DNA of 64,000 nt, taken from assembly GCA_973895155.1 (NCBI GenBank), contig OZ316898.1, positions 7,179,079-7,243,078 on the forward strand, in the 5' to 3' direction. Position 1 is the stretch's first letter. Each line of letters starts with the position of its first letter. The stretch is from Marsupella aquatica. Lineage: Eukaryota > Plantae > Marchantiophyta. The notes below the pieces were generated by a model. The model saw nothing but the letters and a program-made list of their open reading frames with translations, searched no databases and was not told where the DNA came from. The position numbers were made by a program, and so were the translations under genes. Of the stretch, positions 1-64,000 are shown piece by piece.

Positions 1-731
1 AAGATCCAGACCATATAACCATTTTATGACCTTGGCCTAAGTTCACTTAGGGCCCTGTTTAGACACCCCTATTGAGCTACTGGTCTGCATTTATTACAGT
101 ACATCTCAAAGAGATTTATGGGGTTGAGGTCTCGGACAGGTGATCTAAAATCCCAATTTCATTGACCAGGCCCTGGTTGTGACACGCCCTATTAATTAAG
201 CTACTGGTCTAAATTCCCAGTGTCATTCCCCAATCGAGGTTTTGGGTTTACTGATCTATGCACCTCCAGCGATCGAATGCAAGTGCTGTTTCGTGCGGAT
301 CCTGGTGAATCGTTGTGGAACTTCCACTGAATCTGTGTTTGGTTTGAGCTTGCTGTTCTGCCTTCAGCTCTCTGGGAGCTCCGAATTACGTATTCGTGGT
401 TTTGGGTTTACTGATCTATGCTCCTGAGTCTTCCAGCGATCGAAAGAAATGGATAGACTCGAAGAATAAGCTAATGCGGCATGTTGATCGAAATGTGATC
501 GAAGCATTCGGCCTGAATACTTTAGATCCTTGTGTTTCAGGGTTTTGTGGTGTATGAAGAGTTCGGAGATCGAAGCCAAGTGATTCCAAAATGCAAATCA
601 ATGCTGCACGGTGTTGATAGAAATGCGAACGAAGCAATTGGGTTAAGTAATTTCGATACCTGTGACATCCGGAGCTTTGTCCTCTCTCTCGCTCGGCCTC
701 GTTCGCAACATACGGATCGGGGTGGAGCGTC

Positions 732-739
732 TAGGGTTT
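732..739 (-). promoter_or_regulatory. Telo-box (AAACCCTA) just upstream of the bL25 start codon
   Basis: TAGGGTTT at 732-739. Telo-boxes are typical of plant ribosomal-protein gene leaders. Confidence 0.45.
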
Positions 740-772
740 TAGGTCCGGGTGATTGGATCGGAGTTCAGCAAA

Positions 773-2243
773 ATGCGTGCTCATCTTTTGCCGTTGATTG
801 CACGAGCCGCTATAGAAGCTGGGAGAGATTCGTCATCGTCAACTACAAAAGCCCTGGTGACTGGAATTTCTGAAGTACCTGGAGTTTCTGGAATCGTTGG
901 AGTATGTAGAGGTTTGAGAGTTGGGAGAGCTTTAGGGATCGATTCTAGTGCCGGACAGTTTGCGTGGAGAAGAGAATTCGCTTCCGTAGCTGCGATCGAT
1001 CAGGAAGATGATAGACCGCCGAGTATGCGCAAGTCAGCGGCGAAGAAAGAGGACTTGGTGCTGCGAGCATTTCTCCGGGAGAACAGTGGCAAAATCCCCG
1101 CAAAGAAGGAGAGGAGATTAGGGTTGGTACCGAGTATCGTTTTCGAGCAGGAGAAAATATCGGAGAAAAGGCTCATTTCATTGGAGCGGAAGCAGCTGGA
1201 TGACATTGTAAATAGACTCGGGCGAACTTTTTTCCTGTCAAGGGCGTACGAGTTGGAAGTCTATGACAAGCCTGGGCCTGACGGACAGCTTCTCTCCAGA
1301 GAGATGGTCTTACCACGCACGGTGTGTTGTAGCCTCTTCTGGAAACTCTCCTTGTAATTTTGTACTATATGTGTAGCTCTTATCTAGGAGGTGGTGCATG
1401 TCCACATTTGTGTAGATTGGAACAGTGAGGTCCTAGCATATCAGCATTTTCAATCATACGAGACAATTGTCTGTGAGTGTGCAGATTCACCATTCTGCGG
1501 AAGACAAGCTTCTGAATGTCACTTTCATGAAGGCACTTTCAGACTCACAAGTGAAGGTGGAAGTTCCAATCATGTTTCTGGGAGAAGATTCCTGCCCTGG
1601 AATTCGTAGAGGTATCATTCTCTGCTTCGCATCCGCCCTGTATCAAATCTGGTGTTATGGATGTCTTGTCCAAGGCTTTTGTTCTGGACAGTACTCATGT
1701 ATGCAGCCATCTAAATCAGATCAATCGTTCTTTAATGCAACCTTCTGACACAGTAGGTTATGTTAAGTCGAACTCAGCAGGTAGGACCTTCATTACTGGG
1801 ATGTAGTAGTTGACTTCTAAATCCAGGTAGTCTCATTAAATTGGCAACCCCAGCAGCCCGGATGGATTTACCCCAATCTTTTTTATTTTGGGTAAATTCT
1901 GCTGCAGCCTAGCTGGAAATATTGTCAGCCTAGGTTTGCTGTAGAGCTAGAAGTCTTCACTATTGCCTGCAGTATGGCACGTTGATCTAATGAATTTGAG
2001 GAAATCTGGGTGACAGGTGGGTATGTCAACACTATCATGCGGGCAGTTCCGTATCTTTGTCCGATAGATGCAATCCCTCGTTTCCTGGAGGTGGATATCA
2101 GCACCCTCGATGTTGGTGATAAGGTTCTACTTAAGGACTTGAAAGTGGATCCTCGGCTCAAGCTAGTGAGGAGGGACACCTTGTTGCCGGTTTTGAAAAT
2201 AATGGGAACGAGAACTGTGGAAGCAGCCGTCTCGCCAAAATAG
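773..2243 (+). CDS. Organellar 50S ribosomal protein L25/TL5 (bL25, with C-terminal Ctc domain); 3 exons
   Basis: Exons 773-1321, 1485-1611, 2017-2243, all GT-AG and in phase. Motifs: RENSGKIPAKKERRLGLVPSIVF, LNVTFMKA..VKVEVPIMFLGEDSCPGIRRGGYVNTIMR, IPRFLEVDISTLDVGDKVLLKDL. The Arg/Ser/Ala-rich N-terminus resembles an organellar targeting peptide. Confidence 0.9.
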
Positions 2244-4028
2244 TAAGTTTTGTTTTGAAGCTACCAGGAAGTTTTAAGAGGAGTTGACACCGTGGAAAGG
2301 GTTTACTCAAAGGTTTCTGGAATGGCTGTGACAGTTCCGTCCTCAAGTCTCCAGTCTAGTCCAACAATCCAAGTTGCTTCCGAAAGTCGCCAAAACTGTG
2401 GACAGGAACATAGATAGCTTAGAAGGTAGTTTGAGAAATTCTCCCTCAACCCAGACCGACTTGTCTCTCGTTGGTCCGAATGCATAGGTGCGTGTTTACT
2501 CACAAAGAATGATTTAGAAACTCAGTTGAAGGTGATCACCAAGGTGCAGAGCTCCATTTCTTGACAACCCCAGCCTTGTCAACAGTGCCAGCAAAGGTAG
2601 GTAGTATATTTTCATGATGCTTATGAACGACGGATGAAAGAAACCTTAACGGGTAGTTTGAAGACTTGCAGCCATGGCTGAACAAGTAATACGAGTGAAG
2701 TCCATAGTATTTCTCTGAGTTAGCTGTAATCTGCAGCATACAAGATACAAGGCCGGCGAGGATAGAATGCACGTGCAAAGTGTGTACTCTAAATCTTATG
2801 GCTGCTATCCTGCCGTTAGAGCATACCTGTCTTGGAATCGTAACGATTTTAAAAGTGTGCTTTGAACTTGTCCCGGCTGTTCGCAAATATATCTTTTCTA
2901 GTGGGGATTTGTTTGTTTCACTCGCTGGTGGGCGAAACAGCTTGGCTTGTGTTTAGCCTTTCTTCTTCACCAGCAGGCAGGCAGATGGATTTGCTTGATT
3001 GTGATAGCAGGCACAGGAGGGATAGATGAGGATATGAAAGGTCCGAAAGCACTTTTGGAGCTGTGCTAAATTGAGTGCTTTAAGAGAAATTGGCAAAGCT
3101 ATCCGAGCTTGAGTTTTTACAGTATGGTTACTAACGCCTAACTCGTTGTCCAAGACTTAAAGTCATTTATTCTTAAGTGCTTTGAGGAAAATTCACAAAT
3201 TTGAGCTTGAATTTTCACAGCATTGTTACTATAGCCTACACTTGCAAGATCTGGCTCGTTTCCAAGACTAAAAGCTAGTTGCTGAATTAGTGTGACATTT
3301 TAGGGGGTGGAACCACTCATGGGCGGCATACAGAGAACATAATCAGGGGCAGACAAGCGGCAGAAGCACCCAACCGAGATGCGGTGAGTTAGTATTGTGC
3401 TTCAGCATTGAGCCTTAATATAAGTCTACATAGATTGGATCCCTTCAAAACTGAAGAGCCTTGATACTAGGATGGATCAGAATGACTGGACTTGGACTCT
3501 GATTAATCAAACACTTGTTTAACACCTAGAAGAATGCCATTTTGTAGAAAGGAAAACTGTTATCTGAGTACCTAATAATGTTTCAGGATGAAAGTGGATC
3601 TAAACCACAATACATTACTGACCTGGTCCATCGAACACATCCGAGCCAATGTCCTTTACACAAAGTAGGACAGTTTTACTAGCCCGTTCAGTAATACCAC
3701 AGGTTCATGACAAAACAATATAGAAGCTAAACTATCATCCAACCAGGATCAAATGTACTCCCAAGCCCATTGCCTTCATCTACCATTTTCTGAGTGCCCC
3801 ATTGATTGATCCATACTCAGGACATGGCAACCCATATTCCCTTACACATCTCTAGTCTCATTCAAGACACTCAGTTTTCCAAGATTCCTAGCCGCACTTA
3901 ATCAACAAATTAATTCTCTTACATGAGATGCAACATGCATGCTTCTAATCTTGAGGGGCTCCAGCCTTGCCCCACTTGCACACCAAAGCAATCTCCTGAG
4001 GTCTGATCTAGATTATTTCATTTGTCTG

Positions 4029-6015
4029 CTACAATACATTTAAAACTTTTGAAAGGTTATTTGTAATGCCTGATGTCATTGCTTCGCGCATAAAACCCCC
4101 CATTGCCTGTTCAGCAAAAGTTTGAACTTTCTTTTTTGATTCTGAATGGCAAAGATCCATGCTTATGTCAGAAAATATGTGTTCATTGGAGAGGGACACA
4201 ACAGTCATGCAGCTCATTAATTAATATTTGCTCGATAGACTCTTTGGGAACTACTGTAGGAGTTCTTTCTTGGAATATTTATCAATATAGACAAAAGACA
4301 TTCAAGATAAAGGCTCACAAAAAATAACTACATTAATAAATCCTTACAAACTTTTTAAGTCCTAACTAAAGCCCAAATCAATATTCAAAGCTATTTGTGC
4401 TCAGTCATTTTGTAAAATCAACTACAGCAAGGACAGGGTTATGAAAGATTTGAGATGAGATGTGCACACCCTTGTGGCACTTTGTGAAACCGACGATATT
4501 GGAGGCACACATTGTCAGGGCTATAAGATCAATCATGAGAAAATCAAAATTAAACTTCAGGAGTGCAACAATTGCAAAAAGAGTCCAGATCGCTGGCTGC
4601 ATAAAGAACCAGAAAGTGTTGTCAGTAAGCCATTTGCTTGAAATGGAGCATGGGAATTGATACATGGAAAATGTTTGTTTGTTTCTTTTGTATATGCATT
4701 ATGTTTTCTTGAGCAGGTCATTTGAAAGGCCTATGAGCAGATCATTCAGCTAGAATGATAAATGTGGAGACTCACAGTTACATATAAGCTTGTCCAAAAG
4801 AGTATTGTGTCGTTCTTGTTCAATCCTTCTAAAATCTGGGGATGTGCATGTTGTACAATTAGATTAGACAATCTTGAGGCTTTTCCACTAACACTATACC
4901 AAGTGAGAGATGACTGTAGATACATTCTCATGTTTATCCTAGCTTGTAAAAATGTGAATTCTCTTATCTTGGAAGTTGGAGTGAACTTATCTAACCATAT
5001 ATTCATCCTATTTCATCGCATGATAAGCATTTCATTCATTAAAAAATAACTCATTCGACAAACATCCAATTGAGCACAACATGCACTTCAGTAAGCTTTG
5101 GCCATTATATATTTTTAAAGGAAAAAATGTGATCAAATATATGGTGGACTTGCCTGTCGATCAAGGGACTCAAACCGCCAAATACTACTGCCACGTTGGT
5201 CACTTTCATTCCAGTACCTTAGGCCAACCAATATCCTTCCACTGACATTCTTTACAGTCCAAAAATCAAATGCCATCAACAAGACTATAAACACAAATTG
5301 TAGGACAAAACTGCTTGTCATCCACCCTCCAAAAATGTACAAAAATATTGCTGAACCCTGTTGGATGCATATCAATGTATGGTTAGAGATCTTCAAAAGC
5401 CTGACCAAACAGTTTGTTTTCATGTTACCCAAATAGAGAAATTTCACTTAATAGTTTCAGTAAAGAGTATGCGCATCCTCAAAATTCAGATACAAATTAA
5501 TATGGTAACATTGCGGAGGAGAAGACCTTTTGGAGGAGATGGATGGGACATACCTTAAATAGAACATGGAAGAACACTGTTTTTGGGTTACTGTAAGAGT
5601 GTGTTTGAGAGGGATTTTGCTGCGCATATGGTGCTTGACCATGGTGAGGTTGTGCTTGTTGTCCATATTGTTGGTGTTGTACTCCCCCTTGTTGATACTG
5701 CTGAAAGGTTTCTTGGTATGGTTGCTGATTTCGTGGGTTAGTGTATAGTTGTTGGGTTTCCCTCTCATCTAGCTGTTGAGGATAGCTTTGGTACCCAGGT
5801 TGTTCCTGTTGTTGCTGTCTAGCTTGTTGTACAAGGGCTTGCCTCTCGTAAGGTGGGTGGTAAGGTTCTTGTGCTTGATTTTGAGGTTGTATATCTCTTT
5901 GAGCTCGAGCTTGGTAATTTTGCTGCTTTTGAACTTGATGGGAGGGTTGGAACGTGCTTCTAGATGCTTGGCGTGTTGGTGATGGTGTGGGCGATGGTGA
6001 TCCTGGGGTTTGACC
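4029..6015 (-). CDS. ECH: ECHIDNA/TVP23-family Golgi/TGN membrane protein with a long Q/P/Y-rich N-terminal extension; start-codon exon unresolved
   Basis: Exons 6015-5554, 5357-5154, 4835-4776, 4596-4470, 4141-4029. The spliced protein reads YSNPKTVFFHVLFK|GSAIFLYIF..FDFWTVKNVSGRILVGLRYWNE..WRFESLDRQ|ILEGLNKNDTILFWTSLY..|PAIW..SNIVGFTKCHK|ESKKKVQTFAEQ, colinear with the ECHIDNA/TVP23 family. Intron 5153-4836 has a GC donor. Confidence 0.88.
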
Positions 6016-8790
6016 CTATAACATTCAATGCCACTAATGAAGATTTCCAATCTAAAACATTGTAACGGTTTACTGTGCAAAAGGTCTAACCTAGTAAGGA
6101 ATGAGGTCAGGAAGCTTGTCAAAGCTCTTTAGGGTGGAATGATCTCATCATGGGATGCTTAAGGAATGAGTTACCCACCTGTTACTCCATTTTATTGTCC
6201 CAGACTATGGAAATTGTATGATATGACTATTGCTATTCATGAAATTGTATGATATGACTGCTATTCATTGAGCAGATACTACTTAACAAACTTTGGTGGC
6301 CTCTCACAACAGGCATTTGCTATAAACAAGACTGCTAAACAAATTAAACAAATAATGTTATTAAAAAAGCTTGTAGTTATATTCACCTTATCAAGATACC
6401 ATTGTATCATTTAGACGACATGCATGAATTAACTGAGAGGACTCAATGGTAGATAGAAGTCAATTCAACCTGAAGGCATATATAATTTCAGTTTGTCATT
6501 CAAGCGTATTTAGTTGTGCGGAGGAATAATAAAACTTAGGTACGGTATGGATTTCAATTACATTCCTCACACCTAGCTCTAAAAAAAAAACAAGAGAGCT
6601 AGCTGGTTTTGGAATTACCATTGGAGAATTATGGTTGCAGTCTATTCAAGCATAGATTGAATAATATCAGCTTGTTACCGTCATGAAACTTGCAGATGTG
6701 AGCACATCATGAAACTTGCAGATGTGAGCACTAACTGGAAAATGGGAAATGAGATCAGCTAAACACGATGTATACTCTTCACAACACTGACTCTAACTTG
6801 AATCCTCAAGGCTACCATGATTAGAAATCACAGAATGTAATGGAACAATTTCACACTAGGATTTGAAAATGATCTTCAATTATGAATATAAGATTCCAAA
6901 TCATGAGGCTTTTGAAGTTCAGGTTGTTGTCCAAGGTAGGAAATCAATCTTGGAATGTTCAATTTCAATAGGATTGAATGAAATTTGCTAATAGCAATAG
7001 TCGACACCTGCTCTTCAAGTCAAGTTGGGTCCAAATTGTCTCTTGCATTCAATACTTTTCATCCTTTCTTATATCTGCATTATACCTGAAATTATGTATT
7101 AATACTAATTTAATTCCTAGTTTCATTTAATACACATATGGGTTTGACTATTTACGTATTTCAGTCATTCAGTACTTGATGATATATCAAACTTGCACAC
7201 AACCATGGGATCCCTTAGAGAGCCAAACCTTGTGCCAAGAACAGGACACTGCCAAACATTACTCACCTTACTAGCTAGACTATGTCTGTGCTCACAGAGA
7301 CAAAAGAGACATAGTTGTCATCAAGTTTGAGTCATGGATTTGGCCCTTTTAAATCTTCCTTGCCAAATATGTGCATAGTTCTTCCTTTAGTTTATAGAGG
7401 GCTTCCAAACACCCTAACCTCTTAAAAGTTGAGATGATAATAACTTAAGGAGTTAGCTTGTTGTATTAACAAGATTTGTTTCTCAGAGAAATAACAACTA
7501 TATAGATTTTGCATAATTGCTATAATTTGTGTAGAAAACAATTTTTTTCATTAATTTACACAAACTAAGAATTTAATAATTTATGTATTGGCAAATTTTA
7601 GAGATCTGAAACTATAACCAGCTCCAAGTTGCCAACTGCCAATTTCAGTAAGAATGGGGATTGCCAAACCAACCCGCCATTCAGACCTCCATTTGCATTC
7701 ACACTAGAAGAGACACATGCGAGACTGATTTGTGCAATTTAATCAAGATTGATTTGAAAGTAACTAAGTAAGCATGAACAACCTATATGGGAATGGAGGT
7801 CACTCAGTTTTGGATTGGTGGGTTTATCAACTTTTGATGGTTGTATGGAATTTAATTCCTCTAACACATACCTCTACCTCTAGGACTTGCAGAGGCTTGG
7901 TCACCAAACCTGCTGAGATGCTATTAATGAGAGCCATGGATCTAATTTAGGGGTTGCTCTGAGGGCCATGGGCTCTAGGGTATCATGAATTACACAACAT
8001 ATTTTAAAAACCTTGAAGAACAAACGAGGACATGGATTGAGAGTCTAGAGTCCATTAATGTTGAGTAAATTAATGTTGAGCAAAGCCTCGCCCATAAACA
8101 ATATGCACATGTGAAACATGCAACTAAGAAGTAATTGGCACAAAAAATAAATGGCTAATTTCTCTGTAGATCATGTTCACAGGGACACATAGTTCAGATG
8201 AATTTATTGTACTCTAGGTTTGTCATCCATACCAAGTCTTTAGAGCACAAGCTTTCTTGTCGCTCAAATAACTTCAATTCTCTTACAATGAATCTAAGTT
8301 CTACTCACATGGTAACTCTTGCTTGTGCATATATTAAGTAACTTAAATAACCTTGATCAAGTACCTGATTTTGGTCGGACTAATTACAGTTAGAAAGAAA
8401 CTCTATTTCCAAAACTAAATGCCTAACTATTAAATCCAGACACCCAGCCTGAAATTTTTTATGTGAGGCCAAATGCTGGTGTCATCTATTGAAATTGACA
8501 GTAAACGCAAGTTTTGAATAACATAAACAAAATACCAACAAAACTAGACTGAGAAAATATTTTGGTTGGTTGGAAAATCAACTTGAGAAAAGAACTGTAC
8601 AGTGCATCTGGTCACGGAATCCATCCAGAGATGCGCATCTCAGTATCTTCTCATCTTCTCCCTTGGACGGCTCACAGAGAGTACACCTGGCCAAAAGCTG
8701 CAATGTAACACAGTAGCCCGTCAGGTCATGCTGACTTCATTACCTGACGATTTACACGCCCTTTACAACCCGTTCCCGTCATGGTGACTC

Positions 8791-8987
8791 CAGTGTCACT
8801 TGACGTGGCGCATTTACACTTCGTTCACGAGCCCTTCTGGTGACGCTGGCATCATCAGTGTCACTTTACTTGGAGAATTTACACTTCGTTTACGAGCCCT
8901 TTGGGTCACGCTGACATCACCAGTGTCACTTTACGTGGCGCATTTACACTTCGTTTACGAGAACCCTTCGGGTCACGCTGACACCAT
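8791..8987 (+). repeat. Three tandem copies of a ~65-bp unit upstream of ARD
   Basis: Units start at 8791, 8856 and 8921 (CAGTGTCACTT..CATTTACACTTCGTTTACGAGCCCTT..GGTCACGCTGACATCA). Copies 1 and 3 carry ACGTGGC. Confidence 0.9.
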
Positions 8988-9259
8988 CAATGTCATGTCA
9001 TTCGCTCGATCCACATTTTCTCCGTGGGCGATGAAGAAACGAGCTTCAGCGGAAAATCGGCCCTCGCTTTGTCTGCCATAGCTTTTCGTTCATTTGGGGC
9101 GTTGGACATTCATCGAATCGATTCAAAACAAATCTTGCGAAATTGAGCAGCCTGTCTCGCAGGGCCTGTTCTGTGGTGGTTTAAGACTGAAAACGCAGTC
9201 TGTGGGGGTTTAATTGTTGTGGAGTTTGTTTCAGACTCGCGAAGTGAGGGTCGGGAGCT

Positions 9260-11946
9260 ATGGGGATTCAGGTTAGTACAGCAGAGCACACCTCAGCTCG
9301 TCTTGTCGTTGATTGATCAAGCGTGTTTCGGTCGTAAATGGATGGTTCGTCGGTGCCTATGTGTGGCTAAAACCCTGTTCGTTTGATGTCGTTGGATTGT
9401 TTCCGTCTCGTGTTTGAAAGAGCGTGGTGTTGAAGTTGTCGCCGATTGGTGGAGGATGAATTTTGGTTGAATTTGCGGGTGTCCGTCTGGCCAAAGATTT
9501 TTCTGCCGTGCAATCTGTGTGTTGTCGGGATCGATTTTGGATTCTGACTTTTAGGAGTGGATTCGTGGGGATGCAACTTTTTTGGGTCTGCGTTGGATTA
9601 GTAGGCTTGGATTTCTTCAATTCGTCGTGGATTTGTGGACATGAGTGCAGTGTGAAACTTTAGTGGTTTGTTTTAGATTCCAGACCTCAATCCTTGTTCG
9701 CTCTCAACATTTGGAACTTTGTCATTCGCGCGGCAGGTTGATGGACCGCAATCTCGAGTTTTGGAAGCGTGGTATATGGATGATTCTTCGGAAGATCAGC
9801 GCCTTCCTCATCGTCTCAACCCTAACGAACCCGTGTCTGCGAAGACGTTAACAGGTGTTTATTGCGTACCCTATCGATTGCCGTGCTCAGGAGTAGATTA
9901 TGGTATTATATTTGCATTTTGGAATAAGGTCTGAATACAAAAATTTGAAGTAGAAGATCTTAACGTTTGCTGTCAACTTTAAACGTGGTGAATCCTTCAA
10001 ACATAGAGTTGTTACCGAGATCGATGCCTCAGTCAAATTTTTTTCTTCAGAACGCCATTGTACATGTGGGAAGCGATAGATCTTTTGAGTGTTGAAGGAA
10101 TGATTGCCATCTAATTGTGCAGGAAGAGGAAGTAATAGAGCTTCTTCTAGTAATAATCCGCCTCGGCCCATCTCCCCTATAGGCATAGCAGCATTTGTTG
10201 GGATGGAGCAAGGTCGTTTGTCTTTTCAGACAATTGTTCGACAATGCAAAGCCGTTGTGTTTGTTGATCTGAATAGCGCATTTTCTCATCTCATTGCAAG
10301 TGACATGTCGTTTGGACTTTCTCAGACTTGGGGGTACTTCAATGGGTGCTGGATGCCGACAAGTTTGAAAATGACCCTGAGCTGGAAAAAATCCGCAAGG
10401 ATCGGAATTACAATTACCAGGTCAAGGGCGCTCTTGTTTTGAAAATAGGCTGTTCCATTATATCGTTGATCCATCCCTTGTGTGTCATCTTTAAGACTCA
10501 ATTAAGTTTTCTGAAAGTGAGCCTGATAATAAGTACGCTATTTGAGGTTTCTACTCTATTGTGAAATATCGCAATACATGATTGGCGTTTTGAGAAGACT
10601 TTTCTGGCAAAACTCTGTTCAATTCCTGGCTTGGAAATCCACCGTCAGGAGCCAGGAAATGTAAGACTTGTGCCTAAGAGTGGAAAAACTAAGGACGGGC
10701 TTTCTGTAGTTTGTGTCAGATGTCCCTGCTGTGGATTGTCTTCAAAAAATTGAAGAATGGCATCTCTAGGAATTAAGCTTCTGTAGGTGGTACTTGAGGT
10801 GCTGGCTTTGGATTGATCGTCTAGCCGTAGACATTCGATTATCCATAGTCTTAGGCTGCCTGCCTCCCTTCCAGTGGGGAAGTGACTTCCTACTTAAACT
10901 CATTCTATTCGTTTTCTAGCCGGTATTCTAATCAGCACTGATACATTCTTTTCCGGAACTCACGGCCAATTCCCTGGTCTCCCGTGCAGGATATCATAAC
11001 TGTGTCACCTGACAAGCTGGCTAACTATGAGCAGAAAATAAAATCTTTCTACGAGGAACACCTCCATACGGATGAAGAAATTAGATATGTCCTTGATGGA
11101 GGCGGTGAGTGCTCGATTTCGACCTCCTTCTGAGTCGGAAGGTTGTAAGATGTTCACGCCAGTAGTTTCATCTTTTCGTTTATACTGGATCTACCTTGCA
11201 ACCCAGGAGATTGTGTCTGATGGGAATTGTACGCCCCTTGCCAGGCTACTTTGATGTTAGAGATGCTGAGGAGCGCTGGATACGAGTATGGACAAGGAAG
11301 GGAGACATGATTGTTCTACCAGCTGGAATTTATCATCGTTTCACTTTGGATGAGAGCAACTACATTAAGGTACTTAGAGTAAACCCAGTGGAATTGTGAA
11401 TGCGTCCCTTCGTCAATCACGACACCTTAGTCCTACTTATTGTCAATCCAGGAAGCTCTAAGGGTGAGAAAGTCACCGGAAGTTGCGACTACCCTGCATA
11501 ATAATAGCGCTTTGGTCCTTTCGGTTCTCGGTTTCACCAGCACTTCATAGGCAATCTTTGTTCAATCTTACGTGCCGGAGGAGGAGGGGAACAGATGGTC
11601 CCCTGTGTTCCTGAGTGATCTATTAACACGTATGAGTCGTTTATTGTTTTGCAGGCCATGAGACTCTTCATTGGCGAGCCGGTATGGACCGCACACAACC
11701 GGCCACAGGAAAATCATCCCATCAGGTACGGCAAGCGTCCCCAGACTTCACAATTGCCCTGCTCCACCTCAGGCATCTGCTCTGTCGTTCCATTTAAGTG
11801 GTTTTGTGCCCTGCAGTAAATGCCAACGTATTTTGACGTGAGGATAGGAACCTTACCTGATCCAAGTTGTATCCTATGGTGACAGGCAGGATTATGTCAA
11901 CAGCTTCTTGAAGGCACACGCAACAACTGCTGTTATAGCACACTGA
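9260..11946 (+). CDS. ARD: Acireductone dioxygenase (methionine salvage/Yang cycle); 7 exons
   Basis: Exons 9260-9271 (MGIQ), 9737-9854, 10326-10420, 10990-11104, 11245-11369, 11655-11725, 11886-11946. Motifs: [15 protein letters not shown], metal-binding [42 protein letters not shown]. Confidence 0.95.
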
Positions 11947-14165
11947 ATACGTCCCTTGCCCTATCGTCGTCATCTGTGACTGCCGTCGAAGTGTAATTCT
12001 GTGGACACTTTAATTGTATTGAATTACTAGAAAATTGTGGCAGTCTCAAAAGGCAGAATCTGGGAACAAGCCGACTGGAATGTATCATACCAACTTAGCG
12101 GTCTCAAAGAAGACCAAGCTATATTATTGTTTTGTAGAAGTATTGCAATTGCATATCGCAGATAATCATCAACTCGATTTCGCGAGGCAAGAAATATTCG
12201 AATCATGTACTCTCGAAATTGAAAATGCTGGTGATTATGGTTCCACAGTTAGAACCCAACTATAAGGGAGTGTCTTGGATGGTACAGTGATACATTGATC
12301 TGTTTCTGCTACCTTTTCCAATTGTTTCAGGCAGGTTTCCATGACATCTCGCAAGAAGACAGGATCCAGTTTTCAGGGGATAGTTTTGGTTTTTGCCCAC
12401 AGGCAGGAGGTGGGTGCAGCTATGCAAGTGAATAAGACTACAAAATTATAGCTTTCTAAGGACACGACAAGCGCCCAAGCTTTGCATCTAGTCACCCCTG
12501 AAAAAGGAAAGTACAATAAGGGTTAGGATGTGTGCTTAATACCCTACAAGGCAAACAACGAGGTTGGACTTGCAGTAAATCATTGCAGTGGATGTCGTTA
12601 CATTGGACTTCTGGTCAACCATGGCAAAAGAATTACCAAAAGTTAGGTGTTGGACGAGGGCGTCTCCAAGGTGGATGGGAAGTTGTGAATTAGCCCTTAG
12701 TACAGGTTTAGCAGTCTTGGATGTTATTGACATGAGCTTGAAACGAAGGAGTCTAAATGCACGTAGTTCAATGAGAGTCCAAACCTCTCTTGGTGCATAG
12801 TACCAGTTTCCAACTGACAGCAGAGATTTCTTCAGATTAGTGCTTTAAAAAGGATTTTGATAGTAGAAAATTAGTTCCAAGGTAGTTCGTCTGCCTCCTG
12901 GAAGCTTCGTAAATTTCACTTGCCCTGCATTTCAATCTCTTCCTTGTATTTTCAAATTATTCAAGTCTTATGGAACTTGAAATGTCATTTATTCAAAATT
13001 GTCATTCATTCAAAATCCACCCGCAGTACAGTAGTTTAAACTCGAACAACAAAGACTAGAAACATTTTAGGAAAAAGGTTGTAGTTGCCACATTGCCAAA
13101 ATTGAAACCTTGTGAGTACCCATAGACAAGCTAGTAGTACCTCAGGACGGAATCTGTGTAATGCACCTGGGATGGCAGTGCATCTATTGAAGAGAGGTGA
13201 GTGTTTCATGGTAGAAACGTTTACGCAAATGGCAAATTGCCTCTCATCACAACCCTCGGTCTACAAAGGGGCTTCAGTCTGTCCAGCCAAAGCTAGGCAT
13301 TGTCGAGTTCACTTGTAGATGGAAAGAACGATTTAACAATTAACGATACCAAAGGCACCCAAGGTCTGTATTGTACTTGTCCAATTTTGGAGATCATGAA
13401 TAGCACATAGAAGAGTCGCACCAAGATACTGTAGCAAAAGTTGCTCTATGCGGTACTCAATGTCTGCATAGTACGCAACCGGAAGTCTCATGTCTATCTA
13501 CTTTTAACATCCCAGGACACTTTCGCTCCTTGACGGAGGGCTGGCCTTATCAACCAAGTGCTTCGTTGGTGAAGAACGCATACTATTTAATCTGACAAGG
13601 CTTGCACCTATTCCTAATAGAAAATTGGAATCACATAATTGCAATAGTTGATTAGCGTGGGTAGTCTGGAATTGAGCAAGATGGACATCAGTGCCTCAAC
13701 AGCACAGGATCAGAACACCAATCTCATGTCAACAGGATCCAGCCATTGATATGAAAGAATGATTAAGTTACCACATGATATTGACATCGGTAGTGATGTA
13801 CCAAATTTTTAACTTCACCAACCCGTGACAAGAAGCCTCACGACAGATGGAGGACAGATGCCACGCAAGAATATAGAAGCGGATTCATGGCCTAGACAAG
13901 GAATAGTACAATCTGCTCGGGATTATAAAAATGGTATGTACAACAAATACTGTAGCTCTGAAAATTGCTGAGGATGTCATCAGAGGACTGCACTGTAAAT
14001 CCGAAATAGTGATACTACTCTTGCTCATCTGATCATTATCCAGCATCATAGCTCACTAGGGAACTAATGACAGCTTGACTACAAAAGAATGAATGATTAT
14101 GCTGGATATTTACAAATTGAATTTAGGACCTTGGGATCATTCGATGACCTATATTTGTCTATCAT

Positions 14166-17100
14166 TTAGGCTTTTGACTCGACCACCACCTTCCCCAATT
14201 CTTTCTTATTCACCTGGAAAGAAAAGATAACAAAAGACAGGAGATCAATAACAAGTAACTCATAATATCCAACAAGCTAAATGCTGGAGTTTCAATTACT
14301 TGAATTGTATTTGACTACACAGAATGGTAATGTTTACCTTGCCCATGGCGTTTCGAGGCATGCTCTCCCAAATCAGCAGTTCTTGAGGGATCTGCACAAA
14401 CTCGAAATTTTCGGTTCTGTAAGCGTAACAATTGAGACAAATGCTCCTCTGCAATTTGCATAAATTCGAATTGTTGTACTTGCTCGACAATGTTAAGCCC
14501 AAGAGCAAGTCCACTAAGGATGGAAAAGAGAGCAATGACAATAGTGTACACAATCGACCTTATATGGTGCCATTCTTCCTTTTGCCCATTTGGTAAGGTC
14601 CGCCAATGTGAGGACATGTTCCCCTTTCTTAGCTGCTTCTGCTGCTAGCTGCTCATGTGCTACTATCACTACACACATGACCTCACCATACTCTTTGTCT
14701 GGTAAGCCAAGAACTGCACACTCGGCTATAACTGGATGCTGCAACAGTTTCAAATTTGTAGTTCGTTTGTTAGAGTGTTGGATCTAGGCACCCAAAAAAT
14801 GTTGAAAGTCAATAACCTACAACATTGTTATTATTGGGCAATCTGGAAGCTAACGAAGCGGCTCGAAGAGTCTGAGTAGGTGTTTCATTTCACAATCTTC
14901 AAGGGATCAAAGTGCACACGAACCTCCAGTAAAACGGCTTCAATTTCAAGAGCAGAGAGCTTGTAACCACCAACTTTGATAATATCCACACTAGTTCCTG
15001 CGTTACAAAATGAAGGTTAGAGATTATGCGCGACTCTCTCCAAGAAAACAAACTAAGTAGCCAGTACTATGTCAGTTCACTCAAAAAGTACATTGCATTC
15101 TTTCTACTCGAAAATCTGCAACTCAGTGGGAGTTTGCCAGACTTGTCGAAACTCATCCAGAGCCAAGGTTAGGAGTATATGATACTTACTGCCGAGGATC
15201 TTGACGTATCCATTGTTTATGGTAACTGTATCTCCTGTTTTGAAATATCCATCTTCTGTGAAACTCACCGCCGTCACCTAAGCAAAGGCGACAGCCACTG
15301 AAGGAAATTAGCACTAGTTCTCACGGGAAAGCCCCAGACTCGAATCGGACATTTGAGCTTTCTGGAAAAATTGAGAACACAGAACTTGATTGCAGGACAA
15401 AAACTCCTTAAATTAAGAATTCACTACTTCCGTCATGCAAAAGAATAAGCTGGGCAATTTGCAAACCTTAGGCTGACGCCAGTATTCTCTAAATAACGAG
15501 GGACTCTTGAGCAGGAGCTCCCCAACCCCTGCTTCTGCAGACTGGTCTTCTCCAATCTTTATCTGCAAAGGTTGACATATAAGAACAAAGAAAATTCTAT
15601 CTGCGAAAAGGCCAAGTGCAAAAAGTAATACAAGAAAGAGAAATGCGTATTGCTGTTCACATCTGACCATGTTTCAGCGATCTTGGCCAATTACAGTCAT
15701 TTTATGTGGCATGAATAGCAAAGCTAGACCATGGTAATTGTAAGGGAGGAAAATCTCACAGCAAGGAAACCCCCCGAATCCCAGTAGACCTTTTCAGAAA
15801 GTGCTGTGGGCTTTACCTCTACGCCTGGAAATGGCTGTCCAACATATCCAGGTTTCCTCTCGCCGTGCAGAGGATTTGTCAATCCCATTCCAAACTGGAA
15901 ACAAAAAACTTAATATTTCAGCAACAGGCTCTACTTGCATGCAAACAATTTGTCATAAAACAAACCAGGATTTGATTGTTAAATCGTTCGTCTGACGGCC
16001 ATACAATGATTTCTAAAGTGAGTTGCATTGCCATTGGCGTACATGAATAATTCATGAGAATTTTGCGGGAGAAGTGACAATTTGGAAAACAAGGCCCTGA
16101 TTGCAAACGAACCAGGTTATAAAATACAGAACCCACACATTTATCAAAGACGCTCCAATGCAATATAAGTATGCATACTATATAGTTGGCTGAGCTAGTG
16201 GGATTTCTACCTCTGTCATGCCATATCTTTCGAGCAAGCGATGCCCAGTAAGAGTCTCCCACTTTTCCATGACAGGTTGAGGAAGAGCTGAAGAGCCACA
16301 CATCTGTTTGAAAAATTCATGACACAATGTTGTCAACCTTCTTCCAGTTGAGATGTAAAGCAAAAAAGAGAGATACTACTTACGGAATAGTCCCGTCTAT
16401 TGATGAAAAATGACTACTGGTGCATAAGTAGTCACACACTGCGTATTCAGACCGGTATCAACTTTGTTTGGGGAATGGTGAGAAAAACTCACCATTAGAC
16501 GAAGTTGCTTTGCTGCATATGTTGATGTCTTCTTAGTCTCATCGTCCATATTGTCATAGCCTTGCAGCAATCTTACATAAACAGTTGGAACCTGGCTTAC
16601 ATTTCCGAGTGCCAAGTAAGTTAATCCTTCTGTCCATCGTTGATTGCAAGGAAATGATATGTTGAACCTTGCCACCCACGCAGGTCCGACTAGGGATGTC
16701 CATCCAAGCAGTTATTCCCAAAAAGTCAGAACAGGATAATCAGAGCTGCTATTTGGATCTGGCAAGACCAGATGTGAGGCATCTACTCACCCCAGTAAAA
16801 GCAGTGATAGGGCTCTTTGCAACTTCTCCACCAAGTGGGTAAGAATTTTTGAACCGTTGCCACACACCACTGACACTGAACTTAGGAAGGAAGTCAACCG
16901 CGGCCCCAGCATAAAGAGGTGCCAGAAGACAATTGATCAATCCATGAACATGGTGTAGAGGCAAGACGTGTAGAAACCGATCACTTGATGTGTATTCCCA
17001 GGTATCTGCCAGCATTTTCACCTAAATTGCCAAGCAACTTCATCAGTGATCTTTACAAGCGCAGGGCGATATTCCCTACAACGTGAACAGCACTGGCTTC

Positions 17101-20100
17101 ATAAACAGCACAACCTTGAAACTGAGGCCACAATCTATTTAAAACTCATGATCTTAAACAGGACAGTGTCCTCCACCTGTGCTCCAAGTCCTTTCTGAGT
17201 GTGAACCACGCCTTTGGGCCTCCCCGTTGTGCCACTTGTATATATAATCAAGGCTCCCTCATCACCTTCAATAGAGAAATCGGAAACAACAAACTTCAAC
17301 TATCATGTACTTAAGTTCACGCACCTAGATACTGTAATGGATTTTACAAAAGTTAAATAAACACACTTCTCATTAAAAGAATGCTCCAAGCACCTGAATT
17401 CCATGAGCACGCCCATCTTTACAACCCCATTAATCTCGACACAATTTCCAATATTGGCAGACTTCTTTACAAGGGAGCTTGAATCAGTCAACCAAGAAGA
17501 TGGCAGGGAGTAGTACCGGACAACCCAAAAACAAGAGAGGAACTGCCTCTCATTCTACGAAGTATGGCATAAGTTTTATCAAAGTAGATCATAAGAAGGT
17601 AGCGAGCGACAAATTCAGCACACAAGTCTGTCGCAAGATCCAGAAATAATGCCAGTGAACGCAAGATCCAGAAATAATGCCAGTGAAAAGAACTAGTACG
17701 GGGACCAAATGACTAAAGAATGTCAATGGCTTCGCACATGCGAATTAGAACAAGTAACGCGATTCACCATGGAAGGCGCACAATAAACACAACAAAGCAA
17801 TCAACTGAATACTTAGGATCACTAAACAAAATCAATGGGGCACGATACAACTGAGAAAAAGGATTCTATGAAGAACTTAGATGGAGGTGGAACAGAAGCG
17901 GTGGAAAGTGAAACCTGGTGGGATGATGGACCGGAGGTAATTAGAAGTTTTAATTTTAGTGATGAAAGTACGCGTGATATCACGGAGAAACATTCTGTCG
18001 GTTCAGCAGGTGATACTGGTGAGTGAGCTCCTAGAAGCTTCATGACAGGAATTATTGATTCACAAGATGCTCTATGTGAGTTGAGCTCCACATTTATCCT
18101 GGGCTTAGAGGTACCGCCTAGACGACATTTCATGAGCCGACAAAGATGGCCGTGTGACTTTGAAACATACTGATGCTCACGACCAATAGTGATCAAACCA
18201 TGAAGGCTGGGTCGATGATTCCACAGGAGAAAACATTTTATTGAAAAACCATGTAGTTTACCTGAATGTAAAGCCGCTCTCTTCTCAACTTCTGCCAAAA
18301 TGTTATCAACGCTTTCAGTCTCTGTTGCAATACCTCCAACCTGCCCCACTGGTGGTAGAAAAAAGAGCTTGGCAGGGGTCTTTTTGACGACCTTTTCTAA
18401 AAGCCCTCGGAACTCCTCAGTTGCAACCACAATCGAAATGTCCTGCAGTCATGTCCGTTTTACACCCAGTACGTCAAAATGAGGATGTCCATCCAGTTTA
18501 AGAGGCCTACGGAACGTGCCAATACCCGTCACCCATTCTAGCTCCTATTGATTATGGAGAAACTTTGTGCGGACGGGCAGTGTCTAAGGGAAACGGTGAG
18601 CTAGAAATGTTTCGAAAATTCAAGGACACTTCTCACAAAACAATAATGAATTCCGTGTAGACCTAATACTATGAATTCTCTCAATTATGGACTAGGCCCT
18701 AGGAAACAGTGAACACTGAACCCTCCCTCACCGTCGAAAGAATGACACTGGAAAGGAAACGAATTACCGCATCTGTCATGACGTGATGAATCTCGGTCTC
18801 TGGGTAGCTGAGGGCAATAGGGACAGCGATAGCCCCATTCAACCAAGTGGCCCAGAGAGAAGCCACAAACTCAGCGCAAGGCTTACCCATGATCCCAATA
18901 CGAGGACCATCCACAATCTTGCCGTCCTCGTGGCTGCCATTCAATTCCTACAAAACATGCGTCTAAGTATGTAAACACAACGACTTCAAACAACAAACGG
19001 AGAGTATCCTACTGACGCAGGAAAAACATTCAGACAATAATTACTAGAATCTGTTTACTCAAACTTGAGCCGACGTGTTCCTTCAAATTACTTAATCTTG
19101 GTGTGATTTCCTCTCCAGCCTGGAATGTTGATCATCATGCGTGTAGTGCTGTCCCAGGACTAGTCAAATTTGGACTACAAGAGGATACCTTCCCATCTGC
19201 CAGCTCCTTTTCCAGTACAGAAGAGAGCGCAAACGCGGAGCGAAGCACTTGTGCATACGAGTACTCCTTGTCAACAGTCGTCACTGCAATTTTATCAAGT
19301 GCAGCTCCCTGTAATTTCAAAGCGACTTTCACTACCTCCATCTTGGATGACGAGTAATGACCAGCTTCACAATCTGCACGCACTCGATGAAGAGCAAGCA
19401 CAACGATCATAAAAACCAGAGGACAGTACACATCTCTAGACTGCCCGACTGACCAAAATGGAACAACAGCCAACGAACCACGGGGGAGAAGCTCAAAAAC
19501 TAAACTGTCAATCTAAGTCACCCAAGCTCTTGACTTCAATTCAACAACCAGCTCCGCACGAGAGTCGAAACGAAACCATGACTACATTGAGGAAAGAAGT
19601 ACCACATTTCACACTACAGATCGAGACAGACATATTGCTCTGTCCGTCGTGTCTGCCCCTTGTCCGGTTTCTAATCAAATTCCGAAGAGACAGACAAGGG
19701 CTCCCAAAAACTATGGAGGCAGATGATAACTATCACTAGCAAGGCCACATAACGAGGGACAAAATTAAGAGCGATTTGCAGACGAAGTGACAGTCACACA
19801 GTAGTAAACCTCACGGACACATGTAAATGCTGTGGGCCGCACGAGAAGGGTTGATGGAAATGAGATCTGAATGATTCGTTTCGCAGCAGAGAGACAGGCT
19901 CTGTGCCTTTGCTCTGGGGCTAGAGATCGATTGAATATTTCCAAGAGGACAGAGAGAGGTACCGGCGAGGACGCAACGCCACTTCAAGCTTGCGGATTTG
20001 GGAAGAGAATTAGTGATCGACTTCTGTTGATATCTGTGTTGGTGAGCTGGTGCTAGTCTCGTCTCATCAGCGAGTCCGTAAGATGCCCAGCTGGTGGAGA

Positions 20101-20320
20101 AAGTCCGAATGCGTCGAAGAGGAAGAGGAGGTGGAGGCGCAGCAGAGTGACCCGCAAATGGAAAAGCCACGTAGAGACCTCTAAAACAGATGGGGAAGGA
20201 AGGGAATTCCGGTCGTGCTCTGCCTCCACGGACCAGCATGTGCGAAAGAGGCGGAGAAGAGCGGAAGAAGACGAAGGTGGAGCAGGTGGAGGAGGGGCTT
20301 GAACGACAGAGTAAACGCAT
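14166..20320 (-). CDS. AAE13: Malonyl-CoA synthetase / malonate-CoA ligase (AAE13/ACSF3-like); 15 exons with N-terminal presequence
   Basis: Exons 20320-19963, 19373-19189, 18947-18768, 18442-18262, 17265-17177, 17021-16791, 16591-16493, 16303-16211, 15894-15817, 15562-15467, 15277-15190, 14997-14924, 14738-14559, 14391-14338, 14213-14166. Motifs: AMP-binding [55 protein letters not shown]. Confidence 0.93.
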
Positions 20321-23300
20321 GACTAGGAAGATCCAGTTGGAAAGAGCCCACTTTAAATAAATCTCTCCAAGTAGTCAGTCCCCGTCGTTAGCGCATGCTC
20401 TGACTGACTCCCTGACCGCCATGATTTCGTGAAGCTCTTCTGCAACACCCCAAGAGCAGATGGGCGGAGCACAGATGCTGATTGTTGACCCACGAGGTAT
20501 ACGCCCCCAGTCTCCCACCGCATGCCAACAAGACAGACAGCTCCAACCAATTCCTTTCCCAAGCTCCTTTCCAAGCTCCTTTCCAAGCTATGCTACAGTT
20601 CTCTCTGGGGCTACAACAAATTATTTTCGAGACAACCAGCAGAGACCAGGCCAACCCACAATAGTACCCAGCAGCCCCACCACCACATCAAGATTACGGA
20701 GCTTTACGAAATGTACCTTGATTCTCTCACAGACAATCTAAACACTCTCACCGTACGTCAGTAACCATCAGTGATCAGTGGGCGTGTCAATCAGTCAATG
20801 TGCAGAGTTATAAATTCTCGAAAAGCTTTGTCATCTGGATTGGATTGCCAACACTTTCCATGGCTGACTCACCGCAGCAGAGATTAGGAGGAGCATTACC
20901 TTGATTCTGGAAGACAATCCGACAGCAGCACAGGTCTGTCACGAGCTGGGCTGATCAATGGAAGAGTGCAAAGCTGGTAAACTAATCGTTTTCATCGTGA
21001 TCGAGAATCATTCTGAAGCTGGGGTCAATGGTGCATTGACCTGTATGGGCAGAGTCCTGCTTTGCAACTTTTAACGAGTTGGGTTGAATTGATAGGGTAC
21101 TGTAGTTCGTATGGATCTAGTCCATGCACGAGAGGAGGCTGGGGTGCTACTAAAGCAATTAATTAATCCACCCATGCCTCGTCAGTCATCACGGTACAGG
21201 CAAGAGAGGAAGATGAAGGTTATCCTGCCATTGACTCTAAGGGCCTGACTCTAAGAGCCGTCATACATGTGCAAAGTCCCAGACAAATAGCCCTTACCAG
21301 CCCACAAATGTAGGTAATATATTGTTGTATTTGCACACATTAGCACACTCAGGACTACATGTGCAAAGATTGTTTTGTTTCATGTAAAATTCAAAGGTAA
21401 GGACCCAAAGGGCCACAAACAAACATTGCGGCCCTTGCCCTTGAAAGTACTCAACTATTGCTGTGAGGACTTGCTCACTGTTCAGGTGGCCATTTTTAAT
21501 TTTTTTTATTTTTAAGGGAAATCTGTGAAATCCCACAAAAAGAGAAGAGTCAGCCACAATAGTTTGACCCAAGATCTATTAGTCTCTATTCAAATGACCT
21601 ACCACAAAGTCATGTCTCTGTGGGCAAAGAGCCATTTTTGTATGCGACCCTTCAATTTGTTGAGCATAGATGACAATCGTAACGGTAAGCACATGACACA
21701 TCCAACGCGCAAGTAATCAACACAAGAGATATGTAATTCACCTCCTCGAGGCTACGTCCATGGGAACACACAAGAGAGTTTTACTGAACTCTACGCCCAT
21801 CGGCTATACCAAGTCTCTACAATGTAAGCTCTCCTCATCTCTTAAATGACTCCATAACAATGAGCCTAAGTTCCACTTATCCAAACAAACACCGCTTAGC
21901 ATATAGTGTGCATCCTAGTTAACCTAACCACGTCTCCGACTATGTTTAACCTAACTACGGTTACATGTCATAACCCTAGACCTTGAGTAAATACCTAACA
22001 CAATTTGCAGCCCTAAGGGCCATGCATGTGGAGAGCCCTTGAGTTTCCCACCCTGAATTGAACACCTAGCATGTGAACATTGAGTGAGATTTGTATGTCT
22101 CAACCTCCTCCTTAGGCAGGCTTGACAACATGCAAAGTGGAGAACCGAGGGCAGGCCTGGACCTTGAGGTCCCAAACCTTAAAACTGGAATAAAACAAAG
22201 TGTCCCACCTAGTGGGTAAGCAAATAGTGTGGAGATTTGGATATGCTGTTTACCAATACCTTTAGGAGTGCTAAAGGCCGGAAACTTGTGAGATGATACA
22301 TGCAAGACGGCCCTGAACAAATATGCTGGCAGCGTGTTATTTAACAAGAAAATCATGTTTGAAACGCTTCTTCTGCCAGGCTCAACTACTGTTGGAATGG
22401 AAAACTGAGGCGAAGGTCTGCGACAATCCGGCCCTTGCAACCCCGGCCTTTGAAAAATGAAAACAACAGGATCCTCTGATGGTGCAATTGAGGGAGATGT
22501 TTTAAGGCCAGCTAATTTTTGAGCACCATAGACAAAAATTACCTTTGGCACCATAGACCAATAACGATGTTGGTCTATCGCTTTGCCTGTATTGCACTTT
22601 TGGGTGTACGTATTGTACTGTACTGCGCTCTGACCATGGTGAGGTATGCTGTCTCTTGTGTGAACGTGTTGACTGCGTTCATGAATGGACTTTTATTAGG
22701 GACCCCACTTGGACGGATCAGGGTGGTCGTTGGTCTTGCTTTTCTTGAGAGGACCAAGCGACCACTTGACTGATTTCACATCCAGACAACCAACAAGTAT
22801 ATAGTAACGATCCTTTTTTAGTGCCAAAAATAGGTGACCAACTGATATCACCTCGTGACAAGCAACAAGTATATATTAACCAGACTTTTTTTAGTGACAA
22901 AAACTAGCGAAGTTCAACCTCAGTGAAAAGCCTCTCACTTTGATGAAAATTAGAAAGGTTTGTTTTCTTCGATGAACCAGATTCTCACCTAGTCGGACAC
23001 CCCCCAACAACCAGAATAGGTATCCATAGTGTATGAAAAATCAATTTAATATAACTTGAATACAAGAATAAACAACATATTCTAACAAAGGATAGGCAAG
23101 ATCAAAAAATAAATATAGACCTAAAGTGGGGGTCTCAAAACAAGAAAAATAAAAACATTAATAGGGGGTAAAAATATTTCCAAAGTCCCACAAATACAAA
23201 GGATACCCCTTGTCTAAAATAAATTGAAAGAACATAACATATCTAATATCTCAATAAGAAAAAGTAACTTGAGTAGGCTCCCAAACAAGGTAACACCTGA

Positions 23301-26300
23301 TCACCCATGTTTTGAACATATATAGAGATGAAGACCAAACAAAATATTGCAAAAAAAGAAATCAATTCTATGTTGTTACCTGTTCAACTTTGCTCCCATC
23401 CCTGTTTCCTGTCCACCATCACTTTCAGATTTGTATTGATTTAGAGTCACCGTCAGTTTTTTTTCTCTATTGAGAGTTAGGGTCTACAGGCTTCACTCTA
23501 GTCCGTAGCACTGAAAAATAGCATTGCATAGTGCATTATTAGTCAGATTTCATGCAAGTTGAGATTTTACTTTTTCAACCCAAGACAGGTAAAGGGCAAA
23601 TCTCAAAATGCTCTAGTTTCCACAGCCTATGATGGACAGCCCCCTTAATTGGTTTTTCCCCTAGCCTCCTTCTCTCAGGCGGAGATCATTATGGTTTTGG
23701 TTTCATGGAAGAAAGTAGTACCATTTAAAATAAAATAAATTTGGAGCACATATGGAGGTGATCTAAAATCAGCACTCCACATCAACATTTCATTGGGCCC
23801 ACTCCATGCCATTTAGGATCAATAGAGACCATACTTGAATGGGGCCCCAAATTCTGATAAATCAAACTGCAGCCATTAGGGTCCAATAGACACTTTCGTC
23901 CCCAATGGATTATTGTAACGCTCAAATGTAAATTTACTGGGTGTTTGGGTCATTGGAACTGGATATGAGACATAGTATAGTGCATTGATTGTATATGCAT
24001 GATTCATTCTTGGGTTGTCCGAGAACTAATGATTACTATCCAAACAATGACTATTTGAGAAGATAAAAACAAAACCAGTAAACATTGGGCTCTCTCATCA
24101 AACCAATCAAGACTTTAGCCCGGACTTTAGCAAACCACAACATGATGAGAGAGAAGGGAAAATAATTTGGAAAAAAATGGGTTGTGATTGGAGCAAGGAG
24201 AAAGGTGTCACACCATTCTAAGTAGTATTAACATATATTGTGTGTCCAGGTTTATATATTTTGTATGTGTGCTATATGAGTTGATAAGGTTAATTTCATG
24301 TTTGTGATGATAGTTATCCATTTGTTATGGTTCAATGGTCTCACTTCTTCGATGTTGAGCCTTTGAGCATGAGCTCTGGCAGCTATGGTGTGGCCAGTTT
24401 TGTGCATACGTAAGGTGGATTCCTCTAAGCACAAGGTGCAATTGGCTCGATATGTGATCATTTTGGATAGGGTCAGATGTTTGATTGACGTCAATCATTT
24501 GTGTTAAGATTATTGTGGGTTTTGGACATGTCTCGACATGAGTTCCACTTGTATTTCATTCTCTTGTGTTTGTGTTATTGGATTGATTGTGCTTATGTTT
24601 GAATGTGTGTGACAAAGCGATGTATATTGTGTAGCAATGTGTATGCGCACCACAAAGAAAAGGACATGGGTGGGTGGGAGCTCAGCGGTGGGGCAAGTAG
24701 GGACTAAGGAAATTTGGGGTTGCAACTTTAACAGGCAGGAGCAATCCCAAGAGCAATGCACTAGCTAGAATGTTCCTATCTTTTCCTGATTGGCATACTG
24801 GCTGCAAGCCTCGCCTCAACTCTTTTCTTGTACCTCTTGCTATAACTCCTTGTCCACCTTCCCCACCAACAAAACCATCTTCCTCACAACCAATAGTTTT
24901 GATGGACCATCTTTTGCACCACATGTATAATTTTGCATTCACAACATAGGTGGGCCATTACATCAATTATGGTCTACGTTTTCTTGATATGTGTGCAACT
25001 TTTGCCTCTCCCTTGAACCTGACTCTTTGCTTCTCTTTGCACTCTCATCCCCGCCTCGTAACTTTTGACTCTCCCACCCTACCCACAACCTATGCATTTA
25101 TTTATCTTCTATAATTATTTTAACACTTTTGCTTTAACCATACCTTCCACATTGACAACACTTTCCCCTCAACTCACTTAAGTGTTCTATCACTCTTATC
25201 TGCGAACACTTTTGCTTGACATCATGACCATATCAACAACACTTTAGCAAAGATAACATCCTTGGGAGGTACATCATTCATCAGATAATTAGAATCACAT
25301 GCAAGCCAATCGAGGCTATTGATAGTCCTATTGAATAAATAAATTATAAGCACAAATCTTAATGAAGGCGATAATCAATTTCTTCACACATCTTAGACCA
25401 AGAGGATGTAGATTGTGAACTGTCTATTATTTTTAATTTTGTATAGAAGGGCATTCCTGAGAATGCTTAGGACACATGTCACTATCTGAGTGGTCCATGT
25501 GGCATCCTTAACATATAGATATAAGTCTCCAGGGTATTCATGGGAGAGTAACAGATACACCATGACCCCATACTTGTCCCTCATTGACAAGTATTGTTGG
25601 CAGATGTACCTTCATCAGGTGTACAAATGTCATTGCTTGCACTTATCCTCCCATGGGAGACTCACTAATAAGTAGAACACAAACCCCTAGATTGTACTCA
25701 AGATTCTCTTACACATATGTACACCACTAAAGGAGAATGAGAAGGGAGTTAAGGTGGTTTTTGCATCATCCCATGGTGACTAAAATCTATTTTGTTTAAT
25801 CGAAGGCTAGGATTTTATGGTTTTCATAAGCAAACGAAGGAGGAAATGTGACGAGACTCCACATTATAGATGTAAAGATGAAGTTACACTTTTAAGTAAG
25901 ACCCTTCAAGTGAGAATATCTCATGATTGGTCTACATGTGATTAGAGTGCAGTACATTTGCTGTTGCATACAGTGACACAATTTCAAAGACTTTTTAAGA
26001 AAAGAACTATTTTGAGAATAGATGAAAGAACTCTACAAGCTACAAAAATTTTTGCAAGTCAATGAAATTTCCAAGTGTGGTTGTTGCATGCCGATGACAA
26101 TTGTTGTGGAACAACGACAATTATGGTGTTCAAATGACATTGCAAACGACACGGAAATTGATTTGCAGTAAAGAAGTGGATCATTTTTGCACGTGGTGGC
26201 AACCACTAAATTGTGTTGTGGAGATGCAAAAGATTGGACTATACAACAATTCTCCGTCTGTTCCTGCCCACCAACACACGAGATATACCCATTCCTGGAA

Positions 26301-27280
26301 GGGAAGTATGGCACCGAGGGCTGCATCCATTGTGCTGTGTATGTTCAGTCTTGATGGGCTTGGAAAATTAGCACATCTTCATCATGATGTAACAATTTGG
26401 GGTCTGTACTTCGACGCCCATTTGGTAGTATCCTGGGCCTGTACCATGGTCTGTGGCCCTGTAGTCCTCACAAAGCAGTTTTAAGTTTGCCTACTCAATG
26501 CAAAGAAGAGCTTGGAGGAAATGAGATCAAGATTGGACCATATCTTGACAAGAACGGATACAAGCTTACCTACTGAAACAGAAACCCCCAGAAAAGGGTA
26601 AAAACACTGTACTTTAAAATCTGCTAGCCCCGCTTAGTGAGAGACTTAAAGGAGAAATTGGGTATTGTGAGCACAGGCAGGGAGCAGACTCAGATGGCAT
26701 CCGGGGAATTTGGTACTGGGTAGTGCTGGAGATATCTGGTGGTGCTGAAGTGAAATTGAGGTTCAATCTACAAAGCTGACCACAGATTGCGCATTAAGAC
26801 GTCAATATTCCTGAAAGTCACTGATGATGAAGTGAAACTAGGAAAGTATACCCATCACAAATTTGCATTGAGGCATGCAGATATTGATGATGTGCAACCC
26901 CTTTAGACCTGTGCATACGTTGGTAACGACAGATGTGAAGAATTCGCGGATGGAAACAACACTAATATCAATACATCCCAAAATCTGTGTATCACACTTA
27001 GAGAAGGGTCACTTCTTTACATCATCCTGCTGAACGTCGGCCCTCCAATTCTCTCCATATCTTTGCTTGTGAAGCTTCGGCAGTAAAGTAAATCCTAATG
27101 GTTAAGAGGGAGCAGAACAAAAAAAATCTTAACCTGAGATATTAACAATGTAGCAAGTCTCTTGCCAAGTGTGCTTCATTCTCCCCACACTCCTCACAAT
27201 GCATGTAACATTCCCTTACGGAGAGTGCCCACCATCATCTGCTGGTATCTTCCGAAGTTTGGTCTTCTCGGAAACTGTCT

Positions 27281-28674
27281 TCAACCTGTTGATCTTGGTA
27301 AGTCTGTGGAGAACTCTACTGCTACTGGCTCTGGAGTGTCTTCCAGATTCCCACTAAGGATTTTTCCGCTCGTTCCCCTCAATGTAACCTTCGGTACTGG
27401 ATGATGTGGTGGATGATCCAACCCCGGTGCCTCTTCCCTGCCTTCTCCTTCGGGATATCTCACCACTACCACAGGGCAGACACAGTGATGAACACAGTAG
27501 TCACTCACACTCCCGAGGCGAGCCTTACGGGATCGTTTTGTCGCCCCAAATCCACGACTTCCCATAATCACTGCATCATCATACAATGAAATTATTCGAG
27601 GGAATGCAAGCTTTAAATTTGATGGGGGGAGGAGGACTGGGAGGTCACTTGCAACACTAGCTTACGACAAGTATATCTTTTTATTCCAAGCATACAACTG
27701 CAGAAACCAACATTCAGAAATTCGTATAATTCATAGCGATTGCGCCCTAGGTCTCCTCCTCAGCAAAGCATCACTTTGTGCACCCCGCATTCATTTGGCA
27801 TGAAACCCGTTACATCAACTGCTCCCATGTAGTGTCTACTTGTACGCTAGCACTGCAAACGTGAATCCGCGAAGTTGGAAATTCACAGAGAGCGAATACT
27901 CTTGTCAAGAGCATGCTTACCAGCATTGACTCCCAGGCGCTCTATCTCGAGACAAATCCTCTCCTTCAAATCATGATCTTTCACAATGTGGATCTTATAG
28001 GGCATCTTTGCGTCTGATAGAGGTTTAGCTAGGTCGGCACTCTTCGACTCTGTGAACGCATCGAAGTCCTCTTCCATCTTCTTCTGTGCATCTTTGTCAG
28101 CTTCAAGAATCTGGTCCGAAGCTCCCCAATCTGCTCCATAGAGGACACTGGTAGGCCGCACATGTACAATGATAACCTAAAACGCCAAGCAGGTACGTTA
28201 CAAAACTGTCACAGATTGGCATTGGTGGGCTCGAGCATTTGTTTTATCATGGGACAGATTTAAGCCATAGAAGGCTAAAAGAATGGACCATTCATAACTA
28301 TAAAATCCCTACAATGTGAAGAAAATACCATATTAAAAATGCACTCAAACTTCTAAGCGATTGGACAGTCCAATTAACTAACTTTAAGTCATAATTACAC
28401 TAGAATCATAGGCCAGATGTAGAAATATGCATCAAGAGACAAGTCATTATCTCATCAAAAGACCGGAAAGAACTACTATGTTTTGTCATTGCAGAGGCAG
28501 AACTCCAACCCACAGATGTACAGTGCACTGGATGACAGGACCAAAATGACCTACTTGGTCTCCTGGACGCAGATAATCTGCGACAGCCCACTTCACTGCG
28601 TATGCACTCTCATCACTCAAATCCACAGCAATAGCGATCTTACGATCCCCAGACTGCAACGAAGACAGCGGCAT
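27281..28674 (-). CDS. Universal stress protein A-like (PHOS32/PHOS34-type); 3 coding exons
   Basis: Exons 28674-28555, 28176-27921, 27570-27281. Motifs: RKIAIAVDLSDESAYAVKWAV, HVRPTSVLYGADWG, KIHIVKDHDLKERICLEIERLG, VIMGSRGFGA..RLGSVSDYCVHHCVCPVVVVRYP. The exact 3' end is less certain. Confidence 0.92.
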
Positions 28675-30614
28675 TGCTGACCTGCAAGCAAGACGAGTTG
28701 TGTGTTTGAACTTAGAAGGAAGCTTTGGCACTTGCGTCTAATTCTAAACGCCACAGTCAGCCACGACCAAGTACGGCGAGGAAAGAGCAGAGAGCTTTCA
28801 GATGTATGTCGACAAATCTAAAAAGAAAGACCACGAAATGACATTCGTCAGTGATCATCCTTCAAGCTAAAACTATCCTTGGCTCAGACAGGTCCCAAAG
28901 ATCTGCCTAATATGTCAATATACTCCAATACGAATCTTTCACCCATTCTATATAGAGACCAAACCCTTGTTCCGCAGGACAAAGAAAAATCAATTCCACC
29001 CCACCTATCAAATGGCTCTACACCGGCGGCCGGAAATAAATGATCGCTAAAAAGCTCATGCAATGTCAGTACGATCTTGCTTACTTTCTGGTTCTACTCG
29101 TCTGTTTAATGTCAATTATGTCATTTTATTACGATCATTGATATTGCTCGAATTATGTGGGTTTCTAAGTGTGGAAGGGTTGTTTAATCAGCAATGAGAG
29201 GCTAAGAGAGACAACTCAAATAGTGAAAGAAATTTACCCAATTCAAAATGGGCAGGAATGGTCATCCTCAGACTCACATTACATTAGTGCCCAAAGACCT
29301 CTCAACACCGACTAAGAAACACAAGCTCCAAGGAAAGCAAACTCAGCACATCCTCACAACCACCACCCTTTCCTCGAACATCCTAACTCCCAATTCACAC
29401 GAGCAGAAACCTACAGTACCCAACTACGACAGCTGCAAGCCCTCAATCCCTCGGCAAGAACCGCAGAACCCAACAATGAGAACACGCTTGCAGGACATTG
29501 GGTAAGAATATTGACGGTGAGACTTCCACGTAAAATACAATTTTCAACGTCATAATCTGCAGGGAAAGATGTCGTCCATCGCATTCAGGGGAGAGGGTGA
29601 GGTTGCGAAGGGGAACGAGAGAGAAATAGACAAGAGCGAGATTCCCAGTCCTACGTTAGAGAATAGTGGAACCCACACAGTACCCAGCTGCAAACCCAAC
29701 CCAACCCAACCAAACACACGCATCCAACTAGAGTAGTGAGTAGTCCCATTCACAGCACTTCACTCTTCTCCAAACCCAATCAGTTACCTCCCAGTCGATC
29801 CCACCAGTTGTTCCTCTCTTCTTCCGCGCGCACCAGCGACGGCCGTATGTGCCCACCTTCTCTTCCACTCTCTCGCTGTCTCTTGTCTACAGACCCTCAC
29901 CCTCCCAAGACCTCGGATCGTCTCGACAATGCTTAGATCTCCAACCCCCACTAGAATCCCAGCAGCCACAAGGTTTACTTCCGCAGAAAGATAAAGAAAA
30001 CCTCTTGATGTTGCTCGCTCGGCAACAATGTTCACGAACTTTTCCTCTACTGAACACTCCTCCCTTCCTCTCGCCTCCCCACCTCCTACCCCACTCCTAC
30101 CTGTCGGTCGAGACCTGCTCTCCTGCTGCTGCTGGCCGGATTGAATTCACAACGGCACGGCAAAGAGATCCAGGGGCAAAGATCTGCTAATCCCTCCGCC
30201 TGGAATCCAACACAATCACTCACCCACTCAATCTCCCTAGTCAATCAGTCAGTCAGTCAGCACGCAAGCAACTAGACTTGCAAAGCCGCCAAGTAGCAAG
30301 CAACGTGAGCAAGCAAGCGATGCGATCGATGCAATCTTGCAAAGGTAGACAAGTCACTCAGTCAAGCTGACTTGACATGATCAAAACGAAAGCAAAAGCA
30401 AAATCAAACACGAGTAGGAGCAGACCGATGAGCAGAGCGTGAGCAGCACAATCACCCAAGTAAGCACCCGTCAGCAACAACTCTATAGTTATCGACACAC
30501 GGTAGCGAACGAACGATGTGGCAGATCGATGGATGGAAGGTCGTGTTGGAAGTATGGCTGCATTCACATAAAATGAATTGGAAACCCGGAGAAACCGGAG
30601 AAGAATCCCAAGAA

Positions 30615-31175
30615 AGCCGGTGACAATTTCACAGTAGCCGTCTTTTCTCGAACCCTCTAGAGATTGGCATTACCTACTCTTCAGCACACCACAGTACAGT
30701 AGTAGAGTAGACAAGCCGGTGACAATTCAATTCCACAATGCCGTCTTTTCTCGAATCCTGTAGAGATTAGCATTACCTACTGTTTAGCACACTACATTAC
30801 ATTAGGGAGTCTCAAATAAGTCAATTTTTCAGCTTTGACAGGGCCCGGGACTCTTGTGGGTTGGGGCAACAGTCATGACTGGTCTGGCAACCAATGTGAG
30901 GCCCGAGTAGTGAGCCATCCATATAGTGAGACCCTAGAGGAACCATAAGATGCTCCAAATTTTGTTGGATATGGTGTGCAGCGATGCCACTCATATTTGA
31001 CACAATCGCATATAGTGTGCTGCAACCCCCCTCTTATTTCAGTACCTGGGAAAATATATTATTGTCTGGTTGTACCCTGTTGCAGTGAGCCTGAGTGCCT
31101 TGGGGTATGCTTGTGAGGTGCCATTTTTTTATATATGAGACTCCCTACTAGAGTAGACAAGCCCATGACAATTCA
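30615..31175 (+). repeat. ~100-bp tandem duplication (AGCCGGTGACAATT..GAGTAGACA); second copy interrupted by the MITE
   Basis: Copy 1 ~30615-30713; copy 2 ~30714-30804 plus 31148-31159; partial third start AGCCCATGACAATTCAA at ~31160. Confidence 0.8.
30805..31145. mobile_element. 341-bp MITE with GGGAGTCTCA terminal inverted repeats and TA target-site duplication
   Basis: Left end GGGAGTCTCAAATA; right-end reverse complement GGGAGTCTCATATA. TA lies on both sides. Removing the element restores colinearity with the adjacent upstream duplicate. Confidence 0.8.
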
Positions 31176-32205
31176 ATGGTCTAGAGACTTCACTATGGTC
31201 TAGAGACTTCACTCCAGACAATAGGCCTAGAAAATAGCTTTCAATGGGCTTTATTACTTAGATTTCACATGATTTGGAAACCTCTAGAAGCCTCAGAGTT
31301 TTATGTTTTACTAGCCCTATTATCTGTTCCTTGAACTTAAAGAGCCACTAGCCATGACAAAAACATAATTCCATAGATTTCACCATTTCTAGTAGTTTTT
31401 TCCTGAAATTGAGGAGCAAAACCTCATGGTAGAGGAGAGGAATGGGGAAAGGGAGAAGTTTTGGACACTCCTCCTTTTATAATTCCAGTGGTGGTTTAAA
31501 CACACATGTGGATGGAAAAAAACCTTGCCCAGAAAAAATACATGCTGTTTCCTTTCATCTTTGCCCCCATTATCTGTTTTTTGTCTACACCTTTCCTATC
31601 AAGACATTGAGAATATACTTTGATTGTGCCTCAACTTGCCCATCTTTTCTCCAACCGTACCCTATTGATTTTCCCCCTTTTTTAAATTGTTTTGGGAAAC
31701 GGTACCTTATTGTTGTAGCCTCTGACGGATTGTGAACCAAAAAAACTCTATGGTTCATGCAAAATGTTAATTCCATGAATGCCTTTGTGGACTTCCCCTG
31801 CCTTAAACCACTTGTGGAGGTACAATGAAACATTTTGGAGATCGGGATTATAGGCTATTTTTTTTAATAAATCACTGGAAGCTTCTACTTTTCGAGACAA
31901 GGGGCTGATGGCAGCCTGTAGCGCAGATACTGTTAGAGGTGGCATTTGGCTATGTGGTTGCACTCTCTTATATAGGATAAAGATGGTCTGGGCACAAGGT
32001 TACACAGGTAACACTTTGGTTCGATACAAAATTAAGTGGACCATAAATCCCTATCATGAATGCATTGTCCCTCCCCTCACCCAAAAATAAAACAGAAAAC
32101 AAATACTCACCTTGAAACTTTCTCTGTTTTTCCTTGTCTGATAATCTCAATATATATCACCTATCCAATAGTTTGCTAGTCTTGTTTGCTAGTCTTGTAA
32201 CAAAT

Positions 32206-33047
32206 TTAGTGAAGTTGGTAGTAGTTCACATATCTGTCAAATCCAATGACAACAGCTCCAACCTGCGATGAAGAACAATTGGAGAGGACTAGTTTTCTCA
32301 GTCGACTCAAACACACAAGACTCATACACCTCAATTCACTGTCTTTACTATGAGCTACGCACAAAATCACTTCTATCGATGAAGAACAGCAAGAGGTTAG
32401 TGCTAAGGCACAAAGAAAGCAGGACATTACATTATGATCATGCTTCATTACCTGGCGCCAAATCTATGTCCTTATCACCATCCTGCTAGTTTGGTAGAAA
32501 CCAAGGAAAATGGTGTCCGTCAGTCAGGCATTCGAGAGCTCCCATTGAAGACAGGAGAAACTCTCTGTACGGAGGTCACATTACAAATAACAAATAAGCA
32601 TGCCTGGATAAAATACCTTCGTCGGTAAACAAACACAAATCCTTCTCAAGCCCCAGAAATATCTGATAGCACGTACTGACATGGGCTACACACAAAACTA
32701 GACTTCAAATTTTTATTCCAGAGGTGCAGGAGAAAGCCATTGCATGGTCCCCGAGGTATTGAATGCCTGCTTGCTGAAGATCTAATTTAATTCCAACTTC
32801 ACCGATAATATACACCTTGTTGGTCATTAGTCACAACTCTCAACAAGTATCTTTGCAAACTTGGATCATCCCAAATTTTAGCAATCAATCTGACCAAGAA
32901 GATTTTTGTAAAAAGGAACTCAGCTCCGGTAACCAATGTGCTAGAAAAGCATGGAGATCTGAGAGCTAGGGCACAAAACTTCTTGTCAGTTGGGAAGTTG
33001 ATTGACGATTAATAGCCAGCCGCAGCAAAGGAAGATAATGTGTCTTG
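32206..33047 (-). pseudogene. PGLP: Unprocessed phosphoglycolate phosphatase (PGLP, HAD class IIA) pseudogene fragment; 4 exon remnants
   Basis: 33047-32979 QDTLSSFAAAGY*SSINFPTDKK with in-frame TAA at 33011-33009; 32815-~32745 VYIIGEVGIKLDLQQAGIQYLG; 32495-32431 QDGDKDIDLAPG/frameshift/MKHDHN; 32262-32209 VGAVVIGFDRYVNYYQLH. Splice acceptors are retained; two donors appear mutated. Confidence 0.85.
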
Positions 33048-34626
33048 CTGCATTGCGGAGAATGATCTAGAATTCCAGTCAAATCTCATTTTACAGAATG
33101 AGATATAGTGAGCTTGGACTTGATTTTTGTCTTCTTCGACCAAACGCATGATCACCCTATTCTTGAAATTCTGGCCCAAGGCTATCCTATTTCACCAGAG
33201 ACGCAGATATAACTTTAATCACGCCTCTTTTTCCTTTCAAAAAATCAATCACAATGGAAGTGCACTGCAGAAAATGAGTGAAATATATTGCCTGGCTAAC
33301 GTTCAACCCGAGGTACTCGAATTTCTTTCCATCTTGATTTCCTTACCTAGGATTCGGATTTCCTTCCTCTCCTCTGGGCTAGAGACTAGCTCTGAGTCGT
33401 GTCCGATGGCACGGAACATATAGACGAATTGGAAATTTTGGGACAATATAGATGTTCAATTGATCCATCATTTCATGCCAACTCGGGAGCGCTCAGCATT
33501 CGAATAATCTTCTTGAAAACTCAAAACAGACTGCATCATGCTTCCACGATGAAGCCAGCCTGCCCGAAATCGCCATCCACGACAGGAGAGGCGAGAACGG
33601 ACTCAAGGTTGGAACAAAAACGAACCTCCAAATCATCGTGCAGTTGTCAGAATACCAATCTGAAAATGGAGAGGACCATGTTTTCCGTTCGGCTTTGGCT
33701 TAGAAGTGCCAAAGCTCGACAATGCGTGCAGCGAGGAAGGTCGACTGGAACATCGTAGAGCACAAACCATGTCAATCCTCTGAATCTGGCCTCTGTGAAA
33801 TCCAAGGAGTGTGATTCCTTTTGACAACATGAGACTAGCTTCAATTTCAGCTGAGACATCAATTCAAGTTAACAACCATTAAAGCTTCTTAAAGTCATTT
33901 GAAACTAAGCTCTTTGGTCAACTATGAAATCGAAAATGAGCTGACCGTTTCACCTACGATTTCACTTCGGTACATACAGTAGTAGAAACTGGGCGACAAC
34001 AGAGAATCCCAACAATCCCGCATCTAAAATTTGATTTCGATGAAATTGCAAAACATTCCCACAACGTCTCATCTACAGCACACCAGCCTCTCAGAGACAT
34101 AATCCACTGTAAGTTTCAACCGGGTCAGTACGACTCTCGACGAAGAACAGAATGTTTCTTCTCCATCGCTGCTAAAAAGGATTTTATATTACATGGTTTT
34201 GTCTTTAACCCTTGTGGTATCCCACGCTTGTTGTCGTCTTCACCACTTCTGTTATCAGGGGCCGAAATGCCCAAAATGCCCCAATCTGGCAATCTCCATA
34301 GAAAAAGCACTGCACAGTACTGTACTGCAATAACTTCCCCTGAGGTAACCCCGGTTCAACCAAAGTTTATTCTTAACCGTTACCGGCGTATCCACAAGAG
34401 ACCCTTTTTAGTGGAGCAGGGCCAATCGCGTGGAGGATGTGAGGGAGTGAGGCCCATGCAAAGCGATTTCTGGGCTAGGTGGGGAGGCCCACAGAAACTC
34501 GGCGCAGGACTGGGAAAGGCAGGTGGAGGAAACGAGACGGGAGGGAGGAGATAGAGAGGAGGGAAGAAGATAGTGAGGAACAGCGGGAAGGAGAGAAACA
34601 GACTGAAGGTTCACAAGAGAGAGGAC

Positions 34627-37600
34627 ATGGCCGCTGCTGTGCCTACTGGCCGAGGAATGGAGGCAGCATTCGTGCTTTCTTCGTGCTCGGATGGCGCAGC
34701 AGCTGCCATAGCCAGCAGAGCAAATGCTTGTAAGCAATTCGTGGGGCTCCACTCCAGCTCCTCCTCGTCCTCCTGTTGTTCTTCGTCTTGCTTCTCCTCC
34801 TCTGGTTGCATTTCCCAGCAGACCAATCATGGGCCGTGCAGTCGTCTCCAAGTCTCTCACAGCAAGCTGGGCGCTTCCTCAGTGATTAGAGCCCGGAAGA
34901 GAAATGGGAGATCCGCATCACGTAGAGCTCCAGAGACTGCCTCGAAGGGGGGCAAAACCCGAGAAAATAGTGGGGGAGGATCTGTAGCTCTCAGAGATCC
35001 AGAATCTGCTTCTGTTCCTGCTGCAGCTTCCTCTTCTGTCAACCGCAATCTCAGCGGGGCATTGGTAGCTCTCAGAGCTCCAGAAATTTCCAGTGCTGCT
35101 GCATCCTCTGTCAACTCCGACCTCATCGGGGGACTCATAGCCCTGAGAACCTTAGAAACCACCACAGTTCCCGCAGTTTCTACTTCTGCCGACCTCAATC
35201 CTGTTGATGTTGCTACTTCCATTGCTGCTGGAGAAGTGAGGCCTACACCAGCAGAGGTATCAGAGGAAGCCATTGAAAATATTTTTACAAGTGGGGCGCT
35301 GTCGGCAACTTTATCCAGTCTCATTCGTGTGCAGGTACGTGCTTGCCAAAACTTGCTCACTAGCCTTAGCTTCTGTGGCTGTTTGTGTGAAAGGAACGAT
35401 TGTAGCTGAAGATTGCATTTTGGATGTCTCGTATCATTCAATTACCACATAGCAGCATTGAAACACTTCAGGTGATGTCATTGGTGGCGGAGCTCAAGTT
35501 GAAAATCAGGCGTGCAATCACATAGGATTGTTATATACATCTCTACTTCGTCCACCTGGGAGGTCATTCACCGACAATGAAAACCACCTTCTTGCTCACC
35601 AATATGCTACCTTTCTGATGATGAATGACAACTAGGAAGCAAAATTGTTCGGACCCGGAATCTTCAAAGCATCCAAGCTCCGAGTACTCCTTCTGGGAAA
35701 ACATGAGGATGAGCGACCTCTCCAGCATCCACGCATATACACGCTGACCCACAGTGATCTCACTGCCATGATCACCTTGGCCGTTGCTCGAGAGATTAAC
35801 AAGGCACAGGTTGGTTGCTTCCTTTGACTATCACTCACAACCATCAATTGCAATTACAATATAAGCCGATGGAAATGTCACTCATTGAAGAAAACTCCAG
35901 CTGTTGAATTTGTCGTCGTGCCAAAAATATATAAATTGATTCCACATACCCAGTTGCTAAATCGGGTGTTTTCCATAAATCACCTCGAGGTTGCACTTTG
36001 GGCGCGGCGCTTTATCAGCTCTAAAAGTCTTTATGTTTTCAAGAGTTGTCTCATGACTTCAGTGGTAATATATTTCCCAATCTTCTTATGCAGCCACGGC
36101 AGATGTCAACTTCATGTTTCGAGCATCAGTACGATTATCACTGCACGAAAGAAATATTGGAATTACCCTAGAAGCTCATTTTTCCTAGCTGTTACTGGTA
36201 GTCAAACTGCATAATTATGTTCTTGAAGTGGACGACTACCAAATTCCTGGATTCTAACACCATGGCGCATGATTTGCATGGTAAGCAGGTGATGGGGTGG
36301 TATAGCAAACTACAGCGAGATGAAGTGGTAGCTGAATGGCGGAGAACTCAGGGAGAAATGTCCCTTCACGTGCACTGTCATATAAGTGGAACCAATTTTC
36401 TGCACAGGCTCATTGCCAAACTCCGCTTCTATATCTTCCAAAAGGAACTGCCCCTGGTAAGTCCTCTCTCTGACGTAAAAAGAGAAATTCTTCTGTAATT
36501 ATCAAGTGGCCTGCAAACTTGAACTCGAGTAAGGGTAACTGAAATCCTTGATCAGTCGACTTGCTTGCAATTGGCTCGTATGGCAGGCAAGCTCAGTGAA
36601 ATCTGGGACTTCCATATGACGATGACAACCTGAGCAAAGCATATATTATATGGAAATTGAGTGAAAGAAAATTCCGTGTTTCATCCATAAATTGGCAAAA
36701 GCTGAGCAATGCCCGTACTACTTGGAAAATTGAGTGAAAGATTTGGCCCGTGTTGGATCCAAACATTGGAAGAATTATTCACTTGCGGACCTGTAACGGC
36801 TTTCAGGTACTTGAAGCTTTCATGCAAGGGGACAGCGCCTTGTTCAAGCAGCACCCAGAGCTATTGAATGCACCAGTATGGGTGTATTTTCATTCAAACG
36901 TCGAAGATTATAACCGAGTGGAATGTTGGGGGCCTCTAGTTAATGCAATAAAGGTATACACATTGAGCTCGGTGCTAGTGCCTTCAGGATCTATGCACTG
37001 ACCGTTTTGTTGTCTTTCAGTTGCACCGGAGGTAGTTTCTCCCTGCTATTTGTTGGTGTTACTATCACAGCTGTCTAGCGTCTCAATGCAATTCATTGAT
37101 TCCTTTGATGAATCATTCCGTATTATCATACGTTCATTTTCTCATTCTTCTGCTACGCCAGTAGATACCTATACGGACTCCAACGAATTGGTCAGCAATG
37201 ACTTTTCACCCCAAGAATGCTAGAAACTGATGGCATAGGGAATTCTTGTTTAGCATTCTAATAGGAACGGTATTTCTGCCAGGCACAGTATACCAGAGTA
37301 GTTAAAATCCGTTTCATTCATTCATTAGTTGCATTGGATGGCACAACTTGCGGACTCTCATTGAGTATTATAAGTTTACTCCTCCTTGGGCAGTGTCTAA
37401 TCGGAGCTTCCTGTTACAGAATGGAGTGCAGATTCAGCAGTGGGGACCAACTGAGAGCCGGTTGATGGTCGGAGGCGAGACAGAGCAGCAGTTTTCAGGT
37501 GCTGCGGTATGTCTAGTCCCATGCGAATGCTGTTCACGTCATGAAACTGTGATTCCCATTCCAGAATCACTCAACCGACACTTGCAGCAAACTCAATTAC

Positions 37601-37668
37601 AACAGCAAAGCAAAAGGAAAGGTGCTTCACAATCCTCATCATTTAGATACCTCTCCGGACCTACATGA
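34627..37668 (+). CDS. SGR: STAY-GREEN magnesium dechelatase, copy A; 5 exons, long N-terminus
   Basis: Exons 34627-35334, 35636-35809, 36289-36456, 36807-36953, 37420-37668. Motifs: LFGPGIFKASKL, PRIYTLTHSD, RDEVVAEW, LHVHCHISG, VWVYFHSN..VECWGPL, and C-terminal Cys-rich CLVPCECC. Confidence 0.93.
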
Positions 37669-38563
37669 CGAATTCAAGTAGGATACATTGGGAATTCTCC
37701 AGCTCCAAGAGCTATCCCTTCCCCCCATTAACCTTGTCTCAGTGCTCTATCCAGCATTGGAAGGCACATGTACAAACTTGCCAATTGGCTGTGAAATTCT
37801 TGGTAAACGTGTACAATTTGTGTATACTGACTGATCATACATGTGGAGTGAGCAGACAAGCTAGTCTCTTGCCTCTTAGTTGCCAAGTCTGCTGCCCATC
37901 CACATTCTGCATTACCGCAGGATAATAGGAACCTCTCCCATCCCGAGAGTTTGATAGAACAAAATGTGAAAATGTACTATTTTTTTGAAAATTAGATCGA
38001 AGTCCAGTTTGTAGGTTGAAAATTCGTTTGCAAATCATTGCAACTTCCAAAACGGCAAATGCAAGCTTGCAAATGTGTTGCAGAATACCCAAGGAGTTCA
38101 GGGGGCTACTTTATTCATGGGTGTCTCAATGGATCGAGGACTGTCCTAGGAGTCAGAGATGCTCACCTGATGGTCGTCCCTGTTCTTTCATGTAAGAGAG
38201 AGATTGACCCTGGTGGAACTCTGTGCATGTCAATAGCCGTCTACAGAAATCCAGTTCTGTATTGGAGAACTTTGAATTGTCTTGCTGGAGCTGCATCGTC
38301 CACTGTCCGGTGGTATTTTGCATTTACATATGGGCACTCAGCGTGGGGCTTAAGAATAAAACACTGCCATGGAGTCAGTCCAGGGTTTAGTCTCCGCCTG
38401 GGCTAGGTAGTTCTGTGGATTTATTCAAGTTTTCCCAAACCGGAAGTTGTGTACAAAATCAATGCAATACGCCCATCACTCATGTCACATTTGCTGGATT
38501 CAGTTGCATCCTTGATAGTACATGTTTTACACCCATTAGTTTTAGAAGAATCTGGAAGCCATT

Positions 38564-39128
38564 AGAGTTTTCCGTAAAAGCAGCCCATGAAAAGACGGGC
38601 CACTCACCCTGTAATTCTAAAAGGCTAGTTACCGTGAAAGTAGAGCATGAACAAACTTTTTTGTCAAAACTCAAGGTGAAGTCCTACAGCTAATGATTTC
38701 TAGGGCAAGTCTCGACTCTTGTGAGCATTTCTGACATTGTAAGCATGGTCCAGGCTGATGCTCTGTTGCACTCTTGCTTTGCTTTATGGTGGTTCACTAC
38801 TGTAGCTCTTTCAAATATTCTTCGTGTTATTCTTCTTGTTGCTCTGTCAAATGTAAGATCTAATTGATGCTGCATGCTCGCTGCGCCTGCTTCACTGCTT
38901 GCTGCTGCTAGTTCCGCCCCTGCTCGCTGCTGCTAGTTGCTGCCCACATGAAGATTACAGGGTGACTTAGGCGTTGCCACCCCCGAAGATCACTTTCCCA
39001 TTTTCGCCCTGGATTTTACTCTGGTGTATTTGAGTACCGCTGCCAAACGCTAACTCACCCTGTGTAAATCATAAACCTGCTTTTCACCCTGTGAACTCAC
39101 CCGTAAGTGTGCTTTTACGGAAAACTCT
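38564..39128. mobile_element. ~565-bp non-autonomous TIR element (MITE) with perfect 19-20-bp terminal inverted repeats
   Basis: TAGAGTTTTCCGTAAAAGCA at 38563-38582 is the exact reverse complement of 39110-39129. Flanks give an ATT/ATT (or TA/TA) duplication. TCACCCTGT motifs recur near both ends. Confidence 0.85.
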
Positions 39129-39668
39129 ATTGTTAATGAGATAATTGTATGCTTCTCAACGTGAGAGACAAAGAGTAGCCTACTCTAAACCAGGAGCAAC
39201 ATCATCATGCACTTTCAGGTTCTTGAAAAGTTATTGCTGGTTCTCAATCCATTATTCTCTCAGGGCCCAAATGATGCCCAAGCGATGTAGCTAACATCCG
39301 CCAAAACCCAAATTCCTCTAGCAGGCCCTCACTACTGGTGTCGGCCAATTCCCTCTGAGAAGGACCTTTGGAATTCTCTAAGTCACGTGTATAAATGGCC
39401 ATCTAAAGGACACTAGGAATTATGCAAGTTAGGTGTCAGTTGGGGGAGGGAGGGGGGCACTGCTGGCTTTACAAGAATGGTCATTTCCAAGATATTTACG
39501 TTTGGATTTCATTACAACTTTCATATCAACTTATCGTCCAGTTAGCTTTACATGAAATTGAGAGGTCACTTGTACAAGAAATCTCATTTTGCTTTAAAAT
39601 TTTGATCACAACTCTTCAATCAACTGCCGGCCCAATTGTTTTGCATGAAATTGAGAGGTCACTTGTAC

Positions 39669-39806
39669 AAGAAATACTCTCACTCCTACATGGACTTGGA
39701 GTGGATCCAGCAAAATGCTTACTTGGATATTGTAGTTAAGAAATACTCTCAATCCTACATGGACTTGGAGTGGATCCAGCAAAATGCTTACTTGGATATT
39801 GTAGTT
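39669..39806 (+). repeat. Near-perfect 69-bp tandem duplication, plus a 32-bp direct repeat at 39551/39644
   Basis: AAGAAATACTCTCA.TCCTACATGGACTTGGAGTGGATCCAGCAAAATGCTTACTTGGATATTGTAGTT twice; CATGAAATTGAGAGGTCACTTGTACAAGAAAT twice. Confidence 0.9.
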
Positions 39807-40764
39807 TTGGCCAAAGTTTATTCCACTCTCTTAAAATTAAAGGTCCTCTCACTCATTTCTCATCCTGTTAGTATTGAAAGCATTAAGTGATCACCTTTTT
39901 TGGTGAAGAGAGAGTCCAATTGAACCTGTGGATCAGCATCGTAAATACAAGTGACCTTTCAAATTTTGTCCTCTCTTTCTTGTAAAGCTCCCAAACCCTT
40001 GGCATATGGGTTTTGGGTGTAACAACTTAATGACCTCATGGGACATTCATGGACCATTTTGGGAGGGTCCAAGAAGAGGAGACCAAGATCCGAGGAGCCA
40101 AGTCCAAGTCCATAAGAGCACACAATAAGTTACTAGAAACCCACTTATAAGAGAGGCAAGGTCTAAAGTCAGAAGTGGAAAACAAGAAGCTACCAAGAAC
40201 CGTTGGTATTAATGAGAGGCAATTAAAAGCCAAAAGTCCACAAAGTAGAAGCTGCAAAAAACTTTGATACTTTCGTATTTATGAGGGGCAATTTCTTTCA
40301 AAGTTCATGATGAAGTAGTGACGGAGTGACCTTTACTCTTTCTACCTCAAGAAAAGCGAATAACAATCATGAACAGCGTGGTCCATGAAAGTCTCTGGAG
40401 GACCAGGACGAGTCCAGGCAAAGGTTATCCATTGTAGTGGTGGATGATTATTTTTCCAAATAGGACAGACCTTTCTCAGACTGTTTGGAAATGCATTTTA
40501 AAACTTATTGTTTTATGAGGTTTGATTTCTTTCACCCTATCCTTCCATTTTTCCTCTTACATTGCCACTGTCCATGTTCCAAACCTGGTGGATGAAGGAC
40601 ACCATAACCTAGTCAATAATGTTAGTAACAAAGAAAAAAAGTGGACAAAAGTAACTACTGTACTTTGTCCTCCCCCAACGTGGGGACAGTGGCGGTTTAA
40701 GAGGTCACAAGGAATGGGAAATACAACTTAGTAGAGAAATAGTTAGGAGTAAGACAAATGCGAG

Positions 40765-40911
40765 AGATATAGTTGATGGACCCCACAATGCAAAGTGTTA
40801 TTTGATGGACCCCATCAGACCATTGATAAACCTTCAATCAACGTAACCCCTAAACCTCATGGGGTCCATCAATAATACTTTTCAATTTAGGGGTCCATCA
40901 AGGATATATCT
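40765..40911. mobile_element. ~147-bp fold-back element (MITE-like inverted repeat)
   Basis: ~55-bp arms (40765-40818 versus 40856-40911), each containing TGATGGACCCC twice or its reverse complement. Confidence 0.7.
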
Positions 40912-41465
40912 GGACAAATGTATTTGAGCTTTGTTTGAAAACTTGTCCCTGTTTGCTATGCTGATCAAGAATGGCCCAATATTTGGTTTTGGTCTTTTGG
41001 TGGTAACACCCAATCCTGGGAGCTAATGGGAGTTTGTGCAGTTACAATTAAGAAAAGGTCATCCTGCTGTTTGTCCTCTCATCCACTTGAGCTTGAGCAG
41101 ACCCCAAAAGACAACATCAAGGTAACGTATCGCCCCCACTTTGAAAAAGAGCAGTTGAGATTTGATTATTTTGGACTTTTATCATGTGAGCTGCGTGGAA
41201 GGGAGGAAGCATCCATGGCTGGACAAAAGAGACTGAGACAACCATCATTCCTCCCCATCCATGTTTCTCTTCCTGGTTTGGCGGTTCTCAACATTTCTTT
41301 GTTGGTCCAATCAAGCTCCTTCCCTCAACCCCCTCCTCTCCTCTCCTCTCGACAAGAATTCTTTCCCTGGAATATAAAACTTTTCTGACCAACTTTGCTT
41401 CAATTTGCAAAAATCATGGGCCGCCCATAAAGGGACTAGGGCCCACGAGGGGCAAGCTGTAGGAC

Positions 41466-41529
41466 TCTCCTCTCCTCTCCTCTCCTCTCCTCTCCTCTCC
41501 TCTCCTCTCCTCTCCTCTCCTCTCCTCTC
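41466..41529 (+). repeat. (CCTCT)n pentanucleotide microsatellite
   Basis: About 12 uninterrupted CTCCT/CCTCT units. Confidence 0.95.
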
Positions 41530-41665
41530 AACATGGCTGTTTGTTTTTAACCTTGAAGAGAAAGCTTTAATTAGTGATGGGAAATTCAGGGAAGTTGAAA
41601 TCAATAAGCCCAGAAATTTTCAATTTCTTGAAGTTCTAACGACAAGTTCTGCTTCACTGGTTAAG

Positions 41666-41795
41666 TGCAAGTAGCCCATTATGTGTCAACTTTTTTTATT
41701 ACCTTGCTGCTGAGGCTCCCATCTCCAAATTCCTGGGTTTTAAATTCTCAGCAGCAAGGTAATAAAAATAGTCGACACATATTGGGGCACTTGCA
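41666..41795. other. Near-perfect hairpin (49-bp stem, 32-nt loop); candidate pre-miRNA or small fold-back MITE
   Basis: 41666-41714 versus the reverse complement of 41747-41795 match at 44/49 positions; the innermost 22 bp are perfect. Confidence 0.75.
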
Positions 41796-42859
41796 GACTG
41801 AAAGTCTAGGAGCCTGTGATGGGAGTTGAGCCTGGGATGGAATTATGGGCAATAATAGCCCCTCAAAACTCAATGTGAAGCTCTCATTTTCTGGGCATAT
41901 ATGATAACCCACAATGCTTTGTTAAACAGGACCTTCTTGTCCGGGCTAGCTATGTGATGATAACATCTTATGGAGCAGCCACAAAGCTGTGTGTGGAAAG
42001 GTCATGAGAATTTGGCCTGCAAGTCAGTCCTTGGAGATTCTATAGGGGGCCTCAGACCTCAAATTTGATGGACCTTAACACACTAGTTAACTTAGGGGAC
42101 AGAAAAAGTTATGCACAAACATATTCATAATCCATAACTTTTTCCCATAAAGATTGGTCATATGCCATGAGCAGAAGTCACTCTAGAGGCTAGTGAAAAA
42201 GAAACAAAAAAGTCTTTTACATAACCCTGTGAAAATGCAATGTTATGGCCATTATTTTTATGGCCAAAAGCCACCATCCCCAACTTTGAAGCTCTGAGAC
42301 GCCCTATGAGGGCGAGTCAAGCAAGGTCTTAAGTGAGATACGGCCAAAGACATATAATGATTTTATGGCAGAGACAAAAATCCTTATGGGCTACCTAAAT
42401 TCATGCCCCATATATAAGGATCAGACGTCCAAAAAGTCACAGCGGTAAGACTTTGCTACTTTGCTTGTGGCATTGCTTTACTCATTGCTTACGGCTATGC
42501 TTTGGCTCGTGCTTTGACATGCCCTATTATATCCACAATGTCCTGTTACCTGGACATTACCTGCCCTTTGAAATCTTATTATTTCTATATTTCAGGGCAT
42601 TTTGGGAGCATAATGCCCGAGTCAATATCTGGATCACCTATTTAGGAAGATTCCCCTCTACTGCTGTAAAATAGGAAAAAATAAAAATCTCTCAGATCTT
42701 TAATTGTAGTGAGGTCTTATTTCTGGAACATTATCGGCAATAATAGCCCTTTAATTGTAGTAAGTTTCTGGAGCATTATGGCCCAGAATAGCCCCTCAAA
42801 ACTGAAGAAGAAGCTCTCATTTTTTTGGGGGCATTATTAAATACAAGTAACAGGGCTTT

Positions 42860-43139
42860 ATTAATACAAGCAACAGTGTAGCACCTACATGGGGCAGGGT
42901 CCATAAATGTTCCACATAAAGGACTCCCATTGCACACCGCCAAGTGAGGAAAGAGAGCCAGAGAGAGAGAACCAGAGCTCAAGCCACGAGAACTCGAGTC
43001 ATGGGTCTTGTAACTGGGAGTCTTTTTTGTTTTTTTGGAAGTTTTAAATAAACATTAGCATATCCATACAAGCAACCATGTGTACCACCAACAAAGGGTA
43101 GGGTCCAGAAATTGTTACACACAAAGGAGTCCCATTGCA

Positions 43140-43198
<59 letters not shown>

Positions 43199-43770
43199 CA
43201 GAGCTCAAGCCATGAGAGCTCAAGTCATGGGTCTTGTCTCCCAGAACAAGATCATGGGTTGTGTCTCCAAGTTCCCTGCCAGTAATCACCCTTCAAAATG
43301 TGGTCAGGTACAATGTGCACTCACTGATATGAATAAAATAATAAGATTTATCATGGTATGGAGAGATGTCATACACGCCATGTATGTCATATTTTGGTAT
43401 GCAGCTACCAGACCCCTCCAAGTTGGGCAGATTTTTTTTCTTTTTTTGGCAGTTTCAAATAAACATGAGCATATCCATAAACCAACCTTGTACCACCAGT
43501 ACACCCTATATGTCATAGTCATATTTTGATATGGAGTTACCAGAACCCGTCCAAGTTGGGTAACTTTTTCCTTTTTTTGGCAGTTTGAAATAAACATCAG
43601 CATATCCACAAACCAACCGTGTCCCACCAAGTCACCAACAGTGTACCACCGACAAAGGGCAGGGTCCAGAAAATGTTCCACATCTACAGTAGGAGTCCCA
43701 TTTTTCACCGCCAAGTGAGGAGACCGAGAGAGAGGGAGAGAGCGAGAGAGCTCCAGCTCGAGCCATCGCT
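42860..43770 (+). repeat. Degenerate triplicated module with (GA)n tracts, including a ~53-bp GA microsatellite at 43143-43195
   Basis: GGG(C/T)AGGGTCCA(G/T)AAA..AGGA(C/G)TCCCATT..GAGAG..CCAG(A)GCTC(A/G)AGCCA at ~42892, ~43096 and ~43657. AAATAAACAT.AGCATATCCA at 43046, 43457 and 43588. Confidence 0.8.
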
Positions 43771-44842
43771 TGCGGGTACCATCCACACTCCTCTATCTGT
43801 CTCGTCTCAGGTCGCTCCTTGCTTCTCGAGGCATGGCTGCGCTGGGCTCTGCTGGGCTTGGCTTGGCTTGGCTTGGGCTTAGCTTGCGCGCGCAGCACGC
43901 ATCCGTCCATCCGTCCATCGATGCGTCTGTCCCTATCCTCTCCGGCTGGCCTCTCCTGCAGAGCAGCTGCTCACCTTTTCTGAGGATTACGTAAGTGCGT
44001 CAAAGGAAGCCGTCTCATCCGGAGAGAGAGCGGCATGCAAAAGGAAGAAGGAAAAAAGGAGCAGCAGCAGCAGCAGCCCACAGAGAAATATCTTCAGGGA
44101 GAAGGAAGGATTGTTCCAGTTCAGCCCTTGCTTCTTTCCTTCTTATTTACCTTCCTGTGACGTCCTTGACTGCTGGGAAATCGGAATCCTGGGATCATCG
44201 GATGTGGACCTCGCCAGTTGAACGCAATGATGAGCTTGGAGTGGGGTCCCAGCTTGATTTTTTTGGCGGCGAGCGAGTCACCAGACCCGTGCACTGAACA
44301 GAAGAGTGCATAAATGAGCAGACGCTTCAAATGGAGCTGCAAGTGCTGTCTGCTCTGATGACTGAGCTGTGCCGTGGAGAGAGAAACGGAGTCACAATTG
44401 TGTAGACGACGGGAATTGCCTGGTGTGAGTCAGCGGCCGCGGTGCTGTGGATGTAGAAAGGAACTTACTACTGAAACAAGTTTCCTAAGTAGACGTGCTG
44501 GGAGGTCGAGGGTGACTCACGCGCAGGTTCGCACTACTGTTGTTTGTTTGTTGCGTAAGGGGAAGAGCCAGTTGTGAGAATTGGAGCTTTGCCCCCCCGG
44601 ACTGGAATTGGGCAGAGGGGCTGGGCTTGGGGCGACGTAGAGGTGAAGTTGGAGTAAGTAAGGGAGAGAAGAGAGCACGTTTTGCTTAGCTGGGCTTGTT
44701 TGTGGAGAGGGGTTTTTGATGGGGATGGAAGAGTGAAGGAGAAGCCGGGAGAAGAGCAATTTGGGAGGAGCATGGAGTAGCTTATTATGTCCTGAGCTGC
44801 AACTTATTTGAGCAGTAGGATAAGAATTAAGGTAGGAAGATC

Positions 44843-46084
44843 ATGGCGACTGCGACAATGGCTGTGGCGGGCGGGATATGGAGGAAGCCGAATGGCGGCG
44901 CTCAGGAGGCTGCTGTGTTCTCTTCAATCCAGCCAACTGGGCAGGAATTGAGGACGCACAGTAGCAACAGCAGCAGTGCAACAGAGACTGCTGTGTACAG
45001 ATTGAACGAGGAGACAGCCAACGTGCCTGGGCGATTGCCCGGATTGAGTGAGGTGCCTAGGCGAGGAGGAGGAGGTAGGGAAAGAAGGCGAAGCAGGAGC
45101 TGGCATGAGAAGAGGACCGACAACGAATTTGATATTGTCATTGTTCCCTCGGACGGATGCTATATGTCGGGCTCCGATTCTGATGATTCGGATTGGTCGG
45201 TGGGATGGTTCGAGCCTCATCCACCGGATTTCTCTGGGAATGAAGTGGAGGAAAGTTTCGGTGTTCTGGTTCCAAGCTACAGTTTGTCAGCCTCGGAATT
45301 TTCCTCCAATTCCACCGGCCATAGCGAGCACAAGGACTCCAAAACCCCAGCGTGGGCAACCCTGCTTGCTAACATATCCAACCACACGGATGCAGGTTGG
45401 TTTCAGTTCTAGCCCATTAATTTGTTCCAATCCATTCTAATTCGTGACCAATTGCACTCTTTCCTTCTGCATATCTACGTGTACACAAGGTTAAACGTGG
45501 TCTGCAATGAATACCAAGTTGAACGCCTCTAATCGTCTGCTTGTGTTTTCTGAATACAGAGTCGCAAAAGCAATTGGATTTGTGGCTTGCGTCCTTGACG
45601 TCCCCGTCATGAAATTCTGAAGGCCGAGTCCTCCCAGAAACAAGCACTGGGACTTTGCCCACATTGGGATTTCGTAACATCAGCTTTGGAGAAATGTTTA
45701 TAGGACTGGGTTGTGAGGTCAATTCCTCTGTCCGTGTAAATACTCTAAAAAAGTAGCAGCGAACAGCTGGACAACGTTGCAAAATGTCGCAAAAGAGGGG
45801 AATGTTAGATTCCGAGGTCATGTTAGATTCCGAGGTCATGAGCTATGTCTGGTATCCAATACTCAGCACACAAGGCCGGACTCGGGAACATCCGCTCTAT
45901 TAGCAGTGCGCTTCTCAGGATTTGGGAGTATCTACGTAGATGGAAGCTAGTATTTGGTGAAATTCGTGGAGGTGGTTTTCTTTCTGTATTATACCATAGA
46001 ATTCTGGAAGAGTTTCTTAAGTTGATAGTCTGTGAAGGCGCAGGATGCCTGAATCGTCAAGAAGAGCGGTACCGACGATTGTGA
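44843..46084 (+). CDS. Conserved plant protein of unknown function (acidic SDSDDSDWSVGWFEPH / SFGVLVPSY motifs)
   Basis: Exon 44843-45395 starts at a good-context ATG and ends at donor G|GTTGG. The acidic DWSxGWxEPH and SFxVLVPxY motifs resemble an uncharacterised land-plant family (recalled, not searched). Terminal exon 46044-46084 is in phase but tentative. Confidence 0.7.
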
Positions 46085-47809
46085 TGGCACCAGTGCGTAG
46101 TCCAGCAGGTGCTAATTCTCTTCAGGGCCTGCTGGGTTTGAGCGTTTGGAACTGATAAATCCTGCGAAAATCTTACCGTTAGTTACAGAATTCTTGGGCA
46201 GTTCCCGTTTGGCTAGTGACATTTAGCCGCCATAAAAAATAAATTAAGGACGACCCACGGCAAACGTCGGATCGAGCAAGGACCAGGCACAACCTTGGAT
46301 AGCAAGAGGAGCTCAATTCACTCACAACGTTGAGATTTCTCTCAAGGGCAGAAGTTGTCCGCTGGTTGGCGCGTGACACGATCGATCATAACATGGCTAG
46401 CACCCAGCAGTCATCAAGTCAGGCGCAGATATGGATCGAGTAGCCCATTGAGGCGGTGCATTGTATTAGGACAATTTGAGCAGACAATAGACTCAATAAG
46501 GAAGCCGAATGTAAATAACGGCAGACTGTAAATATGATTGGTGGAAGCTTTGGGAATAGGGAGAGGAGAAGTGAATCTTTAGTACCAAGGCTATACAGAC
46601 AGAAGAGGGCCAAGAAAGAGGGCTCGACTAGTACGGGGAGAGAAATGCCTGCCCTTCAGTAGTGTTAAGATACCAATTAGCCGACATAAACAGTTCGTTA
46701 TCAAGGGATTTTCTTAGTTTCCCCTTTTCAATCAGCCTGTAGGCGAGAGTCTTCCGGGGAGAGCACATCTGTGGGTATGTAGCGAAGATCGTTGAAGTTA
46801 ATGATGTGACCATGTAGCGAAGATCATTCAAGTTAATGATGTGACCGTGGTCAGCAAGAGACCTTATTGTGGTACATTTCGAAGAGAATTTATCTGCTCT
46901 ACATCTAGTGATTCATCCTGATGGATTATGGATTATGGCTCTCTTCTCGACTTACATTGTGAGTCATGATACTGGTTATACAAAGATTATATAACTTGTG
47001 CAACTCGACTCTTCGGAACAGTTCAATGCATTCTACACTATTTCTCAGCGGAGCACATTTGGAGCCTGTGTTCACTCTGTTAGTAATTTAGGTATACTAT
47101 GTGGAGAAAACCTTAGGATCAAAGACTCCCATTCCTTCTACGTGTTGTTATTGAGCCAAGTTGCGAATGCGGAACGAAGCTTCGGATCAAACCATCTCGT
47201 TCCTTGCCCGATCTGTTATTTAGCTGAGGTTCATGAGCTGAAACAATCTCAGGATCAACCCTCTCGATATTACTTGCGTATTGGTGTAGTCTCTGACAAG
47301 GTATCAGGCCCTCCTGTCAAAGAACATCCAACGCATAAAGCAATTACATGAAGCTTCAAATCAGGGTCGTCGACATGGATGTATCATAGACTGGTTGCGC
47401 AATTGTGTTCCACCTGAGGTTACATAATACAGGTTCCCTGCAATCTTGACTCAAAGGGGCGCTCGCCTGCTCCTGCGATCTCAATCTCTGTTATGCATTT
47501 TTTGTGGCTCAGTCAGTACAAACCTTGTGACTGTCTTACAGACTCAACAAGCCAATGCGTGGACTGGCAAATCTTTTAAATATCTCATACATGTTGAGGA
47601 CATCCGTCACTTTGAAATCGTAAAAAGACGCCTTTCACCAACGAAGGACAATGTCGTCAAAATAAGCATTTATAGACCTACAGTAGTCATCCAGCAGCAG
47701 ATCTGCCCCTCGCCTTGGCCCACCGAGGAAAGGAAAGGAGGTGGGTGCCCAAGGAGTAGAAGGGATTCTCTGTAAATCACCAACAATCAGCCCATCGCAG
47801 ACGGTGACT

Positions 47810-48070
47810 GTCGTATTAGCAACTAGCCACCGCCTTTTGGTACATAAATGTAGTGAAGAATCAAATCAGCAAACTAAAGAGGTCTATACATCAAAGTGGC
47901 CTACGATTTGCACCTACAGTAGCTACAGGTGACGAAATGGAATCGAGAATCAAATCAGCATACCAAAGAGGTCTACTATTCACAAAGCGGCCTACTTTAG
48001 TAACGAAATGGAGTAAAGAATCAGATCAGCACACTAAAGACGCACCTAGACTTGCACCTAGCTACAGCAT
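47810..48070 (+). repeat. Three degenerate ~70-85-bp tandem copies (GAATCA(A/G)ATCAGCA..(C/T)AAAGA)
   Basis: Cores at ~47858, ~47946 and ~48018. Confidence 0.75.
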
Positions 48071-49618
48071 ATAAACTGCAGTAACAGCCCATAGACTGTT
48101 TTTCTTTAATGGAAGTAAGCAGAATGTTTTAAGGCAAAACTACTACAGAGTAGCAGTCCCGGATCTGCGTATGTTTGCGAATACTATTATGAACATTTCA
48201 GAACCGTTGAGCGAACTTTTCCAGCTGGTAATATGGCTTGTAGAGGAAACCATGACATGTTTCTCTTTTCTCGGTAGAGATTATTACCACCAGCTTTCTC
48301 ATTCGTTCTTTAGACAGAGTATGTCAAGAGCTACAGGGGTTCCCACCGTTCCAAGTTCCATTCTAAGCGCAACTGGCAGTTTGCCCTTGGGAGCTGCTTC
48401 CGTTTTAATAATCAGACAACGGAAGAGCGAACGTGAACAAAAAATCTGACTCCTATGTTTTTGTTGGGTCCATACTGAAGAAGCCGAAGTCCTGTTTCTG
48501 TTTTGTTACTACGCATATCTGCTAGCCCACCATCAACTCTTTTGAGATTTGTACTTCAGAAAATGCCCTGACGAGATCCAATTGTCAAGCCCATGTCACA
48601 AAGCAGCCTTCCCCAATTTCGCCCACCCGGGAAAACCGATCAAACTAAAGAAGACCCTGAGGTGAGGCAGCTCTTATCCCTACACTCAAAATGGAATCAA
48701 TAGGGTGGACAACTCCGACGCAATTTGGTGAACTGGAACTCTTTCACTCCACCGCAGTACGGGTTCTGTGAACCACTAACTGGAGCACATTTTATAATGG
48801 ATCACTTTACCAACTCGAGTCAGCAGAGTCTGAGGCCAACAGAGTCTGAGGCCAGTGCCAGATTCTTCAGGCAGTGTGAAGAATCTTGTCCATCTTCGAC
48901 TCCAGCAATTTGTAATAAGACCGGCGGGCCCTACCAACCAACTCACCAAGAGGATGCACAAGTTAAGAATTTATTGGCCAAGACGGGCTTGGCAGACCTG
49001 TTGTCCTCACGCGAAATGATTACCTCGGGCCCTACCATAGAACAGAAAAGACACATGGACCTGAGCTTTACCTAAACAAGCACTGGCGATGTCGCGTCCT
49101 GTTTTCTTTGTCTCGGAACAGTAAGTTCTCCAATCTCCTTATGACGGTTGGAAGGGCACTATTCACAACGATGTAGGACCAGAAATCCATCAGATCGTGT
49201 CTGTTCCGATGTCTTGGACGATCCTCCCCCAACATTTCGAAGATTTGCCATGCGAAAAGCTATGCTAACCTGTTGCGTACTGTAGGGATCGTGATTTTTT
49301 CAACTCTGTCATGGGAGTGAGATCCTGAATCTCATGGTGCCAACCAAGCCCTACGAACCCACCATTGATTTGACAAATGAGCTTCTCCTCCTCTCTGGTC
49401 CGAGGCGAGGCAGACGAATAATGCATTGTCAAAGAATCTGGCCATCGTCATGCTGTGAATTCATTCCCTTGTAGTTGGGATCGCCTTTCTAAGCTGGGCA
49501 TGCTACGGCAACTTGGGATTTGCTAGAGCTGCAACGTACTACTTCTACATGTGACAAGTTGACGGGAGTTATTCACAAAGGCGCATCAATGGCGTCAGGA
49601 GTGACTGCATCGGCGTTC

Positions 49619-50665
49619 CATTGGCAGGAATGGAACCAAGATTGAAGAGCCTGAGGAGACAGGACGTAGGCAACATGACTTTTCATTGGCAGGAGTGGAA
49701 CAAAGATTGAAGAGCCTAAGGAAATAGGACGTAGCCCACTTGACGTTTCATTGGCAGGAATGGAACAAAGATTGAAGAGGGTGTGGGAATAGTACGTAGG
49801 CAACTTGTGGGACGAGCTACCAAAAGATTGAAGAGCCTCAGTAAACAGGACTAAGCCCACTTGATGTTTCATTGGCAGGAGTGGAACTAAGATTGAAGAG
49901 CCAAAAGGAAGTAGGACTAGGCAACTTGAATTCTTATTGGCAGGAATGGAACAAAGATTGAAGAGGGTGTGGAAATAGGACGTAGGCAACTTGTGGGACG
50001 AACTACCAAAAGATAGAAAAGCCTCAGAAAACAGGAGTAAGCCCACTTGACGTTTCGTTGGCAGGAGTGGAGCTAAGATTGAAGAGCCTGAAGCAAGTAG
50101 GACTAGGCAACTTGAATTCTTATTGGCAGGAATGGAACAAAGATTGAAGAGGGTGTGGAAATAGGACGTAGGCACTTGTGGGACGAGCTACCAAAAGATA
50201 GAAGAGCCTCAGTAAACAGGACTAAGCCCACTTGACGTTTCATTGGCAGGAATGGAACAAAGATTGAAGAGCCTGAGAAAGTAGTACTTAACAACTTGAT
50301 TTTTTATTGGCAGGTATGGAACAAAGATTGAAGAGGGTGTGGAAATAGGACGTAGGCAACTTGTGGGACGAGCTACTAAAAGATTGAAGAGCCTCAGTAA
50401 ACAGGCCCACTTGACGTTTCATTGGCAGGAATGGAACAAAGATTGAAGAGCCTGAGAAAGTAGGACTAAACAACTTGAAATTTCATTGGCAGGAATGAAA
50501 CAAAGATTGAAGAGGGTGTGGAAATAGGACGTAGGAAACTTGTGGGACGAGCTACCAACAGATTGAAGAGCCTCAATAGATAGGACTTATTGGCCCCACT
50601 TGACGTTTCATTGGCAGGAGTGGAACAACGATTGAAGAGCATGAGGAAATAGGACGTAGGAAACC
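49619..50665 (+). repeat. Higher-order tandem array: 17 monomers (65/65/56 bp) forming ~186-bp trimers
   Basis: The AAGATTGAAGAG core recurs at 49638, 49703, 49768, 49824, 49889, 49954, 50010, 50075, 50140, 50195, 50260, 50324, 50380, 50439, 50503, 50559 and 50628. Confidence 0.95.
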
Positions 50666-50879
50666 TGTAGGCTAAGGTGGCAAATAGGCTTTTAGTAACT
50701 TGAAATTAATATCGGGGTCAAATACAAAAACTTAAAAATTAAGCCTGATGCACCAAAGGATTTGCTTTGCCCATTCCCATGTACTGTGTAACAAAGTGCT
50801 TCCTTTACACCCAAATTCACTTTGATCATACCTGAACCAAGTGTCAAATGTTACCAACTGACAATTGTTGGTTTTTGGC

Positions 50880-51145
50880 AGACAGCATTTGGATCTCTGT
50901 TTAACCTTTTCCGACATGTTCTCTGATGTCAATGTACTACCTAACAAAGTCTGGTATTTTTATGAGATCATTTGCTGCATTGCCGATGAGTGCAAAAATG
51001 ATAAAATATTAGATGTTAACTGCCAATGGACGCTTCACTTTTGTGAAGAATGCCCTGTGTAGTTTGGGCATGAGCAGCCACTTACCACTTTGGGGAAAGG
51101 CGCTGTGTAGTTTGGGCATGAGCAACCACTTACCACTTTGGGGAA
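50880..51145 (-). repeat. Dispersed repeat; inverted homologue of ~60490-60775
   Basis: The reverse complement shares GCTCATGCCCAA (twice), CAAAGTGGTA, CTTCACAAAAGTGAA, CTCAT.GGCAATG.AGC.AATGATCTCA and AGAACATG, in the same order as the 60.5-kb copy. Confidence 0.7.
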
Positions 51146-51893
51146 AGGCACTGCACTTTCGAAGCACTCCCTGAGTAGTAAGTGTCTGAGGAACCGGCTG
51201 CAAACAATCAGGAGCCCAGTTATAGGTCACCTTTCAATCAAAACTGTAAAGAGTGCTAAATGATCATTTTTTTGTAATGTTCTGAGTAAGTGCATCCCAG
51301 CTTTGGAAATCTATGAGGCTTCACAGCAAACCCCTGCGTCCATCCTAGCATAATATTCTACAAAAACTACTTCCAATTAATCCAGAATATATGTTCATAG
51401 AATATCATATTTGGTTCATGTTTCTGGTTCAAATTTAAATTGTGTGAATGCTCATATTTTTGGGTTTCCAAAGTTGCTTGGTCCATGTGGGTTCTTTCTT
51501 AGATGTGGTGGTCCACATGGGCATCAACTTTGGGTACTCATTTCTCTTCTTTCTTTTTACCTAAAACTGATGTTTTTCAATGAACAGTTTGGGTACTCAC
51601 TTATCCTTTTTCTTTTTTGGGGTAAAAGTGATCTTTTTCAGTGAACAGCGAAAAGATACAATGGGAAGGGGCATATGATCCCCATGTGGGAATGAACTAA
51701 GCAGTTGTAAGTCATTATTATGGCATGGAATTATTATTTTTAATGGTGGGTGTGTAAGTGGCAACTGGCCCAACTTTCACACCCACCAACAGTCCTCCCC
51801 CATTTGCACAGGGAAGATTCTTAGTGCCACCTTACATATGTAGTAATTTCTGAAATGTGGTTTCACTGATAGTCACTTGTTTTTTTCTCAAAT

Positions 51894-52148
51894 ATCACCA
51901 CTTGCAACCCTTATTAGATTACTTATCCTGGGATTGTCACATCAGATAATCCAATGATTTATTTCCTTTGCCACCCTTGGGTTGGATTCACACACACCCA
52001 CTATTGGTCCTCTTGGGCAAGGGTCCATCCTCCGTACTGGTTTCATCCCCACCCTTGCCTAGTGCAAATTTCGTCCACCCTTGCCTCCCTATAAGTGCCC
52101 TCCTCCCCCATTATACTGATTAATCTCACAAAGGTGGCAAGTGATGAT
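51894..52148. mobile_element. Degenerate ~255-bp MITE-like element
   Basis: Left CACTTGCAACCCTTATTAGATTA versus right reverse complement CACTTGCCACCTTTGTGAGATTA (19/23). No clear TSD. Confidence 0.45.
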
Positions 52149-53329
52149 GCAACAACACAATAGAAATCCACATTCAAACAACACTGCTTATGGAGGTTTC
52201 CCTTTCTCTGAGGGCTCTTCTTAAATCACTTGTTGGTTCATTTATAAAGATACCGATTTCCCCAAAACAAAAACGAAGAACAGTGCCTATGGAGAAACAT
52301 CTGTTGATTATCGAATAAGTGAACCCACATACATTAGGCAGCCAGCGTTGAGCACAGGTCTACCGCAAGTGTTGTGATTACAAAAATGCTTTCTATTTCC
52401 TCTAAAATGATCCCAGCGATATTTTTCGAGATCAGATGAGTTGTACATCTAGATTTAACACTCGTAAGCAAATCCCTACAACTCCTTCGTCATGGATGCT
52501 GACCTCAAGGCTTTCATGACTAAAATCTGCTTTTGCAACTTTCATTGGAGTCCTTCAGATGAGCCTCTGGAAAAGGATCTGGGTACGATGCACTTTGTGT
52601 ATGAGATAATTCCATGCTACGTCATTCCATCCACAAGAGCCACAAAAGCCCCACAGCTGCGGATTCTGGCGGGCCACCACTTTTGCCAGAAGATAAAATC
52701 TTGCTTGAAGGGCTGCCATGGACCTGATGCATCAGAGTGTGTGCAACCGAATTGAAGAGCTAATTGTGTCCTCACTTGGGCTGCCTTCCCGCTATCTCGA
52801 ATAGCTCTACTACGTTCATTTTGAGGGTAGTTGATTGGAAGCAGAACACCCACAAACTATGAAAAGCCGAACATTTTGAGTGACGCTGAGTTTTAGCTTC
52901 AGCTTGATTGCATTGGCAGAGTTTCAGATGAATGATTGACCATGATGATAAGAGATTATGGAGCTGGCTGTTGGATAGAGGCACCAGCTGGGCTATGGCG
53001 GGGTTGGGTAGTCAAGCCTGGTGCTGGAAACCGTTCGTGGCAGAGTCTCGAGTGCTGATCATCGCAGTGTGAGCCCTTGCTTGTCCGTCTGAGGACTTGG
53101 CTGCCGTCTTGTCGTTCTACGTTGGACACCGAGGATGCCCAATTTCTCTTCGCTGCCAGATATAATGGTCTGTCGATCGATGGGAGTGGATGGAGCTGAG
53201 GATGATCAATTCTCTCTTGGGTTCTATCGAGGTAATTATGCTGACACATTGCGTCTGAGATGAAGACGATAATCGATTTGTTGATTGTTCCTCCTGTGAA
53301 GTGACGATGGGGCTTCCACTGCAGATGGC

Positions 53330-53850
53330 ATTGGGTCAAAGTCCATGCCCTGTCGTTCGTTGGCTACTGTGAACCAAGGTCTCAATGTTTTAGTTTCTGT
53401 CCCAGTCTCCTGTTTTTGATACTTGCTGCATTCTATCATGTTTTGTTGACCCTCACTTGGTTAAGAGATTTCAGGATTACGTGTTTCTTGAATTTTCTTC
53501 ACAGAACTCTCCTCGCGCACACTTCATTTCACCTGAACAATGAAAGCAATGAATAACATTCGCCTGCATCATTTTGAGTTAGTCCTCTGAACTGAAGATG
53601 GAGTCTCTACTGCAGTTGAATTGGGTCAAAGGTCCATGCGCTGTCCTGCTATGACTATTATAAACCCAGGTCAATATTTCGTTCAATAGTTCGTGTCCCT
53701 CTCCTGTTTTGATCCTTGCTGCATTCGCTCATGTTTTGTTATTGTCACTGGGTCATTGATTACATGCTTTTGAATTTGCCTTTACAGAAGTCTGCTGACA
53801 CACACTTCACTTCAGCTTAGCAATCACAACAATGAACTCCATTCACCTTA
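53330..53850 (+). repeat. ~290-bp diverged tandem duplication downstream of the PNC gene
   Basis: Copies start at ATTGGGTCAAAG at 53330 and 53620, and share GTCCATGC, TCTCCTGTTTT, CTTGCTGCATTC, CATGTTTTGTT, CACACTTCA and CAATGAA in order. Confidence 0.8.
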
Positions 53851-54512
53851 GTCTGCCTTTCCTCTGATTCCGTCATAAGTATTGCTAGTTGTTTCCTAGA
53901 TCATCGAGGTGTTTGTCACCTCCATCAACAACACAATAATGTATGTGGACTGCCAACAATACACAAATACACAATCAGAGTCATGAGTAGAAGAAAGAGA
54001 CGACTGAGGACCTCAACAGGCCACAATAGGCTTGTCGTACATGATTTTCCAGCTTCTTGGAAGTAAAATTTAAGTGAGTATCGAGACAACATAGAACGAG
54101 ACTAAAGTCATAGGTCATAGACCGTTGCAACCATTGCTCGTGAATTGCATTTTGGCTCATGGTTCCCATATACGGCAGATGAGGTTTCAAATTATATCTA
54201 TGTACAAATTGGATGATAGACAGGAGAATCCTGCCAACTATGCATTGGAATTCAGCGAAGTTCTGATGTGTTGGGGCCAAAGGAAACCCAGGAGCTCTCT
54301 GAAGCAAGCAAGATCACCTGTGCTAAGAGGCTGTAATCCACTAGTTTAGATCCGATATGATTGTTTTTGGGCCAAGTGGGTTTGATTCACCTTTTTGATT
54401 CCTGCTTGCGTTCCGTTTACCAATGGCCCAGCTTGCAATGCTCATCGAGCAAGATTCTGGTTGGGCATCACGACATATATTTTCAACGCATGATTGCATT
54501 TCTCTACTTGAA

Positions 54513-57027
54513 TTAGCCGCTCCTAACCCTTGAAGCCAATAAAGCACTAGCTCCTACTGGCGTCGTGATTCCAGGGGGTACTTTCACAGCCTCTAGTTTT
54601 CTTTTACCCTGAAGACTCCACTTACGCAGTGCCAGTAATACCGCCCAAGTTACTGCAGTCGTCTTCTCTTTGATCATCAGCATAAATGCAGCACCGAGAA
54701 CGGTCTTGAGGATTTGCGCACTTATTCCTTTGTAGAAGCCTCTCAGACCCTCCCGCATCCAAATCACTTGAAAAGCCTGACGCATATCTCTTATCGGTTT
54801 CTCCTTTCTAGTAGTTCTTGCATCATCAGAGTCTGCAGCTTGTATCATCACTTTTGAGCTGCAAGTGGAAAAAAAGATATAACGAAACCACCTTAAATTA
54901 AGTTCTTAGAGCCACTTGCTGAACCACGAACGAGAGGTATTTGATAGGCTGTGAATCGGACATCAGTAAAGCCTGACCATCAAATTTCAAAGCCGCAGGC
55001 ATACCAATATGGTACCGAAAGGATTCTGACTAGTATGAGCGCACACTCACCGAATCGCTGGATACGTGATAACAGTTGCAACGGTTTTTGAGAGGGCTCC
55101 CAATACAAATGCAGACAAGGCCGACAGCACTATTGGGGCAGCATCTAGACTTGAAGTCCCGACTACTGGTTTCAAAAGTCGATATTTTAGCTGTTCAAAA
55201 ACAGTGTACTGCAACAACCAACAACCAACCAGTTGTGCTCAATTCAAAACAATGTACAGAGAAGCTGTTAACAGTGAACGATCATTGGATATCCCGGCGT
55301 ACCTAGGAAACGTTAATGTTTTCCCTTTAGGAAGACCCTGCATTCAATGCCTCGAGCATAAAGTCATTTCTTTGCACATTTTTATGGCTATAATGTAGGC
55401 CATCACCGCAATATTCCTAACGCAGCCAGAGGACCACTTTGCCATGTTCGCAAGGTAATCTATTTGAGGTTTACGATGTAAATGGAATGAATGCTATAAG
55501 CTCCGAAGCCAAACTTGATATGAGACGAGGACATTAGATTCCGGAATCAGAAACATGCAGCATAAGTTAACCCAGATCAGTAAAAGCAGCTTGGTCCACA
55601 CATCGAAGGAAAACTCAAGCAGATGGAAAACACCTTCTACTCAGACTACTTAAAGGAGGATCCGGTGGCGTTCTGTTCACCTGAATGGCAGGATTGGAGG
55701 TTAGCACCAAGGAAGCTCCAATTCCAGCCCACAGTTCTTTCGCAGTGCTCCCTTTGAAAGTTTGCATTAGAGTCTTGGACTTTCCAAATGTGCTTGTCTG
55801 CATGCGTGCAGATGCAGTGTCGAGCGGCTGGACGACACAAGAAAGGTGAGCTACAACTCAGAAGCGAAGAAATTGCTTGCAACTCTTTCATTAAAATTGT
55901 GAGAGGATTCTATCCAGCCTCTACAACAGACATTGAGACATGTGATTACCAATACATCAGAAGGACGGAAACAAATAGTCGTCAGTTCAGCGGCAAACCC
56001 ATCCACTTGGTCATGAGTCCGAGCGCTTGTCGCATTCACTCCGTATCCGATTCTCAACGAGGAGTCACATTTTGGCCTTGACGAAGAGATTACAAACATT
56101 AACTCTGGATTAAGACCACCTAAATATCCACTTCGACAGGGAACTAACAATGCCAGTGACGGAGTTAAATGATTACCTGTGTAATAAATGCTGTACAAGC
56201 TCCCGCAAGTGCTGCAACAATGAGATTTGTCCCTGTGCCCATCCTCTTCAGCCCGCTTCGCTTCAAATAGTAATTCTTGAAAAAACCGTAACCGTAGAAG
56301 TAGATGAACTGGGAAATAACAGACTGAAGATTTTTGGTGCTGATGCCCTGATAAAGGGACAGAACTTGACGTTCCTCGACTGCCTCCCATAACACATCCG
56401 CAAGGGATCTGCATTCACTTACTCCACGGGAAAAAAATAAGAACAGTATGCCCCTGTCGACGACTTCCAATCAGCACGCCAATGCACCATGCAAGCATGA
56501 GAAGTGAATGACAACGATTTCTTGCCAGGCCAGAAAGCTCAACAGATTTTTGCAACACCAAGCGGTAGGACCATGAACACAGGAACATGAAGCCTTGCAG
56601 TGGGTATACAGTATATCTTATGTTCCAACTTCCCTTGATCACATGCCAAAAAAGGCATAGAACCCAACAATTATGACCCTGACTCTACTGCTAGAATTAT
56701 AAACGACTTGAGTTCACGGTCGTTGATGGATTCATTAAGGTGAGAGGAGAATTGCTGCTTCCAATATAATAAACTTTGCGATTTACTTTCAGCGACGTCT
56801 ACCCCAACTTGAATGAACATAGCAGAACAAGTGACCTGGCCAATTCCTGCCAAAGATATTACACCCAACCAAAACAACTCGCACCTGTATCTACGAGCAT
56901 GACCAGCTCGAGTCTCTGCCTGATATTTGGTCTTGCAAGTATCCAAAGGATATAGCAAAGTTGTGCTAAGAAGGCCCCCGACAGCTCCTGAGGTGGCCTC
57001 TGCCAAGGCTTCGAAGTCTAACCCCAT
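54513..57027 (-). CDS. PNC1: Peroxisomal adenine nucleotide carrier (mitochondrial carrier family, PNC1/PNC2-like); 5 exons
   Basis: Exons 57027-56885, 56408-56177, 55827-55681, 55208-55051, 54858-54513. Motifs: [86 protein letters not shown]. Confidence 0.94.
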
Positions 57028-58713
57028 AGCTGCATTGAGACCAATAACTTAATGAAAGCTGTAGTTGTTCGCATGAAAAGCAACCGTTTCTACAGCAATG
57101 CAATTTCGGAAGCCTTAAATCGAATATGAAAAAACTATGGAGAGACTACACGAAGAAATTTTCAATTCTTGGAAACCCTAAGGGAATTGAATAGACCCTT
57201 TCCTGGTCAGAAAAGGGGAAAAGATTCTTACTGTTCACAGCAAGCTCTTGATCGTTCTTGCATATACCAGATCCGAATCTTTCAGAGAATACGCCCCGCT
57301 GCTTCGCTTTCTCGAGAAGTAACGATAATTAACGTCACTTGCTGGATTAATTTGGGGCTCCAAGAGCACAGCAGTCCAGAGAGATCCTTCTCCCTCTCCA
57401 AATAAGTGATTCATACGAGTTGGAAGTACGTCTGGTCTCTGGTGCACCAAATTCTATCGAGAAAGGTCTCTCCCAATACACTATCAAATGAAACGAATCA
57501 GCTCCCCCCGGTCCTCCTGTGCTGACATTCCGTCCTCAAAAGATACATTGTAGATAACTCCAAAACTATTCAGATGCTCAGTCGGAACTTTGCCTCATTT
57601 GAGGTTGGCCTTCCGTCAGACGAGAGTGACTGCAGGCAAACCTTCACCTTCGATCTTGGAATAAGATATAACCTCGTAAAGTCTGCTTTGGTCGGGACGT
57701 TTGGAACAGAGATCCAGCACTAATTTATCCTTCCAAACCTTTTCAACAAGACAAGCTTCTCAATGTCTCCTCCGCCTACGATCCTCACTTGCAAGGACAT
57801 AGACCATAATTGCCGCCAATTAATCCCCCAGCTCCTAGACTTTGATGCAGCCCACAGGCAAGGCCCTCATGAAACATCCGCCCGAGCAGACCAGGCGTCA
57901 AATTCTCCTGTTAGAAAAAATCAATCGCTGAGGAGACCTCTCTTGTAATGCAATCCCGTGTCTCTGTGGAAGTTCTTTGTCCTAGGATTTAGATCATGAG
58001 AATTCGATGAAGGTGGGGAAGGGCGATCATCAACTATCGACTCCTTTAGGTCACCGAATTCCAGAGTGAAGTGAGGGCTCTCCCTAACAAAAGTGTTGTT
58101 CCGTCAGTCCGCAGGGCCCTCGTCCGCGGGAGATATTGCACGGGACAGGGGAAGGAACCGGGCGAGATTATCAATTTCTTATTACACTATGATACCAGAA
58201 ATCCCAATTGACTGCCGCAGAGTCCTTCAAGTGAACTGCAGGATCCAGCCATCATTGCAGGAATTTTAGTCCGTCAAATTCAAAGAACACCGAATGCTCG
58301 AATAGCTAAGATTTCTGTGCTGAGCTTTGACAAGCTCTTGAACCAAATTACGTAGGAACAAACAACAAAAACGAGACACTGTGTGAGTAGAGCTAAGATA
58401 TTTCTTTAAGGGAATTCCGAGAAAATTGAACGACTTGAACAGGACAGAGAGCTAACAAGATTGCTGCGAGCGAATTGACGAATTAAACGAGAGCTCCCAA
58501 ACACTGATGAGTAAGACAAGGAGAGGGAGCAGAGCACAACGAGAGGCAACGCTCCAGCACCAAAACTGTCGGCCTTCCTCCGGATCCTCTAGGGTTTCTT
58601 GTGGTCCGTCCTAATGGAAAAGGCACGACCTCTCTCGGGCCTGCCCAGTACCCACCAACCCGCCCGCCGGCCGGCCGGCAGCGAATTTCTTGACGTTTAT
58701 GGGAAATCAACAA

Positions 58714-59040
58714 CTCTCACCAGAAAGGCAGATTTGACAGATTGTGAACTCTCTCACCAGAAAGGCAGATTTGACAGCAGATTTGACAGATTGTGAGCTC
58801 TCTCACCAGAAAGGCTAGATTTGGCAGCAGATTCGACAGATTGGGAGCTCTCTCACCAGAAAGGCTAGATTTGACAGGATGAGAATTCTCTCACCAGAAA
58901 GGCTAGGCTTGACAGAAAGTGAACTCTCTCACCAAAAAGGCAGATTCGCTGCTGCTGGGCTTGTCAACTCTCTAAGCAGGAGGGCCGATTCGCTGCTGCT
59001 GGGCTTGACAACTCCCTCAGCAGGAAGGCCGATTCGCAGG
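58714..59040 (+). repeat. Tandem minisatellite upstream of the PNC gene: 6 copies of CTCTCACCA(G/A)AAAGGC
   Basis: Units of ~36-50 bp with variable GATTTGACAG tails, followed by two GATTCGCTGCTGCTGGGCTTG copies. Confidence 0.9.
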
Positions 59041-60489
59041 GCTCCCGACGACTTGAATTGCGGTCGATTCGGAACTCTCTCTGGGTCCCATTGCGGTCTC
59101 AAACAGAAGAGAGCTCTGTTTTCTGGCAGCTTATGATTGGACAGAGTCCAACGCCAAGCATCATTCTTTCTACTAAACGCTTTGGAGACATCATTCTGGG
59201 AATAATTTTGACACCTGGGTTTTGCCCTTTGCGAAGCTCGAGGAAGTGTGGAACTCTCGAGAAGACAGTCCAGTAGTCTACAGTTCTACACTGCTTGAAT
59301 GGGATCCTGCTACTCCTATTTTGGAGCTGGGTTATTACTGCACTTTTCCAGCATTCCAGTTCCTCGACATCATCGCCATCAAAGCCACCTTTAATAAGGG
59401 CAAGGTTTCATGGGCCTGGGGCACTCCCTCTGACACCCCCTGGGCCTCAAATACGCCGTATGCCAAGGTAGTTTAAATGTCTGAGTTGTGATTTACACCA
59501 CCACTGTCCACCAGGTTCTGGGAGGACAAAATAGAGCACTTTTTTTCTTACTGTTGTGGCTGTTTTGAGTCCATTTTTGGCTTATCTTTGTAATTTGGAT
59601 CCCCAAGGTTTTCCTTCAATGGCGCTTTTAATGGGTCCAGAATGCCCTGTACTGTTACTATACAGGGGCAGGGGGTACCCTTGAAATTTAAGAGGGAGTG
59701 CGAGGGAAAATCATACTCCCTACTACACTATTTGTACACCCCTCAGCCCCTGGGAAAGGCTGCAATTGTATTGGCTTAAACACTGTGACACATATATGTA
59801 TCCTCACTCCCAGCCCCATGGAACCTACCCCTAATAGGGTGCTCTTATAAGAATTCTGGGGCACTTGTGACTTTTGTACACCAATTTTCACCAAAATACA
59901 GTCTAGCATCTACTCCTGAGCGGTGTGACAGATCATGGTGGACGTGGGTGCAGACTGGGGAAACCTGGAAGATGTCATTGTGAACCTGGAGAGTCACTTA
60001 TATATATATATATATATATCATTTGAAAGACGAGCCTCAAACAAAAACAGAGATGAGGAGGAAACAAACCTTGTAGAGGAAAGAATTCCATGTTATTTGG
60101 TACTCATTTCTGCCTCCATTCTGTTTTTTGTTTGCACCCTCAATTTAAGTTATGCCATCACCAATTTTCACCGAAGTAAACTGGAGGGTCACTTATCTTA
60201 CGAAAAAAGCAAGATGCAAAGCTATTAGATAAACTTCCAGATTTGTTCAAGACTTTATGCTATTAGTACAGCTGTATATCTGAATTTTTTGAAAAATGTG
60301 CTCAATTGTAATGGCAGCAAAGGTAAACATTGTGCTTGGATGGACTGGCTGGTTATGAAGCCCATATATTCTGGCCAATCTGGGATGGACTTTGGCAGAA
60401 TGTCCAAAATGACCCTGATAACACCTAAATATAAATATTTGACTGAAATCTGATAACCAGTCTTCTGACCGTTTGCAGCCTATCTCAAT

Positions 60490-60775
60490 TAGGTTACCTG
60501 GTGGCAAGTAGCTGCTCATGCCCAATGCACTCAGAGCTTCTTTCAAAAACCTAAAACATCATTTTCAAAAGTGGTAGTTTGTTGCTCATGCCCAAAGTAC
60601 CCATGACGCCCTTCACAAAAGTGAAATGTTTGTTTTTAGTTGATTTGGTAATATGTGATCATCTTCATGCTCATAGGCAATGGAGCCAATGATCTCAAAC
60701 TAGTCTCAAACTTTGGCGGGTAATAGATTCACTATAGAACATGCAAACAAAATTTGAGCTTAATCCCACTCAATC
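60490..60775 (+). repeat. Dispersed repeat; homologue of 50880-51145 in opposite orientation
   Basis: Shares the colinear blocks listed for the 50880-51145 copy. Confidence 0.7.
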
Positions 60776-61340
60776 CAAGAGAGTGCAAAACCCTGAAAAG
60801 GATCTGACTAAACAGTTTTGTTCCCTCCTTTCCCAGGTTGTAAACAAACCATTGGAGGGATGGAGGTAGGATCCCTTATTATAGTGGTGGATTGTTGTAA
60901 ATGTAATTTAGATGTACTTTACACAATAATCATGCCTTGGCATTGCACGGACATTTCCTTTTATTTTACAACTTGATTTATGTGAGAAATAGATCCCTTT
61001 TTTTCTGCATGTATCCACCATCCAAGCATGCAATCCCACAAGAGTCTCAGTACACTTTGTGCCTGTGCCCTCTCCACACAAGTCTTGACACACAACAATC
61101 TGGATGCTCCAATTATTTAGGCACATCCAGTGGTTGAGAAATTAGGGGATGACATGGATTCTTCACAGAATTTTCAGATTTACCAATGTCTTTAACTGGA
61201 CCTGTAAAAATAAGTGGACCAACCAAGGTGCAACTAGACAAGTGCTAAGCCTAAATGATGCAAGTGGCTCAGGACCCTGCTGGATAACTATGGCAGTTGC
61301 AACAACTACGGCAATAAGCATACCAACCTCTCCCAGGCTC

Positions 61341-61460
61341 TACACGTTACCACTATGAGAGTCTACGTACAAGGCAAGGGATGTCAACTGACAACACAGC
61401 CTTTACACGTTACCACTATGAGACTCTACCAAGGCAAAGGATGCCAACTAACAACACAGC
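61341..61460 (+). repeat. ~62-bp tandem duplication
   Basis: TACACGTTACCACTATGAGA.TCTAC..CAAGGCAA.GGATG.CAACT.ACAACACAGC twice. Confidence 0.85.
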
Positions 61461-62370
61461 TTGGCACTGCAATCAAACCAACCAAACTGTACTGGGAAGA
61501 ATTTACCTCTGAACCAAAACTGACCAGATGCTTATTTTTATGTGCTTTATTGTGGCCATATCCAAGACTTTAACATCCACAGTAAAGTCCTTTCGAATCA
61601 ATACATTCGTAGTAAATCAGGAGTTTTGGATCGAAATCACCAGTCTATTCCCATTGTGTTGGAAGGAATGGGGAGTTTATTCCCAACCATATTCTGTCCA
61701 TCTATGTTTGCAATTGAAATAGCCAGGGCTTGGCTTGGTGGCTCAAGGGAGACTCAAATACCTTCATAATTTACACTTTACTACAGTTATATACATACAA
61801 GTTTATTGCTAATATGACAGCAATTTGCCAAAAGGATACAATTCTTTTCTACTATTGGATGTGGAACTGGAATTTGTAAAGTACTAACGAGAAGAAACTC
61901 CCATTTTGGAATTTGCAGTTTCTGAACAAAATCTCTGAGCAAATGAAGCTCGATAAGAATTGCTATCTAGTGAAGACAAATGCATTCTGTGTCACCTAAT
62001 GAAGATGGATCTTAAATATTTTCCTACATGTGCATCAGTACCACAGTTGGACAGTGATCTGATGCACAATCACATTGTTATGTACAAAAAATTTATTCTG
62101 GCCTAACCAAGATGATCTAACTGGTGATGGCTCAACATAGAATGCTTTGTACTAATCTAGATAATACCTGGACATGTTTTCATATTGGTCACCATAGCCT
62201 GGACGCTCTCTAACCCTGATGACTTAAAGATGGGAGGGAGCACTATATTTTACGAATACCAAATGTGTGCAATTTTACAAGGCAAGCTCAATGAGAAGCT
62301 TTAATTGGCTGTGTATGATGACAGAATGGGATAAGAAGTCGACTAATAAGCTCATTCAGAGTTGCCATGG

Positions 62371-63879
62371 TCAGGAGGATTTTGGAGTGGCAGTGTCGTC
62401 CTTGTTTGATTGGTTTTTCCCTTGCACTGACAACTCCAGAGACTGGATCAAAAGCTTGTTGAGAGACTCTGGAATCGGAATCACAGTCGCGTAACGTGAA
62501 CAACAATCACAAGGGATCAGACAAACTGCAGCACCTGGAAACTGCTTCCCAGTCTCCTCCGTCACGGCCTTTGGAACTTCATCAATTGCACCTGCTTGCC
62601 TCTGTAGCAGGAAAGAACATGAATTCAGAAAACTTGGAGACTCGTGTAATTTCCCCTTATGCAAACAGCCACTCTTACCTACGGAGTCTCATTCTGGATC
62701 CTCTCTCTGGAGCTCTCTTTTGTAAGTACCTACTAATAGGGATTGCATGTCTTTGAATAATAAGATGAATGGTATGAGGATGTAGAAAAAAAAAGATGGT
62801 TTTTGACAAAGCATGACAAATGAAAGTGCTCGCAAGATGAATCCCAATCACAGGAGCAGAAATAGCAGTAGATTGAATGACTAGGCTCTCTTCAATAACA
62901 GAGGCACGTACCTTAATAGCATCTACTAATGGCCCCCAGCATTCGACTCGATTGAACTCTTCCACATTAGAGTGAAAGTACACCCATACAAGGGCATTCT
63001 GCAATTCTGGGTGCTTCTCGAAAAGGTCTCTGTCGCCGTGTATGAAAGCCTCAAGTACCTGATTCACGGATACATTATCAGTCATCGTTCTGATCAACTC
63101 CTTTCAATTTGTCCCACAATTTTCCAGAATGATAAGTCCCATGTCCTCCATTTCCATTTGTAGATTCGTTAATATATGCCTGCCGTTAGAGTTACTCTGG
63201 GTGAGCTATGTCAATTAGAACCATGGCTATATACCTTTAGTCTGGTGAAAAACAAGAAGATTGACGAAAGCTTTGATCGTTCTGCTTACCAATGGAAGTT
63301 CTTTCTGGAAGATATCGAAGCGGAGGTTGGCTATGAGCCTGTGAAGGAAATTGGTTCCACTAATATGACAGTGGACGTGAAGGGACATTTCTCCTTGTGT
63401 CTTCCTCCATTCGGCCACCACTTCATCTCGCTGAAATTTGCTATACCACCCCATGACCTGCATGAATCCAGGTCAAACTATTCAATACCAGCTCCTGACT
63501 TCAATTATTTAGTTCAGGATTTCATCTGGATCGTGGTCAAAGCAAAATTTTCAAGTTGTCAACGTGAGACCTGATCTGCTGCATGTGGCTATTGATTTGG
63601 CGCCATTCCATCGAATTCGGCTGTCTAGAGGATTACCGATTAAAACTGTCTAATCAGTAGGTTTACCAAAAAGATAGGGACCTCATTCACCATCGTATAT
63701 AATACCTGTGACTTGTTGATCTCTCGGGCCACTGCCAGAGTGATCTTTGCAGTCATATCGCTGTGGGTCAGCGTGTATATGCGAGGATGCTGTAGTGGCT
63801 TCGTTGGATCATCTTTTCCCAGAAGCAGAACGCGGAATTTGGATGCATTGAAAATTGAAGGCCCAAACAATCTCGCTTC
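62371..63879 (-). CDS. SGR: STAY-GREEN magnesium dechelatase, copy B; last 4 exons, exon 1 beyond the window end
   Basis: Exons 63879-63706, 63457-63290, 63058-62912, 62601-62371. Internal exon sizes (174/168/147 bp) are identical to copy A. THSD, RDEVVAEW, HVHCH and CLIPCDCC are intact. Confidence 0.93.
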
Positions 63880-64000
63880 CTGATTCATCACCCACAGATA
63901 CACGCCCGCAACCAACACGTTAGCTAGGAACAAACTCGAAAACAATTATAAAACAATTGTGTCACTCTAATCTGCACGATTTTCTGTGTTGGTGACGAGT

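What the first reader, a model, noticed from the sequence alone, without database searches (positions are those of the whole stretch)
5554..6015. Hidden 154-codon Gln/Pro/Tyr-rich exon fused in frame to ECHIDNA/TVP23
Seen: on the - strand, in a frame absent from the ORF track (no start codon), TATAG|GGT at 6015 opens a stop-free 462-bp exon: GQTPGSPSPTPSPTRQASRSTFQPSHQVQKQQNYQARAQRDIQPQNQAQEPYHPPYERQALVQQARQQQQEQPGYQSYPQQLDERETQQLYTNPRNQQPYQETFQQYQQGGVQHQQYGQQAQPHHGQAPYAQQNPSQTHSYSNPKTVFFHVLFK|GT. It runs directly into the family's N-terminal motif. Known: Arabidopsis ECHIDNA has only about a dozen residues before this motif. Inference: a ~140-aa cytosolic prion-like low-complexity domain on a TGN membrane protein could form condensates or tether vesicles. 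The core is divergent and the introns AT-rich, so this may be a specialised, tissue-specific paralogue.
Basis: partly seen in the sequence, partly recalled or inferred. Interest (0 to 1): 0.78.

Follow-up and report, generated by a model that had tools for sequence, protein, structure and literature searches.

The report
Liverwort-only ECHIDNA copy with prion-like tail
This leafy liverwort carries a second, liverwort-only copy of the Golgi secretion gene ECHIDNA whose open reading frame adds a 140-residue glutamine/proline/tyrosine-rich tail, also annotated in a close relative but nearly absent in Marchantia, that is predicted to be floppy and cytosolic and might cluster secretory vesicles.

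Summary
Observation confirmed. Window 6015-5554 (-) is a stop-free 154-codon frame between a TAG acceptor and a GTATGT donor. It joins four further exons into a 321-residue ECHIDNA/TVP23 (DUF846) protein that lacks only its start.

It is very likely coding. Calypogeia fissa CAM6087001.1 is annotated with the same tail (78% identical, in-frame gaps). A second haplotype shows 21 substitutions and no indel in the pieces covering 318 of 462 exon bases, whereas the intron has many indels.

It is not hidden in the wider sense, because the orthologue is annotated. It is a real paralogue: window, C. fissa, Marchantia polymorpha and two Riccia form a liverwort-only clade (99/99), and all four named genomes also hold a canonical 178-179-residue ECHIDNA.

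Long Gln-rich tails are rare: 3 of 454 scored homologues, all in this clade. The tail is not constant: 140-175 residues in Calypogeia, about 150 in Riccia (17-residue repeats), 26 in Marchantia. The likely Marchantia orthologue is listed as heat-induced and is absent from the MpERF13 oil-body gene list.

Splicing, start codon, location and condensate behaviour are untested. Verdict: new variant of a known family, moderate interest.

The parts
5596..6015 (-). Gln/Pro/Tyr-rich N-terminal tail, 140 codons (31% Gln; Gln+Pro+Tyr 50%), 5' part of the exon
   Evidence: 107 of 137 aligned residues identical to C. fissa CAM6087001.1; low pLDDT in the orthologue's model
5554..5595 (-). Y-x-N-P motif and start of predicted membrane helix 1; 3' part of the same exon, donor AAG|gtatgt
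5154..5357 (-). Next exon (68 codons): helices 1-2 and the KNVSGR loop; ends at a GC donor (CAG|gcaagt)
   Evidence: Pfam PF05832 E 2e-26
4776..4835 (-). Exon of 20 codons, start of helix 3
4470..4596 (-). Exon of 127 bases, helices 3-4
   Evidence: PF05832 E 5.5e-8
4029..4141 (-). Last exon with stop; carries the MREAMT signature of the paralogue clade
6619..6621 (-). Candidate start codon at the end of an upstream exon (ATG|gtaatt); inferred, not shown
   Evidence: best-scoring of 5 ATG|GT sites upstream with a rough donor matrix; unchanged in the second haplotype; the C. fissa model has Met directly before Gly1

Best explanation
The stretch is very likely a coding exon of a liverwort-only ECHIDNA/TVP23 paralogue ('ECH2'), and its 140-residue Gln/Pro/Tyr-rich tail is predicted to be a disordered cytosolic segment whose spaced tyrosines would let many copies stick together and gather ECH2-bearing trans-Golgi vesicles, possibly under heat stress. 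Shown: open frame, splice-type boundaries, family membership, paralogue clade, tail composition and rarity. Inferred: splicing from an upstream exon ending in ATG; a four-helix membrane core with both ends in the cytosol; work in the ECHIDNA-YIP4-RABH secretory module like canonical ECH; weak multivalent Tyr/Tyr and Tyr/Arg contacts, as in the synaptophysin tail. My odds are about 0.9 for the gene structure and paralogue status, and about 0.35 for the clustering mechanism.
For: Coding: the C. fissa model starts M-GQTPGSPSP and aligns over the whole exon with three whole-codon gaps. The spliced window protein is 73% identical overall and 86% in the core. In run X3 the second haplotype's two exon pieces hold 21 other letters and 0 gaps, while two intron pieces hold 35 other letters and 24 gap letters; 0 of at least 6 indel events fall in the exon (p=0.035 by length, p=0.07 by substitution count). 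Paralogue: 5-row clade at 99/99, apart from a 7-row canonical liverwort clade at 99/97; canonical copies in C. fissa, M. polymorpha and both Riccia. Tail: PLAAC-like score 27.3 (window) and 38.3 (C. fissa), the only 2 of 454 at 25 or more (frequencies recalled, not the PLAAC program). No hydrophobic stretch in the tail. pLDDT is under 50 at residues 17-47 and 101-177 of the C. fissa model, with four long helices in the core. Against C. fissa, Tyr is kept at 9 of 10, Phe 2 of 2, Pro 14 of 15 and Gln 39 of 43 positions. Riccia fluitans has a 152-residue tail of similar make-up built from 17-residue repeats, most beginning N/S-Y. Precedent: the Tyr-repeat tail of synaptophysin phase-separates and clusters vesicles with synapsin (PMC8424992, abstract). 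Stress hint: Mp6g05850, annotated ECHIDNA, is UP in heat, heat+dark and heat+mannitol (PMC9946954 supplement); it likely equals MARPO_0097s0058 by gene-number offsets.
Against: No transcript or protein evidence for this gene was obtained; both C. fissa and Riccia tails come from gene models whose RNA support I could not see. The M. polymorpha orthologue has a 26-residue tail, so the heat response there does not involve a long tail. pN/pS between haplotypes is 0.43 and not significantly below 1 (7 synonymous, 12 non-synonymous, p=0.07); two Tyr change (to Phe and His) and one is gained. Aromatic retention is not significant against all other residues (p=0.46); it is significant only against the non-Y/F/Q/P/S/G set chosen afterwards (p=0.02). 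Calypogeia and Riccia tails do not align above shuffles (z 0.2-1.1). The model puts helices on the Gln-rich residues 53-97 of C. fissa (pLDDT 59-77), so part may be helical. No heat-shock element with one mismatch or fewer lies between 6016 and 9700.
Confidence: 0.35

Rival explanations
1. The tail is translated but nearly neutral: a fast-evolving, partly redundant paralogue tolerated repeat expansion in its first long exon, separately in Calypogeia and Riccia, and selection keeps only the frame open because the exon's end encodes helix 1.
For: Marchantia keeps 26 residues only. The two long tails do not align, and only Riccia shows 17-residue periodicity (z 7.6 and 7.4; window best z 2.6, under the shuffle limit of 3.1). 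C. fissa has a fresh 10-residue repeat insertion. The ECH2 core itself is relaxed: 61% identity between C. fissa and Marchantia, against 80% for canonical ECH. pN/pS is not significantly below 1.
Against: The tail is 78% identical between window and C. fissa, close to the core's 86%. Two lineages split about 294 Ma ago (10.1101/2025.04.01.646537, passage) both carry 140-175 residues of similar Gln/Pro/Tyr/Gly make-up, and no row outside this clade among 454 does. The last 50 residues align weakly without gaps across lineages (5 to 77 of 2000 shuffles reach the score; post hoc).
Confidence: 0.3
2. The tail is a docking or retention arm: short Pro/Tyr motifs would bind a coat, tether or penta-EF-hand partner and send ECH2 to a different trans-Golgi sub-domain, without phase separation.
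For: The segment AQEPYHPPYERQ is identical in window and C. fissa; Pro is kept at 14 of 15 positions. Similar Pro/Tyr/Gly-rich arms occur on annexin A7/A11 and Sec31 (recalled, no call).
Against: Read by eye, neither tail has a Y-x-x-(L/I/F/M/V) or NPF motif. No motif is shared with Riccia above chance.
Confidence: 0.2
3. The stretch is not translated: the real start lies near helix 1 or the gene is decaying, and the open frame reflects CA-rich, stop-poor DNA.
For: No in-frame ATG and a TAG just before Gly1; the start exon is inferred. C. fissa has a Met 10 residues before the Y-x-x-P motif that could give a canonical-length protein. Only one C. fissa ECH2 record surfaced although most of its genes are duplicated.
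Against: The window has Ala, not Met, at that place. Indels are absent from the exon pieces in the second haplotype. The gaps against C. fissa are whole codons. All five exons give one intact 321-residue frame. The 6016 AG is the most T-rich acceptor candidate.
Confidence: 0.08
4. ECH2 serves oil-body formation, the liverwort-specific redirection of secretion.
For: The clade is liverwort-only; oil bodies form by redirected secretion using a paralogous syntaxin (PMC7708844, search listing).
Against: Neither Mapoly0097s0058 nor Mp6g05850 is in the 9 readable supplements of PMC7708844, whose MpERF13-dependent table does list MpSYP12B. Riccia, which I recall lacks oil bodies, keeps ECH2 with a long tail.
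Confidence: 0.07

Closest known systems
Calypogeia fissa CAM6087001.1 (unnamed protein, 357 aa; P0003)
   Same: Orthologue: same tail start after Met, 73% identity overall, 86% in the core, sister in both trees at 100/100.
   Different: The tail is 35 residues longer, mainly through a 33-residue Gln repeat block. It is a gene model only, and I found no paper on it.
Marchantia polymorpha MARPO_0097s0058 (likely Mp6g05850; 206 aa) and Riccia R1flu_029205 / R1sor_004482
   Same: Same liverwort-only clade (99/99); C-terminal MREAMT signature where the model is complete.
   Different: Marchantia tail 26 residues; Riccia tails about 150 residues of 17-residue repeats with 15-16% Gln, not alignable to the window's tail.
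Arabidopsis ECHIDNA and canonical plant ECH (incl. C. fissa CAM6101440.1, MARPO_0126s0022)
   Same: DUF846 core with the Y-x-N-P, FW-x-VKNVSGR and FESL motifs. ECH mediates TGN secretion with YIP4a/b and RABH1b, and its mode of action is unknown (PMC11663552, passages).
   Different: Only 5-12 residues before the motif; separate clade, 52-53% core identity to the Marchantia canonical copy; slower evolution.
Yeast Tvp23 / mammalian TVP23B
   Same: Same family; TVP23B binds YIPF6 and shapes the Golgi proteome (PMC10282085, passages).
   Different: TVP23B is a 22-kDa protein (same passages), too small for a tail of this size; distant in the tree.
Synaptophysin cytosolic Tyr-repeat tail (works-like analogue)
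   Same: Vesicle protein with four membrane helices (PMC11260120, search listing) and a disordered Tyr-repeat tail that phase-separates (PMC8424992, abstract).
   Different: Unrelated family. Its tail is C-terminal and negatively charged and needs synapsin; the window's tail is N-terminal, near neutral (+1), and has no known partner.

Membership tests
TVP23/ECHIDNA (Pfam PF05832 DUF846) | DUF846 domain above the curated cut-off | tested here: met
   Two exons alone score 93.1 and 33.4 bits against a cut-off of 22.6; orthologue 154.9 bits.
TVP23/ECHIDNA | Multi-pass membrane core with conserved motifs | tested here: met
   Two hydrophobic blocks in the window protein; helices 180-202, 206-231, 264-290 and from 294 in the C. 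fissa model; motifs kept.
TVP23/ECHIDNA | Trans-Golgi location and binding to YIP4/YIPF6 | not testable with these tools
   Needs imaging and co-precipitation; no liverwort YIP4 was fetched and no complex job was run.
Canonical plant ECHIDNA orthologue group | Groups with the single conserved land-plant ECH and has a short N-terminus | tested here: not met
   Falls in a separate 5-row clade, and the canonical liverwort copies form their own clade. The tail is 140 against 5-12 residues.
Liverwort ECH2 paralogue clade (named here) | One clade with C. fissa, Marchantia and Riccia second copies; MREAMT C-terminal signature | tested here: met
   96/95 and 99/99; signature. Whether the duplication is inside liverworts is unresolved: a clade of both liverwort copies is not rejected (p-AU 0.11) but is not the best tree.
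Prion-like low-complexity domains | Prion-like composition over 60 residues or more | tested here: met
   Own PLAAC-like log-likelihood score 27.3 with recalled frequencies; the PLAAC HMM itself was not run.
Prion-like low-complexity domains | Intrinsic disorder | tested here: inconclusive
   pLDDT under 50 over 108 of the 175 tail residues of the orthologue, but helices at 53-97; the tail's alignment was shallow.
Prion-like low-complexity domains | Phase separation or self-templating in vitro or in cells | not testable with these tools
   Bench work.

The most novel reading that the evidence does not exclude
Liverworts kept a second, heat-inducible ECHIDNA on which a tyrosine-sticker tail grew twice independently (17-residue repeats in Riccia, Gln/Pro/Tyr runs in Calypogeia), turning a conserved trans-Golgi membrane protein into a synaptophysin-like, temperature-responsive clusterer of secretory vesicles: a plant vesicle-condensate system built on an integral membrane protein.
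Probability: 0.15. Interest if true: 0.75.

Novelty: new variant of a known kind. Interest (0 to 1): 0.42.

Why it matters
ECHIDNA is central to plant trans-Golgi secretion, yet its mode of action is stated to be unknown (PMC11663552, abstract). Liverworts offer a natural series: a canonical copy, a paralogue with a 26-residue tail (Marchantia) and paralogues with 140-175-residue prion-like tails (Calypogeia, Riccia). That makes the role of the N-terminus, and of condensation at the TGN, testable by tail swaps in established model liverworts (Marchantia and Riccia being transformable is recalled). I found no paper on the second copy or its tail (paper searches; the library lacks most subscription journals). 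If the tail proves neutral, it is an ordinary lineage-specific duplicate with an expanded first exon.

Tried and rejected
No whole genome is held for this window, so a canonical ECH in this organism itself could not be sought; only one ECH-like gene lies in the window.

RNA: no RNA holder listed. The four runs laid are contigs that cover introns as well as exons, and no joint with intron-type ends was listed.

Metagenome scans with the exon and with the C. fissa protein confirmed 0 of 518 and 0 of 438 pattern matches. The ESM Atlas gave no usable feature hit and no structure hit above TM 0.37 for the orthologue's tail. Foldseek against the PDB gave no match at E 0.001 or better. Pfam hits on the tail are below cut-off. 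Earlier scan findings: none in 3 look-ups. No ECH2-type protein from unnamed Logan, JGI or ENA sources stood out in the listed hits (lists cut at 99-150 rows); this is not evidence on expression. No M. paleacea ECH2 surfaced either.

A start codon broken by one inserted base was considered. It was set aside because both haplotype contigs of X3 end at 6010 and so likely share the acceptor letters, and the frame is intact. The ATG|GT at 6402 lies where only one haplotype was laid. A 22-codon exon ending at the strong donor 7871, and an ATG-ACG|GT exon at 6678, remain possible.

17-residue periodicity in the window's tail was not found. ABRE-like and heat-shock motifs are no more frequent than chance in the window. 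Gene-ID searches found nothing in supplements of PMC6174852 (file cut when stored), PMC13545645 or PMC9680858, and PMC7717909 had no ECH passage in its main text. No complex prediction was run.

Full report
Observation. Window 6015-5554 on the minus strand gives the 154 residues quoted, with no stop and no Met, between gttatag|GGT and AAG|gtatgt. Chance is unlikely: 6 of 5000 letter shuffles of the exon and 0 of 5000 intron-like random sequences were stop-free, and GC is 46% against 36% upstream. The acceptor is more T-rich than all 36 AGs inside the exon.

Gene. Four further exons (5357-5154 with a GC donor, 4835-4776, 4596-4470, 4141-4029) join it into 321 residues and a stop. Two exons pass the Pfam DUF846 cut-off on their own. 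The extension before the Y-x-N-P motif is 140 residues. The start is not shown. The C. fissa model has Met directly before Gly1. The Riccia sorocarpa model joins other sequence at the position just after the Met of R. fluitans, which suggests an intron right after the ATG. The best of 5 upstream ATG|GT sites is 6621-6619 (rough recalled matrix), and all 17 differences and 9 gap letters of the second-haplotype contig over 6479-6693 lie outside it. Other small first exons remain possible.

Is the tail coding? The best relative is Calypogeia fissa CAM6087001.1, 357 residues, so the window is likely a leafy liverwort near Calypogeia (inference). It aligns across the exon with three whole-codon gaps; tail identity is 107 of 137 and core identity 155 of 181. 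Runs X3 and X4 hold a second, diverged haplotype. In X3, two pieces covering 318 of 462 exon bases have 21 other letters and no gap, and two intron pieces have 35 other letters and 24 gap letters. That is 0 of at least 6 indel events in the exon (p=0.035 or 0.07). Of the 21 differences, 19 were listed and classified: 7 synonymous, 12 not, no stop; pN/pS is 0.43, p=0.07. The frame is thus kept, while residue constraint is modest.

Paralogue. Two trees (38 and 35 rows, chosen by me from plant and algal hits plus a few outgroups; most of the 513 proteins were left out) put the window with C. fissa, M. polymorpha MARPO_0097s0058 and two Riccia proteins at 96/95 and 99/99. A separate canonical liverwort clade (99/97) holds 178-179-residue copies from the same four genomes. 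ECH2 evolves faster: 61% against 80% identity between C. fissa and Marchantia. The duplication therefore predates the split of leafy and complex-thalloid liverworts, dated to about 294 Ma (10.1101/2025.04.01.646537, passages; its supplements and methods were not visible, so RNA support for the C. fissa model is unknown). Whether it happened within liverworts or earlier is unresolved (p-AU 0.11).

How unusual is the tail? Of 513 proteins held, 454 had the motif and a complete first helix. Of these, 24 had 80 residues or more before the motif, and 3 of those had 12% Gln or more: the window, C. fissa and R. fluitans. R. sorocarpa falls below only because its model carries extra upstream sequence; its own tail is 15% Gln. 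Two of 454 scored 25 or more on my PLAAC-like measure; 48 scored 10-25, the top ones having short Asn/Gln-rich N-termini of about 50 residues from unnamed sources. The sample is what the searches listed, not the whole family (1621 representatives at E 0.001 or better). Riccia tails are 17-residue repeats (z above 7), the window's is not periodic, and the two kinds do not align except weakly in the last 50 residues. Marchantia has 26 residues. One origin with loss and two origins both remain open.

Structure. AlphaFold2 of the C. fissa orthologue on a 15-row alignment gives low confidence over most of the tail, helices on the Gln-rich part and four long helices in the core. There is no PDB match. 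With no hydrophobic stretch in the tail and four passes, both ends are likely cytosolic (inference).

Expression clues come only from Marchantia. Mp6g05850, annotated ECHIDNA, is UP in heat, heat+dark and heat+mannitol and appears nowhere else in the readable 39,917 rows of the table in PMC9946954. Those rows include cold and dark series; the file is cut, so later stresses were not seen (heat was 33 C for 24 h). Mapoly0097s0021 = Mp6g06230 and Mapoly0097s0053 = Mp6g05910 place s0058 at Mp6g05860 by count, one step from 05850, so the identity is likely, not shown. The gene is not in the MpERF13 oil-body table of PMC7708844.

Mechanism. Canonical ECH acts at the TGN with YIP4 and RABH1b (PMC11663552, passages); TVP23B binds YIPF6 (PMC10282085, passages). 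ECH2 keeps the core and likely joins the same module. The tail has about ten Tyr spread through Gln/Pro spacers at near-zero net charge, and Tyr, Phe, Pro and Gln are largely kept against C. fissa. This is the pattern by which the synaptophysin tail clusters vesicles (PMC8424992, abstract). I give multivalent clustering of ECH2 vesicles 0.35, tolerated repeat growth 0.30, a docking arm 0.20, non-coding or decaying 0.08 and an oil-body role 0.07. Against the favoured reading: the Marchantia copy lacks the tail, two Tyr vary between haplotypes, and aromatic retention is not significant against all other residues.

Verdict. This is a real feature and a member of TVP23/ECHIDNA, but not the canonical orthologue. 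Its orthologue is present in a public gene model, and it was not discussed in the papers my searches reached. New variant of a known kind; interest 0.42.

Noticed in passing
window 8791-8995: A 65-base unit repeated 3.1 times (86% matches) between ECH2 and the divergently oriented ARD gene; two units carry ACGTGGC, an ABRE-like core (ABRE label recalled; not enriched over chance in the window).
   Followed up: partly
window 5153 (- strand): The intron after exon 5357-5154 starts with GC (CAG|gcaagt), a minor donor type with otherwise strong consensus.
   Followed up: partly
window about 9760-11800 (+) and about 740-2240 (+): Neighbours: an acireductone dioxygenase gene (PF03079, E 3e-21) head to head with ECH2, and a ribosomal protein TL5/bL25-like gene (PF14693, E 6e-13) tail to tail.
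   Followed up: partly
runs X3 and X4 over window 1-12500: These runs hold two haplotypes, one identical to the window and one about 6-8% different in the pieces counted, as expected of a hybrid or allopolyploid with the window's lineage as one parent (inference).
   Followed up: partly
window 6681-6731 and 6210-6268: Exact 26-base and near-exact 31-base tandem duplications upstream of the exon; the 26-base one doubles short upstream ATGs near the candidate start.
   Followed up: no
P0005 and P0007 (Riccia ECH2): Tails are about nine degenerate 17-residue repeats in register with the family's own N-Y-x-N-P motif. The R. fluitans model looks cut at its C-terminus and the R. sorocarpa model carries about 170 extra N-terminal residues.
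   Followed up: partly
P0022 cluster (Sphagnum) and P0402 (Ceratodon): Mosses also have second, diverged ECH copies, but these have no Gln-rich tail and fall outside the liverwort ECH2 clade.
   Followed up: partly
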